Shown here in pieces: positions 1 to 64,000 of a stretch of 64,000 nt of DNA (position 1 is its first letter; every line of letters begins with the position of its first letter). The notes below the pieces were generated by a model that saw nothing but the letters and a program-made list of their open reading frames with translations, searched no databases and was not told the origin of the DNA. Both the position numbers and the translations under genes were made by a program. The DNA lies in contig CAVXVB010000009.1 of assembly GCA_963765205.1 (NCBI GenBank), positions 672,001 to 736,000 of the forward strand, written 5' to 3'. This DNA is from an uncultured Verrucomicrobiae bacterium (GTDB taxonomy: Bacteria > Verrucomicrobiota > Verrucomicrobiia > Opitutales > JABDGR01).

Positions 1-855
1 CACTCCAAAGCAGATATACGCAAAACTCTGTGTGCCTTTCCACCCTGAAGGCGTCAATATATCTGACAACCCCATAGCAATAAATCTTGGAGACAGAGTC
101 CAGTTTTCTCATCTCCTCAATTTCGCCATCCTCAAGGAGTCCGTCAAGTGCTCTGGGGATCCCAAATTTTTGACCCGGCCCCAAGGTAAAATTGCTTTGC
201 TCTGGGCTAACTGTGTCCCGAAAATTAAAATTCTCCGGTATGGGGTGAGAAAGTTTGTCGGCAAATATAGCGATCTGAACTTTATAGGCCGGGGTTGCAC
301 CAGTGTTTTTAATGAGAGGGGTGAATTGAAAACGTTGAATAAGCTGCACTCCTCCTTTGGGTTTTTCGGGGGCATCCGTTTTAGTATCCAAGGGGTATGG
401 TTGGATTATTCGTTGCTCCAAAACGTCTATTTTTACGATGCTGATATACGCCCGCAACTGCCTTTCGGCAGAGCGGGCAGTCTGAACCATCCAATAAATC
501 TGAAGACTACCAACGATGCCGCCGACGATAACCAGAGCGAAAGTCAAATAGACCATCCAAGTGTCAGTCCATTTAGGCTTGTCCCCGGTCCCGTCCCCGT
601 CCCAAAGATGTTATTATAGGAGTTTTGATTTCCTGCTGTGCCATGTTCCTGATTGGGTGCGGAACCTATCGCTTGGCTGGCAGGAATTTGATTTCTGGCG
701 GTGTTATTTTCTGCTGTGGATTGAGCTTGGCTTACTTGGGCACTTTCGGTCTTTGGTGGGGTTGGATTTGACGTGCCCGAATCCGCTGTCCCTGTCTGCC
801 CATACACCTGCCCACAGGCCAAGCAGGCCAAAAAAACAAGTGTCCTGAGCTTCAT
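1..855 (-). CDS. Hypothetical signal-peptide/TM protein, runs off the left edge; apparent frameshift near 585
   Basis: ATG at 855 gives MKLRTLVFLACLACGQVYG plus a low-complexity linker. Adding one G in gggacggggacgggacc joins an open frame the ORF track missed: KPKWTDTWMVYLTFALVIVGGIVG...AERQLRAYIS...IKNTGATPAY...YCYGVVRYIDAF...HTEFC, open to position 1. Confidence 0.65.
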
Positions 856-955
856 GCACAAGGAGCCGTAACCGAGGGGATTGCTGGCGACAACCACGAA
901 ATCCGGCGTTGACACCCTGACGGGTAACGGTGAACTAAGGGGGCGATTCCCGGCC

Positions 956-1855
956 ATGAAAAACCACCTTGTCTTGGCGGTCTTGCTCGTTCTTATCTTG
1001 GGCGCGGTGACCGCCCCCTGCCGTGGTGCGGTGACAGATCCCCAGCTTGATGCTGCCATTGAAACCGACTTTCGGGATTACCACAGTGCCAAGGGCGATG
1101 TCATAAAGGCCCGGCTCATTGAACTGAACGGTAAAACCGCCGTGATTGAAAAGCAGGGGTCAACGGACAATTTTGGCAAACTCATCCATTACAGCGTGGC
1201 TCTGGACACTTTTTCAGCCGACGACCAAGCCCACATTCAAGACCTCGGACTGCAGGCGGCAAAGGCTCGGGAAATCGAAAAGCAAAAGGTCTTGATCGTC
1301 GGCAAGGTAATTTCGGTTGCCCCGGACGGCATCATTCTGGATTCCGTTGTGGATACTGATAATCCGCCTACCGGGATGGATGGCTATGATAGATGGGTGC
1401 TTGTGAGTAATTTGCAAAACTATGTTTATACTGGTGGCCAGATGATTGACCCATCAAAGGTGTTTCAGTGTTCTTTAATTTTCACAAAAGAGGCATACAA
1501 AGTTCTTAACGGGCCGGTTACTGCCAGCCCGGACGGGCATAGGCCGGCTGATGCGATTCAGAGGCTCGCGCAAGCCATCAAGACCACCACCGACCTTAAC
1601 CGATTGATTGATGTTAATTCTATGTATCGCGGGCGGTTGCCTGAACTAGAAGACGCCATTGCGCCACGAAAAACGGGCCTGTTTTTTATCGCCGGGAAAT
1701 TTGATGGCGTGGTGGATGATCAAATTTACGGGGGCATCTTCTATCCCTGTGGCACGATGCAATATGGCTCCGCTGACAACGCCCGGCGCACGGTGGCCCG
1801 GTATGCGGACACCCCGCAACTGGCCATGCAGTTATCCCCAGCGGCAAAGCCGTAA
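956..1855 (+). CDS. Secreted protein with N-terminal SHD1-like domain
   Basis: Signal peptide MKNHLVLAVLLVLILGAVTA; FRDYHSAKGDVIKARLIELNGKTAVIEK...VALDTFSADDQAHI matches the SHD1 pattern common in PVC proteins. Confidence 0.6.
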   Translation: MKNHLVLAVLLVLILGAVTAPCRGAVTDPQLDAAIETDFRDYHSAKGDVIKARLIELNGKTAVIEKQGSTDNFGKLIHYSVALDTFSADDQAHIQDLGLQAAKAREIEKQKVLIVGKVISVAPDGIILDSVVDTDNPPTGMDGYDRWVLVSNLQNYVYTGGQMIDPSKVFQCSLIFTKEAYKVLNGPVTASPDGHRPADAIQRLAQAIKTTTDLNRLIDVNSMYRGRLPELEDAIAPRKTGLFFIAGKFDGVVDDQIYGGIFYPCGTMQYGSADNARRTVARYADTPQLAMQLSPAAKP

Positions 1856-1967
1856 GTCGGAGGGTCCGGGGGCGGTAAATTTTTGATATGGCGGACCCCC
1901 GCCATTAGGTGTTTCATTGTCGGCAAACCAATAACCACCGACAACCACCGAGAACCGAAGCCCAAAG

Positions 1968-2237
1968 ATGGGAAAGCTAGGAGCAAACCAAAAGAATTTG
2001 AGCGTGAGCATTGACCAGAAATGGTGGAATGATATTCAGGCGTTGGCTGATTTATACGACAATATGAGCGTTGCTCGTTACGGCCGGCTTATCATCAGGA
2101 AATGGTGGATAGGGGGCCGATTGGACTTGATGAAGGACCCCGATTTAATGAAGGCAACAAAGGTGGAGGAAGCGGCTAGGAAGGCTGAAATAAAGAAACG
2201 CGGGCGTCGCAGAAAGCCGAAAATAAAGACTACGTAG
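1968..2237 (+). CDS. Small basic protein, possible ribbon-helix-helix DNA binder
   Basis: KNLSVSID strand followed by two predicted helices; Lys/Arg-rich tail. Confidence 0.5.
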   Translation: MGKLGANQKNLSVSIDQKWWNDIQALADLYDNMSVARYGRLIIRKWWIGGRLDLMKDPDLMKATKVEEAARKAEIKKRGRRRKPKIKTT

Positions 2238-2370
2238 GCTTAGGTGGTATTTGCTTAAAAGAGACGCTTTGGAATTGAACGCATGGAGCGCAGTGGTGCG
2301 CTTGAACGCGCGGCCCCATGTCGGGGCGTTTGTTCGCCATTTTTCCAACCACAACAATTTATGAAAAAAA

Positions 2371-2400
2371 CAACCCCTGACGCGCAAACGTCAGGGGTTG
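2371..2400. repeat. Perfect 12-bp hairpin
   Basis: caacccctgacg-cgcaaa-cgtcaggggttg, preceded by an A-run (could terminate minus-strand transcription). Confidence 0.75.
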
Positions 2401-2418
2401 AAATCTACCAGCATTTAT

Positions 2419-2489
2419 GGGCCAGCATGGTCGCTTCCTTGCACCGGAGGAAGTCTCGGAGGCGGGTTCGACTCCCGCATGGTCCACCA
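2419..2489 (+). ncRNA. tRNA-like / tmRNA tRNA-like-domain mimic (71 nt, encoded CCA)
   Basis: Acceptor GGGCCA/TGGTCC with G3:U70, discriminator A, then CCA; perfect T-arm GCGGG-TTCGACT-CCCGC; no D-stem; internal hairpin gcttcct/aggaagt. Confidence 0.6.
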
Positions 2490-2502
2490 TTTGAAAGTTT
2501 TT

Positions 2503-2575
2503 GGGGCCGTAGGTTAATCGCCAGACCGCCCGAGTCTACACCGAGGAAGTCCGGGTTGGAACCCCGGCGGCTCCA
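2503..2575 (+). tRNA. Degenerate tRNA/pseudo-tRNA, Ala-type acceptor, anticodon CTA in canonical register
   Basis: 73-nt cloverleaf spacing: GGGGCCG/CGGCTCC, D-stem GGTT/GACC, anticodon stem only 3/5 paired with loop GTCTACA, T-arm CCGGG-TTGGAAC-CCCGG. Confidence 0.55.
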
Positions 2576-2599
2576 TCCACTTTCAGGGCGAACGGTAGC

Positions 2600-2779
2600 C
2601 TAGCTCTGGGCAGCCGCAAGCAAAATCTTACGGCTCCATTCCGAGGTGTCCTGACCCTCCTGCTTGGCCTTGTTGTCCACGGCCTGCCGCTCCAGCTTGG
2701 TCAGCCGGAGATGGAGACCGTGCGATCTGGCCTGTCCACGGGGGAGCCTGGGCCTGCCTATTTTGGGTTTGGCACTCAT
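2600..2779 (-). CDS. Small RHH/MobC-NikA-like DNA-binding protein divergent from the transposase
   Basis: MSAKPKIGRPRLP...LHLRLTKLERQAVDNKAKQEGQDTSEWSRKILL (GRP motif plus RHH pattern). Confidence 0.65.
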   Translation of the reverse strand: MSAKPKIGRPRLPRGQARSHGLHLRLTKLERQAVDNKAKQEGQDTSEWSRKILLAAAQS

Positions 2780-2808
2780 ATATTTCTTTCTGTAGAACAA
2801 AAATTCTC

Positions 2809-2837
2809 TTGCATTATCCTGCTTAGTGTGCTACATT
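2809..2837 (+). promoter_or_regulatory. Putative sigma70 promoter of the transposase
   Basis: TTGCAT-17 nt-TACATT with extended TG, 21 nt before the ATG at 2859. Confidence 0.5.
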
Positions 2838-2858
2838 AAGGCAACAACAAAAAACACC

Positions 2859-3692
2859 ATGCCCAACAACCTTCCATTCGACAAACAGGTCAGCGTCATC
2901 TCCATGCTCACGGAAGGTGCCAGCATCCGGGGCATCGAACGGATGACAGGCGTCAACCGGAACACGATAATGAGCCTCGGCTCCCGCGTGGGCCAAGCGT
3001 GCGCGGCCTACATGGATGAGCGGCTGCGGGGCCTTAACTGCCAACGCATCGAGGTTGACGAGCTATGGGCGTTTGTGGGCAAAAAGCACGCCCAGCTACG
3101 GCCCGGCGACTACCAGAAGGGCTTTGGTGACGCCTACACGTTCGTGGCCTTAGACGCGGACACCAAACTGGTTCCGGCCTTCCTGGTGGGCAGGCGGGAC
3201 GCGATAACGGCCCAGGTCTTCATGCAAGACCTCTCGGAACGGCTGACCCGGCGGGTGCAACTCTCGACTGACGGGTTCAATGCCTATGAGAACGCGGTGG
3301 AACTGGCCTTCGGGGCCGAAATTGACTACGGCATGATTGTAAAAACCTACTCCGGCCCGGTGGAAGAAGGCCCGCGTAAGTATAGCGCCCCGGAAGTGGT
3401 GTCCGTGACCAAGCTGCCGATGAAGGGTCGCCCGGATGAGGGCAAGATTTCCACCTCGTATGTCGAGAAGCAGAACCATACGGTGCGGATGCACTGCCGC
3501 AGGCTGTCCAGGTTGACCAATGCCTACAGCAAGAAGCTGGAAAACTTTGAGGCTGCGGTGGCCCTCCACTTCGCCTATTACAACCTCGTCAAGTTCCACG
3601 GCACAATCCGCTGCACCCCGGCGATGGCGGCAGGTGTCGAACGCTCACCCCTCACTGTCAAAGACCTCGTTTTCTTCTCCTACCAGCAATAG
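2859..3692 (+). CDS. IS1-family DDE transposase (single ORF, HTH + DDE)
   Basis: EGASIRGIERMTGVNRNTI HTH; IEVDELWAFVGKK, LSTDG and STSYVEKQNHTVRM...RLTNAYSKK catalytic motifs; TPAMAAG tail. Confidence 0.9.
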   Translation: MPNNLPFDKQVSVISMLTEGASIRGIERMTGVNRNTIMSLGSRVGQACAAYMDERLRGLNCQRIEVDELWAFVGKKHAQLRPGDYQKGFGDAYTFVALDADTKLVPAFLVGRRDAITAQVFMQDLSERLTRRVQLSTDGFNAYENAVELAFGAEIDYGMIVKTYSGPVEEGPRKYSAPEVVSVTKLPMKGRPDEGKISTSYVEKQNHTVRMHCRRLSRLTNAYSKKLENFEAAVALHFAYYNLVKFHGTIRCTPAMAAGVERSPLTVKDLVFFSYQQ

Positions 3693-3885
3693 GGATTGCA
3701 GAAAAAACAAAAGTGTCTTACAAGATTTTCATCCAAAATCCGGATCTCGCCCAACCATGAAAACCGTTGAAACCAAAATAGTTTTTGAGCCTGAAACCAA
3801 ATCACTCAAGGCATTCCTTTACTACACCGCGAAGGCATATCTGGCGATTGATATTCCCCATGTCGTTTGCGCGGTGAACGTGCTG

Positions 3886-4230
3886 TCATTTTCCTATTTT
3901 TATTTTTTTGGATATAATGCGGGCCAACTCACCTTTTTCAAATATGGTCTCTTCTTCCTGAATTGTTATGCGGTTGGGCTTCCTTGGCCCAAAAAACTCG
4001 AAGAGGCACTCAGCAAGTTTCTCGCCGGTTTTTTCGCCAAACTTTTTAGCCCCCGCCACTCCTCCCACCGTTAAGACAAAGAACACCGCACTCTCTACTG
4101 CACCAAACGACTTTGCGGCCCTGACCTTCGGGCCTTTTATTGAAACACCCTCCGGCCATTGCACCGTTGCATCCAGCGTCAACGACCGCCTGTTTATATC
4201 CCTCAACTCAATGATGATTTCTTGATTCAT
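3886..4230 (-). CDS. Hypothetical passenger protein (114 aa)
   Basis: MNQEIIIELRD...RIISKKIKIGK, globular-looking, lower GC. Confidence 0.5.
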   Translation of the reverse strand: MNQEIIIELRDINRRSLTLDATVQWPEGVSIKGPKVRAAKSFGAVESAVFFVLTVGGVAGAKKFGEKTGEKLAECLFEFFGPRKPNRITIQEEETIFEKGELARIISKKIKIGK

Positions 4231-4299
4231 GGCAAAACCCGGCAGACTGCCGCGAAACCAACACCCCCACAAGGGTAAATTCCCAACCAAGAATACCCC

Positions 4300-4605
4300 A
4301 TGAACGACCCCGCTTATCTTGCGTTCCTGACGAAGGCTATCAAGGCAACGCATGGCTGCGGGTCGCGCCATGTCGAGTCCGTGGCGGTCAAGGAGACCTT
4401 CCAGGGCAAGACCGTCTGGGAGGGCGACGTGGAGGTATTTGACCTCATCGGCCACCCCAAGGCCAAGCGGTGCTATGCGTGGGCCTACGACGGCGAAGCC
4501 GGGGGCCGGGCCATTGCCGTGCTGGAACTGCCACCCGTAATCTCGCCCATAACTGCGGTCCGGGTGGGCATCATCGGCGAGCGCAAGGCCATGCGGAAAA
4601 ACTGA
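4300..4605 (+). CDS. Conserved-looking hypothetical protein at the element end
   Basis: HGC..HVESV.V.E.FQGKTVWEG.VEVFDL.GHPKAKRCYAW; strong GC3 codon bias. Confidence 0.75.
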   Translation: MNDPAYLAFLTKAIKATHGCGSRHVESVAVKETFQGKTVWEGDVEVFDLIGHPKAKRCYAWAYDGEAGGRAIAVLELPPVISPITAVRVGIIGERKAMRKN

Positions 4606-4633
4606 ACCCGAACGATATTTGTTAAAAATGATT

Positions 4634-4652
4634 TTCAAATTAAGACACTACC
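4634..4652 (-). repeat. Putative right terminal inverted repeat of the IS1-family element
   Basis: Reverse complement GGTAGTGTCTTAATTTGAA begins GGTA like IS1-family ends and coincides with the composition boundary. Confidence 0.6.
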
Positions 4653-4667
4653 CCCCAGCCGTGGCGC

Positions 4668-4697
4668 TTGACACTACGAAGCGCATACGGTTAAAAT
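4668..4697 (+). promoter_or_regulatory. Putative sigma70 promoter of the DUF1592 operon
   Basis: TTGACA-18 nt-TAAAAT. Confidence 0.5.
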
Positions 4698-4769
4698 GCT
4701 GCCTCTTACCCCTCCATTTGGGTCTTGGCGCACGACCCGGTGCGCGCCAGGTCCCGCGGAGCCTATCCG

Positions 4770-7700
4770 ATGCGAAAACGTATTACGATCTTCGCGGGCG
4801 CACTGCTCGGTGGCCTGCTGGCCATTGCGCTGGACTCGCAAGCCCTGCCGATTCAGCCGCGGGTGCCAAATACCACGCCGGCGCTTGCAGCCCAGCCGGC
4901 CGTGGATGATGCGGCGGCAACCTTGGACGGCAGCTTTCGCTCGGTGGTGCAGCCGTTTATCCAGGCCAATTGCGTCGAGTGCCATGGCGCGGAGGATGCC
5001 AAGGCGGGTTTGAACCTGAGTTCGTATACTTCGCTGAATGCGGTCACGCGGGACTACCGGCGCTGGAATATCGTGCTGGGGAAGCTCAAACGCGGGGAAA
5101 TGCCGCCGGACGACGCGGACCAGCATCCGACGGCGGACCAGGTCAAGCCGGTCATTGAATGGATTCAGGGACTGCAAGCTTACGAATCCCGGCACAACTT
5201 GGGTGACCCCGGCCTGGTGTTGGCACGGCGCTTGAGCAATGCGGAATTCGACTACACCATCCGCGATTTGACCGGCCAGGATATCCAGCCGACCAAGGAG
5301 TTCCCCGTGGACCCCGCCAACGAGGCGGGTTTTGACAACTCGGGCGAATCGCTCGCGATGTCGCCGGAGTTGGTCAAGAAATACCTGGACGCGGCGCAGA
5401 TGGTCGCCGACCACATTGTGTTCAAGCCGGATGGGTTCACTTTTTCGCCCATGGCCATGGTGACGGATGAAGACCGCGACAATTATGCGGTGCACCGGGT
5501 GGTGGATTTTTACCAGCAGCTCGGGCTGCCCCTGAGCCAGCAATTTGACACCTACGTCGGGCAGTCGCTGGACTATGCGGATTATTTTCAGGCGGCGTGG
5601 CGGTTTCAGAATCGCGCCGGCCTTGGGCGGCCGGCGGCGACGTTGGCGGACATTGCGAAGGACGCCAAACTCAGTCCCAAGTATCTGGGCAAGATTTGGA
5701 CAACGTTGACGGCCAGCGGCGAGACGGTCGGCCCGATTGCGGCGGTGCAGGCGCGGTGGTGCGCGCTGCCGGCGCCCGTGGGCGGCAAGGAGCCGGGCAA
5801 CGTGCGCGTGGGCTGCGGGTATATCCGCGATTTAATTGTGGGCCTGCGCCCGTTGGTGACGCAGAAAATCGCCAACCTGGTGCCGAACAGCAACAAGTTG
5901 GCTGATGGCTCGCAGACATTGGTGCTGTGGAAGGACCGGCAATATGCCGCGAACCGCATGACCTATCCGGGCAATGCGCAACAGTTGGACATGTCGGGGT
6001 ATGCGCAGACGGATCCGGCGCTGTTGATTCCCGACACGGACGCGGGCCGCGCGAAATACGAGGACTCGTTCAAGGAATTCTGCGCGATTTTCCCGGATGC
6101 CTTTGTGGTGTGGGAGCGCGCACGCATGTTCCTCACCAACCCCAATGATATCCGCACTGATTTGTCCGGCCACCGGCTGCTGACGGCGGGTTTCCACAGC
6201 CAGATGGGCTATTTCCGCGATGACCAGCCGTTGTGCGAGCTGGTGCTGGATGAACAGCAGCAGCACCAGTTGGATCAGCTTTGGCAGGAGCTCACCTATA
6301 TCACCCAACAGCCGATCCGGCAATATAAGCAGTTCATGTGGTTTGAACGGGGCGAGCCGCCTAGTTTGATGATGGCGCCGGAGTTCAATGATTTTCGGCC
6401 CGAGGACGACAACATCACCTCCCCCGCCCGCGTCAAGGACCTCGCCGACGTTTACTTGACCAAACTGAAAAGCCTGGGACTGAACGACCAGGTGCAGCAA
6501 ATCGCGCAGGACTATTTCATCACGATGAACGGCAACATCCGCGCGCTCGAACAGGCGCAGAAGGCGGCGGAGCCCAGCCAACTGAATGCGCTGGTGGATT
6601 TTGCGCAACGCGCGTTTCGCCGGCCGTTGTCAAAGGCTGAGCGGGACGACATTCTTGCCTTCTATAATAAGCTGCGGGCGCAGGACATCAGTCATGAAGA
6701 CGCGATCCGCTTTTCGGTGGTCAGCGTGTTGATGTCGCCGTCGTTCTGCTTTCGGATGGATTTGCCGGATGACAAACAAAATCCCGGCCAGGTGGTGCAG
6801 CCCTTGTCGGATTATGAACTGGCCAGCCGGTTGAGTTATTTTCTCTGGTCCAGCATGCCTGATGCCGAGCTACTCTCCCATGCCGCGGCTGGCGACCTGC
6901 ATCGCCCTGAGGTATTGCTCGCCCAAGCGCGGCGCATGGTGCAGGACGACCGCATCCGCGACCTGGCGACGGAGTTTGGCGGCAACTGGCTCGACATCCG
7001 CCGCTTTGAGGAGGACAATGCTGTGGATCGCGACCATTTCCCCACCTTCACCGATGATCTGCGCGAGGCGATGTTTCAGGAACCGATTCGCTTTTTCGTG
7101 GATGTGGCCCGCCGGAACAGCTCGGTGCTCGATTTTCTTTACGGCAATTACACATTTGTGAACCCGATCCTCGCCCAGCACTATGGGATGCCGGTGCCGA
7201 AGGGGGGGCCGGATGATTGGGAGCGGGTGGATGACGCACAAAAATACCAGCGTGGCGGTCTGCTGCCGATGGCGGCCTTTCTGACCAAGAACGCGCCGGG
7301 CTTGCGCACCAGCCCGGTCAAGCGCGGCTTCTGGGTCGTGAGCAAGTTGCTCGGCGAGTATATCCCCGCGCCGCCGCCCAATGTGCCCGCCATTCCCTCC
7401 GACGAAACCAAGCTGGGCAACCTGACCCTGCGCGAGACGCTGGCGCAGCACCACGCGGACCCCAATTGCGCGAGTTGCCACGAGAAATTTGACTCTTTTG
7501 GCCTGGTTTTCGAAGGCTACGGTCCCATCGGCGAAACGCGCACCCTCGACTTGGGCAACCGCCCGGTGCAAACGGACGCCATCTTCCCGGATGGCACCAA
7601 CGAAACCGGCGTGGCCGGGCTGCGTGATTATCTGCACACCAAAGTGCAGGATGAATTCCTTGACAACCTCAGTAGAAAACTGCTTGTCTACGCCCTGAGC

Positions 7701-7844
7701 CGCAGCCTCCAACCCTCGGACGAACCCCTGATCGCCGACATGCAGCAAAAACTCACGGCCAATGGCTATCGTTTTGATACCCTGATTGAGAGTATCATCA
7801 CCAGCCCGCAATTCCTGATGAAGCGCTGCCCACCCGCTTCCTGA
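4770..7844 (+). CDS. DUF1592/1587/1588/1595/1585 cytochrome c domain protein
   Basis: Signal peptide; CVECH and CASCH heme motifs; RRLSNAEFDYTIRDL, YELASRLSYFLWSSMPD, RTSPVKRG. Confidence 0.92.
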   Translation: MRKRITIFAGALLGGLLAIALDSQALPIQPRVPNTTPALAAQPAVDDAAATLDGSFRSVVQPFIQANCVECHGAEDAKAGLNLSSYTSLNAVTRDYRRWNIVLGKLKRGEMPPDDADQHPTADQVKPVIEWIQGLQAYESRHNLGDPGLVLARRLSNAEFDYTIRDLTGQDIQPTKEFPVDPANEAGFDNSGESLAMSPELVKKYLDAAQMVADHIVFKPDGFTFSPMAMVTDEDRDNYAVHRVVDFYQQLGLPLSQQFDTYVGQSLDYADYFQAAWRFQNRAGLGRPAATLADIAKDAKLSPKYLGKIWTTLTASGETVGPIAAVQARWCALPAPVGGKEPGNVRVGCGYIRDLIVGLRPLVTQKIANLVPNSNKLADGSQTLVLWKDRQYAANRMTYPGNAQQLDMSGYAQTDPALLIPDTDAGRAKYEDSFKEFCAIFPDAFVVWERARMFLTNPNDIRTDLSGHRLLTAGFHSQMGYFRDDQPLCELVLDEQQQHQLDQLWQELTYITQQPIRQYKQFMWFERGEPPSLMMAPEFNDFRPEDDNITSPARVKDLADVYLTKLKSLGLNDQVQQIAQDYFITMNGNIRALEQAQKAAEPSQLNALVDFAQRAFRRPLSKAERDDILAFYNKLRAQDISHEDAIRFSVVSVLMSPSFCFRMDLPDDKQNPGQVVQPLSDYELASRLSYFLWSSMPDAELLSHAAAGDLHRPEVLLAQARRMVQDDRIRDLATEFGGNWLDIRRFEEDNAVDRDHFPTFTDDLREAMFQEPIRFFVDVARRNSSVLDFLYGNYTFVNPILAQHYGMPVPKGGPDDWERVDDAQKYQRGGLLPMAAFLTKNAPGLRTSPVKRGFWVVSKLLGEYIPAPPPNVPAIPSDETKLGNLTLRETLAQHHADPNCASCHEKFDSFGLVFEGYGPIGETRTLDLGNRPVQTDAIFPDGTNETGVAGLRDYLHTKVQDEFLDNLSRKLLVYALSRSLQPSDEPLIADMQQKLTANGYRFDTLIESIITSPQFLMKRCPPAS

Positions 7845-7878
7845 AGACTTTTCACCCCCCCCCCCAATGGAGCGCCCC

Positions 7879-9231
7879 ATGAATAACAACAATAACCACA
7901 TCCGCAATCCCCATCAGATTTCCCGCCGGCGGTTTCTCCGTGGCGCGGGTGTGGTCATGGCGTTGCCGTGGTTGGAGTCCGTCCCGGTTTGGGGCGCGGA
8001 ACCGATGACGGCGGCGGGGACGCCGGCGGCATTCCCGAAGCGCTTGGCGGTGCTATTCATGGCCAACGGCGTAAATCCCAACCACTGGACGGCCGAGGGA
8101 GCAGGCGCGAACATGACGCTTGGTGACAGCCTGACGCCGCTCGAACCGGTCAAGACCAAGATTAATTTTATCAAGGGCCTCTTCAACAAAGCCGCGACCG
8201 GTGTTGGCATCCATCCCGGCATGACGGGCAACCTGCTCTCCGGGATGCCCTTGACCAAGGGTGCCGAATTGCACGGCGGCGTGAGCATGGACCAGGTTCT
8301 CTCGACGCGTCTTGGCGACCAGACCGTGCAACCGAGCATGGTCATTGGCTGCGAGCAACCCGTCACCGGCTATCACGAGACCAATTATTCGATGGCCTAC
8401 AGCTCACACATTTCCTGGTCGAGCGTGACTTCGCCCGTGCCCATGGAGGTCTATCCCTCGCTGGCCTTCGACAGCCTCTTTGACAATAAGGGCAACGGGA
8501 GCAACCAAAGCGTGCTCGACCGCGTGATGGACCAGGCCGCCACGCTGGGCCGCCAGGTCAGCGCCACAGACAAGGCCAAGCTGGATGAATACTACACCAG
8601 CGTCCGTGAAGTCGAAATTCGCGCGCAGAACATGCGCAACGCCAAGGCCAAAGCCGACGCCAACGCGCAGGGCGCCAGCCAGCCCGTCGTGATGATGAAG
8701 CGGCCCGACAACGGCCTGCCCGAAGACATTCGCGAGCACATGCGCCTCATGTGCGACATTCTCGCCCTCGGCTTCCAGACGGACAAGACACGTATCGCCA
8801 CCCTTCTGCTGTGCCGCGACATCTCGGGCCTCTATTACCCGTTCCTCAACGTCAAGTTAGCCCATCATTTGGCCAGCCACTCGGACACGTCGGATGACTT
8901 CCTCCGGATCAACCAGTATTACACCAGCCAGTTTGCCTATCTCATCAACAAACTCGACTCCATGCCCGAAGGTGAAGGCACGGTGCTGGACAACTGCGGC
9001 CTCATCTTCATGTCCAACATGTGGTCGGGCAGCAAGCACGACAGCTCCAAAGTGCCGGTGCTGACCGCTGGCACGATGGGCGGCACGCTCGACACCGGCC
9101 GCGTGCTCGATTACACCGATGCCGGGGACGAAAACCGCAAGCTCTGCAGCTTTTATCTGTCCCTCATGGACCGGATGGGCGTGAAGCTTGACCACTTCGG
9201 TGATGCCGACGCGCGCCTGGCGGGGATTTAA
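7879..9231 (+). CDS. DUF1552 (HXXSHH) protein, Tat-exported
   Basis: SRRRFLRGAG..ALPWLES, DKAKLDEY, FQTDKTRIAT, HHLASH. Confidence 0.92.
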   Translation: MNNNNNHIRNPHQISRRRFLRGAGVVMALPWLESVPVWGAEPMTAAGTPAAFPKRLAVLFMANGVNPNHWTAEGAGANMTLGDSLTPLEPVKTKINFIKGLFNKAATGVGIHPGMTGNLLSGMPLTKGAELHGGVSMDQVLSTRLGDQTVQPSMVIGCEQPVTGYHETNYSMAYSSHISWSSVTSPVPMEVYPSLAFDSLFDNKGNGSNQSVLDRVMDQAATLGRQVSATDKAKLDEYYTSVREVEIRAQNMRNAKAKADANAQGASQPVVMMKRPDNGLPEDIREHMRLMCDILALGFQTDKTRIATLLLCRDISGLYYPFLNVKLAHHLASHSDTSDDFLRINQYYTSQFAYLINKLDSMPEGEGTVLDNCGLIFMSNMWSGSKHDSSKVPVLTAGTMGGTLDTGRVLDYTDAGDENRKLCSFYLSLMDRMGVKLDHFGDADARLAGI

Positions 9232-9282
9232 CTTTTCCCGTCAGCCGGAGAGGTTTGGTTGGCGATTATTACCTACCCCCTG

Positions 9283-10452
9283 ATGAAAACAGAATTTTTG
9301 AGCGTCGCGGTGCTGTTCGGCCTCGTCGCCAGCGCCTACGCGGAAGCGCCCGCGGCCAATGGCCCCCCTGTTCGCGACCCCAACGCACCGGGCTTTGTGT
9401 CGGCCAAGGCGGTGAACCCCAGCAACGAGGAGGTGTCCCGGTTTATTGCGACGTTGAACGCGCCGGTGAACGGCGACGGCAATTTCATCATTGGGCCAAA
9501 CTACTTTGTCTCACCGGAATTTCTGGTGCAGCCCGGCTTGCCGCAAGGCACGGTGTATAGTTTTACCATGTCGTCGGCTGACAGCAAAATTTATCCCGGC
9601 ATTGACCGCGACCCCGGCACGTTCGGCACGGTGGACCCGAACAACCCCTACACGCTGTTGGTGCCGACCTCGCACCCGGTGTCTTATACGCGCCAGGTCG
9701 GGGTGTTTGTGCCCAAGCAATACGTCCCCGGCACCCCCGCGCCCTTTATTGTCGGGGCGGACGGAGTGGACAAGGGCCTGTTCAACGTGTTGAACAACCT
9801 GATCGCCGAACACAAAATCCCAGTGATGATTGGCATCTCCATCGCCCACGGCGGACGCCCCAGTGGCGACCCGCAGGGAAGCAGCGACGCCCAGGGCAGC
9901 GAACGCGGCCTCGAATACGACACCATGTCGGGCCGTTATGCGGAGTTCGTCGAGACGGAGGTACTGCCGTTGGTGGAAAAACAATGCAATGTGAAATTGA
10001 CCAAGGACCCGGAAGGCCGCGCGACGATGGGCGGCAGTTCGGGCGGCTCGTGTGCGCTGATCATGGCCTGGTATCACCCGGAACTTTACCACCGCGTCCT
10101 CACCTATTCGGGCACTTATGTCAACCAGCAGTGGCCGTTTAACCCCGAGACCCCGCACGGGGCGTGGGGCTTTCACGAAACCCTGATTCCCAACAACCCA
10201 CCCAAGCCCATTCGCCTTTGGATGGAAGTTGGCGACCAAGACTTGCTCAACCCGAACGTCATGCGCGACGATATGCACGATTGGGTCGTCGCCAACGAGC
10301 GCATGGCCACGGTGCTGGCGGCCAAGGGCTACCATTACCAGTTTGTCTTTGCCCTCCATGCCGGGCATACGGACCCCAATGTCAAGCTGCATACCCTGCC
10401 AGAAGCGCTCGAATGGCTGTGGCAGGGCTACCCGATCGCGTCGGCGAAATAG
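9283..10452 (+). CDS. Secreted Fes-like alpha/beta esterase, paralogue 1
   Basis: Signal peptide; GGSSGG nucleophile motif; ERGLEYD; AGH. Confidence 0.88.
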   Translation: MKTEFLSVAVLFGLVASAYAEAPAANGPPVRDPNAPGFVSAKAVNPSNEEVSRFIATLNAPVNGDGNFIIGPNYFVSPEFLVQPGLPQGTVYSFTMSSADSKIYPGIDRDPGTFGTVDPNNPYTLLVPTSHPVSYTRQVGVFVPKQYVPGTPAPFIVGADGVDKGLFNVLNNLIAEHKIPVMIGISIAHGGRPSGDPQGSSDAQGSERGLEYDTMSGRYAEFVETEVLPLVEKQCNVKLTKDPEGRATMGGSSGGSCALIMAWYHPELYHRVLTYSGTYVNQQWPFNPETPHGAWGFHETLIPNNPPKPIRLWMEVGDQDLLNPNVMRDDMHDWVVANERMATVLAAKGYHYQFVFALHAGHTDPNVKLHTLPEALEWLWQGYPIASAK

Positions 10453-10517
10453 CGCTTCACTATAGCAGGGGCGTTGCCTGCCGACGCCCTTCTTTGTCAT
10501 TTTTCAATTTCCCCAAC

Positions 10518-11735
10518 ATGAAAACCAAATTTATAATCCCCGCACTCCTGCTCGGCCTCATGGCCGGCCCCCATCCGGCGTTGGCTGCGGCCGGTGGCAA
10601 TCCTACCCGCGACCCCAACACCCCCGGCTTCGTTCCGCTCACCCCCGTGAACCTCAGCGCCGACCAGGTGGCCAGTGTGAACGCGGCGCTCAAGGCGTTG
10701 CTTTCCACCGACCCCGCCGCCAAGGCCGTCTTCGACCAGCATCCAAATTACAACCCGCTCACCGCCGGCTCGGCCAACCCGCCCCCGGATAAGGATGGGA
10801 ATTTTCTGATCGGCCCGAACTACTCTCCCGCGCCGGAAATGACAGTTCAACCCGGGGTGCCGCAGGGCACGGTGTCCCGGTTTACGATGAACTCGACCGA
10901 CAGCAAAATTTATCCCGGCATTGCCAAAGACGCCAATGGAATTGTGGATCCGTCGGACCCGGCCAAGATGCTTGCGCCGACCAGCCACCCCGCTCCCTAC
11001 GCGCGCACCATAACCGTATATGTGCCGAAGCAATATGTGCCCGGCACACCCGCGCCACTCATTGTGACGATGGACGGCATGGAAGGCGGCTTGCCGACCG
11101 TGCTGGACAATATGATCGCGCAGCACCGCTTACCGGCGATGATCGCCGTGGGCATCAGCGCCAACAGTGACGCCCAGGGCAGCCAACGGGGCTTGGAATA
11201 TGACACCATGTCGGGCGTCTATGCGGATTTCGTCGAGACTGAGGTGTTGCCGCTCGTGGAAAGCAAATACAACGTGACCATCACCAAAGACCCGGACGGC
11301 CGGGCAACGCTGGGCGGCAGTTCCGGCGGCTCGTGCGCCCTCATCATGGCTTGGTATCATAATGACCTCTACCATCGCGTCATCACTTATTCCGGAACGT
11401 ATGTGAACCAGCAGTGGCCGTATAATCCAGATACGCCCCATGGCGCCTGGGAATTTCACGAACACCTCATCCCACAAAGCCCGGTCAAACCCATTCGCCT
11501 CTGGATGGAGGTCGGCCAGCAGGATCTGCTCAATCCAAATGTTATGCGGGACAACATGCACGATTGGGTCGTCGCGAATGAGAATATGGCCAAGGTTCTG
11601 AAGGCCAAGGGCTACCATTACCAGTTTTCCTTCGCCCTCGGGGCGGGGCACAACGACAGCAACGTGCATCGGCAAACCCTCCCCGAAGCGCTCGAATGGG
11701 TCTGGCAGGGCTACCCCATTGACCCGGCGAAATAG
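10518..11735 (+). CDS. Secreted Fes-like esterase, paralogue 2
   Basis: MKTKFIIPALLLG signal; GGSSGG; QRGLEYD; AGH. Confidence 0.88.
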   Translation: MKTKFIIPALLLGLMAGPHPALAAAGGNPTRDPNTPGFVPLTPVNLSADQVASVNAALKALLSTDPAAKAVFDQHPNYNPLTAGSANPPPDKDGNFLIGPNYSPAPEMTVQPGVPQGTVSRFTMNSTDSKIYPGIAKDANGIVDPSDPAKMLAPTSHPAPYARTITVYVPKQYVPGTPAPLIVTMDGMEGGLPTVLDNMIAQHRLPAMIAVGISANSDAQGSQRGLEYDTMSGVYADFVETEVLPLVESKYNVTITKDPDGRATLGGSSGGSCALIMAWYHNDLYHRVITYSGTYVNQQWPYNPDTPHGAWEFHEHLIPQSPVKPIRLWMEVGQQDLLNPNVMRDNMHDWVVANENMAKVLKAKGYHYQFSFALGAGHNDSNVHRQTLPEALEWVWQGYPIDPAK

Positions 11736-11785
11736 TTTGTGCTTATCTCCACCCCACCACCCCCTCACGAAACAAGAAACTCACC

Positions 11786-12956
11786 ATGAAAATCCAATTA
11801 TTGACCAGCAGCCTCCTGGTTTGTCTGGCGGCGGGAACCACTCCATTATTGGGCGCGGACGCCGCTCCCGCGCCGGTGGCGGCCTCCGCCTCGACTACGG
11901 CAATGGCCGCTCCTGCCGCAGCCGCGGGCAGCGCTTCCGCCCCGCGCGGTCGCGGCCCCGGCGGCGCTCCGGCGACTCCCGCCGAAGTGGCCGAGATGGC
12001 GAAACTTAAAGACCTCCCGCCCTATGCCGTGGGCCTCGGCGATGGGGATTATTCCACGGGGCCGGACTATACCCCGGCCCCGGAACAGACCGCGAAGGAC
12101 GGCGTGCCCAAGGGCAAGGTGGACAGCTTCATCATGAACGCCGCCGACAGCAAATTTTACCCTCCCACCGGCAAGCGTGGGGCCACGGACACTCGCAAGG
12201 TGACGGTTTATGTGCCCAGCCAGTATGTGCCCGGCACGCCCGCCCCATTCATCGTTTCTTGTGACGCTTATGGTGCGGCACGGAATCAACTGCCCAACAT
12301 CCTCGACAACATGATCGCCGACCACCGCCTGCCGGTGATGATTGCGGTGATGATTGCAAATGGCGGCGGGGACGGCGGCGGCAGCGAGCGCGGCCTGGAA
12401 TATGACACCGTGTCCGGCAAATACGCCGAATTTGTGGAGGCGGAAGTTCTACCCCTGGTGGAGAAAAACTACGGTGTCACCCTGACTAAAAACCCGGACG
12501 CCCGCATGACCCTGGGCGGCAGTTCCGGCGGCTCGGCGGCCTTCTCGATGGCGTGGTTTCATCCGGAGCTTTATCACCTCGTGGTCACTTACTCAGGCAC
12601 CTATGTGAACCAACAGGCCGGCCCGGACGCCCCGCATGGCGCGTGGAACTTTCACGAAACACTCATCCCCAGCAGCCCGACGAAGCCGCTACGCGTATGG
12701 CTGGAAATGGGCGAGCGGGATAACGGCGCCGCGACTTCCGCGTCCGGATTCCACAATTGGGTCATTGCCAACATCAACATGGCCGCGGTTTTGAAGGCCA
12801 AAGGTTATCATTATCAAATGGTATTTGCCAAGGGGGCGGGCCACACGGATGGTCGTATCGATTGCCCAAACCCTCCCGCAAGCCCTGGAATATGTGTGGC
12901 GAGGCTATCCGATTGAGCCGGCGAAGGACGCGCCGGCCACGCCGGCGGCAAAATGA
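11786..12956 (+). CDS. Secreted Fes-like esterase, paralogue 3 (frameshift near 12860)
   Basis: GGSSGG; a shifted frame restores IAQTLPQALEYVWRGYPIEPAK...AAK* as in the paralogues. Confidence 0.85.
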
Positions 12957-13072
12957 GCGCGGTAAGAGGCCTCATCGCCAGTTCGTCTGCTTTGTTCATC
13001 CCAACCCAATCGTTCCGACCGGGCACAACCCGTTGGTGCGGGTTTTTCCATCCCCAAAACCTAAACTTGATT

Positions 13073-14254
13073 ATGAAAACCACCCAAGTGCGCAGCGGCC
13101 TCCTGCTTTGCCTGCTATCCTCCACCCTGGCAATTTTTGGCGCGGACGCCCCCGCCGCGCCGGCCGCTTCGTCGCCCGCGCTGGCCGCGCCTGCGGCGGC
13201 ATCTAACAATGCCCCGGTGGCCGCCCCCGGCGGTGCCGTCCCCGGCAGGGGGCCAGCGGCCCGGGCTCTGTCCGGCCCTCCGGCGACGGCTGCCGACATC
13301 GCCGAAATGGCGACCCTCAAAGACCTCCCGGCCTATGCCGCGGGCTTGGGCGACGGTGATTATTCCGTCGGCCCGAATTACACTCCCGCGGTCGAAGAAA
13401 AACGCCGGGACGACGTTCCCCATGGCAAAATCGTCAACTTTGAAATGAACTCGGCCGACAGCAAAATATTTCCCGGCAACCCCGCGTTCACGCGCAAAGT
13501 GGCCGTGTATATTCCGAGCCAGTATGTCCCCGGCACCCCCGCACCGCTTATTGTGTCTTGTGACCAATATGGGCTGTCCACAAACACCGGGGTGTTTCAG
13601 AACACCCTGGACAACATGATTGCCGACCAGCGCCTGCCCGTGCTGGTGGCGGTGATGATCGCCAGCGGCGGTAGCGAGCGCAGCATGGAATACGACACCG
13701 TTTCTGGTAAATACGCCGAATTTGTCGAGTCGGAAGTTTTGCCCCGGGTGGAAAAAGAAACCGGCGTGACCGTGACCAAGGACCCCGACGCCCGCATGGC
13801 TTATGGCGGCAGTTCGGGTGGCATCGCGGCGTTCAGCATGGCGTGGTTTCACCCGGAGCTTTACCACCGCGTGGTGTCCTTCTCGGGCACCTTTGTGAAC
13901 CTGCGGCACAGCGACGAAGTCCCGCACGGCGGCTGGGAATACCACGAAAATTTGATCGCGCAAGCCCCCGCCAAGCCGCTGCGAGTCTGGCTCGAAGCCG
14001 GCGAGAACGACAACGGAGCGACGACGGCTTCGTCCGCCTTCCGCAACTGGGTCATCGCCAACAAGCACATGGCCGCGGCCCTGAAGGCCAAAGGCTATCA
14101 CTACCAGTTTGTCTTCGCCAAAGGCGCGGGCCACACGGACAGCCGGACCAACCAGCAAACGATCGCGCAAGCCTTGGAATTTGTATGGAAGGGCTACCCC
14201 ATCGAGCCGGTGAAGGATGCCAAAGCGGCGCCCGCCACAAAATCCGCGCCGTAG
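13073..14254 (+). CDS. Secreted Fes-like esterase, paralogue 4
   Basis: Signal peptide, Ala/Pro linker, GGSSGG, ERSMEYD, AGH. Confidence 0.88.
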   Translation: MKTTQVRSGLLLCLLSSTLAIFGADAPAAPAASSPALAAPAAASNNAPVAAPGGAVPGRGPAARALSGPPATAADIAEMATLKDLPAYAAGLGDGDYSVGPNYTPAVEEKRRDDVPHGKIVNFEMNSADSKIFPGNPAFTRKVAVYIPSQYVPGTPAPLIVSCDQYGLSTNTGVFQNTLDNMIADQRLPVLVAVMIASGGSERSMEYDTVSGKYAEFVESEVLPRVEKETGVTVTKDPDARMAYGGSSGGIAAFSMAWFHPELYHRVVSFSGTFVNLRHSDEVPHGGWEYHENLIAQAPAKPLRVWLEAGENDNGATTASSAFRNWVIANKHMAAALKAKGYHYQFVFAKGAGHTDSRTNQQTIAQALEFVWKGYPIEPVKDAKAAPATKSAP

Positions 14255-14310
14255 GATTTTTCAGTCGTTAGCTACCCGTGCAATCCGCGTTATCTGTGGT
14301 ATAAAATTGG

Positions 14311-15744
14311 CTAAATTATTTTGATGGCGGGATCGCGGTTGGGGTGCGCGGACTCACCGGAAAAATCGGTGAGCGAGAGGTGCGCAGTATTTTCAGCCTC
14401 GAGGGCATGGGTGAAATAATCGGGAACCTGGCGGCCCCAGGCCACGCGGCAGCGGCGGAGGCTGATTTCATCCGCCTCGCGAAAGTTGAAACCCGGCGTG
14501 CCATGGGGTTCGAGGGCGGTGGCCCCGGTCATTGGCCGATTGTCAAAAAACCCGCCCGGATATTTGGTCCAGCGTTCGAGCGTGACGAACACATTCTCGA
14601 AGGCAACCTGGCGGACGGGCTGGCCCGGCGAGCCTTGCAGGCGGATGCTGTTTTCCGACCGTCCGGTGACGTTTTGGACGCGCACGTCGGTGATGGCACC
14701 GGGAGTGGTTTGGGGGTTGCGGGGCAGCGCGGTGAAGGAGATGGCTTCACCCCGGCCCCACCAGGGATCGGAATGATAACGCGCGAGGAAATTTAGGTCG
14801 TTGAAGCGCACCCGTGAAACATTGCCTTCGTCACGCAACTGGATGCACAGCCCCCGGCAGGAAGAGCGGATGTCACAATGCTCGAAGAGAATGTCCTGAA
14901 TGTCCTGGGTCGTTTCGGTTCCAATTTTTAGGCCGGAGTCCTGGGTGGTGATGACGCAGTCGTGGACATTGATCTTGGCGGAGGGGCCATAGTCGGTGGT
15001 CTGGCGGGAAGTTTTGACCACGACGGCGTCGTCGCCGCAGGTAATGTCGCAGCGGCGAATTTCGACATCGCGGCGGTGGTCAACATCAATGCCGTCGCAA
15101 TTGGGGACGTTGAGGGGATTGCGGATGGTGACCTGATCCACCAGGACGTGTTCACTGCCGAGGAGGTGCAATGTCCAGCTTGAGGAGTCGTATAAAGTGA
15201 CATCAGATATTACGAGGCCCGGGCAGGCGGTGAAGAGACACAAGCGGGGACGGCGGGGGGCCAGGCGCCACCATTCATTGGCCGCGTCATAATTGGTGGC
15301 GAAGGCCCGCCATTGGCCGTTTATGCGCCCAGTGCCGGACACGCGCACCTCGGCGGCACCCGTGGCCGACAGGACGGCAAGCGCGGCCGGATAATCCGGC
15401 AGGTTCGGGCTGGCCAGCAGTTCCGCGTCGTCCGCCAGATGAAAATCAACCCGGTCGCGCAGTTGCAGCCCGCCAGTGAGATAACGCCGCCCGCCCGGCA
15501 CGACGACGCGGGCACCTGCCCGTACCGCGGCGGCGGCATCAATCGTGCGTTGGAGGGCAGCCGTATCCGGGGTGACCCCATCGCCGACGGCACCGTAATC
15601 GCGAATATTGAAGTCCCGGGCCTGGAGGCGATTGGGGGACGGCAGAATCTGACAGCCGGAAAACGCCGCACCGACCGTCGCCACCGCGGCGAGTTTGGCG
15701 CCAAGGCGTAAAATCTGGCGGCGGGTGGAGTGGGCGGGGCTCAT
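14311..15744 (-). CDS. Glycoside hydrolase family 28, Tat lipoprotein
   Basis: TRRQIL...FSGC; NIRDYGAVGDG; PNCDGID, GDDAVVVK, LKIGTET. Confidence 0.88.
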   Translation of the reverse strand: MSPAHSTRRQILRLGAKLAAVATVGAAFSGCQILPSPNRLQARDFNIRDYGAVGDGVTPDTAALQRTIDAAAAVRAGARVVVPGGRRYLTGGLQLRDRVDFHLADDAELLASPNLPDYPAALAVLSATGAAEVRVSGTGRINGQWRAFATNYDAANEWWRLAPRRPRLCLFTACPGLVISDVTLYDSSSWTLHLLGSEHVLVDQVTIRNPLNVPNCDGIDVDHRRDVEIRRCDITCGDDAVVVKTSRQTTDYGPSAKINVHDCVITTQDSGLKIGTETTQDIQDILFEHCDIRSSCRGLCIQLRDEGNVSRVRFNDLNFLARYHSDPWWGRGEAISFTALPRNPQTTPGAITDVRVQNVTGRSENSIRLQGSPGQPVRQVAFENVFVTLERWTKYPGGFFDNRPMTGATALEPHGTPGFNFREADEISLRRCRVAWGRQVPDYFTHALEAENTAHLSLTDFSGESAHPNRDPAIKII

Positions 15745-15787
15745 TTAGTTTTAGCGCACTTCGTGTTAACGAGAGCAATTTTTTTCG

Positions 15788-17755
15788 TCATGCTCCTGCT
15801 CCCGCCTTTTCCAACGCGGCTCGCCCCGCTACCAGGGTGGCGATGATTTTGTCCGCATCGTAAACGCAGCCGGCCCAGGTGCCGCCGCTGGCGGATTGCA
15901 GGGCCGCCCAGAGGCGCGTGTCCTCCGGGTAGGCGGAGTGGGGGGCTAAATCGGGCCGCGGCGCGCGGGCGGCGAGGATGCGGCCGCCTTCCTCCGGGGT
16001 GAAGCGGAGTTCGCCTGCGCCGACGAGATCAACGCGGCCTTCACCGCTGTTGCGGTCAATTTCGATGCGGATGATGTCGCCCTCCACAATTTTGCCAATC
16101 GGGCCGCCAGCCAGGCCTTCGGGGCTGACGTGCCCGATGCACGCGCCGGTGGACACGCCGGAAAAGCGGGCGTCCGTCAGCAGCGCGATGTGTTTACCGA
16201 AGGGCAGATGCTTCAAGGCGGCCGTCACCTGATAGGTCTCCATCATGCCGGTGCCCATCGGCCCGATGCCAGCCAGCACCATCACGTCGCCCGCCTTGAC
16301 GAGGCCGAGTTTGAGCGCGGAAATGGCGTTCATCTCCGACACGAAAACTTTGGCCGGGCCTTCCTTGCGGTAAACGCCGTCGGCATCCACGACTGTCGGG
16401 TCAATGGCCGTGGCTTTGATGATGGAACCCTCCGGCGCGAGGTTGCCGCGCGGGAATACCAGCGTGCCAGTCAGGCCGCGCTGTTTCGCCGCGGCCGGGG
16501 ACATGATCACGTCGTCGGGCGGCACATTGTCCTTCTGGAGCAAAATTTCCCGGAAGCGAACGCGGCGTTCGGAGTTCTCCCACTCGTCCAGATTTTCGCC
16601 CAGGGTTTTTCCTGTGACCGTCAGGACATTCGTATCGAGCAAACCCAGCCGGCGCAGATGCAGCATCACCTCGGGCACGCCGCCCCCCAAAAACACGCGG
16701 ACGGTCGGATGATGCACGGGGCCGTTCGGCAGGACGCTGACGATGCGCGGAACGCGGCGGTTCACGGCAATCCAGTCGTCCACGGCCGGCGGCGGCAAAC
16801 CGGCGGCATGCGCGATGGCGGGAATGTGCAGCATAAGATTGGTCGAGCCGCCGAATGCCGCATGCACCACCATCGCGTTTTGAATGCTGGCGGAGGTGAG
16901 AATGTCGCGCATCGCGAGCGAGCGCTCCTTCAGGTGATGCAGCGCGCGCGCCGAGCGCCGGGCCACATCCAGCCACACCGGCTGTCCCGATGGCGCCAGC
17001 GCCGAGTGCGGCACGGACAACCCCAGCGCCTCGCTGACGACCTGCGCCGTCGCCGCCGTGCCGAGAAATTGGCAGCCGCCGCCCGGAGTGGCGCAAGCGC
17101 GGCAGCCCAAGTCCGCGGCTTCCTGCAAAGAGATAATCCCATGCGCGTAACGCACCCCGAGCGACTGCACCGCGCCGGCGTCTTCGCCCACGGTGGGCGG
17201 CAGCGTGACGCCGCCGGGCACCACGACGCAGGGCAAATCGTGCAAACCCGCCACCGCCATCATCATTGCTGGCAGCCCCTTGTCGCAGGTGGCAATGCCC
17301 AACACCCCGGCGCGCAACGGCAGGGAGCGCGCGAGCCGGCGGAAAATCACCGCCGCGTCATTGCGATAGGGCAAGCTGTCGAACATGCCCGTCGTGCCCT
17401 GGGTGCGGCCATCGCAGGGGTCGGAGCAAAAGCCGGCAAAGGGAATCGCGCGCAACTGGCGGAACTCTTCCGCGGCGGCCTGGACGAGCAGGCCAATCTC
17501 CCAGTGCCCGGTGTGGTAGCCAAGCGCAATCGGCCGGCCATCCGGGGCGCGCACGCCGCCCTGGGTGCTGAGAATCAGAAACTGCGGGCGGCCGGATTCG
17601 GCGGCGTTCCAGCCCATCGCGGCATTTTGGCTCATGCCAAAGAGGTTGCCACTCGGCTCATTGAGCAGAAAATCCTTGGTCAGGGGCAAACTGCCCGCGG
17701 GGCCGCGAGCTTGGGTTTGAATCTCGTAGAGGTCGGAAGGGGCGGGGTCGGTCAT
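15788..17755 (-). CDS. yagF: YjhG/YagF-family D-xylonate dehydratase (IlvD/Edd family)
   Basis: [49 protein letters not shown]. Confidence 0.9.
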
Positions 17756-17879
17756 CCCGCCATTGAAACAGCCCGCGCGCGGGAAACAATGGGAAACTAA
17801 GGCGCACAAAATCGGCAAATCGCCTCGACACGCGCCCGCTCTCTTGTCAAACAACTACTTCTCCTTACCCCCCAACCCC

Positions 17880-19163
17880 ATGATTGACAAGCGCTGGCTC
17901 CGCATCATCCCGTTGGCTCTGATCATGTATACGATCGCCTATGTGGATCGCACCAATGTCTCCCTGAGCCTCGACCCCACGATTTCGACGATGGTGAAGG
18001 ATTTGGCGATGGATGACAAAATGCGGGGCGAGGCCGCCGGCATTTTCTTTTACGGATATGTGCTGCTGCAAATCCCGGGGGGTTTGCTCGCGTCCCGCTG
18101 GAGCGCGCGCAAGACGATCAGCATCTGCCTGGTTTCCTGGGGGGTGTTCGCGGCGGGCTGCGGCCTGGCGAAAACCTTCCAGCAATTTGAGGTGATGCGC
18201 TTCATGCTCGGCCTGTCGGAAAGCGCGATCTTTCCCGCGACCACCGTGCTGCTCACCCAGTGGTTCCCCCGCACCGAACGCGCCCGCGCCAATTCCCTGT
18301 GGCTCTTGTGCCAGCCCCTTGCGCTGGTGGCGTCCGCGCCGATCACGGGCAAACTTTTGGACCTGTATGGCTGGCAGACGATGCTGTTCCTCGAAGGCAG
18401 CCTGCCGTTGGTGTGGCTGCCCATTTGGTGGTTCTACATCCGCGATCATCCGCGCGAAGTCTCCTGGATTTCCACCGAAGAGCGCACCCGTTTGGAAAAA
18501 ACGCTCCACGATGAAGCCGCCGACCAGGAGCCGCCGTTGCCCGTTTCTCTGCCGGCGCGGCTGCTCAATCCCGTCGTGCTGGCGATGATCGTGCTCTATT
18601 TTTTGCACAATTGCGCGGCCTATGGCTGTATGACTTTTTTTACGGACAGTCTGAAAGCGGGGAATTTTAGCGGCGCGGAAAAAGGTTTTCTACTGGCCGC
18701 GCCCTACGCCCTGAGCGCCGTGCTCATGCTGCTGAATTCATGGCACTCGGACAAGACCGGCGAACGCCGCGGCCATGTCGCTGCCGCCTACCTGATGAGC
18801 GGAACCAGCCTGATTTTAAGCGTCTTGACCAAGGACAATTTTTGGGTTTCGTATGCTTTCCTGTGCTTCGCGATTCCGGGGCCGTTTGTTGCCATGTGCC
18901 CCTTCTGGACCATTCCGGCGGAAACGCTGCCCCGGAAAATGACCGGCTGGGTGGTTGGCCTGGTCAATGCCTTCGGCAGTTTTGGCGGCATCGCCGGCCC
19001 GTTGCTGGTCGGCTGGCTGGAAAAGCAGTATCACAACACGGACCTTGGTTTTAACCTGCTGGGCGCGGGCATGTTGCTCAATGTCGCGCTGACCTTCGTG
19101 CTGCCCAAATCCAAGCCCCGCGCACCCGCGAAAAAAATCCTGGAACTCGTCCAAATTAAATGA
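17880..19163 (+). CDS. MFS transporter, anion:cation symporter type (sugar acid)
   Basis: AYVDRTN, GIFFYGYVLLQIPG, WFP..ERARAN, SDKTGERR; about 12 TM segments. Confidence 0.9.
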   Translation: MIDKRWLRIIPLALIMYTIAYVDRTNVSLSLDPTISTMVKDLAMDDKMRGEAAGIFFYGYVLLQIPGGLLASRWSARKTISICLVSWGVFAAGCGLAKTFQQFEVMRFMLGLSESAIFPATTVLLTQWFPRTERARANSLWLLCQPLALVASAPITGKLLDLYGWQTMLFLEGSLPLVWLPIWWFYIRDHPREVSWISTEERTRLEKTLHDEAADQEPPLPVSLPARLLNPVVLAMIVLYFLHNCAAYGCMTFFTDSLKAGNFSGAEKGFLLAAPYALSAVLMLLNSWHSDKTGERRGHVAAAYLMSGTSLILSVLTKDNFWVSYAFLCFAIPGPFVAMCPFWTIPAETLPRKMTGWVVGLVNAFGSFGGIAGPLLVGWLEKQYHNTDLGFNLLGAGMLLNVALTFVLPKSKPRAPAKKILELVQIK

Positions 19164-20014
19164 ATATCTGCCGCTTCAAAAACCAGCGCGATGAAATCCG
19201 TCTCGGCCTGGTGACAGACGGGGCGCTCCTTGACCTCACACCCGCGGGCCTGACCAGCCTGGGCGCGTTGCTCGAAAGCGACGACCCCGTGGCGCAGTTG
19301 CGGGAAGCCGCCCAGCGCGGCCTGCCCCGGATGGTGTGGGCTGATGTTCGGCTGTGCGCGCCCGTGGAACGCCAGGAGATTTGGGCCGCAGGTGTTACCT
19401 ATCTTCGCAGCAAGACCGCGCGCATGGCGGAATCTGATTTCAGCGCGACCGCCTACGACCGCGTTTACGTTGCTGAACGCCCGGAGATTTTCTTCAAAGC
19501 TCTCGCCGAGAAAGTCGTCCCAACCGGAGAGCCGGTGGGCATCCGCCAGGACGCAAAGTGGAATGTGCCGGAGCCGGAGTTGGCCTTGGTGTTCAATTCC
19601 CGGGGAAAAATCGTCGGCCACACCATCGGTAATGACATGAGTTCGCGGGACATCGAAGGTGAGAATTTGCTCTATTTGCCGCAGGCCAAAACCTACTATC
19701 GTTCCTGCGCGCTCGGGCCGTGGATCCGCCTCGGCGCGGACGAGGCGGCCGCGCGGGAATGGAAAATCCGCATCGCCATTGAGCGCCACGGCCAGCGTGT
19801 CTTTACCGGCGAAACGTCCATCAGCCAAATCAAGCGAAGGTTCGCGGAACTGGCCGATTATCTCTTTCGCAGCCAGGTCTTCCCGCACGGCGTCGTCCTC
19901 CTCACCGGCACCGGCATCGTCCCGCCCGACGGCTTCACGCTTAAGGAACAGGATATGGTCGAGATTGAGATCACCGGCCTCGGCGTGCTGCGGAATCCGG
20001 TGATGGTCGTGTAG
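19160..20014 (+). CDS. FAH-family protein, likely 2-keto-3-deoxy-pentonate dehydratase (XylX-like)
   Basis: WAAGVTYLRS, RPEIFFK, PEPEL, GNDMSSRDIEGENLLYLPQAK, LLTGTGIVP; start overlaps the MFS stop. Confidence 0.88.
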   Translation: MNICRFKNQRDEIRLGLVTDGALLDLTPAGLTSLGALLESDDPVAQLREAAQRGLPRMVWADVRLCAPVERQEIWAAGVTYLRSKTARMAESDFSATAYDRVYVAERPEIFFKALAEKVVPTGEPVGIRQDAKWNVPEPELALVFNSRGKIVGHTIGNDMSSRDIEGENLLYLPQAKTYYRSCALGPWIRLGADEAAAREWKIRIAIERHGQRVFTGETSISQIKRRFAELADYLFRSQVFPHGVVLLTGTGIVPPDGFTLKEQDMVEIEITGLGVLRNPVMVV

Positions 20015-20057
20015 TGGGCTGCTTCGCCGACCCGATCACGAGCGTAAGGCGAAGCCT

Positions 20058-20086
20058 ATGGAGTGCGGCGGCACGCCGCCGCTTTT
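20058..20086. repeat. REP-like palindrome
   Basis: tggagtgcggcggcacgccgccgcttt hairpin. Confidence 0.55.
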
Positions 20087-20250
20087 CTTCCGCGTCCCGC
20101 TGTAGCGGGATCGCGCGGTTCAACGCTTGCATGGGCATATATAAAACTTGTTTCGTGTTGCGTATTGGAATAGACAAAAAGGCGAAGATGAGCATCCTTA
20201 AGAATTTTTCTTGGATTGTTTGCGTTCTTGAACGCTTCCCGCGAGGGTGC

Positions 20251-23200
20251 ATGACGGTGAGTTTTTTTTGGATCCTTCTATTGGCCGCACTGCCTTGGCT
20301 TTCATCTCGTGCGGCTGACCTTTATGTGGTTTCCGATTACACGACAATTGTAACGTATTCGCCTGATGGAAGCGTTCAACCATTCCCAACGAACCCGGCA
20401 ATCGTGCTAAACACTGCACCCCTCGTGCGTGATTACTTGGTTGGCTTTGCCGTGGATGCAAGCGGGAACGTTTTCCTTGGGTATCAGGAGCAAAACTTTA
20501 ATACTATCAACCAGACATATGCCTATTTTATTCTTAAATATTCTCCGACGGGGCAGTTACTAGCACAGTACAATCTGAATGGCCTCTCCGAAAATGATGA
20601 TCTTGGCATCAGCGGCATGGCGACGGATCAAAACAACAATCTTTATGTGGTTTCCGATTACACGACAATTGTAACGTATTCGCCTGATGGAAGCGTTCAA
20701 CCATTCCCAACGAACCCGGCAATCGTGCTAAACACTGCACCCCTCGTGCGTGATTACTTGGTTGGCTTTGCCGTGGATGCAAGCGGGAACGTTTTCCTTG
20801 GGTATCAGGAGCAAAACTTTAATACTATCAACCAGACATATGCCTATTTTATTCTTAAATATTCTCCGACGGGGCAGTTACTAGCACAGTACAATCTGAA
20901 TGGCCTCTCCGAAAATGATGATCTTGGCATCAGCGGCATGGCGACGGATCAAAACAACAATCTTTATGTGGTTTCCGATTACACGACAATTGTAACGTAT
21001 TCGCCTGATGGAAGCGTTCAACCATTCCCAACGAACCCGGCAATCGTGCTAAACACTGCACCCCTCGTGCGTGATTACTTGGTTGGCTTTGCCGTGGATG
21101 CAAGCGGGAACGTTTTCCTTGGGTATCAGGAGCAAAACTTTAATACTATCAACCAGACATATGCCTATTTTATTCTTAAATATTCTCCGACGGGGCAGTT
21201 ACTAGCACAGTACAATCTGAATGGCCTCTCCGAAAATGATGATCTTGGCATCAGCGGCATGGCGACCCAACCCGCTACCCCCGCAACCACCACGCTGCGC
21301 CGGGCGACGACGGTGATGAATGACGGCCCGGATTATGGTGTAGACACGCCCTTGATACCTTCAACTGATGCCACGACGCTGCATAATTTCCCGACCGTGA
21401 CCAATGGCTTGGTCGCTGATGGGGTGACGCCGCTCATCCTGGAATTCGACGGCTTGGCGCCCGGCAATTACACAATTAACGTGGATAACATCACAGGGGG
21501 CGTCCTCAACATCAATTCAGGCAACGGTGGAGACTCGAATAGACAACTGGCCGGACAGCTTCAAGTCCTCTCCGGCAATAGTTGGATCCCCGGCAATACG
21601 GTCACTGTATCTTCGGCTGGACCTTGCTTTGCCTACATCCAAGGCTTCAAGCCCGAAGCAATTTCTTTTGCGGAGGGATCAACGAATTTGACCGTGCAGA
21701 TGAGCATTCAAGCGGTCGGTGGCGCTGGCTCCAGCATTCCCCTGCCCGTTTTCCAAATTTGCAAGCCGCCTGTCGTGCTCGTGCATGGCTATAACACGCC
21801 AGGTGCCAGCTCATGGTCGAGCAATTTTTTGGCTCAGCTAGAGGTGGACAGACCCGCTAATTTTGTTCAGGCCATCACCTATGCAATACAGTCCTTAAAT
21901 ACAAAGGACACTCTCTTTCACAATGCTGTGTATCTCGACGAGACCCTCAGCGAACCTCGCGGAGTCGAAGACTTGGTTAATGGACCGTTTGCTGGCTGGG
22001 CCTTGACCCGTTATGACCTGGTTTGCCATAGCCAAGGCGGTGTGTTGGCGCGGATGCTCTGCGCCATTGATACGGCATTGCCTTCTGATGTTGAGCCCCA
22101 ACATACCCCTTATCTAACCACCCCTTTCCGCTCGCCGCAAAATTTTCACCGCGGACGTTTTCGAAGAATTATCACCATCGGCGCGCCACAAAACGGCACC
22201 CGCCTGGCTTATTACGTTCTGGCTGCAAAACAAAAGTCCAATGACCCCTATTTTCTTTGGGCACTTCCAGCAATTTTAGGCGATGCCATTCAGCCAAAAT
22301 TTGACCCTTTTGGCGTATTTAGCAACGAGATTCAGGAGATTAACGATCCGAGGTATCCCGTGGATTCCGCCGCCAAGTTTCGACAAATAACTACGAGCAT
22401 CGCTGGGGATCAAGTCCCCGGGACTCCACTAATAAATCCCCTTGCTTACATCGCAACCGGCTTGACCGGATTGGTGCCTGGTCAAGGTTACACCAGCGGC
22501 CAAATCGTTTTTGGTGGTAATAATGGCTCAGCGGCGTTTCCTATTCCCGATTTGATTCATGGCGGAGGTTCGGATGGCGTGGTTGATGTTGTCAGTCAAC
22601 AGGGCGGTCCTGGAAGCATCTCTTCACCATACACCGCTCATGACGTTGCGCACGCGGACTATTTCTGGCTATTCAATGTGGCCCCTGGTCAAAGCGACAC
22701 AACGGATCCAGATGTTGCCGTGGAAGTCGCGGATGACTTGGATAGTCCGGATTCATCCAACGAATTCGGCCCTTTCTATCTCCCGACAAGATATACTCCG
22801 GGCGGGGCTGATCAGCTAGCCATTAATGCTGTGATTTTTGCGAAGAATGAGTCGAATAATCTCTTATATGACACGCCTGGGCCACTGGCGCGCAACATCA
22901 CGCTCCAGAATAATATAGGGTCAAACTTATCAGTTAAAAGTCCTGACGTAGCGGTCCAGGCAACCACAGCGGCCACTACGACTTACTCTTACACCCTTAC
23001 CCCAACCACTGACGAACCACTGCAAGGGAACGTTTCGTGGTTTACTGAGGTTTATGCGCCGGGCGCGGTCACTTACAATGGAGTTACGGTTCAAGTCAAT
23101 TCGGCTGATTCTACGCAAGTGACTGTTTCAGTGGATCCCTCGGTGGTGGGCGATGTCATCCTCCATGCGGTTTACACATCAACGACCGGCGATCTCGTGG

Positions 23201-24175
23201 TTTCGCAACCTGTGGTCGTAGTTTCCATCGCGCCTACCTCCGCGCCGCAAACAGGATTAGCGCTTTCTCCCTCTCCGGCCAGCGTTATTGCCGGGGAAAC
23301 GGTGGATTTGGAACTCGACAACATTTACGACGACGGAACAAGCCAACCTGTTTTTCTCTCCGCCGCAACCCCGGCGCAGTTCACTTCTTCGAATACGTCG
23401 TTGCTTATTGTCAACCCCGATGGCTCGATTCAGGGGGTGGCACCGGGCCAGGTGACGGTGACGGCTTCCTACGGAGGATTCAGCACCCAGGCCAACGTGA
23501 CCATCACCGCGCCAGGGCTGGGGCCGCAGATTACCAGCAGCGGCACGGCGGATGGCGCGTTCAACACGGCTTTTTCTTATCAGATTACGGGGACGAACAA
23601 CCCCACGAGCTTTGGCGCGACCGGGTTGCCCGCGGGTTTGACGGTCAACGCGACCACGGGGCTGATCAGCGGAACGCCGACCGAGAGCGGCACTTTCACG
23701 GTCACGACCAGCGCCGCCAACGCGAGCAACCAGGACACCAACACCCTGACGATGACGGTCGCCCCGCCGATAAACTTCAGCCAATGGGAAGCCACCTATT
23801 CCATCACGAGCGCGGCCACCGCCATTCTCCAGAGCGACGGTATTCCCACCTTGCTGAAATATCTCTACGATCTCGACCCGACGATCCCGGCCGGTTCCGC
23901 GAATCTCTCCGCGTTGCCTTTGGCGGGGATGGACACGACCACGACCCCGGGGACGAGCTACCTCACGCTCACCTACCGCCAGTATGCATTGGCGACCGGC
24001 CTCACGGTCAGCGTGCAAAGCTCTCCCGATTTGGTGAACTGGCAGACCATCATCCCCGACCTCACCCAGCAAATCGGCACCGATCCGGTTACCGGCGATC
24101 CGATTATGGAGGTTGAAGTCAAATACACCGGCCCGAAATTTGCTGTTCCTCCGGTTGAACGTCTCGAGTCCGTAA
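20251..24175 (+). CDS. Large secreted protein: repeat beta-propeller + alpha/beta-hydrolase + Ig-like domains + C-terminal tail
   Basis: Signal peptide; 3x107 aa repeat; PPVVLVHG...DLVCHSQGG...ITIGAPQNG; Big_2-like and He_PIG-like segments (GLPAGLTVNATTGLISGTPT). Removing one T near 24140 gives ...KLLFLRLNVSSP* ending at 24175 and removes the overlap with radC. Confidence 0.8.
20320..21266 (+). repeat. In-frame tandem repeat, 321-nt unit x about 2.95
   Basis: Units start at 20320, 20641 and 20962 and appear identical base for base on inspection. Confidence 0.95.
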
Positions 24176-24325
24176 CTCTCACCCGCCCTTGGATGGCGGG
24201 CCGTGAGGCAAGGTTACTGCTTCCCGCACTCAATTCTGCCAATCACATAGCGCGATTTCGGCTGGACTCATGCGTGGATTGGGCACAATTTCGGATTTGT
24301 GGATGGGCCTGCGCGCAGTCTGGGT

Positions 24326-25099
24326 ATGACGGTTCCCGCGTTTGGGAACCAATACGCCCCTGCGCCCATGCGCGACCGGGTGGTGCGCGAAACTGCGCCG
24401 ACCCTCAAGGAAATGGCGCCCAGCCAGCGCCCCCAGGAACGTCTCGAGACAAACGGTCCCGGCGCACTCAGCGACACGGAATTGCTCGCCATGCTCCTGC
24501 GGAGCGGGAGCGCGGGGCTGGACGTGCTCAAGGTCTCCGGCACGTTGCTGGCCGCAGCCGGCTCGCTTGCCGCGCTGCTGTCGTGGAAGGCCGAGGATTT
24601 CCGCTGCGTGAAAGGCATCGGGCGGGTCAAGGCGCTCCAAATGGTCACGGTTATGGAAGTGGCCCGCCGGGTGGTCGCGCAAGCGGCCGCGCACGATAAC
24701 GAGAACCTGGCCACGCCGCAATTGGTTTACCAGCACTTCATGCCGATCATTGCCGGTCTCGAGGTCGAAAAATTCTGGATTCTCTGCCTGAACCGCAAGC
24801 ACCGCCTCCTCAAGCGCAGCGAAGTCACCTCCGGCACCGCGAACAGCAGCCTTTCTCATCCGCGGGAAGTCTTTCGCGAAGCCATTCGCTGCAACGCCAG
24901 TGTCATCGTCGCCGTGCATAACCACCCCAGTGGCGACCCCGCCCCGAGCAAGGCCGATCTGGAAATCACCCGGCAACTGCGCCAGGCCGCCGAAATCATC
25001 GGCATTGAATTACTTGACCATGTCATCCTCGGCCAACCCGGCGCCGATCCGCAGCATCTGGGCTATTTTTCCTGCCGGCAGGCGGGCTTGTTCGCTTAA
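24326..25099 (+). CDS. radC: RadC/JAB domain protein
   Basis: RPQERL...LSDTELLAMLL, GIGRVKA, HPREVF, HNHPSGDPAPSKAD, LLDHVI. Confidence 0.93.
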   Translation: MTVPAFGNQYAPAPMRDRVVRETAPTLKEMAPSQRPQERLETNGPGALSDTELLAMLLRSGSAGLDVLKVSGTLLAAAGSLAALLSWKAEDFRCVKGIGRVKALQMVTVMEVARRVVAQAAAHDNENLATPQLVYQHFMPIIAGLEVEKFWILCLNRKHRLLKRSEVTSGTANSSLSHPREVFREAIRCNASVIVAVHNHPSGDPAPSKADLEITRQLRQAAEIIGIELLDHVILGQPGADPQHLGYFSCRQAGLFA

Positions 25100-26632
25100 A
25101 CCGGCGCGGCGCCGGTCGTTTCATTCGCGAGCAGGTCGGCGAAATTCCGGTTCAGCGCCGGGCCTGATTCAAACTCCGTCAGGGCGGACAGGTAGGCTGG
25201 AACCAGCGCATCGGTCGCCAGCAAAGTTGCATCCCCGGCGGTGTTTCCGACGATGTCGAGGTCATGGTGGAATGCGCCAAGGGTGAGTTGGTGCAGTGGC
25301 TGGCCGGGCTGGTAGCGCAGTTCCAGATTGTCATTCGCGTTGGCGACCTCGACCAGGCTCACCAATTTCAAGTCTATCATCCGGCCCAAGCCCTCGTTGA
25401 GAATGGCGGCCGGCACCCGCAGGGCATTCGCCAGTTCCTCGGAACGTTGGCCCGGGCTGCTGGCGGAGAAATGCGCGGGCAATTTGCAAAAACGCCGCCA
25501 GATTCAAGAGCCGCCGCGTGCGCGGGCTGACCTGGTTCCAGAGGCGGTCCGCAGTGATGATATTGGCGTTCTGCACCGCGTAGGTGAGCAACCCGCCAAA
25601 AAGCACCATGGTCCAGAAAACATACAGTCCAAACATCAGAATGGGAATGATGCCCACGGAACCGTAGAGACTCATGCGGTTGAGCACCATGGAGACGTAG
25701 AGGAAGGAGAGGTAGTTGTTCAGAATCAGGCCCATTGCCACCACCATGCCGCCGAGCAGCGCCGGCCCCCACCGCACGCGGGTGTTGGGAATGAACCGGT
25801 AAAACACCGCCAGCAATAGCGTGAGCAGCACAAACGCCAGCAGATGCGTCACCCCGGTGAAATTGCCCAGGATATCCCGCCCCCAGGCGGGCAGTTTGTC
25901 TTTGGCGATGCTGCCGAGGGTGGCTGCGGAGAGCACGACCGCGGTGGTAAACGCCGCCAGCACACCCAGGCTGAAAACCGTCCCATACAGAACGATGCGC
26001 CGTAAAATGTCCCGCCCCCGCCGCACGCCCCAGATGTTGTTAAAATTGGTCTCAATTGAAACCATCATCTGGATGCAGATAAAAATTAAAAATACGAGGC
26101 CGAACACGCCAATGGTGCGCGAATGGGCGCTGTCCACGAAGCTTTGTATAAAGGCCACCAATTGCTGGTTCACCTGGCTGGGCGCGGTATCCGCGGTTTC
26201 CAACAGCGTGGAGGAGGCTGCCGGGGCGGGCGCATCTGCGGCAGGGTGGTCCGTGGGCGTTGGGCCGGGCGCGTCCTGCTGCGCACCGACGCTGGTCGAA
26301 GGCGCGATGAAGGTGACGATCTGCTGCAAAAGGTTGGTCGTGAACTTCTCGGAATCATTTTGATGCACAAAGCTGGTCAGCATGATCGCGAGCGAGACAA
26401 TCGGCCCCAGCGACATCAGGGAGGCGTAGCTCAGCGCCGCCGCCTGGCTGAACATCTTTTTCGCCAGCACGCCCCGGAAGGTGATGCTCAGGACGCGCAG
26501 GCCCGCGTAAAACCGCCCCCGCGCGGTTTGGTCGAACACGATTTTGTGGTGCCAAATTTCTTCCTGCAATACCTTCCGCGTGTGCCGCAACCACTGCGCG
26601 GCGGAATGGGTTTTGGCAGGCGGCGTGGACAT
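25096..26632 (-). CDS. YihY/BrkB family membrane protein with C-terminal HTH-like tail (frameshift near 25447)
   Basis: AAALSYASLMSLGP, IETNFNNIWGV, YRFIPNTRV, LYGSVG; continues as SEELANALRVP in ORF 25096..25482. Confidence 0.85.
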
Positions 26633-26644
26633 GGCAGCCGCCTC

Positions 26645-27430
26645 TCAGCCGGCCGTGGCCGACATCGCCGTCCACGCGGCCCAGGCCAGATAGCCCATGC
26701 CGCCAACGCCCACCAAGGCAAAGACGATCATGACAGTCAGGTTCAACGTCATGGTGCAAATGAACAAACCCAGGCCTGCGCAGACGGAGGCCACCATGCC
26801 AGCGTGATCGCCCAGCGACCAGTAGGTGAGCAAAAAGAAACCCAGGCCAAGCATGGCGCGAAAACGCACGAGCGGGAACAGGCTAAACACGTTCAGAAAA
26901 AGGCCTAGCGCCAGCAAAAAGTCGAACAACCCGACCAGTGCGAAGGGCTGGTGCAGCACACTCTCAAATTTCCCGGTAAACAAATCCACGATCACTGAGT
27001 AGCGCGGCAGGCTGTTCGCCAGCCCGCTCAACAACATCATCACGGTCAGGACGGGCATGGACAAGCTGGCCGCGCGGTCCAGCTTCTTCTGCGTGTCCTT
27101 GAGGTGCTTGGTGTCTGTTGTCTGGCCCTCGGAGGCCGCCAGCAACTGCTCGACGGTAATGCCTGGCTTGCCCTCATCCTCCGGATTGTTGAGTTGCTGG
27201 AACGTGACCTTTTCATCGCCTTTCTTCAGGCCGATTTTCTTGCGCTCGGGGAATAGAAAGGCCTTCAATTCTTCGCTTTCGCCGACGACAAACCATTCAC
27301 TTTTCGTTTCGTCCGCCACTTGGGTGGTTAGCGTAATTTTGCCCGCATCGGCGAGAGAGGTCATTTGCTCGTCGTCGAACGGCCCGCTGACGTCGCCGCC
27401 CTCGGTCTGTCGGATGTAGAATTCGCCCAT
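26645..27430 (-). CDS. GYF_2/DUF4339-like membrane protein
   Basis: FYIR...SGPF..EQMTSLADAGKITLTTQV...W, followed by several TM helices. Confidence 0.75.
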   Translation of the reverse strand: MGEFYIRQTEGGDVSGPFDDEQMTSLADAGKITLTTQVADETKSEWFVVGESEELKAFLFPERKKIGLKKGDEKVTFQQLNNPEDEGKPGITVEQLLAASEGQTTDTKHLKDTQKKLDRAASLSMPVLTVMMLLSGLANSLPRYSVIVDLFTGKFESVLHQPFALVGLFDFLLALGLFLNVFSLFPLVRFRAMLGLGFFLLTYWSLGDHAGMVASVCAGLGLFICTMTLNLTVMIVFALVGVGGMGYLAWAAWTAMSATAG

Positions 27431-27484
27431 GAGCGGGGGCATTAAAACCGCAACGACCCCGACTCCGCAAGCTAAAAGCCGCCG

Positions 27485-28547
27485 TTAGCGCATTTTCCAC
27501 GCCGGTCCGGTCGGGGGGGGCGGCGCGGCCAGCCAGGCGGCGATTTGGTCGCGTAAGAACGCAATCCAGGCAGGATGCTCGTTTAGGCAGGGGATCAGTG
27601 CGAACTCCCGGCCGCCCGCAGCCATAAATATTTCCTTTCCGCGCAGGGCGATTTCCTCGATGGTTTCCAGGCAGTCACTCACGAAGGCCGGGCTGGCCAC
27701 GAGCAACCGTTTCACGCCTTCGCCGGGCAAATCGCGCAGGCGGTAGTCGGTGTAAGGCGTCAGCCAGGGTTCCCGCCCGAGCCGGCTTTGGAAGGAAATC
27801 TCGAATTGTCCGCTCCGCAAGCCCAGTTGGGCGGCGACCAATGCCGCCGACCGCAGGCATTGGTGGCGGTAACAGGTGGCGTGGGCGGGGTGGCAGCCAT
27901 CGCAGCAATCCGGTCGGCTCAGGCAATGTGCATGCGAAGCGTCGCTCACCTGCAAATGACGGTAAGGTATGCCGTGGAAGGAAAATAGAAGTTTGTCGAA
28001 GCCCTGCGCCAAGGCTGGGCGCATGGAATCAGCGAGCGCGGCAATGTAGGCGGGATGGTCGTAAAACGGTGGCATTGTGTCCACCGGCACGCCGGGCAAT
28101 TGTGCGGCGAGGATTTTTTCCGCCTGCACCGTGGCTGTTTCGTAGCTCGACATCGCATATTGCGGATAGAGTGGAACGATCAGCACCCGCGTGGCCCCGG
28201 CCTGGCGCAACGCGCTGACCACGCTTGCCACCGATGGCTCGCCATAGCGCATCGCCACCGCCACGTTCGCCGCCGGCCCCACTTGTGCTTGGAACCTTCT
28301 TTTGCACATTCCGGCTGGTCACCACCAGCGGCGAGCCTTCCGGCGTCCAGATTTTGGCATAGGCTTCCGCCGAGTTGCGCGGGCGGGTGGGCAGGATAAA
28401 CAGATTGAGCACCAGCCAGCGCAGCGGCGCGGGCGTGTCGAGCACGCGCCCGTCACCCAAAAACTCAGCCAGATAGAGCCGCACGTCCGCCACCGACGGC
28501 GAAGCGGGCGAGCCAAGGTTGAGCAGTAAAACAGCGGGCGAGGGCAT
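27485..28547 (-). CDS. hemH: Ferrochelatase (frameshift near 28295)
   Basis: [50 protein letters not shown]. Confidence 0.93.
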
Positions 28548-28568
28548 GGCGTAAAAACAAATTTATAT

Positions 28569-29948
28569 TTATTCCCCGGCGCCTGGCGACAGATTTAGTG
28601 CGCGCAAACCCGCCGCCTGGCCGGTGGCCAGACATTGCGGCACCGACACCCCGCCGCGATACGAACCCGCCAGCGTCAGGCCCGGCCACGCCCGCTCCGT
28701 CCCTTCGATGGCCGCCAGCATCGCGCCATGATCCAAGTTGTATTGCGGAATGGCCCGCGGCCAACGGACGATTTTTTGAAAGATCGGTGGGGCGGAAACG
28801 GCCAACAACTTCTTCAAATCCACGAGTACCCGCGCCACCAATTCCAAGTCAGGCAGCGCAGCCAAATCCGGCTGCCGCGCTCCACCAACGAACACCGTCA
28901 GCAACACATTTCCGGTTGGCGCGCGTTCCGGAAACAGCGTGGAATTAAACATTACACCCAATACCGAAAACATTTCCACTGCGGGGATCAACACGCCAAA
29001 ACCATTCAACGGATGGCCGACGCCTTGACGGGGAAACCCCAGCGAGACCACGCTCACAGGCGGGTGGACAATTTTTCCCAGCGGGGCGAGGTGCGCTTGA
29101 AGCTCAAGTGGCAAAGGCAAATCTGCCAGCGCATGGGCCGGCACGGCGAGTGTTACGCCATCGAATTTTTCCAAAGCGCGGTTCGTCGGGGTCGTCCACG
29201 CTGCTGTCCAGGCACTGGTTTGGTCGAGCGCGAGGGAGTTTAGTTGAGCCCGCAGCACGAGCGCGTCGCCCATTTGCGTTGCGAGCGCACACGGCAGTGC
29301 CGCCGCGCCGTCGCGAAAGGAAATCAGTCGCGGCGTTTCGCCGGCCGGGCGCTTTTTCCGGGCTTGCAAGAGACCTCGCAATATCGAACCCGATCCCGTT
29401 TCCAAAGCGTGCAAACGCGGCAGGGCGTAGCGCGCGGAAAGCTTTTCCGGGTCGCCCGCAAAAACGCCTGCGACAAACGGCTCCAATCCGTAAGTGTATG
29501 CCTCCGCACCCAGTCGCCGCCGCGCGAAGTCGGCCAAACTCTCGTCTCCTGATGCGCCGGCGGGCCGTGCTTTCGCCCACGGCTCGCCGAGTAGGCGCAG
29601 TTTTGCGGCTGGGGATAGCAATGGCGTCGTCAAAAAACGCCCCACTAACGTCGGAACGGACACCAGTTTTCCGTTGCGCACGATAAATCGTTCACGCGCA
29701 GTGGGTGCGGCTTGGACAATTTCATTTTCCAAGCCAAGATCAGCGAGCAATTTTATAAACGCCGGGCTGGAGGCCATCAGTGTATTCGGGCCGGTTTCGG
29801 CTAAAAAACCGGCTTCACGTGATGATTGCACGACGCCGCCTGGCTGCGCTGTCAGTTCAAGTAGGCGAACTTCCGCACCGGCGCGCCGAGCCCGCCAAGC
29901 CGCGCCCAGCCCGGCCAACCCGCCGCCGATGACCAGCAGTCGTTTCAT
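28569..29948 (-). CDS. hemY: HemY-type FAD protoporphyrinogen oxidase
   Basis: GGGLAG FAD motif, ETGPNT, GVFAGDP..LS, WPRAIPQY. Confidence 0.92.
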   Translation of the reverse strand: MKRLLVIGGGLAGLGAAWRARRAGAEVRLLELTAQPGGVVQSSREAGFLAETGPNTLMASSPAFIKLLADLGLENEIVQAAPTARERFIVRNGKLVSVPTLVGRFLTTPLLSPAAKLRLLGEPWAKARPAGASGDESLADFARRRLGAEAYTYGLEPFVAGVFAGDPEKLSARYALPRLHALETGSGSILRGLLQARKKRPAGETPRLISFRDGAAALPCALATQMGDALVLRAQLNSLALDQTSAWTAAWTTPTNRALEKFDGVTLAVPAHALADLPLPLELQAHLAPLGKIVHPPVSVVSLGFPRQGVGHPLNGFGVLIPAVEMFSVLGVMFNSTLFPERAPTGNVLLTVFVGGARQPDLAALPDLELVARVLVDLKKLLAVSAPPIFQKIVRWPRAIPQYNLDHGAMLAAIEGTERAWPGLTLAGSYRGGVSVPQCLATGQAAGLRALNLSPGAGE

Positions 29949-30973
29949 ACGGGCGAAGCCGGGTTCGTGACTGATTCAACGAGCGCCGCCACGCATTCGA
30001 TTTTTGCCCGCGGCGTAATACCGTGGCCGAGGTTCACAATATGGCCCGGGCCTGTGACGGCGTTCAGCAAGGCGCGCGTCGCGTCGCGCACATTTTTCGG
30101 GTCGCCTTCGAGCAGCACCGGGTCGAGGTTGCCTTGCGTGGCGAGCTCAGGGTGTGCGCGGCGAAAGGCCGCGAGGTCCACCGTCTGGTCGAGGCTCAAT
30201 ACCGTCGCGCCGGTGTTCGTCAGCGCCTTCGCTTCGAGCGCCATCCCTTTGGCAAAGAGAATTACCGGCATTTTTGGCGGTAGCGCCACAATGATTTCAA
30301 GAATCCACCGCAGCGACCACGCCGAGTAAAACTCTCGCGGACATAGCGCGCCCCACGAATCGAAAATCTGCACGGCGTCCGCCCCGGCCTCCAATTGCAG
30401 GCGCAAACAGGCGGTCACGGCGCGGGTAAGTTTTTGCATAAGCATTTCAAACCGCGCCGGCTCAGTCCGCGCTAGCCGCGCAATCGCCGGGGTCGCCGCT
30501 GGCGCGCCACCTTCCACCATGTAGGCCGCCAGCGTCCACGGCGCGCCCGCAAATCCCAGCAGTGCCGTGTGGCCGCCCAATTCGCGCCGGACGAGCCGGT
30601 GCGCGTCGCCCAAATACTGCAATCGCTCGACGACGTTATGGGCATCCAGTTTTTCCAGCCGCGCCGCCGAATCGAGCGCAAACTCCATCGCGATGCCGCC
30701 TTCCTCGCGAAACCGATACGGTTGGCCCATCGCCTCCGGCACGATCAGAATATCGCTGAAAATTATCGCCGCATCGAGGGGAAACCGCCGCAGCGGCTGC
30801 AAGGTCACTTCCGCCGCCAGCGCGGGCGTGCGCACCATTTCCACGAAACTGTGCTTTTCTTTTAAGGCGCGATATTCGGGCAGATAGCGCCCGGCCTGAC
30901 GCATCAGCCAGACCGGCTGCCGGTCGGCGGGTGCGCGCGCGCAGGCGGCCAGAAAACGTTCGCGGGCGGTCAT
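29945..30973 (-). CDS. hemE: Uroporphyrinogen decarboxylase
   Basis: PVWLMRQAGRYLPEY, IIFSDIL, QIFDSW, QGNLDP, NLGHGI. Confidence 0.96.
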   Translation of the reverse strand: MTARERFLAACARAPADRQPVWLMRQAGRYLPEYRALKEKHSFVEMVRTPALAAEVTLQPLRRFPLDAAIIFSDILIVPEAMGQPYRFREEGGIAMEFALDSAARLEKLDAHNVVERLQYLGDAHRLVRRELGGHTALLGFAGAPWTLAAYMVEGGAPAATPAIARLARTEPARFEMLMQKLTRAVTACLRLQLEAGADAVQIFDSWGALCPREFYSAWSLRWILEIIVALPPKMPVILFAKGMALEAKALTNTGATVLSLDQTVDLAAFRRAHPELATQGNLDPVLLEGDPKNVRDATRALLNAVTGPGHIVNLGHGITPRAKIECVAALVESVTNPASPV

Positions 30974-30975
30974 GG

Positions 30976-31894
<919 letters not shown>

Positions 31895-31901
31895 GGGAGA
31901 A

Positions 31902-32780
31902 TTATTTTGGTTTTAGCCAGGCGTTGATGGTCCTCACCGCAATGGCGGAGGCGCGCGCGGCGCTTTTTTCCTTAACGGCAAAAGCCGCCCGGCCTTTAGG
32001 TTCGTGAAAAACGTGCAAGGTGTCGCCCACGAAATGCGCCGCCGAAGACATTTGGCAGCCACCACCCAACGCTCCCAGCGCGGCGCGTTCGACCAGCACT
32101 GCGCGCGCGGTCTGCGCGCACAAGGCGGCGCGAAATTTTTTCGCGTCTGCGACGCGGCATTCGAGCGCAATTGCGCCCTGACCGGCGGCGGAAATCATTT
32201 TTTCGACTGGCAATGGTTCGAACACCAAGCCGGTAAATTTCTCAATGCCCAGCCGTTGCAACCCAGCGGCGGCGAGGAAGGTTGCGTCAGCGGCGCCGGC
32301 GGCGATTTTTTTCAGCCGCGTGTCCAGGTTCCCGCGGATTTCCGTCCATTCGACGGCGGGCCACCACGCCCGCGCCTGGGCCCGGCGGCGCGGGCTGCCC
32401 GTGGCTACGCTCCGGGGGATTTTCACGCCCGCGCGCCGCACCAACACGTCGCGCGCGTCGGCCCGCGGCAAAAATCCGGCCAGCGCCAGGCCAGCGGGCA
32501 GGGTGGTGGGCAGGTCCTTCGCGCTGTGGACAGCAAGGTGCGCGCGGCCTTCCAAGAGTGCCTCCTCCAATTCGCGCGTGAACAAGCCCTTGCCGCCCTC
32601 TTGGGCCAGCGACCAATCGCGCTGGCGGTCGCCCGTGGTGGTCAATTCGAGCAACTCGATTTTCTTCCACCACACACCCGGCATCGCCGCGAGGGCCGCG
32701 CGCGCCAACTCCGCCTGCCGCCGCGCGAGCGGGCTGCGGCGCGTCGCCAGCACCAGAATCGAATCAGAGGATTTAGCCAC
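31902..32780 (-). CDS. hemC: Hydroxymethylbilane synthase
   Basis: ATRRSPLA, GKGLFTRELE, VHSAKDLP, IRGNLDTRL, LGGGC; GTG start inferred. Confidence 0.94.
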   Translation of the reverse strand: MAKSSDSILVLATRRSPLARRQAELARAALAAMPGVWWKKIELLELTTTGDRQRDWSLAQEGGKGLFTRELEEALLEGRAHLAVHSAKDLPTTLPAGLALAGFLPRADARDVLVRRAGVKIPRSVATGSPRRRAQARAWWPAVEWTEIRGNLDTRLKKIAAGAADATFLAAAGLQRLGIEKFTGLVFEPLPVEKMISAAGQGAIALECRVADAKKFRAALCAQTARAVLVERAALGALGGGCQMSSAAHFVGDTLHVFHEPKGRAAFAVKEKSAARASAIAVRTINAWLKPK

Positions 32781-32831
32781 GGGAGGAATAGTGTTGTGCC
32801 AAACCGTTCTAATTAGTGGACTGTTCGCTGC

Positions 32832-34193
32832 ATGGCAACCGCACAAACAGATTCGCCCGCGCCCCGCGCCCCGCGCGCACCCGTCGGCATCATTTTCCTG
32901 ACCATCTTTCTGGACCTGGTCGGCTTCTCCATCATCTTCCCACTATTTCCGAAGATGCTGCAATACTACCTGCCCACCGCCGGGCAGGCCGGCTGGATGG
33001 CCGGCATCGTGCATTGGCTGCAAAACCTTTCCGGCGGCGCGTCGCAGCTTTCCGTCGAGGTGCTCTTTGCCGGATTGCTCGGGTCGCTGTATTCGGTGCT
33101 GCAATTTTTCTTTTCTCCCTTTTGGGGCCGCTTGTCCGACCGCTGGGGGCGGCGCAAGGTGTTGCTGGTCACGGTCGCCGGCACGGCGTTGAGCTACCTG
33201 CTTTGGATTTTCGCCGGGCAATTCTGGATGCTGCTCGTCGCGCGCGGGCTGGGCGGCATGATGGCGGGCAACGTCTCTGTCGGCACCGCCGCCATCGCCG
33301 ACGTGACGACGGCGGAGAAACGCTCGCGCGGCATGGCGATGGTTGGGATCGCCTTCGGACTGGGCTTCGTCCTCGGGCCGGCACTGGGCGGCTGGCTCTC
33401 GACGTATGATTTGGCCGCGCAGTATCCGAATGGCGTCGCCTACGGAATCAATCCCTTTTCCGCCTGCGCGCTGGCCTCCTTCGCGCTCGCAGTACTGAAT
33501 TATTTCTGGGTGCTCACGCGGTTCCCGGAAACCCTGCCGGCGGAGAAACGTGCCAGTCACCTGCCGGCGGATCGGAAAACCCCGACCGTTTCCGAGCGCC
33601 TCGCCGCCATCTTTTGCTACGACCACCCGGCCATCCTGCGCGCCAACTTTGTGAATCTCTTTTACACCATCGCCTTCAGCGGCATGGAATTCACCCTCAC
33701 CTTCCTCGCCGCCGAGCGATTTGGCTATTCGCCCCGCGACATGGTGAAAATTTTCGTCTTCATGGGCCTGGTGATGGTTGTGGCGCAAGGCTGGCTCGGG
33801 CGCAAGTATGTGCCGCGTTGGGGCGAGCGGCCCTCCGCCGTCCTAGGCCTGGTGTGCGGCATGGCCGGCTTTGTCATTCTGGCCGTCGCGCTGCGCCTGC
33901 GCTACTTTTACACTGGGCTGGCGATCTTCGCCGTCAGCGCCGGCCTGACCTCCGTCTGCCTGCCCGCGCTGGTGTCGTTGTATAGCGATGCCACGGCGCA
34001 AGGCCGCCACATCGGTTCGGCTCGCGCGGCCCAGGCGCTCGGGCGCGCCATCGGCCCGCTCATTTTCGCCATCATCTATTTCTGGGCCGGCGCTAAAATT
34101 TCCTACCTGGCGGGTGGGTCCGCGTTGTTGATCCCCGTCTGGCTGGCACTCCGGTTGCCCACGCCGCACAAAGGGCCGGCGGCTGCGTCCTGA
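32832..34193 (+). CDS. MFS transporter, DHA1/TetA-like
   Basis: IFLDLVGFSIIFP, GRLSDRWGRR, GLGFVLGPALGG. Confidence 0.88.
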   Translation: MATAQTDSPAPRAPRAPVGIIFLTIFLDLVGFSIIFPLFPKMLQYYLPTAGQAGWMAGIVHWLQNLSGGASQLSVEVLFAGLLGSLYSVLQFFFSPFWGRLSDRWGRRKVLLVTVAGTALSYLLWIFAGQFWMLLVARGLGGMMAGNVSVGTAAIADVTTAEKRSRGMAMVGIAFGLGFVLGPALGGWLSTYDLAAQYPNGVAYGINPFSACALASFALAVLNYFWVLTRFPETLPAEKRASHLPADRKTPTVSERLAAIFCYDHPAILRANFVNLFYTIAFSGMEFTLTFLAAERFGYSPRDMVKIFVFMGLVMVVAQGWLGRKYVPRWGERPSAVLGLVCGMAGFVILAVALRLRYFYTGLAIFAVSAGLTSVCLPALVSLYSDATAQGRHIGSARAAQALGRAIGPLIFAIIYFWAGAKISYLAGGSALLIPVWLALRLPTPHKGPAAAS

Positions 34194-34202
34194 AATGTTT
34201 GT

Positions 34203-34484
34203 TTAGTGCCGGCGGCGCGGGCCGAAACTGCGCATGGGCGCGCCGCGCGGGGCGACGGCGTTGCGCAAGCGGTAGGTGATGCGCGCCTTGTTCAGGTCGT
34301 AGGGACTCATCTCCATCTTCACCATGTCGCCCACGGTGATCTTGATGAAATTTTTGCGCAGCTTGCCCGAAATGTGCGCGAGTACCTGATGCCCGCCCGG
34401 AATCTCCACGCGAAACATCGTGCCGGGCAGCACGGTCACGATTTTTCCTTCAACTTCAATGGCATCTTGCGATTCGACGGTCAT
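34203..34484 (-). CDS. infA: Translation initiation factor IF-1
   Basis: [15 protein letters not shown]...AHISGK.RKNFIKI..GD.V..EMSPYDL.KARITYR. Confidence 0.96.
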
Positions 34485-34719
34485 AATTAGGTATACGGCA
34501 GTGGGAGTTTGCGGCGGGGCGCAGCTAGGGGTTACAATGCGGGTGAGCCGGCCCCCCCGTCAAGCCGGAATTGACCCCACGCGTGGAAGAAGAGAAAAAA
34601 CGGGAACAGGGCGCGATCTTGCGGAGGAAAGGCGACTGAGGCGACTAAGGGGAAGAGGGGGTAGAGCGAAGCGGCAGAGGGAAGGATATCGGGTGGTGGT
34701 ATGGTTTGAAATCCTCGCT

Positions 34720-34888
34720 GCGGCCTGCAAGGCCGCCGGAGCCAAGCCCAGGGCCGAAGCCCGCTTTGCGGGCGAGACCCTGGGTATCGGATCAGTGAAA
34801 AAACATCCGCCCTGTCAGGGCGGGGGAATGGGTCTCGGACTCCTGCGCCCTGACAGGGCGCGAAATATTTTGTGGCATGCAGACCCAG
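34720..34888. repeat. Composite REP element, apparently truncated
   Basis: gcggcctgcaaggccgc; cccaggg...ccctggg; inverted pair cgccctgtcagggcg / cgccctgacagggcg; ends at acccag. Confidence 0.75.
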
Positions 34889-35337
34889 AAATAAGTTCGG
34901 TAACCGAGACTTTGCGTCTGCTTGAGCAATTCCACTTTGTCGGGTGACGACATCACCGTTTCAAAAGTAAACGACGCCTTCCGTTCCAGGAGTTTTTGCC
35001 GGATGAAATCCGCAGCCACCGAGGCAAAATACGCATTCACTTTCGAGCTTGCGAAGTTCAGTCGCCCCTCGGCGAAGCGCAGGTGCTCGACCACGTCAGA
35101 CAAGCCGCCTTTTTTGAGCAAGACGGAATTTCGAAAAAACTCCGGCAGCTCATCCGCCGTGCTGGTGACCCCGTAAACGCCCAAATCTATAAAGCCCTGG
35201 GCCTGCAACTCTGCCTCAAGTTCGTCGGGGTTGATATAATACCCCCGCAATTCGGGCAGCAGCTTTTTCTTCAGAGTGCTCTTACCTGAGCCATTAGGCC
35301 CGGCAAACATGCGCATTCGTGGCGTCCCCGTGCTCAC
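34792..35337 (-). pseudogene. Zeta-toxin/P-loop kinase family gene, C-terminally truncated
   Basis: FAGPNGSGKST, INPDE, SFTFETVMS; the frame runs into REP DNA right after GYRTY. Confidence 0.75.
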
Positions 35338-35561
35338 CGGATATTGATCTTTTGGCCAGGAGTGACTGGCGTGACGGGATCAATGGCTTTGACGCGCACG
35401 CGTCGGCCATCAGGAAAAAACTCATAGATGAAGCCTTGGTCGGTTTGCAAAACGCTCCGGCCCGCCGCCAACGTCTGCTGGCTGGCCTCGTGAAAGGCCA
35501 CGCAAGACATGGCGGGAAACTGACTTTCCAAGTCCAGGATGTTATTTTCTTGGTCGGCCAT
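35334..35561 (-). CDS. Small protein coupled upstream of the zeta-like gene (putative antitoxin)
   Basis: GTGA overlap with the zeta-like gene; FHEASQQTLAAGRSVL...IYEFFPDGRR. Confidence 0.65.
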   Translation of the reverse strand: MADQENNILDLESQFPAMSCVAFHEASQQTLAAGRSVLQTDQGFIYEFFPDGRRVRVKAIDPVTPVTPGQKINIR

Positions 35562-35661
35562 GGTAAACCTCTTTGTCAATACCTTAGAATATTTCGTCTC
35601 TCAAGGCAACCAAAGATTGTAATGGCCCTCTCTGCGCATCAGGCTGCGCCATGCTTGGCCT

Positions 35662-36816
35662 TCACTTCGCCGCGCTGGCCGGCGGCACGGGCAAAAACAA
35701 CATGCAAATTGGCCCGGGCGCGGCGATCGGGTCGCCTTGTTGCGTGAGCTTGCCAGTGTTGGCATCCACGCGAAAGACCGCCGCCGAGTTGGAATCTTGA
35801 TGGCCGGCCACAATCCATTGGCCCGTCGGGTCAAAGCCGAAATACCGCGGGGTTTTGCCGCCCACCGGCATATCTTGCACCAAGCTTAACATGGAGGTTT
35901 TCGGGTCAATCGCAAAGACGGCGATGGCGTCATGGCCGCGGGCCGAGGCATAAAGAAACTTGCCATTCGGGTGGAAGGCCAGCTCCGCGTCCTTGTTGAA
36001 GGCCTTGAAATCGGCGGGCAAGGTCGAGATGGTCTGGAATTCGGTCAGGGAACCGGCGCTGGCGTCCCAATTGAACGCCGTGATGGTGCCGCCCATTTCA
36101 TTGATGCAGTAGAGCACCTTGCCGTTCGGGGAAAACATGATGTGCCGGGGGCCGGAACCGGGCTTGACCGTGCCAAAGGCGGGAGTGTTGGGCGTGATTT
36201 TTCCGGTGACCGCGTCGAACTTGTAGATATAAATTTTGTCCACTCCCAGGTCGGTGCATAGAACAAATTTGTCCGCCGGGTCCGTGATGACGCAATGCGC
36301 GTGCGGGCCTTCCTGGCGGTCGGGGTCCACGCCTTTGCCGGCGTGCTGGTCGAAACCGGTCTGTTCGCCCAGGGAACCGTCGGGCTTGATGGCAAAAACC
36401 GCCACGCTGCCGCTGTCGTAGTTGGCCACCAGTGCAAAGCGGCCGGTCCGGTCGAGGCTGATGTGGCAGGGACCTTTGCCGCCACAGGTGACGTTGTTAA
36501 GCAGCTTCAATGCGCCGGTTTGGGCGTTAATTTCGTAAGCGGCCACCTGCCCCGCGGTCTCCCACCCTGAGTAGAGATGTTTGCCGTCGGCCGACATGAC
36601 AAAATACGACGGGCCACCGGCCTGGGCCGCGAGCACCGGCTTGGTCAGCACGCCCGTGTCGCTGTTGAAGCGGCCCAGCGAAATACCGCTGTCGGGGCCA
36701 CTGTTGGCGGTGCCATAGAAAACAAAATAATCCGCGGCCTTCAGCCGGGGTGTCGAAGCAGCGATTGCAATCGCCGCCAAGCCAAGTAGTGCCATCGAAG
36801 TGGGGTAGTAGGGCAT
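35662..36816 (-). CDS. Secreted lactonase (6-phosphogluconolactonase/cycloisomerase-2 beta-propeller)
   Basis: Signal peptide; GPCHIS, VANYDSGS, RQEGPHAH, DLG.D, GSGPRH, SARGHD, GKTPR. Confidence 0.9.
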   Translation of the reverse strand: MPYYPTSMALLGLAAIAIAASTPRLKAADYFVFYGTANSGPDSGISLGRFNSDTGVLTKPVLAAQAGGPSYFVMSADGKHLYSGWETAGQVAAYEINAQTGALKLLNNVTCGGKGPCHISLDRTGRFALVANYDSGSVAVFAIKPDGSLGEQTGFDQHAGKGVDPDRQEGPHAHCVITDPADKFVLCTDLGVDKIYIYKFDAVTGKITPNTPAFGTVKPGSGPRHIMFSPNGKVLYCINEMGGTITAFNWDASAGSLTEFQTISTLPADFKAFNKDAELAFHPNGKFLYASARGHDAIAVFAIDPKTSMLSLVQDMPVGGKTPRYFGFDPTGQWIVAGHQDSNSAAVFRVDANTGKLTQQGDPIAAPGPICMLFLPVPPASAAK

Positions 36817-36887
36817 GGCGACCGATGCTGGCCATTGGCCGGGGTTGGGCAAGCCCAAAGAGTTAAGCGTGGCCAGGAAAATAAAAA

Positions 36888-36913
36888 CAAGACCCGCGTT
36901 TCCGCGGGTCTTG
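36888..36913 (-). terminator. Intrinsic terminator after the second DUF1552 gene
   Basis: caagacccgcg-tttc-cgcgggtcttg 11-bp stem, T-rich tail on the minus strand. Confidence 0.8.
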
Positions 36914-36938
36914 GAAAAAACAAAACTGTTGGCAGAAC

Positions 36939-38296
36939 TCAGGCGACTGCTTCAAGGGCACCTGTTACTGTCGCCAAACCGGTCCGTTGTTACGCCCATG
37001 CGGTTGAGCAGGGAGACGTAGAGGTTCGACATCGGGGCCGAGTCAAACTGGAGGTGGCGGCCCGGGGTCAGCGTGCCGGCGCCGCGTCCGGCCAGAATGG
37101 TGGGCAGGTCGTCGTGCGAGTGGGAGTTGCCGTCGCTGATGCCCGCGCCATAGACAATAATGGAATTGTCGAGCAGGTTGCCGTCGCCTTCTTGGACGGA
37201 CTTAAGCTTGTCGAGGAAATAGCCGAATTGCTTGACGTGCCAGTTGTCAATAATAGCCAGGCGGGCCAGCGCGTCCGGCTGGTTGCGGTGGTGCGAGATG
37301 TGGTGATGGCCTTGGGCGACGTTGATGAAGGGGTAGGGGCGGTTGCCGCCGTCGTGCGAAACGAGGAAGGTGGCCACGCGGGTGGTGTCCGTCTGAAACG
37401 ACAGCGTCATCAGGTCGAACATGAGCTTCATGTGGCGCTCGAACGTGTAGTCATGCGTTCATGTTGCCCATCGCGCCATCCGGGACGGCCGGGGGCGCGG
37501 TGCCGTTCATCTGGATGCGGCGTTCGACGTCACGAATGGAGGTGAAATACTCGTCGAGCTTGCGTCGGTCGGTCGTGCCGAGCTTGCCCTCCAGGCTCTT
37601 GGCCTGGTCCTGCACCAAGTCCAGCACGCTTTGATCGTAGTGGTCGCGCTTGGCTTGGGCCGCCAGCGCCTCGGCGGTGGTGCCGCCGCCGAAGAGGCGC
37701 TGGAACGCCTGCTTGGGCTCAATCTCCGGGTTCATCGGCTGGGTTTCGGAACGCCAGGAAATATTGAACTGGTAGGCGCAACTGTAGCCGGAGTCGCACG
37801 AGCCGGCTTCCTGGCCGCGGTCGCAACTCAGTTCGAGCGAGGGGAGCCGCGTCTTGTCACCGATGGTGTTGGCGACCACCTGGTCAACCGAAATGCCGGC
37901 ATGAATATCGGAGGCGGATTTTTTGGGATGACGGCCGGTTAGATACGTCGCGGAAGCGCGGGCGTGGTCGCCGCCGCCGTCACCCATGCCAAAGGCGTTT
38001 TTATGGGTTAGTCCCGACAGAATGGAGATCTCCGCCTGGTGCGGCGCAAGGGGCGCGAGAGTGGGGGAGAGTTCGTAATCCGCGCCCACTTTCTCGGGCG
38101 TCCATTTCGCCATGTTGATGCCGTTGGGGACGTAAACAAAGGCGACTCGTTTCGGAAATTCCTTTGCCGCGGTGGCACCGAGGGTGGAACCCAATAATTT
38201 GGTGCCGGGCACCATGGCCTCAAGCATGGGCAGGGCGACTACCGTGCCCATGCCGCGAAGAAAAGTTCGACGGGGTATTTGCCAGTTTTTGCTCAT
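36939..38296 (-). CDS. DUF1552 (HXXSHH) protein, Tat-exported (frameshifts near 37450 and 36966)
   Basis: PRRTFLRG..VALPMLEAM, GDHAR, CDSGYSCAY, FQTDTTRVAT, HHHISHH, DGNSHSH. Confidence 0.9.
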
Positions 38297-38381
38297 GGGG
38301 AATAGCAGGGTTGGGAGAACCGCGATTGTCTCTTTAATGAAAAACAGGACAGGACGCAAGGCCAATTTTTTTGGGGGGGGA

Positions 38382-41300
38382 TTACGGTGTGTCCCCGTCT
38401 TTGTTTTCGCCGCGGCATTCCTGGAAAGGGAGGCTGTTGACCACGTCGAGAATAAGGGTGGAAAATTTATACTGGTTCTTGGCCAGATCCTGCGAAATCT
38501 TCTGGACCGTGTCCCGGTCGTAATACTCCGTGCCGCGTCCAAGCGCGTAAGTGAGCATCTTGTCCGTCAGCGTGCGGACGAAAGCGTCGCGCTTGTTCAC
38601 CGCGAGAATATTGGCCAGTTCCGCCGCGCCCTTAAACGTTTCCCCGCTGACGAGTTTGCCCGACGCATCAATCGGGAAGGACAGGGGCTGGGCCGCCGGA
38701 GCGGCCTCCTCCGCGGCAGGAGCATTCGGATCCGCCGCCACGGGGGCGTTCGCATCGGCGGCGGCAGGAGCATTGGCATTCGCCGCCGCCGGGGCATTGG
38801 CATCGGCTTGGGCATTGGCGGCCGCCGCATCCGCTGCGGCCTGGACATTGGCATCCGCCACGGGCGCGGTTTTCGGAACAATCACTTCCGCGTCGCGCCA
38901 GCGGCCAATGCCGTCAAAATTCTCCAATCCAAATCCAATCGGGTCCATGCGCGCGTGGCAGGAGGCGCAAACCGGGTCCGCCCGATGCTGCTCCATTTGC
39001 TCGCGCAACGAGCCGGTGGCCGTCTGGCTGTCGCCCTTCAATTCGGGAACATTGGGCGGGGGCGGGGGTGGCGGCGAGCCGAAGAAGTTCCTCGAGCACC
39101 CATTTCCCCCGTTTGACGGGTGAGGTGCGGGTCGGATTCGAGGTCAGCGTCAGCACGCTGGCCTGGGTGAAGACCCCGCGCCGCGGCGTGCCCACGAGCG
39201 AGACGCGCTGGAAATCCTCGCCCGTGATGTTGGGAATGCCGTAAAGTTTCGCGAGCGATTCATTGACGAACGTATAGTCGGCGTTCAGAAAATCGAGCAC
39301 GCTCCGATCCTCGTGCAGGATGGAGGCGAAGAACAGGTCCGTTTCCTTGAGCATCGCACGCCGCAGGTTTTCGTCGAAGGCCGGGTAGGTGTCGTGGTCG
39401 GGCGCGACAAACTGGAGATTGCGTATTTCCAGCCATTGCCCGGCGAAATTTTCCACAAACGCCTCCGCCTTCGGCGAGGCCAGCATGCGCTTGACTTGCG
39501 CGGTGAGGTTTTTGCGCAATTGGTTGTGCGCGGCGAGGGCGAGCAATTCGTCATCCGGCGTGCTGCTCCACAAGAAGTAAGAAAGCCGCGAGGCCAGCGC
39601 ATATTCATCCACCGGGTGGATGGCGGCCGGATTGTTCGGATCGGGTTGAATTTCGCCGCGGAACAGGAAATAGGGCGACACCAGAATGGCCTTCAAGGGC
39701 TGCTTGACGCTGGCGTCGAAGGAAAGGCCGTCCTTCTGCGCGGCGCTATACAAAGTCATGAGATTATCCACCTCTTCCTTTTGCACCGGACGCCGCCAGG
39801 CCCGGTAGGCGAAGGATGCGACAATGTTGCGCGCCATGTTGGTTTGCGGGTCGGGCGTGCCTTGGGCCGCGGTTTTGGCCTGGTCGAAAAGGGTCTTGAT
39901 CGGCGCCGGCATGGGCGGGAGCGCGGGCGGTTCATCCAAGCCCGCGATCTCCAGATGGTTGATGATCAGGCTGCGCACGCGCAAATTCGGGTCGGGATTG
40001 GCCGGGTCCGGCGCGGTTTCATTCACAAAGGCCGCGGAGAACTGCGTTTCGCCCGGCGGCAGTTTGATCTTGTATTCATACATCTGCGGCTGCGCCTGCA
40101 GCAAAAGCGTGGAGAAGACGGCCTGGCCGGGCGTGGGAATGCGCGTGGCCGGCGCATAAACATCGAAGGTCTGGACGGGCTTGCCGTTGATGCGGAACTC
40201 CATTTTGGCGAAATCCTGGCCCGTCTGCTGCGCATAGGCCTCGGCCCGCAATATGTATTCACCCTCCTTGGGCACCGTGAACTTTGTGGACACTTCGCCA
40301 TTGTGTTCGAGCACCCGTTCGCCGCGCTCGTTGAACTTGCCCTGGCCCACGACCGCCAGACTCTGCGCCGGATAGCGCACGCACAGGTTCGGCAGCGGCC
40401 CTTCGAGTTCCACCCACTTCACCATGATGGTGCCGCTTTGCTCCAGGCCGATGCGCCCGTTTTTCATCTGCAATTCATAAGCGCCGCCGCGCATCCGGTG
40501 GTTCACCATCGCCAGGCGGTGCTTGCCGGGCGGAATGCTGACGCGCGCCTCATACACGCCGGGGCTGGCCACGTCGGTCGCTGTGATGCCCCACTGTTGC
40601 ACGACGGTGTCGTCCATCATGCAGGTCAGGTAAATGGGTTTGGCCGGCGCCGCGCCGCGCACCTTGTTATACGCCTGCACGCGCACCGTGTAGTCGCCGC
40701 CGTTCACCGGCAGCGTCATCGCCACTTCATCCTCCTCCAGGGCCCCCAGCGGCATCCACCCGTCCCCGCTGTCCCCGTCGGCATTGAACCCAAACTCCAT
40801 CAGGTTCGCCTGGAAATGCTTCGTCTCGCTCGGGATCGCATCCGTGGCGATGGCCTCGTCGAGCACCTTGTTCGCCGCCGCCAAATAATCCTGCATCAAC
40901 GTCGGCGAAAGTGACAGCACGTCGGACACATTGTCAAATCCATAGCCCGAATTATCCGCGGGAAAATCATCCGCCGGCTGGAAATTCACCCCCACCAAAT
41001 CGCGGATCGTGTTATTATACTCATTCCGGTTCAGCCGGTGGATGGTCACGCGGCCCGGGTCGGGATGCGCCGGGTCGTAATTGTACAGCGTCGCCTCGAT
41101 CCAGTCGCCCAGTTGCTCGCGCTCGCCCGTGTCCGGAAATAATTTCGCGTCGCTCGGCGGCATCTCCTGCGTCGTGACGTGGTGCAGCACCGTTTCCCAC
41201 AACGTCCGGTCTTTCAACACATCGTCGGCCGTCTTGAACGAGTCCAGCGTGACATCCCCGCGCGATTCGCCGTTGCCGTGGCATTCGAAGCAATACTTTT

Positions 41301-41526
41301 CCAAAATCGGTTGCGCATTCTTGACAAACGACGCCGTCTTGGCGTCCACGCTCATGGCGGGCGTGGCGGCCGGCGTCGTCGCGGACTTCGCCATGGCCGG
41401 CATCGCCGTCGGCGTGGACGCGGCCATTGGTGCCGCAAACGAAGTCAGGCTCACGCCCAAAACGAGGGCGACGGGACAGATAAACCGGCGGGACAGAGAC
41501 AGGGGAGAATTTCGACCGGAAACCAT
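38382..41526 (-). CDS. DUF1592-family cytochrome c protein with inserted carbohydrate-binding-like modules (frameshift near 39080)
   Basis: CFECH and CASCH; HRLNRNEYNNTIRDL; ALASRLSYFLWSS; RTSPVKRGKW; two beta-sandwich-like inserts. Confidence 0.9.
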
Positions 41527-41686
41527 GGGGAGGTGGGAGGGAGTGGAGAACCCTATTTTAGGCACGGCAAAACAAGGTTGTCAACCCTCGCGTGCGTGGC
41601 GGCGAAACCACCGCCTGCGGGTTTCTACTTAGGCGCGTCGCCCTTTAATCCGTTGCCATCCCGCGCCTCAGCCATTAATAACGACC

Positions 41687-42049
41687 ATGGCGAAGCAACC
41701 CAACGAGCGCGGGGAACGAATCCTGAAATATTGGTATCAGCACGTCCGCAGGATCATCATTGGGGTCGCCGGCGGCTCGCTGGTGGTTCTCGGCCTTGTC
41801 TTGTTCGTGCTGCCCGGGCCGTTCTGGCTGCTCATCCCGCTCGGTGTCGCCTTGCTGGGCACGCAGTTTCCCTGGGCCAAACGCTTGATGCGTCGCTCCA
41901 AGGCCTGGCTCCTGGCCAAGCTCCCCGCCTCCGAAGTCGGCCGCATTAACTGGCTCTTCGCCAAAGTCGCGCGCCTGGTCCGGCGCATCGCCAAGTGGCT
42001 GCGCCAGTATCTCATCAAGCCCCTCACGCCCCCCCGCAAGCGCGTCTGA
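41687..42049 (+). CDS. PGPGW-type small membrane protein
   Basis: [28 protein letters not shown]. Confidence 0.8.
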
Positions 42050-42120
42050 TTTCCGCCCCGGCCCCGCACGAATTTTATGGCCAAACGGCGGCGGGTTATT
42101 TCATCATTCCCGGCCTCCCC

Positions 42121-43740
42121 ATGCCCAAGAAGAAAATCCTCCTCGTCGCCAATGGCGACCAGCGCCAGTCCGCCAACGAAGTCTGCTGGCCCGCCCAGCA
42201 GGCGATGGAACAGGCCCTCACCACCGCTCTCGCCCGCCTCGGCTACGACCTCGTCCGCGCCCACCCCTTCGACCCCGCGCGCCAGCACGGCTTCATCCAA
42301 TCCCAAAAGGAGGGCATGACCGTCTTTGCCGGCCTCAACCCCCGCACGCCCCTCATCGTGGCCGAGGCCGTCTGGCAATACTCGCACCACATCCTCCCCG
42401 GCCTCATTTCCCACCGCGGGCCGATTCTCACCGTCGCCAACTGGAGCGGCACCTGGCCCGGCCTCGTCGGCATGTTGAACCTCAACGGCTCCCTCACCAA
42501 GGCCGGCGTCAAATACTCGACCCTCTGGAGCGAGGACTTCACCGACGCAAAATTCCTCGCCCACCTCGCCACCTGGCTCAAGACCGGCGTCGTCCGCCAT
42601 AAAACCACCCACGTCCATCCCATCGCGCGCTGCCGCGTCCCCGGCCGCGCCCGCGCCGTCGCCAAAATTCTCGCCGCCCGGCTCCGCCGCGAAAAAGCCA
42701 TCATGGGCGTCTTCGACGAGGGCTGCATGGGCATGTATAACGCCATCATCCCCGACGAGCTTCTTTTCCAAACCGGCGTATATAAGGAACGCCTCTCCCA
42801 ATCCGCCCTCTATTACGCCACCACCCAGGTGCCCGATGAGGAAGCCCGCGCCGTTTACAATTGGCTCCTCGGGGCCGGCATGAAGTTCCACCTCGGCCCC
42901 AACGAAGCCACCGACCTCACCGAAAACCAGGTCCTCGCCCAGTGCAAAATGTATGTCGCCGCCCTCCGCCTCGCCGATGAATTCGGCTGCGACCTTATCG
43001 GCATCCAATACCAGCAGGGGCTGAAGGACCTCCTCCCCGCGTCCGACCTCGTCGAAGGCCTCCTCAACAACCGCGACCGCCCGCCCGTCGCCAATGCCGC
43101 CGGCAAAATCATTCTCCCCCGCGAGCCCCTCATTCATTTCAACGAAGTGGACGAATGTGCCGGCCTCGACGCGCTCCTCACCAACCGCGTCCACTACGCC
43201 ACCGGCCACCCCCGCGAAACCACCCTCCACGACCTCCGCTGGGGCGATTGGGACCAAAGCGGCACCACTGGCGACTACGTCTGGGTCTTTCTCATCTCCG
43301 GCAGCGCCCCCCCCGCCCACCATGTCGGCGGCTACCGGGGGACGGACTCGATGCGCCAGCCCCCCATGTATTTCCGCCTCGGCGGCGGCACCGTCCGCGG
43401 CATCGCCCATCCCGGCGAAATCGTCTGGAGCCGCATCTTCATCGAACGCGGCAAACTCAAGATGGACCTCGGCCGCGCCAAAGTCATCGCCCTCCCGCCG
43501 GAGGAAACCGACCGCCGCTGGAAAGCGACCACGGTGCAATGGCCCATCATGCACGCCGTGACATACGGCGTCACCCGCGACCAAATGATGGCCCGCCACA
43601 AAGCCAACCACATCCAAGTCGCCTACGGCGGCTCCGCCATCGGCGCCGACTATGCCCTCATCGTCAAAGCCGCCCTCGCCGAGGAATTAGGGATGGAAGT
43701 TTGCATCTGCGGGACGAAGGCGGACGGGAAGCCGTTTTGA
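42121..43740 (+). CDS. L-fucose/L-arabinose isomerase-like protein
   Basis: [60 protein letters not shown]. Confidence 0.8.
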
Positions 43741-43777
43741 GGGATGAGTGATTGGATGATTCGAGGAATTGCTTCTG

Positions 43778-43853
43778 TCGTAGCGCGGTGCTTCAGCCCG
43801 CGCTCTACGCCATATTATCGAAAAGAAGCGCGGGCTGAAGCACCGCGCTACGA
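43778..43853. repeat. GTAG-type REP doublet (inverted)
   Basis: tcgtagcgcggtgcttcagcccgcgct ... agcgcgggctgaagcaccgcgctacga, perfect inverted arms. Confidence 0.9.
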
Positions 43854-43871
43854 AATACCACCACCCAACAT

Positions 43872-44102
43872 TCACACCGCGTGCAATTCCCGCACATGCG
43901 CAATATCCCGCTTCGTAATCGGGCGAATCTGCGCCGGCAACAACGTCGAAATCGACACCGTCTGTCCGGCCAGGGTCATAAACTCCACCGTGTAACCCGC
44001 CCCGCCCTGATGCACATGCACGACCGTCCCGATGTCGCCGGCTTGCAAACCTTCGCTCGGCAACTCCTGCATCAACACCACGCAATCATGCTCTTTGATC
44101 AT
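43872..44102 (-). CDS. DUF4926 protein
   Basis: IKEHDCVVL..ELP..GL.AGDIGTVVHV....YTVEF. Confidence 0.85.
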   Translation of the reverse strand: MIKEHDCVVLMQELPSEGLQAGDIGTVVHVHQGGAGYTVEFMTLAGQTVSISTLLPAQIRPITKRDIAHVRELHAV

Positions 44103-44443
44103 GTTATTTCCTCCACAGGATAGGCGGTAATCAGCCGCGGTGCAAGCTGTCCTTTGTCCACCTGCCAGACCGTCCGAATGTGCGGATTTCGTCCATCCGG
44201 CGTCGGGAGCTTGCCCTCGACCTCGTAACGCGGGCCAAATGGCGTTTCCGTCCGCACGGTGACTTCATACTGCTGTCCATGCTCTTGAAGCGCCCTCGCC
44301 AAAACCTCCCAAAACTCCAATTTGAAGCCGAATCCATGAAAAAATTGCGCCTTGCTGGCTCCATACTGATGCGCCATATCCAACAGGTAATCCACAATCT
44401 TTCCCTGTTCCACCACGGCAAGATGGGCATTCGGCAGCTTCAT
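44099..44443 (-). CDS. DUF6883-like protein (putative toxin partner of DUF4926)
   Basis: MKLPNA..A.V...KI.DYLL...H..G.SKA.FF...PRLITAYP; ATGA overlap with DUF4926. Confidence 0.8.
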   Translation of the reverse strand: MKLPNAHLAVVEQGKIVDYLLDMAHQYGASKAQFFHGFGFKLEFWEVLARALQEHGQQYEVTVRTETPFGPRYEVEGKLPTPDGRNPHIRTVWQVDKGQLAPRLITAYPVEEIT

Positions 44444-44665
44444 CACCCGGGTTATGCTAAAACCACCACCCGGCTCAACCCTGCAAATAAGGCTCACGCG
44501 CCACACCGACCCAACCAATCAGACAACCAAGGCAATCTTAACTTCGCCCATCGCTATGAATCAAAATTTCAGCCCTTCCTCCAAAAACTCAGGTAAAAAG
44601 GTGCAGCCTGACCCCTTGCCCCTCTCTCATGTCATCTTTCGGGCCCTCTAGCCCTTTCTCTGGAT

Positions 44666-45385
44666 CTAATCAAGCTGATGTTCGTGTAGGTTCGTTTTGA
44701 TAGTAAGTCGAGCATGGAAATCTTTTTCGAACTTTTCTTTCAAAACTTGAAATTTCGATTGGGTGCTTGGGCTTTCTGTTGTAATAATATAACAATAAAT
44801 ACGATTATTCGCCGCTGCGATTCTAAATTGAGGAATGGTGGACTCCAACTGCCTTAAAGCGTGAGTAACATCTTTGCCTTTTATCTCAACATAGTGTTCT
44901 ACATCGCGCCAATCGATAACCAGGTAGTCGCATAATTTGCATGAGCCATCCTGTAGGGTTTCACGCAACTTCTTGCAATTGTCAATTAGGTAGCGAATGA
45001 CTGTATGTCTCCCGGGATTGTGGAAAATAATCCTACGGCCGTTTTCCTCGCAAACAATTCTTAAACCATTTCTAATCGCTGGCGAAGAATAACCGCTTGA
45101 TGAAACGACTGCCCTATTTGAAAGGCTCGGCATGTCATTCATCTTTGCCCATAATTGCTCTACATGGGTTGAATCCAGCGGTCTTTTGTGCGCTTTGACT
45201 TCGATGCCGCTATACGCGCTAATCCTTTTGTCCTGCTCTCGCTTGGTAACCGTCACGTCAATATCTCGTTCTTCTTCGGCAGTGGAATCGTGAACCATTG
45301 AACCTAATTCCACCTCCACGTCATCCGGGCTGGAAGACACGGTCAAAAGTCCAACAAGGTAGTGGATGTCGGTTGGAGTTAGCAT
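44666..45385 (-). CDS. Restriction-endonuclease-like protein, apparently two PD-(D/E)xK modules
   Basis: RDIDV...GIEVKAHKRPL...VEQL...VVSSSGYS (Mrr-like), then CDYL...YVEIKG.D..HA..QL..T; low GC. Confidence 0.65.
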   Translation of the reverse strand: MLTPTDIHYLVGLLTVSSSPDDVEVELGSMVHDSTAEEERDIDVTVTKREQDKRISAYSGIEVKAHKRPLDSTHVEQLWAKMNDMPSLSNRAVVSSSGYSSPAIRNGLRIVCEENGRRIIFHNPGRHTVIRYLIDNCKKLRETLQDGSCKLCDYLVIDWRDVEHYVEIKGKDVTHALRQLESTIPQFRIAAANNRIYCYIITTESPSTQSKFQVLKEKFEKDFHARLTIKTNLHEHQLD

Positions 45386-45456
45386 TTGGAGGCCTCTGCT
45401 CTATGTATGATTTTATTTGCGCTTCCAGTCAAGCTGTGTAAGTTAACCCCATCACA

Positions 45457-47718
<2,262 letters not shown>

Positions 47719-47981
47719 ACTTGCGCGAAATTCGATGCGTAGAGCATGTGGTCGAGAAATCTGATTATCTCTTGACGAAGTCTTGAACTAGGTTTACTAA
47801 GTTAGTTCATCTCTATAACCTCTAAAATGCCGCTAACACCCCTTAATTCAAAAAGTAGTGCAAATATGTAATTAGCTGCCCACACAACAGAATGCCCACA
47901 GAACGAATAACGGAGTTATCCCCTTCACAACCGTAAATTAAGGCTAGACTCTGCCTCAAAATCGGGGCAGGCTCAAGGTTT

Positions 47982-48775
47982 ATGGCACGCAAGTATCTTC
48001 ACGTCATTAAGGACGCCATCAATTTTTATCTTCGCTGTCTTAAATGGGCATCGAGCGGCGCATGGGGGGCCATTGGCGTGCTAACTACCCTATTCCCTAT
48101 CGGCTGTGCCGTGCTTGCGAGTATTGGTGCGCCATCAGAGACTGTAGATTGGTTGAATAAAATTGGCGGATGGGAGTTTCCCGCCATTGTTGGCGGCGTC
48201 TTTTTATTAATCCGATTCATATACGGGCCTTACAAGTTTTATGATGAAGAAACTCATAAAGTTGCCGAGCTTAAAGAATACATACGTCCAAAAGTTTTTC
48301 TTGAATGCCACAAACTTATTCCTGGCTGTGTTGTTGAAACGATGTTCGATAGGACTTCGGATGGTAAAAGATACCAATCCGGGTGCCAGCCTTTTTACTG
48401 GACGAGCTTTTAAAGGTTAGAAATGAGCTTGCAGCACTTACTAAAACGACAGGCGGGAACGAACAAGAGCGTGTTTTCAATTTGATGAACGGACGCATTG
48501 CTGCTCAATTGAATTTTTATGACTATCTAGCCAAAAAAGTCGGGCCTACTTTTCTTTTTTCACCACAATTTATTCCAGCTGGTCGATCATTTTACGCCCA
48601 ATTCGAAAAGGATGTGCTTTCGTTTTTTGAATCGGCTAGTATTGATCCGTTCTTCGCAAGATTCGGTAACGCTAATCGCGATCTTCGACTTATTCGAATT
48701 CCTATATCGGCACGAAACAAACAAAAGATTTTTAGGGAAAAAATAGAAAACACGGCTTTTCAAAACCAATTATAA
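47982..48775 (+). CDS. Low-GC hypothetical membrane-anchored protein (probable frameshift near 48370)
   Basis: Two N-terminal TM segments; adding one A in ggtaaaagata fuses ORFs 47982..48413 and 48383..48775. Confidence 0.5.
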
Positions 48776-51003
48776 CTCCTTCAACTTCCGTTCCAAATCC
48801 GTCCGGCGGCGGGTGGCTTCGGCGCGGCGGACGGCGAGGGTGTAGGCTTCGGGGTCGCCGACGAGGAAGACTTTTTTCCGCCCGCGCGTAAGCGCTGTGT
48901 AGAGGAGATTCCGCTGGAGCATGATGTAATGCTGCTTCAACAGCGGGATGACGACGACGGGAAATTCGCTGCCTTGCGATTTGTGGATGCTGATGGCGTA
49001 GGCGGTTGCCAGGTCGCTGACGGCCGCGCGGTCGAAGTCCACCAGTTCGCCGTCGAAGCGCGCGGCGAGCGTGCCGGCGGCGGGGTTGACGGCCTCGACG
49101 CGCCCGAGGTCGCCGTTGAACAGGCCGAGGTCGTAATTGTTGCGCAACTGGATGACCTTGTCACCGACTTGAAAACGCGTGCCGCCCATTGGGACGCCGC
49201 GCGCGTCGGGGTTGAGCGCGGCTTGCAGCGCGTGGTTCAAATTGGAAATGCCGGCGACGCCCTTGTGCATCGGCGCGAGCACCTGCACGTCCATCACCGG
49301 GTCGAGGCGATACCACCGCGGCAAAAATTCGCGGCACAGGCGCGTAACCATTTCGAGGCACGTCTCCGGCTCGATGGCGCGCAAAAAATGCACGTCGCCG
49401 GTCGGGTCAATTTTCGCGGGGTCGGCGATGGGCGGCGGCGGCGTGGCCACGCCGTGCAGGATGCCGTGCGCGGTGGTGACGATGCCGCTGCGTTCGCCCT
49501 GGCGAAAAATTTTCTCGAGCCGCGTCACGGCGACTTCGCCGCTTGCGATCAAATCCTTCAGCACGTGGCCCGCGCCGACGGACGGCAACTGGTGCGCGTC
49601 GCCGACGAGCAGCACATGGGCCTTCGGCGGCACGGCGCGCAGCAACGCCGCCGCGAGCCGCGCGTCGAGCATCGAGGATTCGTCCACCACCAAAAAATCG
49701 CACTCGAGCGGGTTGCCCGCGTTGACCGTGAAACCGTTTTTCGCCGCGTCGAATTTCAGCAGGCGGTGAATCGTGCGCGCCTGCCCGCCAGCGGCCTCGC
49801 CGAGGCGCTGGGTGGCGCGGCCTGTTGGCGCGGCGAGCAGCAGGCGCGCTTTTTTCGCGCGCAGGATGTCGGCCAGCGCACGCAGGATGGTCGTCTTGCC
49901 GGTGCCGGGGCCGCCGGTGAGGACGGAAAATTTTTCCTTGAGCGCAGCGGCCAGGCCCGCGGCCTGCTCGGGCGCGAACGCGAAGCCCGCGCGGTCCTGC
50001 GCCCACGCGATGGCCTTGGTCTCGGCGATGGCCGGCAGCGCCGACGGCGCGTCGCACGCGCGGTGGACGCTTTCGGCGATGGCGCGCTCGGCCTTGTCGT
50101 AAACCGGCAGTTGCAACAGGCCGCCGGGCAGCGCGATAAGCGCGCCGTTGGCGGTCAGTTCCTTGACGCGCGCGGGGAGCAGCAGCGGCGCGACTTCGAG
50201 CATTTCCGCCGCGGTGGCGACGAGTTCCTCGACGGGCCAGCAGGTGTGGCCGTCGCCGGCCAGTTCTTCGAGCGCGTAGAGGAGACCGGCGTCGAGGCGC
50301 GCAGGGCTGTCGTTGCCGAGGCCGAGGTTGCGCGCGATTTTATCGGCTGTCAAAAAGCCGATGCCCGCCACTTCGCGCGCGACGCGGTAGGGGTCTTTTT
50401 CGAGCAGCGTGCGTGCGTTGGCGCCGTATTGCTTGACGAGTTTGACGGAGAGCGAAGTCGTCACGCCATAAGTTTGCAAAAACATCATCACGTCGCGCTC
50501 GCTCTGCTGGGCCTGCCAAGCCTCGCGGATGGATTTGATGCGCTTGGGGCCGATGTCCTCGACCTCGCGCAGGCGCGCCGAGTGCTCGGAAATGACCTTG
50601 AAGGTGTCCGCGCCGAATTTCTCGACGATGCGCTCGGCGATTTTTTTGCTCACGCCCGGCACCAGGCCGCTGCCGAGGTATTTGCGGATGCCGTAAACCG
50701 TCGAGGGCAGGGTGGAGTGGAAGGTGGTGATTTTGAATTGCGGCCCATATTCGGCGTGGCGCGTCCAGGAGCCGGTCAATTCCAGTGTCTCGCCGCACTG
50801 CACGCCCGGCAACTGCCCGGTGATGACGACCGGCGCGGCCCGCCCCGCCGGTTGCAATTCCGCGACGCAGTAGGAATTTTCCTCGTTGAGAAAGATGAAT
50901 TTCTCGACACCCCGGTAATTTTGGCCGGCACGCCCGGCGCATTCGCCGCCGGGCGAACGACGGCGGGCGAAGATGGGGGGGCGTTGCGGAATAACTCGGA
51001 CAT
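48770..51003 (-). CDS. recD2: RecD2-family SF1B helicase (frameshift near 50908)
   Basis: KYLGSGLV, GIGFLTAD, TGGPGTGKTT, DESSM, GDAHQLPSVG, YAISIHKSQGSEF, LLYTALTR. Confidence 0.93.
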
Positions 51004-51057
51004 TTCTGGGGAAAGCATCACCATAATGCCTTCGCGCGGTCCTGACAGCGAAAAAAT

Positions 51058-51657
51058 CTATTCTTCGGCTGGGACCGCAATCTTTTCCTGTCCCTGCCGG
51101 TTAAAAATCAAACTCACCACAACTGCGGCCAGGGCCCCCGCCGCGTGGCTCAAGGGAATGGCCCGCACGGTCGAACCATCGAAACGGGCGAAGATGGTGT
51201 CTCCGGTATAAAACTCCCAAGCTACTTTCACGGCCACCAGCGCGAGAATGATCCACCAAACCGCCCGCTGGGCGTCCGCGCAGCGCAACTCGCCGAGGCA
51301 GGCGAAGACCACACAGGCCGTGGCCATCGCGGAAAGTCCGCCGTAGCGGGCGAGGGTCGGTTCGCCGAGCAACATCAGCAAACTGACGAGAGGCGGGGCG
51401 ATGACCCACAGCCAGCGGCCGCCGCGAAACCCGGCCCGTTCAATCCACGCGCCCGCCAGCGCCGTCGCGAGCAAATCCCAGAACAGATGGCTCACGGAAA
51501 AGTGGACGAGGTGGCCGCTCCATAAACGCCAGATTTCGCCGCGCAGGATGGCTGTGCGATCGTAGGCCAGCGCATCCGCACCGGCCGGCAGGCACCAGAT
51601 GAGCAACACCAGCGCCACCACCAGCGCGGTCGCCCACGGTATGCGGCGCGCATCCAT
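51058..51657 (-). CDS. rrtA: Rhombosortase (rhomboid protease)
   Basis: GEIWRLWSGHLVHFS..H, YGGLSA catalytic Ser, SHAAG catalytic His; adjacent to its target gene. Confidence 0.85.
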   Translation of the reverse strand: MDARRIPWATALVVALVLLIWCLPAGADALAYDRTAILRGEIWRLWSGHLVHFSVSHLFWDLLATALAGAWIERAGFRGGRWLWVIAPPLVSLLMLLGEPTLARYGGLSAMATACVVFACLGELRCADAQRAVWWIILALVAVKVAWEFYTGDTIFARFDGSTVRAIPLSHAAGALAAVVVSLIFNRQGQEKIAVPAEE

Positions 51658-51659
51658 GG

Positions 51660-52520
51660 TTATTTTCGGCGGCGCAGACGGGTCAACGCCAGCCCGGCGA
51701 TGGCCAGGGCGAAGCCGCCGTCCAAGGCGCTCGCGCCGGTGTAGCCGGGCTGGTGTACGATTTGAAAATCCTGCGGCGCGTCCTTCACGCGGGTTTTGAA
51801 ATTATCCAGTTCGGTCTTGAGGTTGGCGATCAAGTCGGTGGTGGCGTCGTTGAAGCCCTTGAGGCTGTCCACGCGCAATTGTTCGGAGAGATTGACCGGG
51901 GTGGAGTGGGCTTTGACCTCGCTGGTGCCCGGCGCGCGGAAGAGCAATTTGCGGCTGTGGATGTCATAGACCACGGCCTCCATGAGAGTGTCCGTGTCGT
52001 TTTTCTCGCCCTGCACGACGTAGGCACCGACAATCGTCCAATATGCAATCGACAGCACGCCTTCGTTGGTGAATTGGGTCTGGTCGTAGGCGACAAGCGC
52101 GATGACATCCACGCCAAACATATTCTTTATTTGGTCGAGATTGGCAAAGCTGCCATCGGGCCGCAGGTAAGTGGAAGGAATGATCTGGATGCTGCCGACA
52201 TAGGGGAGGGCCTTGAACTCGGCGGCGACGCGCTGGAGCAGGGCAGTCTTGGCGTTTTCGGAAAATGCGGCGGGCGAGTTGTTGTAACCGTTCGCGCGGG
52301 CCGGCGGCACAAAGGCGATGCCCACGCGCAGCGGCAGGCTTAGCACCGGCACGGCCGGGCTATCCACATGTTGCGCCTGGTTTGGATAAAGATACTGCAT
52401 CACGCTAGTAGCCTGGGTGCGGCTCTGATCGCCCCAGATGGCGCACGCGCCGAGCCATAAGGCCGAGCAGGCCAGGAGCAGATCTGAAATTTTCCGGAAC
52501 GGGAGAGCGGGTTTGGTCAT
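51660..52520 (-). CDS. rhlP: Rhombotarget lipoprotein
   Basis: Lipobox LGAC; SVMQYLYP, LPLRVGIAFVP, YWTIVGAY...GEKN, LLFRAPGTS; C-terminal TM helix + RLRRRK. Confidence 0.85.
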   Translation of the reverse strand: MTKPALPFRKISDLLLACSALWLGACAIWGDQSRTQATSVMQYLYPNQAQHVDSPAVPVLSLPLRVGIAFVPPARANGYNNSPAAFSENAKTALLQRVAAEFKALPYVGSIQIIPSTYLRPDGSFANLDQIKNMFGVDVIALVAYDQTQFTNEGVLSIAYWTIVGAYVVQGEKNDTDTLMEAVVYDIHSRKLLFRAPGTSEVKAHSTPVNLSEQLRVDSLKGFNDATTDLIANLKTELDNFKTRVKDAPQDFQIVHQPGYTGASALDGGFALAIAGLALTRLRRRK

Positions 52521-52716
52521 AGAATTTTTGGATTCGTCCTTCCCCTTATCATTCGTCGTGCCAGATAAACCAAGTTTACGCCAGGTGCTTATCCACAAAC
52601 GAGTTAAATAATTTGGAGCCGGGCGGACTCGAACGACCCCCGACAATAAATGCCTGGTGACCGACAGGAAATGGACGGGAATGGATTTTGGTTGGGACGA
52701 CACTCCGCACTGTTCT

Positions 52717-52743
52717 CGGACGCCTCGGAGAGGCGTCCCTACC
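52717..52743. repeat. REP palindrome
   Basis: ggacgcctcggagaggcgtccctacc (GGTAG-type on the minus strand). Confidence 0.7.
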
Positions 52744-52872
52744 GCGTTGCAAAAATGCTCATGGGGTCACTGCCATGGCCCACGACCCGACAAAATGAAG
52801 GTTGCGGGAACCACTACTAGACAATTAAGAATCAGGCTCGGTCATTGCTTGGTTTTTGAAAGGTTTTACCCC

Positions 52873-55756
52873 ATGAAAACTTGCTTTTGGAAGAACGCCG
52901 GCTTGGCGGCCGGTTTGTCATTGCTCGGCGTCACCGCGTTGCTATGGTCGCCGGCCTCGGCGCAAAACGCTGCTCCAACCGCGACCGCCACCACAACTTC
53001 ATCAGCGACGACTGCGCCCGCGGCAGGCACGGCCACGGGGGGCCGGGGCCGTGGGCGCGGCAACGCGGTGTCCGCCACGCCGACGCTGGGCCTCGAGGAG
53101 GGTTTGCTCGAATTCGACACGCCCGACTTTAATTTGAAGCTGGTCAAGGCGTCGCAGACTATCGCCGCGTTGCAGCCCAAGGGCGCGGATGGTTTTGATT
53201 TCACGCCCGCCGACCGGCTCACCTATCGCGCCAGCAACGGTTTTAATTCGCTGGGCGACCTCACCTTGCGCGTGCGCGCGGGCGACGTTGGGCCGTGGAC
53301 CAATTACGCCACCAGCACCGCGCGCCAGCCGGTCACGCCGCTCGACGTGGCCGCGCCCACGCTCGCCGCCGCCGACTTGTCGCCAACGCTGCCGGCGGAC
53401 TGCCCGTTGCAAATCACGCGCACCTGGCTGCTCGACAACGGGCGGCTGGCGGTGCGCTTTGACCTCAAGAACAAGACCGCCGGCCCGGTGCAAATCGGCG
53501 CGCTCGGTCTGCCGATGATTTTTAATAATATGCTCACCCGCGCGCCCGCGGCGAACGACCGCACGCTGGCCCAAATGGAGACGGGCTGCTCGTTCTACGA
53601 CCCGGCCATTAACGAGGACGGCGGCTATGTGCAGGTGACGCGCCTCAACGGCCACGGCCCGGCGCTGCTCGTCGTGCCCGAGGGCCGCACGCCGTTCGAG
53701 GCCTGGCGCATCCTCAATGAGCCGAACGGGCCGAACGGCATGTTTGGGCGCGGCAACCCTTACGAAGGCTCGTTCGAGTGGATGGTTCACTCGCAGGCTT
53801 ACGCCGAAAATGAATGGCAGGGCGTCCAGGAATGGAACCCGGCCACGTTGGCGACGCTCGCGCCCGGCGAAATCAAATCCTACGGCCTGAAATTTCTCGT
53901 CGCGCCGGAACTGCGTGACATTGACCAAACCCTGCAAGCAAACAACCGCCCGGTCGCCGTCGGCATCCCCGGCTACATCCTGCCGATGGATTTGAATGGG
54001 AAGTTGTTTTTAAATTATCCGCACAAAATCACGTCCATTCAAACCGATCCGGCCAATGCGATCAGCGTCGTCCAAAACGCGCCGACGAAAAACGGCTGGA
54101 AGGACTTGACGCTGCACGGCCAGACCTGGGGCCGCGTGCGCCTGAGCATCACCTACGACGACGGCGCGACGCAGGCCATCAGCTATTATGTCATCAAGCC
54201 CGGCGCGCAGGCCGTGGCCGACTTGGGCAATTTTTATTTCACCAAGCAGTGGTTTGTGGATCCCACCGATCCCTTCGGCCGCAGCCCGTCGGTTATGACT
54301 TACGACCGCGCACATAACCGCATCGTCACCCAGGACGCCCGCGCGTGGGAGGCGGGTTTGAGCGACGAGGGCGGCGCCGGCTCGTGGCTCGCCGCCGCGA
54401 TGAAGGAATCCGGCCAGCCCAACCCGGACGAACTTGCGAAATACCAGCAGTTCATTGACGGCGTGCTCTGGGGCAACATTCAATACAAGGACGGCGATTT
54501 GCAATACGGCGTGAAGAAAAGCGTTTTCTACCACGACCCCGCCGTGCTGCCCGATTTTCCCTATGACCCGAAGATCAACTGGGGTTCGTGGACGAGTTGG
54601 AACCAGCGCGACGCCTCGGTCCGTCACCCGCGCCTATGATTACGCGCACGTCGTCGCCGCGTATTGGGCGATGTATCACGTCGCGCGCAATGACCCCGGC
54701 CTGGTCACCAACCACGGCTGGGACTGGTATCTCAACCAGGCGTTCTTGACGGCCTATTACCTCGGCACGCACCCGCGCATCGGCAATGCCAACGACGGCC
54801 TCATGGACGGCACGATTTTCCTGCTCGTGTTGCAGGATTTGACGCGCGAAAACTGGCCCGACCAAACGGCGCTTCTTGAGGCGCAATTGAAGGCCCACGC
54901 GGATGACTGGGCGGCGCGCGCGCTGCCCTTCGGCAGCGAAATGGCTTGGGACTCGACCGGCCAGGAGGAGGTCTATGGAATCACAAAATACTTTGGCTAT
55001 GACGACCAGGCGCAGATCACGCTCGATTCGATTCTCGGCTACATGCCCTCCATCCCGCACTGGGGCTACAACGGCAACGCCCGGCGGTTTTGGGACTTTT
55101 TTTACGGCGGCGCGCCCGGCGGCAGCAGCGAGCGCCAGCTCCACCACTACGGCTCCGGCCTCAACGCCATCCCGGTGCTCTCCGCCTACCGCGACCACCC
55201 GGATGATTATTACCTGCTGCGCGTCGGCTACGGCGGCGCGATGGGCGGCCTGAGCAACATTGACCAGGAGGGCTTTGCCGGCACCGCCTTCCATTCCTTT
55301 CCCAATCACATGGCGTGGGACACTTACTCCGGCGACTACGGCCCCAACTTTTTCGGCGTCGCCACCAACGCCGCGACCTATGTCATCAACCACCCCGAAT
55401 TCGGCTGGCAGGCCTTCGGCGGCAACGTGCAGACGGACGGCGACTGGGTCAAGGTGCAGACGCTCGACTGCTTCCGCCAGCGCGTCTATATCGCCCCGCG
55501 CGGCCTCTGGGTCACGCTCGACGCCGGCACTTTCGACCACGTCGAGATCAACACGCAGACCCACGCCGTGCGCCTCGCCCTGGCCCCCGCGGCCCCACAC
55601 GCCCCGCAGGCCTATTTACGCATCGAACAACCCGCAAAAATTGACGGGATCGGCGCCTACCGCCCCGCCCAAAAATTCCCCCTCGACCACCAGGCCTTTG
55701 CCGTGCCGTTGGGGAAAGATCTGACAATGGTGGATTTGACTGACGTGGCGTTGTAG
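52873..55756 (+). CDS. DUF5695-family secreted protein (frameshift near 54620)
   Basis: Signal peptide; AGLSDEGGAGSWL, RAYDYAHV, PFGSEMAWDSTGQEEVY, WGYNGNARR, YSGDYGP. Confidence 0.8.
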
Positions 55757-55844
55757 GTCATACTAGATGCATTTCGTGATAAGCAATGAATGCATTTGAT
55801 TTGGGATTGTATATTTGAAAAATCCATAAAGACCTCATGTTTTT

Positions 55845-56141
55845 TTAATGTAAGCCCCTTGCTATGGCAGAACAGGCTGCATAAAGAAGAAGCCATGCGC
55901 CAACACTTCCGACAAACATTCCGCAGCCAAATTTTCTAGTCGAAGGAGTAACGACTAGACAAACGGCCAAAATCGGAACTGCATATAAAATGAAATATAT
56001 ATAGTCCTGAAGCAAATGGTCTTGGATATGGCCGTTAATCATCATCCAAAGAATGACTGGCTGGATAAAAACGAAGGCCATCCCGGCAAAAAACCAGAGA
56101 TTGCTTTGCTTTTTAGGCTCTATATCACCAAGGGGATTCAT
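55845..56141 (-). CDS. Small low-GC membrane protein
   Basis: Three hydrophobic segments. Confidence 0.55.
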   Translation of the reverse strand: MNPLGDIEPKKQSNLWFFAGMAFVFIQPVILWMMINGHIQDHLLQDYIYFILYAVPILAVCLVVTPSTRKFGCGMFVGSVGAWLLLYAACSAIARGLH

Positions 56142-56150
56142 AGCGTTAAA

Positions 56151-56411
56151 TTATGTTTGCCTACTTAATCTCCCCGCAATTAGAGCCAGTTTCTTTGTCC
56201 GCCGCCAGCTTTTGATTTCATGTTCGCGCCGGAGGGCGCTGCCGCGCGTGCGCCGGCGCTCGCTATAGACCAGGACGACGGGCCGGCGGGTCTTGGTATA
56301 GCGCGCGCCCTGTTTGGCGTGGTTGTGCTGCCGCAGCCGCCGCGGCAGGTCATTCGTGCAGCCGACATACAGCGTCCGGTCGGCGCATTCCAGGATGTAG
56401 ACGAAATACAT
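56151..56411 (-). CDS. GIY-YIG nuclease (YhbQ/UPF0213-like)
   Basis: [21 protein letters not shown]...GARYT..RRPV. Confidence 0.9.
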
Positions 56412-56492
56412 GGCGGGGTAGGGTGGTGCGATGGTTGGGCTCGGGCTAAGTTCGTCCAATGACCATTATTCCCCCATCGTGTCGGGAAAACC

Positions 56493-56521
56493 TTGACGCC
56501 GCCCCGGCCCTTTTTTAAAGT
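56493..56521 (+). promoter_or_regulatory. sigma70 promoter of tRNA-Gln
   Basis: TTGACG-17 nt-TAAAGT. Confidence 0.7.
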
Positions 56522-56539
56522 CATCGTTTCCCTTTTTAC

Positions 56540-56613
56540 TGCCCGATAGTGTAATGGTAGCACAAGTGACTCTGACTCACTTTGTCATGGTTCGAATCCA
56601 TGTCGGGCAACCA
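56540..56613 (+). tRNA. tRNA-Gln(CTG)
   Basis: TGCCCGA/TCGGGCA acceptor, AGTGA-CTCTGAC-TCACT anticodon arm, CATGG-TTCGAAT-CCATG T-arm, encoded CCA. Confidence 0.97.
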
Positions 56614-56636
56614 TTTTGGTTCCGGTCCGGGCCGGT

Positions 56637-57530
56637 TCAATCCACCCGCGCGCCGCTCTCCTTTTGTTTCCGCAATTCGTAAGTCTTCACCACCGTCAGA
56701 AACTCGTAATACGCGTGCAACCGCGCGAAATACCAGCCCGCGCGGCCGTCCAAAAACCCGCGCTGCCAGACATACACATATAAAAAGCGCAGGGTGGGGC
56801 GGCACGGAAGCTGGCGCGCCCACCCTTTGAGCCGCCGCCGCCAGCCGACATTGCCCTTCTGCAATTCCGCCGCATTTTGCACCCCGCCGCCCTGCTGCGC
56901 CACCGCCGCCTCCCAATTCGAGTAGCGGTTGTGCTTTTCGACAAACGCCGCCACCGTCGGAAACGCGTAATGGTCCATCAGCGCGGCCAGCCGCCCCGTT
57001 TCGCCCTCGACCAGCAGATGCTCATGCACCTCGTTGTCGCCGCTTTGCGTGTCGCCCTCGGCCAGGCGCTCAAATTTCGCCGCACGATGCTTCACCAGCC
57101 GCAAATTCCAATTCGGAAAATACGCGTGGCGCAACCACTGCCCGAGGAAAAAGAACCGCCGGTTGATCCAGTAGCCCGCGCAAAGGCCCGCCGGGTTCGT
57201 CACGATCGCGCGGATTTCCTCCGCCGCGCTCGCGGGCATGACCTCGTCGGCGTCAAGCAGCAGCACCCATTCGTGCGTGAAAGGCAAATGGCGCAGCGAC
57301 CATTCCTTTTTCTTCGGCCAGCCGCCCTTGTAATCAAATTGCACCACCCGCGCGCCCAACCGCTCGGCCATCAGCGCCGTGCCGTCCTCGCTCCGCGAAT
57401 CCACTACGAAAATTTCCGCCGCCCACGCCACCGAGGCCAGGCAGCGTGGCAGATTCGCGGCCTCGTTCTTCACCGGGATCAGCACGGAAACCGGCACGGG
57501 CGGGGCGGGCGCTGGGGTGGTGGCACTCAT
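56637..57530 (-). CDS. Glycosyltransferase family 2
   Basis: SVLIPVKNE, VVDS.S.D, LLDADE, EVHEH. Confidence 0.9.
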   Translation of the reverse strand: MSATTPAPAPPVPVSVLIPVKNEAANLPRCLASVAWAAEIFVVDSRSEDGTALMAERLGARVVQFDYKGGWPKKKEWSLRHLPFTHEWVLLLDADEVMPASAAEEIRAIVTNPAGLCAGYWINRRFFFLGQWLRHAYFPNWNLRLVKHRAAKFERLAEGDTQSGDNEVHEHLLVEGETGRLAALMDHYAFPTVAAFVEKHNRYSNWEAAVAQQGGGVQNAAELQKGNVGWRRRLKGWARQLPCRPTLRFLYVYVWQRGFLDGRAGWYFARLHAYYEFLTVVKTYELRKQKESGARVD

Positions 57531-58079
57531 GGAGAGGGAAGCGGCCGGCGCCGGGTTGCCGGCCACCGTCACGCCGTCCGCCACGTCCTGCGTGACGACC
57601 GCGCCCGCGCCGACCACCGCGCGCCGGCCCACCGACACGCCCGGCAGCACGATCGCGCGCAGGCCGACAAACGCCTGCGGGCCGATGACAATCGGCGCGG
57701 TTTGCAACGGCAGCGCCGCCGAGGAAAAATCATGCGTCCCGGTGCACAGGTAGGCCTCCTGCGCGACGGTGCAGCCTTCGCGCAATTCAATGCGCCCCAG
57801 CGCATACGCATGCGCCCCGTCGCCCAGGCACGCGCGGTCGCGCATCGTCAAATTCCACGGGTGCGTCACCCGCGCGCGCGGATGCACAAACGGGCGCCCC
57901 GCCAGCGTCGCGCCAAACACCCGCAGCCAGAACAGCCGCCACGCGTTGGCCGGCTTCGGCGTCCAGCGGCACAGCAGCGCCCAGCACCAGTCCCACAATT
58001 GCGCCCGCACGCGCTCGCTCCCCGTCCACGGCGTGGCGTAGGGCGAGGCTTGCGCGTAAGTGTGGCGCGGAGCTTTCAT
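57527..58079 (-). CDS. wcaF: WcaF-like hexapeptide acetyltransferase
   Basis: WRLFWLRVFGA, PWNL, LCTGTHD, AGNPA; removing one C near 57550 gives GNPARPLPSP* with an ATGA overlap to the GT2. Confidence 0.8.
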
Positions 58080-59221
58080 GGGGCGGTTTGGTTCAGCAAA
58101 GACTCAAAATCATTCAGGTAGCGGGTGGCAACTTCTTCCACGCGGAAATGCCCGGCGGTCTCCCACGCCGCTGCGGCCAGCCGCGCGCGCCGGGCCGGGT
58201 CGCCCGCCAGCGCGGCGAGCGTCGCCGCCAGCCGCGCCCCAGCATTGGGCGCGCGGTGGTCAAAGACGAGGCCATTCTCGCCCGCGCGCAAATAATCGCG
58301 GAAGCACGCCAAATCGGAAACCACCCCCGTCGCCCCCGCCGCCATGGCCTCCAGCGGCGCCAGCCCAAAGGACTCGCCCTTCTCCGCCACCGAGGGGTAA
58401 ACAAACAACCGCGCCCGGCGGTTTAGCTCATGCAGCTTCGCCGTGTCCGCGCCAAAGAGCGGCCCGGTCCACTCGACCGTCTCGCGGGTTGGCGCGAATT
58501 TCGCGGCCAGTTTTGCCTGATATTCTTCGCCTCCGCCGCCCTGCTCCACTATCCACGGCCCGGCCAGCACCAGCTTCCAGCCCGCCAAAACCCTGCGCAC
58601 GTCCGGCTGGCCCCACGCTTCCGCCAGCAAATCCAGCCCCTTTTCCGGATGAATCCGCCCCGCATACAACACGATGGGCGCGCGCGCCGCGTCCGGCAAT
58701 GGTTGGCTTTCCCACGCCCCGTCCGGCAGTGGGTTCGGCAACGTGCATACTCGGCCCGCCAGCGCCGGGCACTGCGCCCGCACCGCGGCGGAAACCGTTT
58801 CCGACACGCATTGCACCCGCGCCGCCCGCCCGTAAAATCGAAACTGTCCCTTCGGAAATCGCGCCACATGCACATACAGCAACCCGCGCGCGGGATCGTG
58901 CCGCAGCAGTGGAAACCAAAACGTGTTCGTGACCAGAATATCTGCGGGCGGCAGCACCCGCGCCGCGCGCCGCGAATAAACCAGGTCGCGCCACTTCAGC
59001 CGCCAAGACGAACCCGGCTGGTCAAACCCCGGTACCCGCACATGGCGCACGCCGTCGAGTTCCTGCGTTTTGGGCAGCCCGTCGCACAACCGCGAAATAT
59101 GCGTCACGGTGTGGCCGCGCCGCGCAAACTCCCGGCCCAGCGCCAGCCAGACCTTCTCCACCGCCCCGCCCCGCAACGTCGGCACCGGAAAAAACGCGCC
59201 TTGGACAATGGTAATGCGCAT
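58076..59221 (-). CDS. Glycosyltransferase family 4
   Basis: GGAVEK, YAGRIHPEKG, ESFGLAPLEAMA. Confidence 0.92.
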   Translation of the reverse strand: MRITIVQGAFFPVPTLRGGAVEKVWLALGREFARRGHTVTHISRLCDGLPKTQELDGVRHVRVPGFDQPGSSWRLKWRDLVYSRRAARVLPPADILVTNTFWFPLLRHDPARGLLYVHVARFPKGQFRFYGRAARVQCVSETVSAAVRAQCPALAGRVCTLPNPLPDGAWESQPLPDAARAPIVLYAGRIHPEKGLDLLAEAWGQPDVRRVLAGWKLVLAGPWIVEQGGGGEEYQAKLAAKFAPTRETVEWTGPLFGADTAKLHELNRRARLFVYPSVAEKGESFGLAPLEAMAAGATGVVSDLACFRDYLRAGENGLVFDHRAPNAGARLAATLAALAGDPARRARLAAAAWETAGHFRVEEVATRYLNDFESLLNQTAP

Positions 59222-59236
59222 GGGTTTAAGAGTTAA

Positions 59237-59371
59237 GAATGGAAGATGGAAAATGGAAGATGGAAAAAGCCAAGACGCTCAATTTCGTTTGGCTTATTTT
59301 TCCATCCGATTTCTAATGTAGAGGTGCAGGCTTGCTGCGCCCTCTTTTTTTCCATTTTCCATCTTCCATTC
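59237..59371. repeat. Inverted arrays of a 7-nt repeat
   Basis: gaatggaagatggaaaatggaagatggaaaa ... ttttccattttccatcttccattc. Confidence 0.75.
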
Positions 59372-59373
59372 CG

Positions 59374-60552
59374 CTAATCCTTCCCCTCCAGCACCTCAAT
59401 CTGCCGCCGCGCCGCCGCCTCGATTTGAAAACGCTTCAGAAAACAATCATGCGCGGCAACGGAAAACCGCGCGCGGTCGGCGCTCGTCCACGTCGCGTGC
59501 CGCTCCAGCAATTCGCGTGTCCCCGCCAGGTCGTCCGCTGCCGCCAAACCCGCGCCGTCGGCCACCACTTCGCGCCAGAGGTTGACCTGGTTGGAAATCA
59601 GCGTCGGCGTCCCCGCCGCCAGCGCCTCCGCCACGACGTAACCGAAATTTTCCTGGTGCGACGGCAGCACCAGCGCGTCCGCCCCCTCCAGCGCCGCCCA
59701 TTTCAAATCTTGGTCGAGCAACCCCGTCCAAAAAACATCCACGCCCTCGCGCAGGCCAAGTTGTTGCTGCAACGCGCGGCAGCGCGCGGAAAACTCCGGA
59801 CGACTTTCCGGCCCAGCCAGCACGAGCACCGGCGCGGTTTGGTTCGCCCGCGCCGCGGATGGATGCGCCGCCGCGTAAGCCTCCAGCAGCAAATCCACGC
59901 CCTTCTTTGGGTCAATCCGCCCGAGATACAGCAGGAATTTTCTGCCCGCCAGCGCCGGAAATTTTTCCTTCCATTGCCGCGCCCGCTCGGCGGGATTCCC
60001 GGCGGGCAACTCAACCCCCAGCGGCGAAATGACGCAGCGCGCCGCCCACGGCAAAAACGAATTTTGCGCCAGCCGCCTTTCCTCCTCGGTGGTGAACGCC
60101 ACGGCGCGCGCGTCGCGCAAAATTTTGTGCCCGCCGAGTTTCCAATAAATCACCTTCTTGAAATGCTTGCGCGGATAGGCCCGCTGAAACCACGGATCCA
60201 GCATTCCATGCGGATACACCACATACGGCACCTCCGCCGCCCGCGCCGCCGCGCGCACCGCCGGCCCGTGGTATTGCCACAGCCCCTCAATCGTCATCGC
60301 CTCGAACCGTCGCGCGCTTTTCCGCACCCATTTCGCAAACGCCGGGCACCAGCCGTAGCTGCGAAAGACCCGCGGCCCAAACGCCCGCACCGGATACGCC
60401 CGTCCCACCAGCCACGGCGACCCCGGCTCATCCAGGCACGCGACCTCGACCTCCTGCCCCAACGCCAGCTCCGCCCGCGTCAGCGCGTCCACCGCCGTCG
60501 CCACCCCTCCCGCCGCCGGATCGAGTGAATGAACCGTTTTTAGAATGCGCAT
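59374..60552 (-). CDS. Glycosyltransferase family 4
   Basis: PHGMLDPW, LGRIDPKKG, ENFGYVVAEALA. Confidence 0.92.
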   Translation of the reverse strand: MRILKTVHSLDPAAGGVATAVDALTRAELALGQEVEVACLDEPGSPWLVGRAYPVRAFGPRVFRSYGWCPAFAKWVRKSARRFEAMTIEGLWQYHGPAVRAAARAAEVPYVVYPHGMLDPWFQRAYPRKHFKKVIYWKLGGHKILRDARAVAFTTEEERRLAQNSFLPWAARCVISPLGVELPAGNPAERARQWKEKFPALAGRKFLLYLGRIDPKKGVDLLLEAYAAAHPSAARANQTAPVLVLAGPESRPEFSARCRALQQQLGLREGVDVFWTGLLDQDLKWAALEGADALVLPSHQENFGYVVAEALAAGTPTLISNQVNLWREVVADGAGLAAADDLAGTRELLERHATWTSADRARFSVAAHDCFLKRFQIEAAARRQIEVLEGKD

Positions 60553-60576
60553 AGAGAAGCGTTCATAGCGCCTAGG

Positions 60577-61459
60577 TTACCGATATAAATCTTCGACAAA
60601 ATGAATAATTTCTTGATGTTCAATTCTGAAATACGAATAACCATGAAGCCGACTAAGCCAGTTAAATAAGCAGGCCGTCCATTTAGTCCAGTTCGCAATC
60701 TCAAGCTCCGATGTAATTCCGCGCTTTTGGCTATAGAGCAAATATGCTTCACGGTCATCCAAAACTTTGCGCATTCCCTTAAGATGAGCCGGACTCTGAA
60801 GGAAGATTGATGGGACTTCTGGAAGAATTGTATTTTCAGACATCTCTTTAGTCATTCCTTTAGAGAGCAATTCAATATATTCTAGCCACGAGAGGGTAGG
60901 CGGCTGTGGGATCTTGTGAAAACGATTCCGGCTTTGCAACGGAGGGTATCGGAATTGAAGACGAGTGTGACGCTGGACCAGAACCGAGAGGCGGCTTTGT
61001 TGCGGGAGGTAATTGGTGAAGTTGTAAGACAAGACTTTTGAATTCGGCCTCTGAATCTGAATATGAGGACAAATTTGCACCCCTACGGGTGCCGATGCAT
61101 TTGGGGAGTAAAATTGGTTCCTTGGACTGACGAATGACCGGCACAAACTTTTTGGTGCCTAAATTGTTAATCAGTTCTTGGGTAACAATCATCGCCTCGT
61201 ACCCTGCGCCGCCTTTGCCTTCGTCAACCTTCTTTACATAAGGCTCGGTACAGATCATGAGTACTCTGTCAGCATGCCCAACCCAATACTCCATGAATTT
61301 TGCCACGTCATCACCATATTCAAGATCCCATTGATCAATGGTTACATCAATGCCCTCTTTGCGGAGACGCTGTGCAATTTCCAAAACCCATTGTTTATGC
61401 TCCTTCGAGTCATGGGAGTATGAAATAAACGCTGAGGGGATGCTTGGTTCTTCATTCAT
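60577..61459 (-). CDS. TIR/SEFIR-domain protein (frame break near 60890)
   Basis: AFISYSHD..EHK.WV..IA.RL...GIDV.IDQW...FME...RVL.ICT..Y..K....GGAGYE; low GC. Confidence 0.8.
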
Positions 61460-61517
61460 GTTGAAAAAGAAGCCATGGTTTCAGTTTTACAGAAAGGAAA
61501 TGAACATTAACACGCGT

Positions 61518-62216
61518 TCACTCCACAAACCCCTTCTCTCTTGTAAAATAATTCCATTCCGCCGGGAGTTTCTTCAGCGCGCGGGCGGGGACGCCGGCGT
61601 AGAGCGTGTGTGTCTCCTCGACGGGGTGGGGGAGCACGGCCCCCGCGCCGAGCACGCAATAATCCGGCAGCCGCGCGCCGGGCAGCACCACACACGCCGA
61701 GCTGACGAAGCAATACGCGCCAATTTCCACCGGGGCCGAGGTCTGGCGCCCGGCGGCGAGGTCAATGTTGTGCGTCAAAATTTGTGAGCGAAACCCGGCC
61801 ATTGTGGTATGATGCCCGATGGTCACGCGATTCGTGCAATCGAGCAAATGCCGGCTCGTCACGGCGCTGTGCGCGCCCAAAATCAATTCCGGCGCGCGCT
61901 CCGGCTGGTGCGCGAAATGGCGCGACTTGGCGGGAGATACCCGGTTTTGGTCGGAGGGAAAGCCCGTGATCCAGTTCAGTTGCGCGATGATGGCGTGCGG
62001 CCCGAGTTCGAGGCGGCGCAACCCGCGCACGACGTTCAAGTGCCCGATGCGCGCGCCCTCCCCCAGCTCGACTTGCTCCGCCGCGATCAGCGACAGGCCG
62101 ATGCGCGCCGTCGGGTGCAGCCGGTAGCCGAGCAGCGACTGCAACAGCGGCCGCTTCAAAAACCACGGCAGCGGCGCGGCGAGCGCGGCGATAAAAATTC
62201 GCAAACGGGAATTCAT
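61518..62216 (-). CDS. Hexapeptide-repeat acyltransferase
   Basis: Left-handed beta-helix repeats, ILTH, LYAGVPAR. Confidence 0.85.
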   Translation of the reverse strand: MNSRLRIFIAALAAPLPWFLKRPLLQSLLGYRLHPTARIGLSLIAAEQVELGEGARIGHLNVVRGLRRLELGPHAIIAQLNWITGFPSDQNRVSPAKSRHFAHQPERAPELILGAHSAVTSRHLLDCTNRVTIGHHTTMAGFRSQILTHNIDLAAGRQTSAPVEIGAYCFVSSACVVLPGARLPDYCVLGAGAVLPHPVEETHTLYAGVPARALKKLPAEWNYFTREKGFVE

Positions 62217-63355
62217 GCGAGGGCGCGTTGATAAAGGTTGGCGTAGGCGTCGAACATCCGGTCGGCGCTAAAGCGCGCGGCGTTGGCGAGGCCCGCCGCC
62301 CCCAGCTTCGCGCGCTCCGCCGCGCCGGCCAAGGCAATAATCGCGCCGGCCATCCCGCGAAAATCATCCGGCGCAACCAACACCGCCGCCGCCCCCGCCA
62401 GTTCCGGCAGCGAAGTCACGTTGCTGCAAATCACCGGGCAGCCGCACGCCTGCGCCTCGAGCACCGGCCAGCCGTAGCCCTCGGAGTAGCTGGGAAAAAC
62501 CAGCGCGTGCGCGCGGCTATACAGCGCGGCGAGTTCGTCGTGCGTCGGTCCGGGAATTTCGACCACGGCCTCCGCCGGCAAACCCACTTCGCGCGCCACC
62601 GCGCGTTCACTCTCGTTCAAGGCATCGCCCGCAAAAACGACCCGCCCCGGCCATTCCTTCCGCGCCAGCGCCAGCGCGCGCAACACCCCCGCCCGGTTCT
62701 TGCGCGCCAAGCCCGACCCGACGTGCAGCAGATACGGCCCATCCAGCAATCCCGGAAACCGCGCCAGCCGCGCCGCCGCTTCCGCCGCGGGCACCGGCGC
62801 AAACGGTGCGTTGAGCGCCAGCGGAATCGTCACCACGCGGTCGTCGTCCACCCGCCCGGTCAGGCGGCGAAAATCCTCGGTGGTTGCCGCCGAATCGCAC
62901 GCCACCCACGGCACGCGGCCCAGATACCGCAGAATCAGCGCCTGCAAAATTTTCCCCGTGGGCGAAGCCGGGCAATACGTCGCCTCGCCGCGTGCGCCGC
63001 GCACCGCCAGCAAATCATGGCAGGTCAGCACGACGCGCCGCCCGCCCAGGCCGCGCAGGTAGATCGAGTTCGAATGGTCGCAAATGTGGAACACCGTCGG
63101 GCGCGTCCCATCCCACCCCTGCGCCATCGCCATCGCGGCCGCGCGCCCGGGGAACCGCACATACTGGTCCACGTAGGCCGCCCATTTGCGCGCCCCCGCC
63201 GGCGCGCGCCGCGCCGCCCACGGCTCCGGTTGGACGAGGAACGCCGCCACCCCGCGCCGCCGCCAGCCGGTTTGCATCATCCCGGCAAAGCGCAGCATGC
63301 TCTGCTGGCGGGCCGGCGCGTAATTGCCCAACAATACGACTTGAAAATCGCTCAC
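62213..63355 (-). CDS. Glycosyltransferase family 4
   Basis: HICDHSN, TCHDL, RKN, EGYGWPVLEAQACG; GTG start overlaps the upstream stop. Confidence 0.9.
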   Translation of the reverse strand: MSDFQVVLLGNYAPARQQSMLRFAGMMQTGWRRRGVAAFLVQPEPWAARRAPAGARKWAAYVDQYVRFPGRAAAMAMAQGWDGTRPTVFHICDHSNSIYLRGLGGRRVVLTCHDLLAVRGARGEATYCPASPTGKILQALILRYLGRVPWVACDSAATTEDFRRLTGRVDDDRVVTIPLALNAPFAPVPAAEAAARLARFPGLLDGPYLLHVGSGLARKNRAGVLRALALARKEWPGRVVFAGDALNESERAVAREVGLPAEAVVEIPGPTHDELAALYSRAHALVFPSYSEGYGWPVLEAQACGCPVICSNVTSLPELAGAAAVLVAPDDFRGMAGAIIALAGAAERAKLGAAGLANAARFSADRMFDAYANLYQRALA

Positions 63356-64000
63356 GGGGGCAGTGGTTCGGGCGCAGGCGTTTTCCACTCCGGGCGGGGC
63401 CGGTAGCGATAACGGGCCCGGCGGGTCTCGGCTTTCGCACCCGTCAAGCGCATCCGGCCCGCGGCAAAGGCCAGGCCGGCAGTAAAGATGGCAAAGCCGA
63501 GCGTCGTGGCCTGGCCCCATTGCGCGTTGAGGACGAGGAAAAACGCGGCCACGGAAAATAATACGGGCCAGACATTTCCCTGGCGCAACGCGCGGTAGGA
63601 CCGGCCGGCCAGGCGCGCGCACACCCCCACCCGCAGGAAAATAAAGGCCAGGCCCAGCACCGGGCCCATTTCCAGGATTAATTGCGGCCACGTCGCCTCT
63701 CCAAGTGAGAATTGGCGCTGGCCGGAGAGGAACCCCTGCGCCATCAACGTGCCGCGGCCCACGCCCTGGCCCAGCAGCGGCGTGTCAAACAGCAGGTCAA
63801 ACCCCGGCAGCAAATCCCGGAAATATCTGGCCACGATATTGCTCTGAAAGCCCGCGACGTTGGCACCCGTGGCATCCGTCCACCGCGCGTCAAAGGCCTG
63901 GACGCCTTCTTCAAAATGCGGCATTCGCGAGGCAATGATCGTCACCACCCCGAGCAACAGCACGGTGCGCCCCAATACGCGGGGCGTGTTGGGCAACAAA
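63352..64000 (-). CDS. Polysaccharide-locus membrane protein (Wzy/O-antigen-ligase-like), 5' end outside the window
   Basis: Multiple TM segments; GQGVG.G...E..W..LILE.G pattern. Confidence 0.6.
   Translation of the reverse strand, partial: LLPNTPRVLGRTVLLLGVVTIIASRMPHFEEGVQAFDARWTDATGANVAGFQSNIVARYFRDLLPGFDLLFDTPLLGQGVGRGTLMAQGFLSGQRQFSLGEATWPQLILEMGPVLGLAFIFLRVGVCARLAGRSYRALRQGNVWPVLFSVAAFFLVLNAQWGQATTLGFAIFTAGLAFAAGRMRLTGAKAETRRARYRYRPRPEWKTPAPEPLPP

Follow-up and report, generated by a model that had tools for sequence, protein, structure and literature searches.

A tRNA-like gene in an IS1-family element as a candidate private frameshifting tRNA for the element's own transposase

The informative feature of this locus is a cloverleaf tRNA-like gene (unit 2) and its match to the codons of the neighboring transposase, rather than the smaller RNA (unit 1) to which an earlier note on this DNA had drawn attention. 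Judging from sequence, we put it at about an even chance that unit 2 is a private frameshifting tRNA that would, by prediction, carry alanine and work at GUA codons of the element's own transposase. The earlier note had described unit 1 alone, as a minimal tmRNA-like RNA lacking an mRNA-like domain, and had missed the second tRNA-like unit, which begins 14 nt downstream. Its view of unit 1 as an Ala-identity mimic in IS1 cargo was borne out; its suggestions of tmRNA ancestry and of novelty as an mRNA-less tmRNA were not. Unit 1 is likely the accessory partner in a pair of tRNA-like genes, a passenger that was captured or arose by rearrangement.

The features discussed below lie in the window, that is, the whole 64,000-nt stretch of DNA analyzed.

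1..4652, unstranded: IS1-family cargo element of 4,756 bp, its left end 104 bp before the window (G000:C9:671897); recognized by inverted ends, target duplication, PF03400 and a GC dip
2371..2400, unstranded: perfect 12-bp hairpin that follows an A-run and, on the minus strand, resembles a terminator (z = -7.05)
2419..2489, plus strand: unit 1, a D-stem-less TLD-shaped RNA of 71 nt with an Ala acceptor and encoded CCA; recognized by acceptor and T-arm pattern and fold
2503..2575, plus strand: unit 2, a cloverleaf tRNA-like gene (Rfam tRNA, 38 bits; cut-off 29)
2600..2800, minus strand: NikA-like (RHH) small gene (PF21983, E 1e-5, just below cut-off)
2859..3692, plus strand: IS1-family transposase, a single ORF of 277 aa (PF03400)
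3339..3342, plus strand: GTA site 1, codon 161 in frame 0, the sole in-frame GTA of the window transposase
3376..3379, plus strand: GTA site 2, in the +1 frame
3380..3383, plus strand: GTA site 3, in the +2 frame, overlapping the invariant Tyr175 codon; a third four-base step here regains frame 0 at Ser176
4300..4605, plus strand: orfX, about 100 aa, a core gene of the IS1 clade
4635..4660, plus strand: right inverted end (4635-4652) and target duplication (4653-4660), from end comparison

An IS1-family element with a tRNA-like pair

The element is bounded at G000:C9:671897 and 676652, and the 8-bp target duplication CCCCAGCC flanks both ends. It has the DDE_Tnp_IS1 transposase, terminal inverted repeats and 8-9 bp duplication class of the IS1 family. 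Inverted ends, duplication and transposase all lie around unit 1, in agreement with its earlier placement inside IS1-type cargo. Plasmid relatives of the transposase share 44-47% identity with it, three of four being annotated 'IS1 family transposase'. The RHH gene points away from the transposase and towards the tRNA-like pair; it has relatives in 46 loci. orfX was found in 60/60 scored loci, usually directly 3' of the transposase stop; it has no Pfam match, and its atlas neighbors are without names. A tie between orfX and the tRNA-like unit was rejected, orfX being present in 31/31 and 29/29 loci, unit or no unit. A toxin-antitoxin pairing was likewise rejected: HicAB, a zeta-toxin domain and an HNH domain each occur just once among 77 cargo ORFs, and these ORFs include no recurring tRNA-targeting toxin or nuclease.

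By its gene content, the host appears to belong to Verrucomicrobiota. Elsewhere in its genome, IS1-type end motifs recur six more times, and another complete transposase (C5, 43-45% identity) has CAA at codon 161; the 700 nt upstream of it hold no tRNA-like unit. An array of aberrant tRNA genes, seven or more in number, lies at G000:C9:1287772-1288740, about 7 kb from an IS1 remnant that is 86% identical to the window's transposase.

The acceptor of unit 2 is identical to that of the host tRNA-Ala(TGC). Its loop carries a Val-type TAC at 2537-2539, in an anticodon arm that is 1 nt too long, and at the elbow C19:G56 replaces G19:C56 (1/29 aligned rows). Both units are of the 7/5 rather than the 8/4 or 9/3 type, so neither has the allo-tRNA shape. 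On a contig from another study, unit 2 is kept with two substitutions and two indels; the adjacent RHH gene is heavily changed, and a different sequence stands at the position expected for unit 1. The sole RNA-library contig spans 2513-2660 only and is no demonstration of transcription.

Relatives of the transposase were gathered from 5/400 other genomes, 79 viral loci and 80 metagenome loci (the best 80 of at least 570). Units were detected by a T-arm plus an acceptor, and metagenome loci were scored if they held at least 400 nt upstream. A unit starts at -400 to -300 on the transposase strand in 34/73 metagenome relatives (from these best 80 of at least 570), with a detector background of 0.0006-0.0014 matches per 100 nt. 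Counted without a filter on G3·U70, 30/34 distinct units at -460 to -80 have both G3·U70 and A73, and the loop is TACA, i.e. Val (UAC), in 29/34 distinct units. Two shapes occur: a cloverleaf and a D-armless form of 67-70 nt. The D-stem-to-anticodon spacing is 9-10 nt in 28/29 cloverleaf units (L125 unparsed) versus 8 in host tRNAs, and the unit 2 family thereby has the extra nucleotide typical of +1 frameshifting tRNAs. Stem covariation amounts to 49 and 28 double changes in the A3 and A5 alignments (0/500 shuffles). There is some circularity in these counts, since those stems were a condition of detection and A3 had been preselected for GGG..TCCA. Upstream of many units lies a long hairpin or a promoter-like sequence of the TTGACA type, and a hairpin similar to that at 2371..2400 precedes the unit in many relatives.

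Other structures were seen around related transposases. L225, L269 and L288 have a second conserved structured motif just 5' of the unit; it includes a T-loop-like TCCAAA hairpin and has no Rfam match. Distant IS1 relatives (L140, L146, L150, L151, L155, L168, L175, L178, L203) carry other odd tRNAs or small arrays with different loops, 170-460 nt upstream. A hammerhead-like match (L128:1395-1449; 27 bits, below cut-off) lies just upstream of a distant IS1 transposase, and a DUF3800-IX RNA (L225:861-925; 54 bits) lies beside its element's outer left end.

Transposase codons and the candidate frameshifting tRNA

Codon 161 is GTA in 39/40 distinct unit-bearing genes, a set from which the mis-sorted CCC-loop case L178 was left out; the exception has a GAC loop and GTT. 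Column 161 is the most fixed of 58 conserved degenerate columns, four other Val columns standing at 0.46-0.57. Other in-frame GTA accounts for 9/838 Val codons, versus 56/661 in close relatives without GTA161 and 176/1495 in distant relatives; host GTA usage is 4.6%. Out-of-frame GTA elsewhere in the transposase is not depleted. Because the depletion is found in frame only, the frame matters. The overall number of GTA per gene (1.47 vs 1.79) was uninformative before position was considered. GTA is depleted neither in orfX (36/358) nor in the RHH gene (16/94).

The GTA codons that follow codon 161 form a ladder through three frames. In the +1 frame, a further GTA[AG] follows 28-43 nt later in 48/50 GTA-161 genes (4.6 expected) and in 0/15 genes of distinct unit-less close relatives that have Ser (TCA/TCG) at 161; it is carried alike by Ser, Gly or Arg codons. 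If every GTA met in frame is read as four bases, frame 0 is regained at Ser176 in 38/38 distinct unit-bearing GTA genes, where 0.84 would be expected under synonymous recoding. With the first step forced, the return occurs in 0/15 Ser-161, 2/14 other close and 2/71 distant genes. Eight of 12 further GTA-161 genes also return, several of them bearing a unit on closer look, and the ladder is likewise found in three loci omitted from the set for want of a gene start. In one case, L289, an element with intact ends and duplication, the sole in-frame stop is codon 162, right after GTA161; the ladder is present and would bypass this stop.

Among close elements, the ladder accompanies the UAC unit in 43/43 cases and is found in 1/28 elements without it, in a set that required at least 1000 nt upstream or a unit seen, that includes four units added by hand after inspection, and whose length rule excluded L252 (ladder, no unit in 705 nt). 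When 39 and 43 loci were searched with covariance models, none of the Ser-161 elements yielded a unit. The ladder is present and a unit was not seen in L212 and L252. The match extends to altered units: L136 has a UAG loop and a CTA ladder to the same serine, starting at its only in-frame CTA, and L227 and L135 have the UAC loop on Ser-type bodies (G73, long extra arm) together with a GTA ladder. Units with GAC loops (L261, L275, L241) and CCC loops (L125, L217) have their cognate codon at or near 157-161 and no ladder there, and no GGG ladder was found for CCC-loop units. Some such ladder occurs in 4/70 distant genes (0.62 expected), with no matching unit seen in L146, L147 and L185. A two-base (-1) ladder was rejected, as 36/38 genes stop after one step. 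On the tree, the loop/ladder label changes 7 times, with 3 independent pairs on supported branches and none opposite (p 0.25-0.5). With 3 pairs this test is without power, and the counts above are therefore counts of related sequences, inflated by relatedness.

These patterns suggest how unit 2 might work. Transcription of the pair would start immediately beyond the hairpin, host enzymes of tRNA processing would trim the transcript, and AlaRS would charge unit 2. G3·U70 is the determinant for AlaRS, which ignores the anticodon arm, and tRNAs with a G·U pair at position 3 or 4 are valylated less well (available text of PMC9976931). Because the anticodon arm is ignored, its distortion, and that of the D-arm in some relatives, would be allowed. 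Typically, +1-shifting tRNAs have one extra anticodon-loop nucleotide (available text of bioRxiv 2020.12.31.424971). Charged unit 2 would compete with host tRNA-Val at GUA161, and some ribosomes would slip +1. After one or two slips, translation would end early, at ~175-185 aa, with the N-terminal DNA-binding part still in the product; a third slip would bring the ribosome back to frame 0 at Ser176, and the resulting isoform would be full-length but without Tyr175. In the window transposase, one slip yields 161+21 aa, two lead to an immediate stop, and three restore the frame with the loss of Tyr175. More copies of the element would mean more unit 2 RNA and a smaller fraction of native transposase, a translational brake driven in trans. 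We infer that the brake on the transposase would in this way be tied to copy number.

Some observations speak against a frameshift. Three consecutive slips should be rare, and the restored product, lacking an invariant Tyr, would have no obvious value. The change of Val161 to Ser in unit-less lineages better fits an amino-acid effect. Moreover, GTA is kept in orfX and the RHH gene, where a general GUA shifter might cause depletion.

An amino-acid effect is the core of a second explanation, in which an Ala-charged UAC tRNA reads GUA161 as a plain triplet, placing Ala (Ser in two relatives) for Val and altering transposase activity, and RNA-less lineages have fixed a small residue. In its favor, the 15 Ser-161 relatives are nested among unit-bearing lineages, and the other in-frame GTA codons have been purged; allo-tRNAs in E. 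coli do place Ser or Ala at codons not cognate to them (available text of PMC5389517). However, this explanation accounts neither for the +1-frame GTA in 48/50 GTA-161 genes nor for the three-step ladder. In addition, Ala stands at 161 in no unit-less gene, and the usual residue in distant relatives is Val or Ile (71/77). We consider recoding without a frameshift unlikely.

It is less probable still that the tRNA causes a -1 slip or stall at GUA-AAR, in which the odd tRNA in the P site would let tRNA-Lys slip back and an early stop would yield a truncated inhibitor. A -1-frame stop within 14 codons, a limit set after the data were seen, occurs in 50/50 GTA-161 genes versus 4/15 Ser genes (27.3 expected). 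NNA_AAG slippage depends on P-site tRNA wobble (available text of PMC5009743), and GTT-AAA in L261 and L275 places a stop directly in the -1 frame. These stops, however, are mostly the TAR within site 2, and the G of that site is conserved whether the codon is one for Ser, Gly or Arg. Site 3 is unreachable by a -1 slip, and the CTA ladder of L136 follows the +1 pattern. A non-ribosomal role, in which the RNA, by pairing with GUAR triplets in the mRNA of the transposase, acts as an antisense or guides cleavage, or else serves as an anticodon-nuclease decoy, is very improbable: several GUA triplets do lie within 45 nt, and the loop could pair over 5-6 bases in some relatives, but the GTA depletion is specific to frame 0, Ala identity would be needless, and the 77 cargo ORFs hold no recurring nuclease or toxin.

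The frameshifting tRNA could also be part of a wider arrangement, to which we give somewhat less than an even chance. Here, an IS1 clade would have a private four-base code in which a tRNA charged by an anticodon-blind synthetase reads NTA-N. Three steps in successive frames would act as a dose-dependent switch between native, truncated and detoured full-length transposase. The units would then be natural bacterial quadruplet-type tRNAs, some of them D-armless, and unit 1 may add a TLD-type helper.

Unit 1 and mini-tmRNAs

Unit 1 has a 6-bp acceptor, GGGCCA/TGGTCC, with G3·U70 and A73, in which position 7:66 is a G·A mismatch. Its T-arm, GCGGG-TTCGACT-CCCGC, is complete, the D-stem is absent, and the minimum-energy fold has a single internal helix of 8 bp. 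Sequence and fold thus agree with the coordinates, acceptor, T-arm, missing D-stem and internal helix first described for it. The prediction of a self-contained Ala-identity tRNA mimic is supported. A strict scan of both strands of the 4.02-Mb genome for the GGG..TCCA acceptor plus T-arm gave four places, namely three tRNA-Ala genes and unit 1; since only tRNA-Ala genes accompany it, unit 1 is more than chance. Its folding z-score is just -0.95, and 30/200 shuffles equal its fold. ARAGORN did not call unit 1 and at a lowered threshold returned noise only.

The 3' end of unit 1 resembles that of a tmRNA, as the earlier note had claimed, insofar as its last 25 nt equal a phage tmRNA end (L029); it differs from the end of the host ssrA, which is intact elsewhere in the genome. 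The conclusion that unit 1 is not an att-site fragment of the host ssrA also stands, because the 3' end has no second genomic match over 21 nt and IS ends bound the element.

No close homologue of unit 1 was found. BLAST of 2340-2620 against 401 genomes of the phylum gave, outside the unit's own genome, just 20-44 nt T-arm matches, and the region gave 4 short matches to plasmids and 6 to phages. Candidates from viral pattern searches were rejected as phage tmRNAs, other units, one ordinary tRNA-Ala, a tRNA-Met-like gene and 10 chance matches, and the one species-genome scan matched a tRNA-Ile. Among 8 contigs from sequencing runs, unit 1 is covered by X1 and X2 only, both from one study that is possibly the source.

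tmRNA ancestry of unit 1 is unproven. Its tmRNA-like features are G3·U70, A73, CCA, the T-arm and the lack of a D-stem; an mRNA-like domain with a tag frame is absent from its 71 nt. On the Rfam tmRNA model (RF00023) it scores 20.6 bits against a cut-off of 47; on the same model host tRNAs reach up to 34 bits (tRNA-Ala 34) and the DS6A mini-tmRNA 43.2. The junction motifs of a TLD take part in SmpB binding. They read GG..GAC and (G/C)AC in the host tmRNA, a phage tmRNA and true TLD-only RNAs, and GGUCGC and GAG in unit 1. In DS6A-type junctions, the D-loop carries GG..(C/U/A)GAC and NAC immediately precedes the T-stem; unit 1 has neither; DS6A and the TLD-only RNAs of phages and other genomes of the phylum keep both motifs. 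The idea of a tmRNA origin is weakened by these junctions and by Ala-acceptor units of related IS1 elements, which also reach 20-38 bits on the tmRNA model.

Three purpose-built models scored unit 1 at 38.0 bits (TLD minis), 25.0 bits (D-armless IS1 units) and 18.2 bits (cloverleaf IS1 units), the TLD-mini model being biased towards unit 1 since it was built from sequences chosen by the same T-arm pattern. On this model, D-armless IS1 units score 21-39 bits and true minis left out of it 43-64. The core of unit 1 is closest to that of unit 2 (12/13 nt), a match equaled by 33/2000 shuffles and the best of 8 comparisons; against any TLD mini, at least 234/2000 shuffles are as good.

These comparisons bear on what unit 1 might be. 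Tentatively, it could be a functionless decaying duplicate or chimera of unit 2. The G7·A66 mismatch, the weak folding z-score and the segment CACC(G)GAGGAAGT common to both units point this way, as do the closest elements keeping unit 2 (L133 and the contig of run X7), which are without unit 1. On the other hand, T-arm, G3·U70, A73 and CCA are intact despite a diverged core, and CCA-encoding Ala-acceptor units without a Val loop occur in other IS1 elements (L127 and the second unit of L227). Rather less likely, unit 1 may be a TLD-only RNA of tmRNA origin, dampening trans-translation through titration of SmpB. The shape of its fold is TLD-like, the 25 nt at its 3' end are identical to those of the phage tmRNA L029, its acceptor is nearly that of a phage mini (L093), and the TLD-mini model is the best of the three; inhibition of tmRNA by a molecule resembling DS6A is cited in the available text of PMC11915505 and PMC4131195. 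This derivation conflicts, however, with both of its junction motifs, with the model bias and the scores just given, with a core nearer to unit 2 than to any mini, and with the lack of a homologue in the genome, plasmid and phage searches. The ideas of an SmpB decoy, a nuclease decoy or a P4 CI-like regulator put forward in the earlier note found no support, including among the 77 cargo ORFs, which are without a recurring tRNA-targeting toxin.

The loop of unit 1 is TTGCACC, with no UAC, and no specific codon ladder was found for its possible anticodons, the few paths present using common codons. A UAC loop with a matching ladder is thus a property of unit 2 and not of unit 1. Unit 1, which retains just the acceptor and T-arm face, is likely alanylated but non-decoding, and the odds that it is functional are about even.

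Like DS6A and the CDS-less plastid and mitochondrial tmRNAs, unit 1 is shorter than 100 nt and has an Ala acceptor, a T-arm, a short internal helix and no D-stem. DS6A differs in keeping GGUCGAC and CAC, and unit 1 sits in an IS beside a second tRNA-like gene. The claimed novelty of an mRNA-less tmRNA is undercut by the phage DS6A, plastid and mitochondrial forms already published (available text of PMC11915505 and PMC4131195). Since mRNA-less tmRNAs are known, unit 1 alone is less novel.

Clear TLD-only mini-tmRNAs were observed in 6/150 other genomes of the phylum, at L294-L299, L309, L310, L312 and L313 (each ~1501-1578). They are 73-78 nt long with encoded CCA, and most have GG..GAC or near and GAC-type junctions. 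Up to three occur per genome, after AT-rich leaders and often right before a gene start, and two precede ORFs that read from sequence as vWA-like or phosphatase-like. These minis are a better test set for the mini-tmRNA idea than unit 1. Phage contigs (L035-L120) hold many G3·U70 units of 57-94 nt without a D-stem, beyond the single published DS6A case (e.g. L046, L054, L064, L093, L103, L109, L117, L118). L300-L303 and L305 are likely tmRNA 3' ends, in which an internal strand ~84-90 nt upstream can complete the acceptor stem.

Known systems and biological meaning

Mismatched allo-tRNAs were described, and a link to transposons suggested, by Mukai et al. (available text of PMC5389517; repeated in that of PMC7609411). 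In the available text of PMC5389517, the supplement contains neither 'IS1' nor 'transpos', and the main text names no IS1 and no match to transposase codons. Those allo-tRNAs are 8/4 or 9/3 with a long variable arm; the units here, L227 excepted, are 7/5, and either their variable loop is short or the D-arm is absent. The supplement's 24 tRNA0 entries, and those of its allo-tRNA entries that were compared, differ in sequence from the IS1 units.

The +1 suppressor tRNAs SufB2 and SufA6 are alike in having an extra anticodon-arm nucleotide and a single cognate codon as shift site. SufJ and hopR1 are further +1 frameshift-suppressor tRNAs. Such suppressors are selected laboratory mutants of host tRNAs, whereas the IS1 units, known here from sequence, are natural and element-borne, with swapped identity and a match to a three-frame ladder.

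In classical IS1 and IS3 elements, too, it is at translation that the balance between full transposase and a short DNA-binding product is set, there by a -1 shift at a slippery run, with host tRNAs, that makes the transposase (available text of PMC5009743). Here, by contrast, frame 0 is already complete, and the shift that we infer would need the element's trans-acting RNA. The proposed brake may be likened to InsA/InsAB' of classical IS1, but would be driven in trans. Passenger-carrying single-ORF IS1 elements share the ends, 8-bp duplication and PF03400 transposase; they differ from the present element in its tRNA-like gene at a fixed place and its matching codons. The literature searched, which mostly excluded subscription journals, contained no report of an IS-encoded tRNA matched to its own transposase codons. 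The system of tRNA-like gene and codons appears to be new in kind.

In practice, annotation mistakes such genes for tRNA-Val, pseudogenes or pieces of tmRNA. The frameshift-suppressor tRNAs known to date are for the most part laboratory mutants; if the reading of unit 2 as a frameshifting tRNA is true, its family would provide a varied natural collection that brings its own test site. Direct tests would then be possible for quadruplet-type decoding, for D-armless tRNAs in bacteria and for the long-standing question of what allo- and irregular tRNAs do, and the units would offer parts for genetic-code expansion. Above the level of the single gene, a transposon would be controlling its own enzyme by means of a decoding-bending RNA, a form of control that we did not find in print for insertion sequences.
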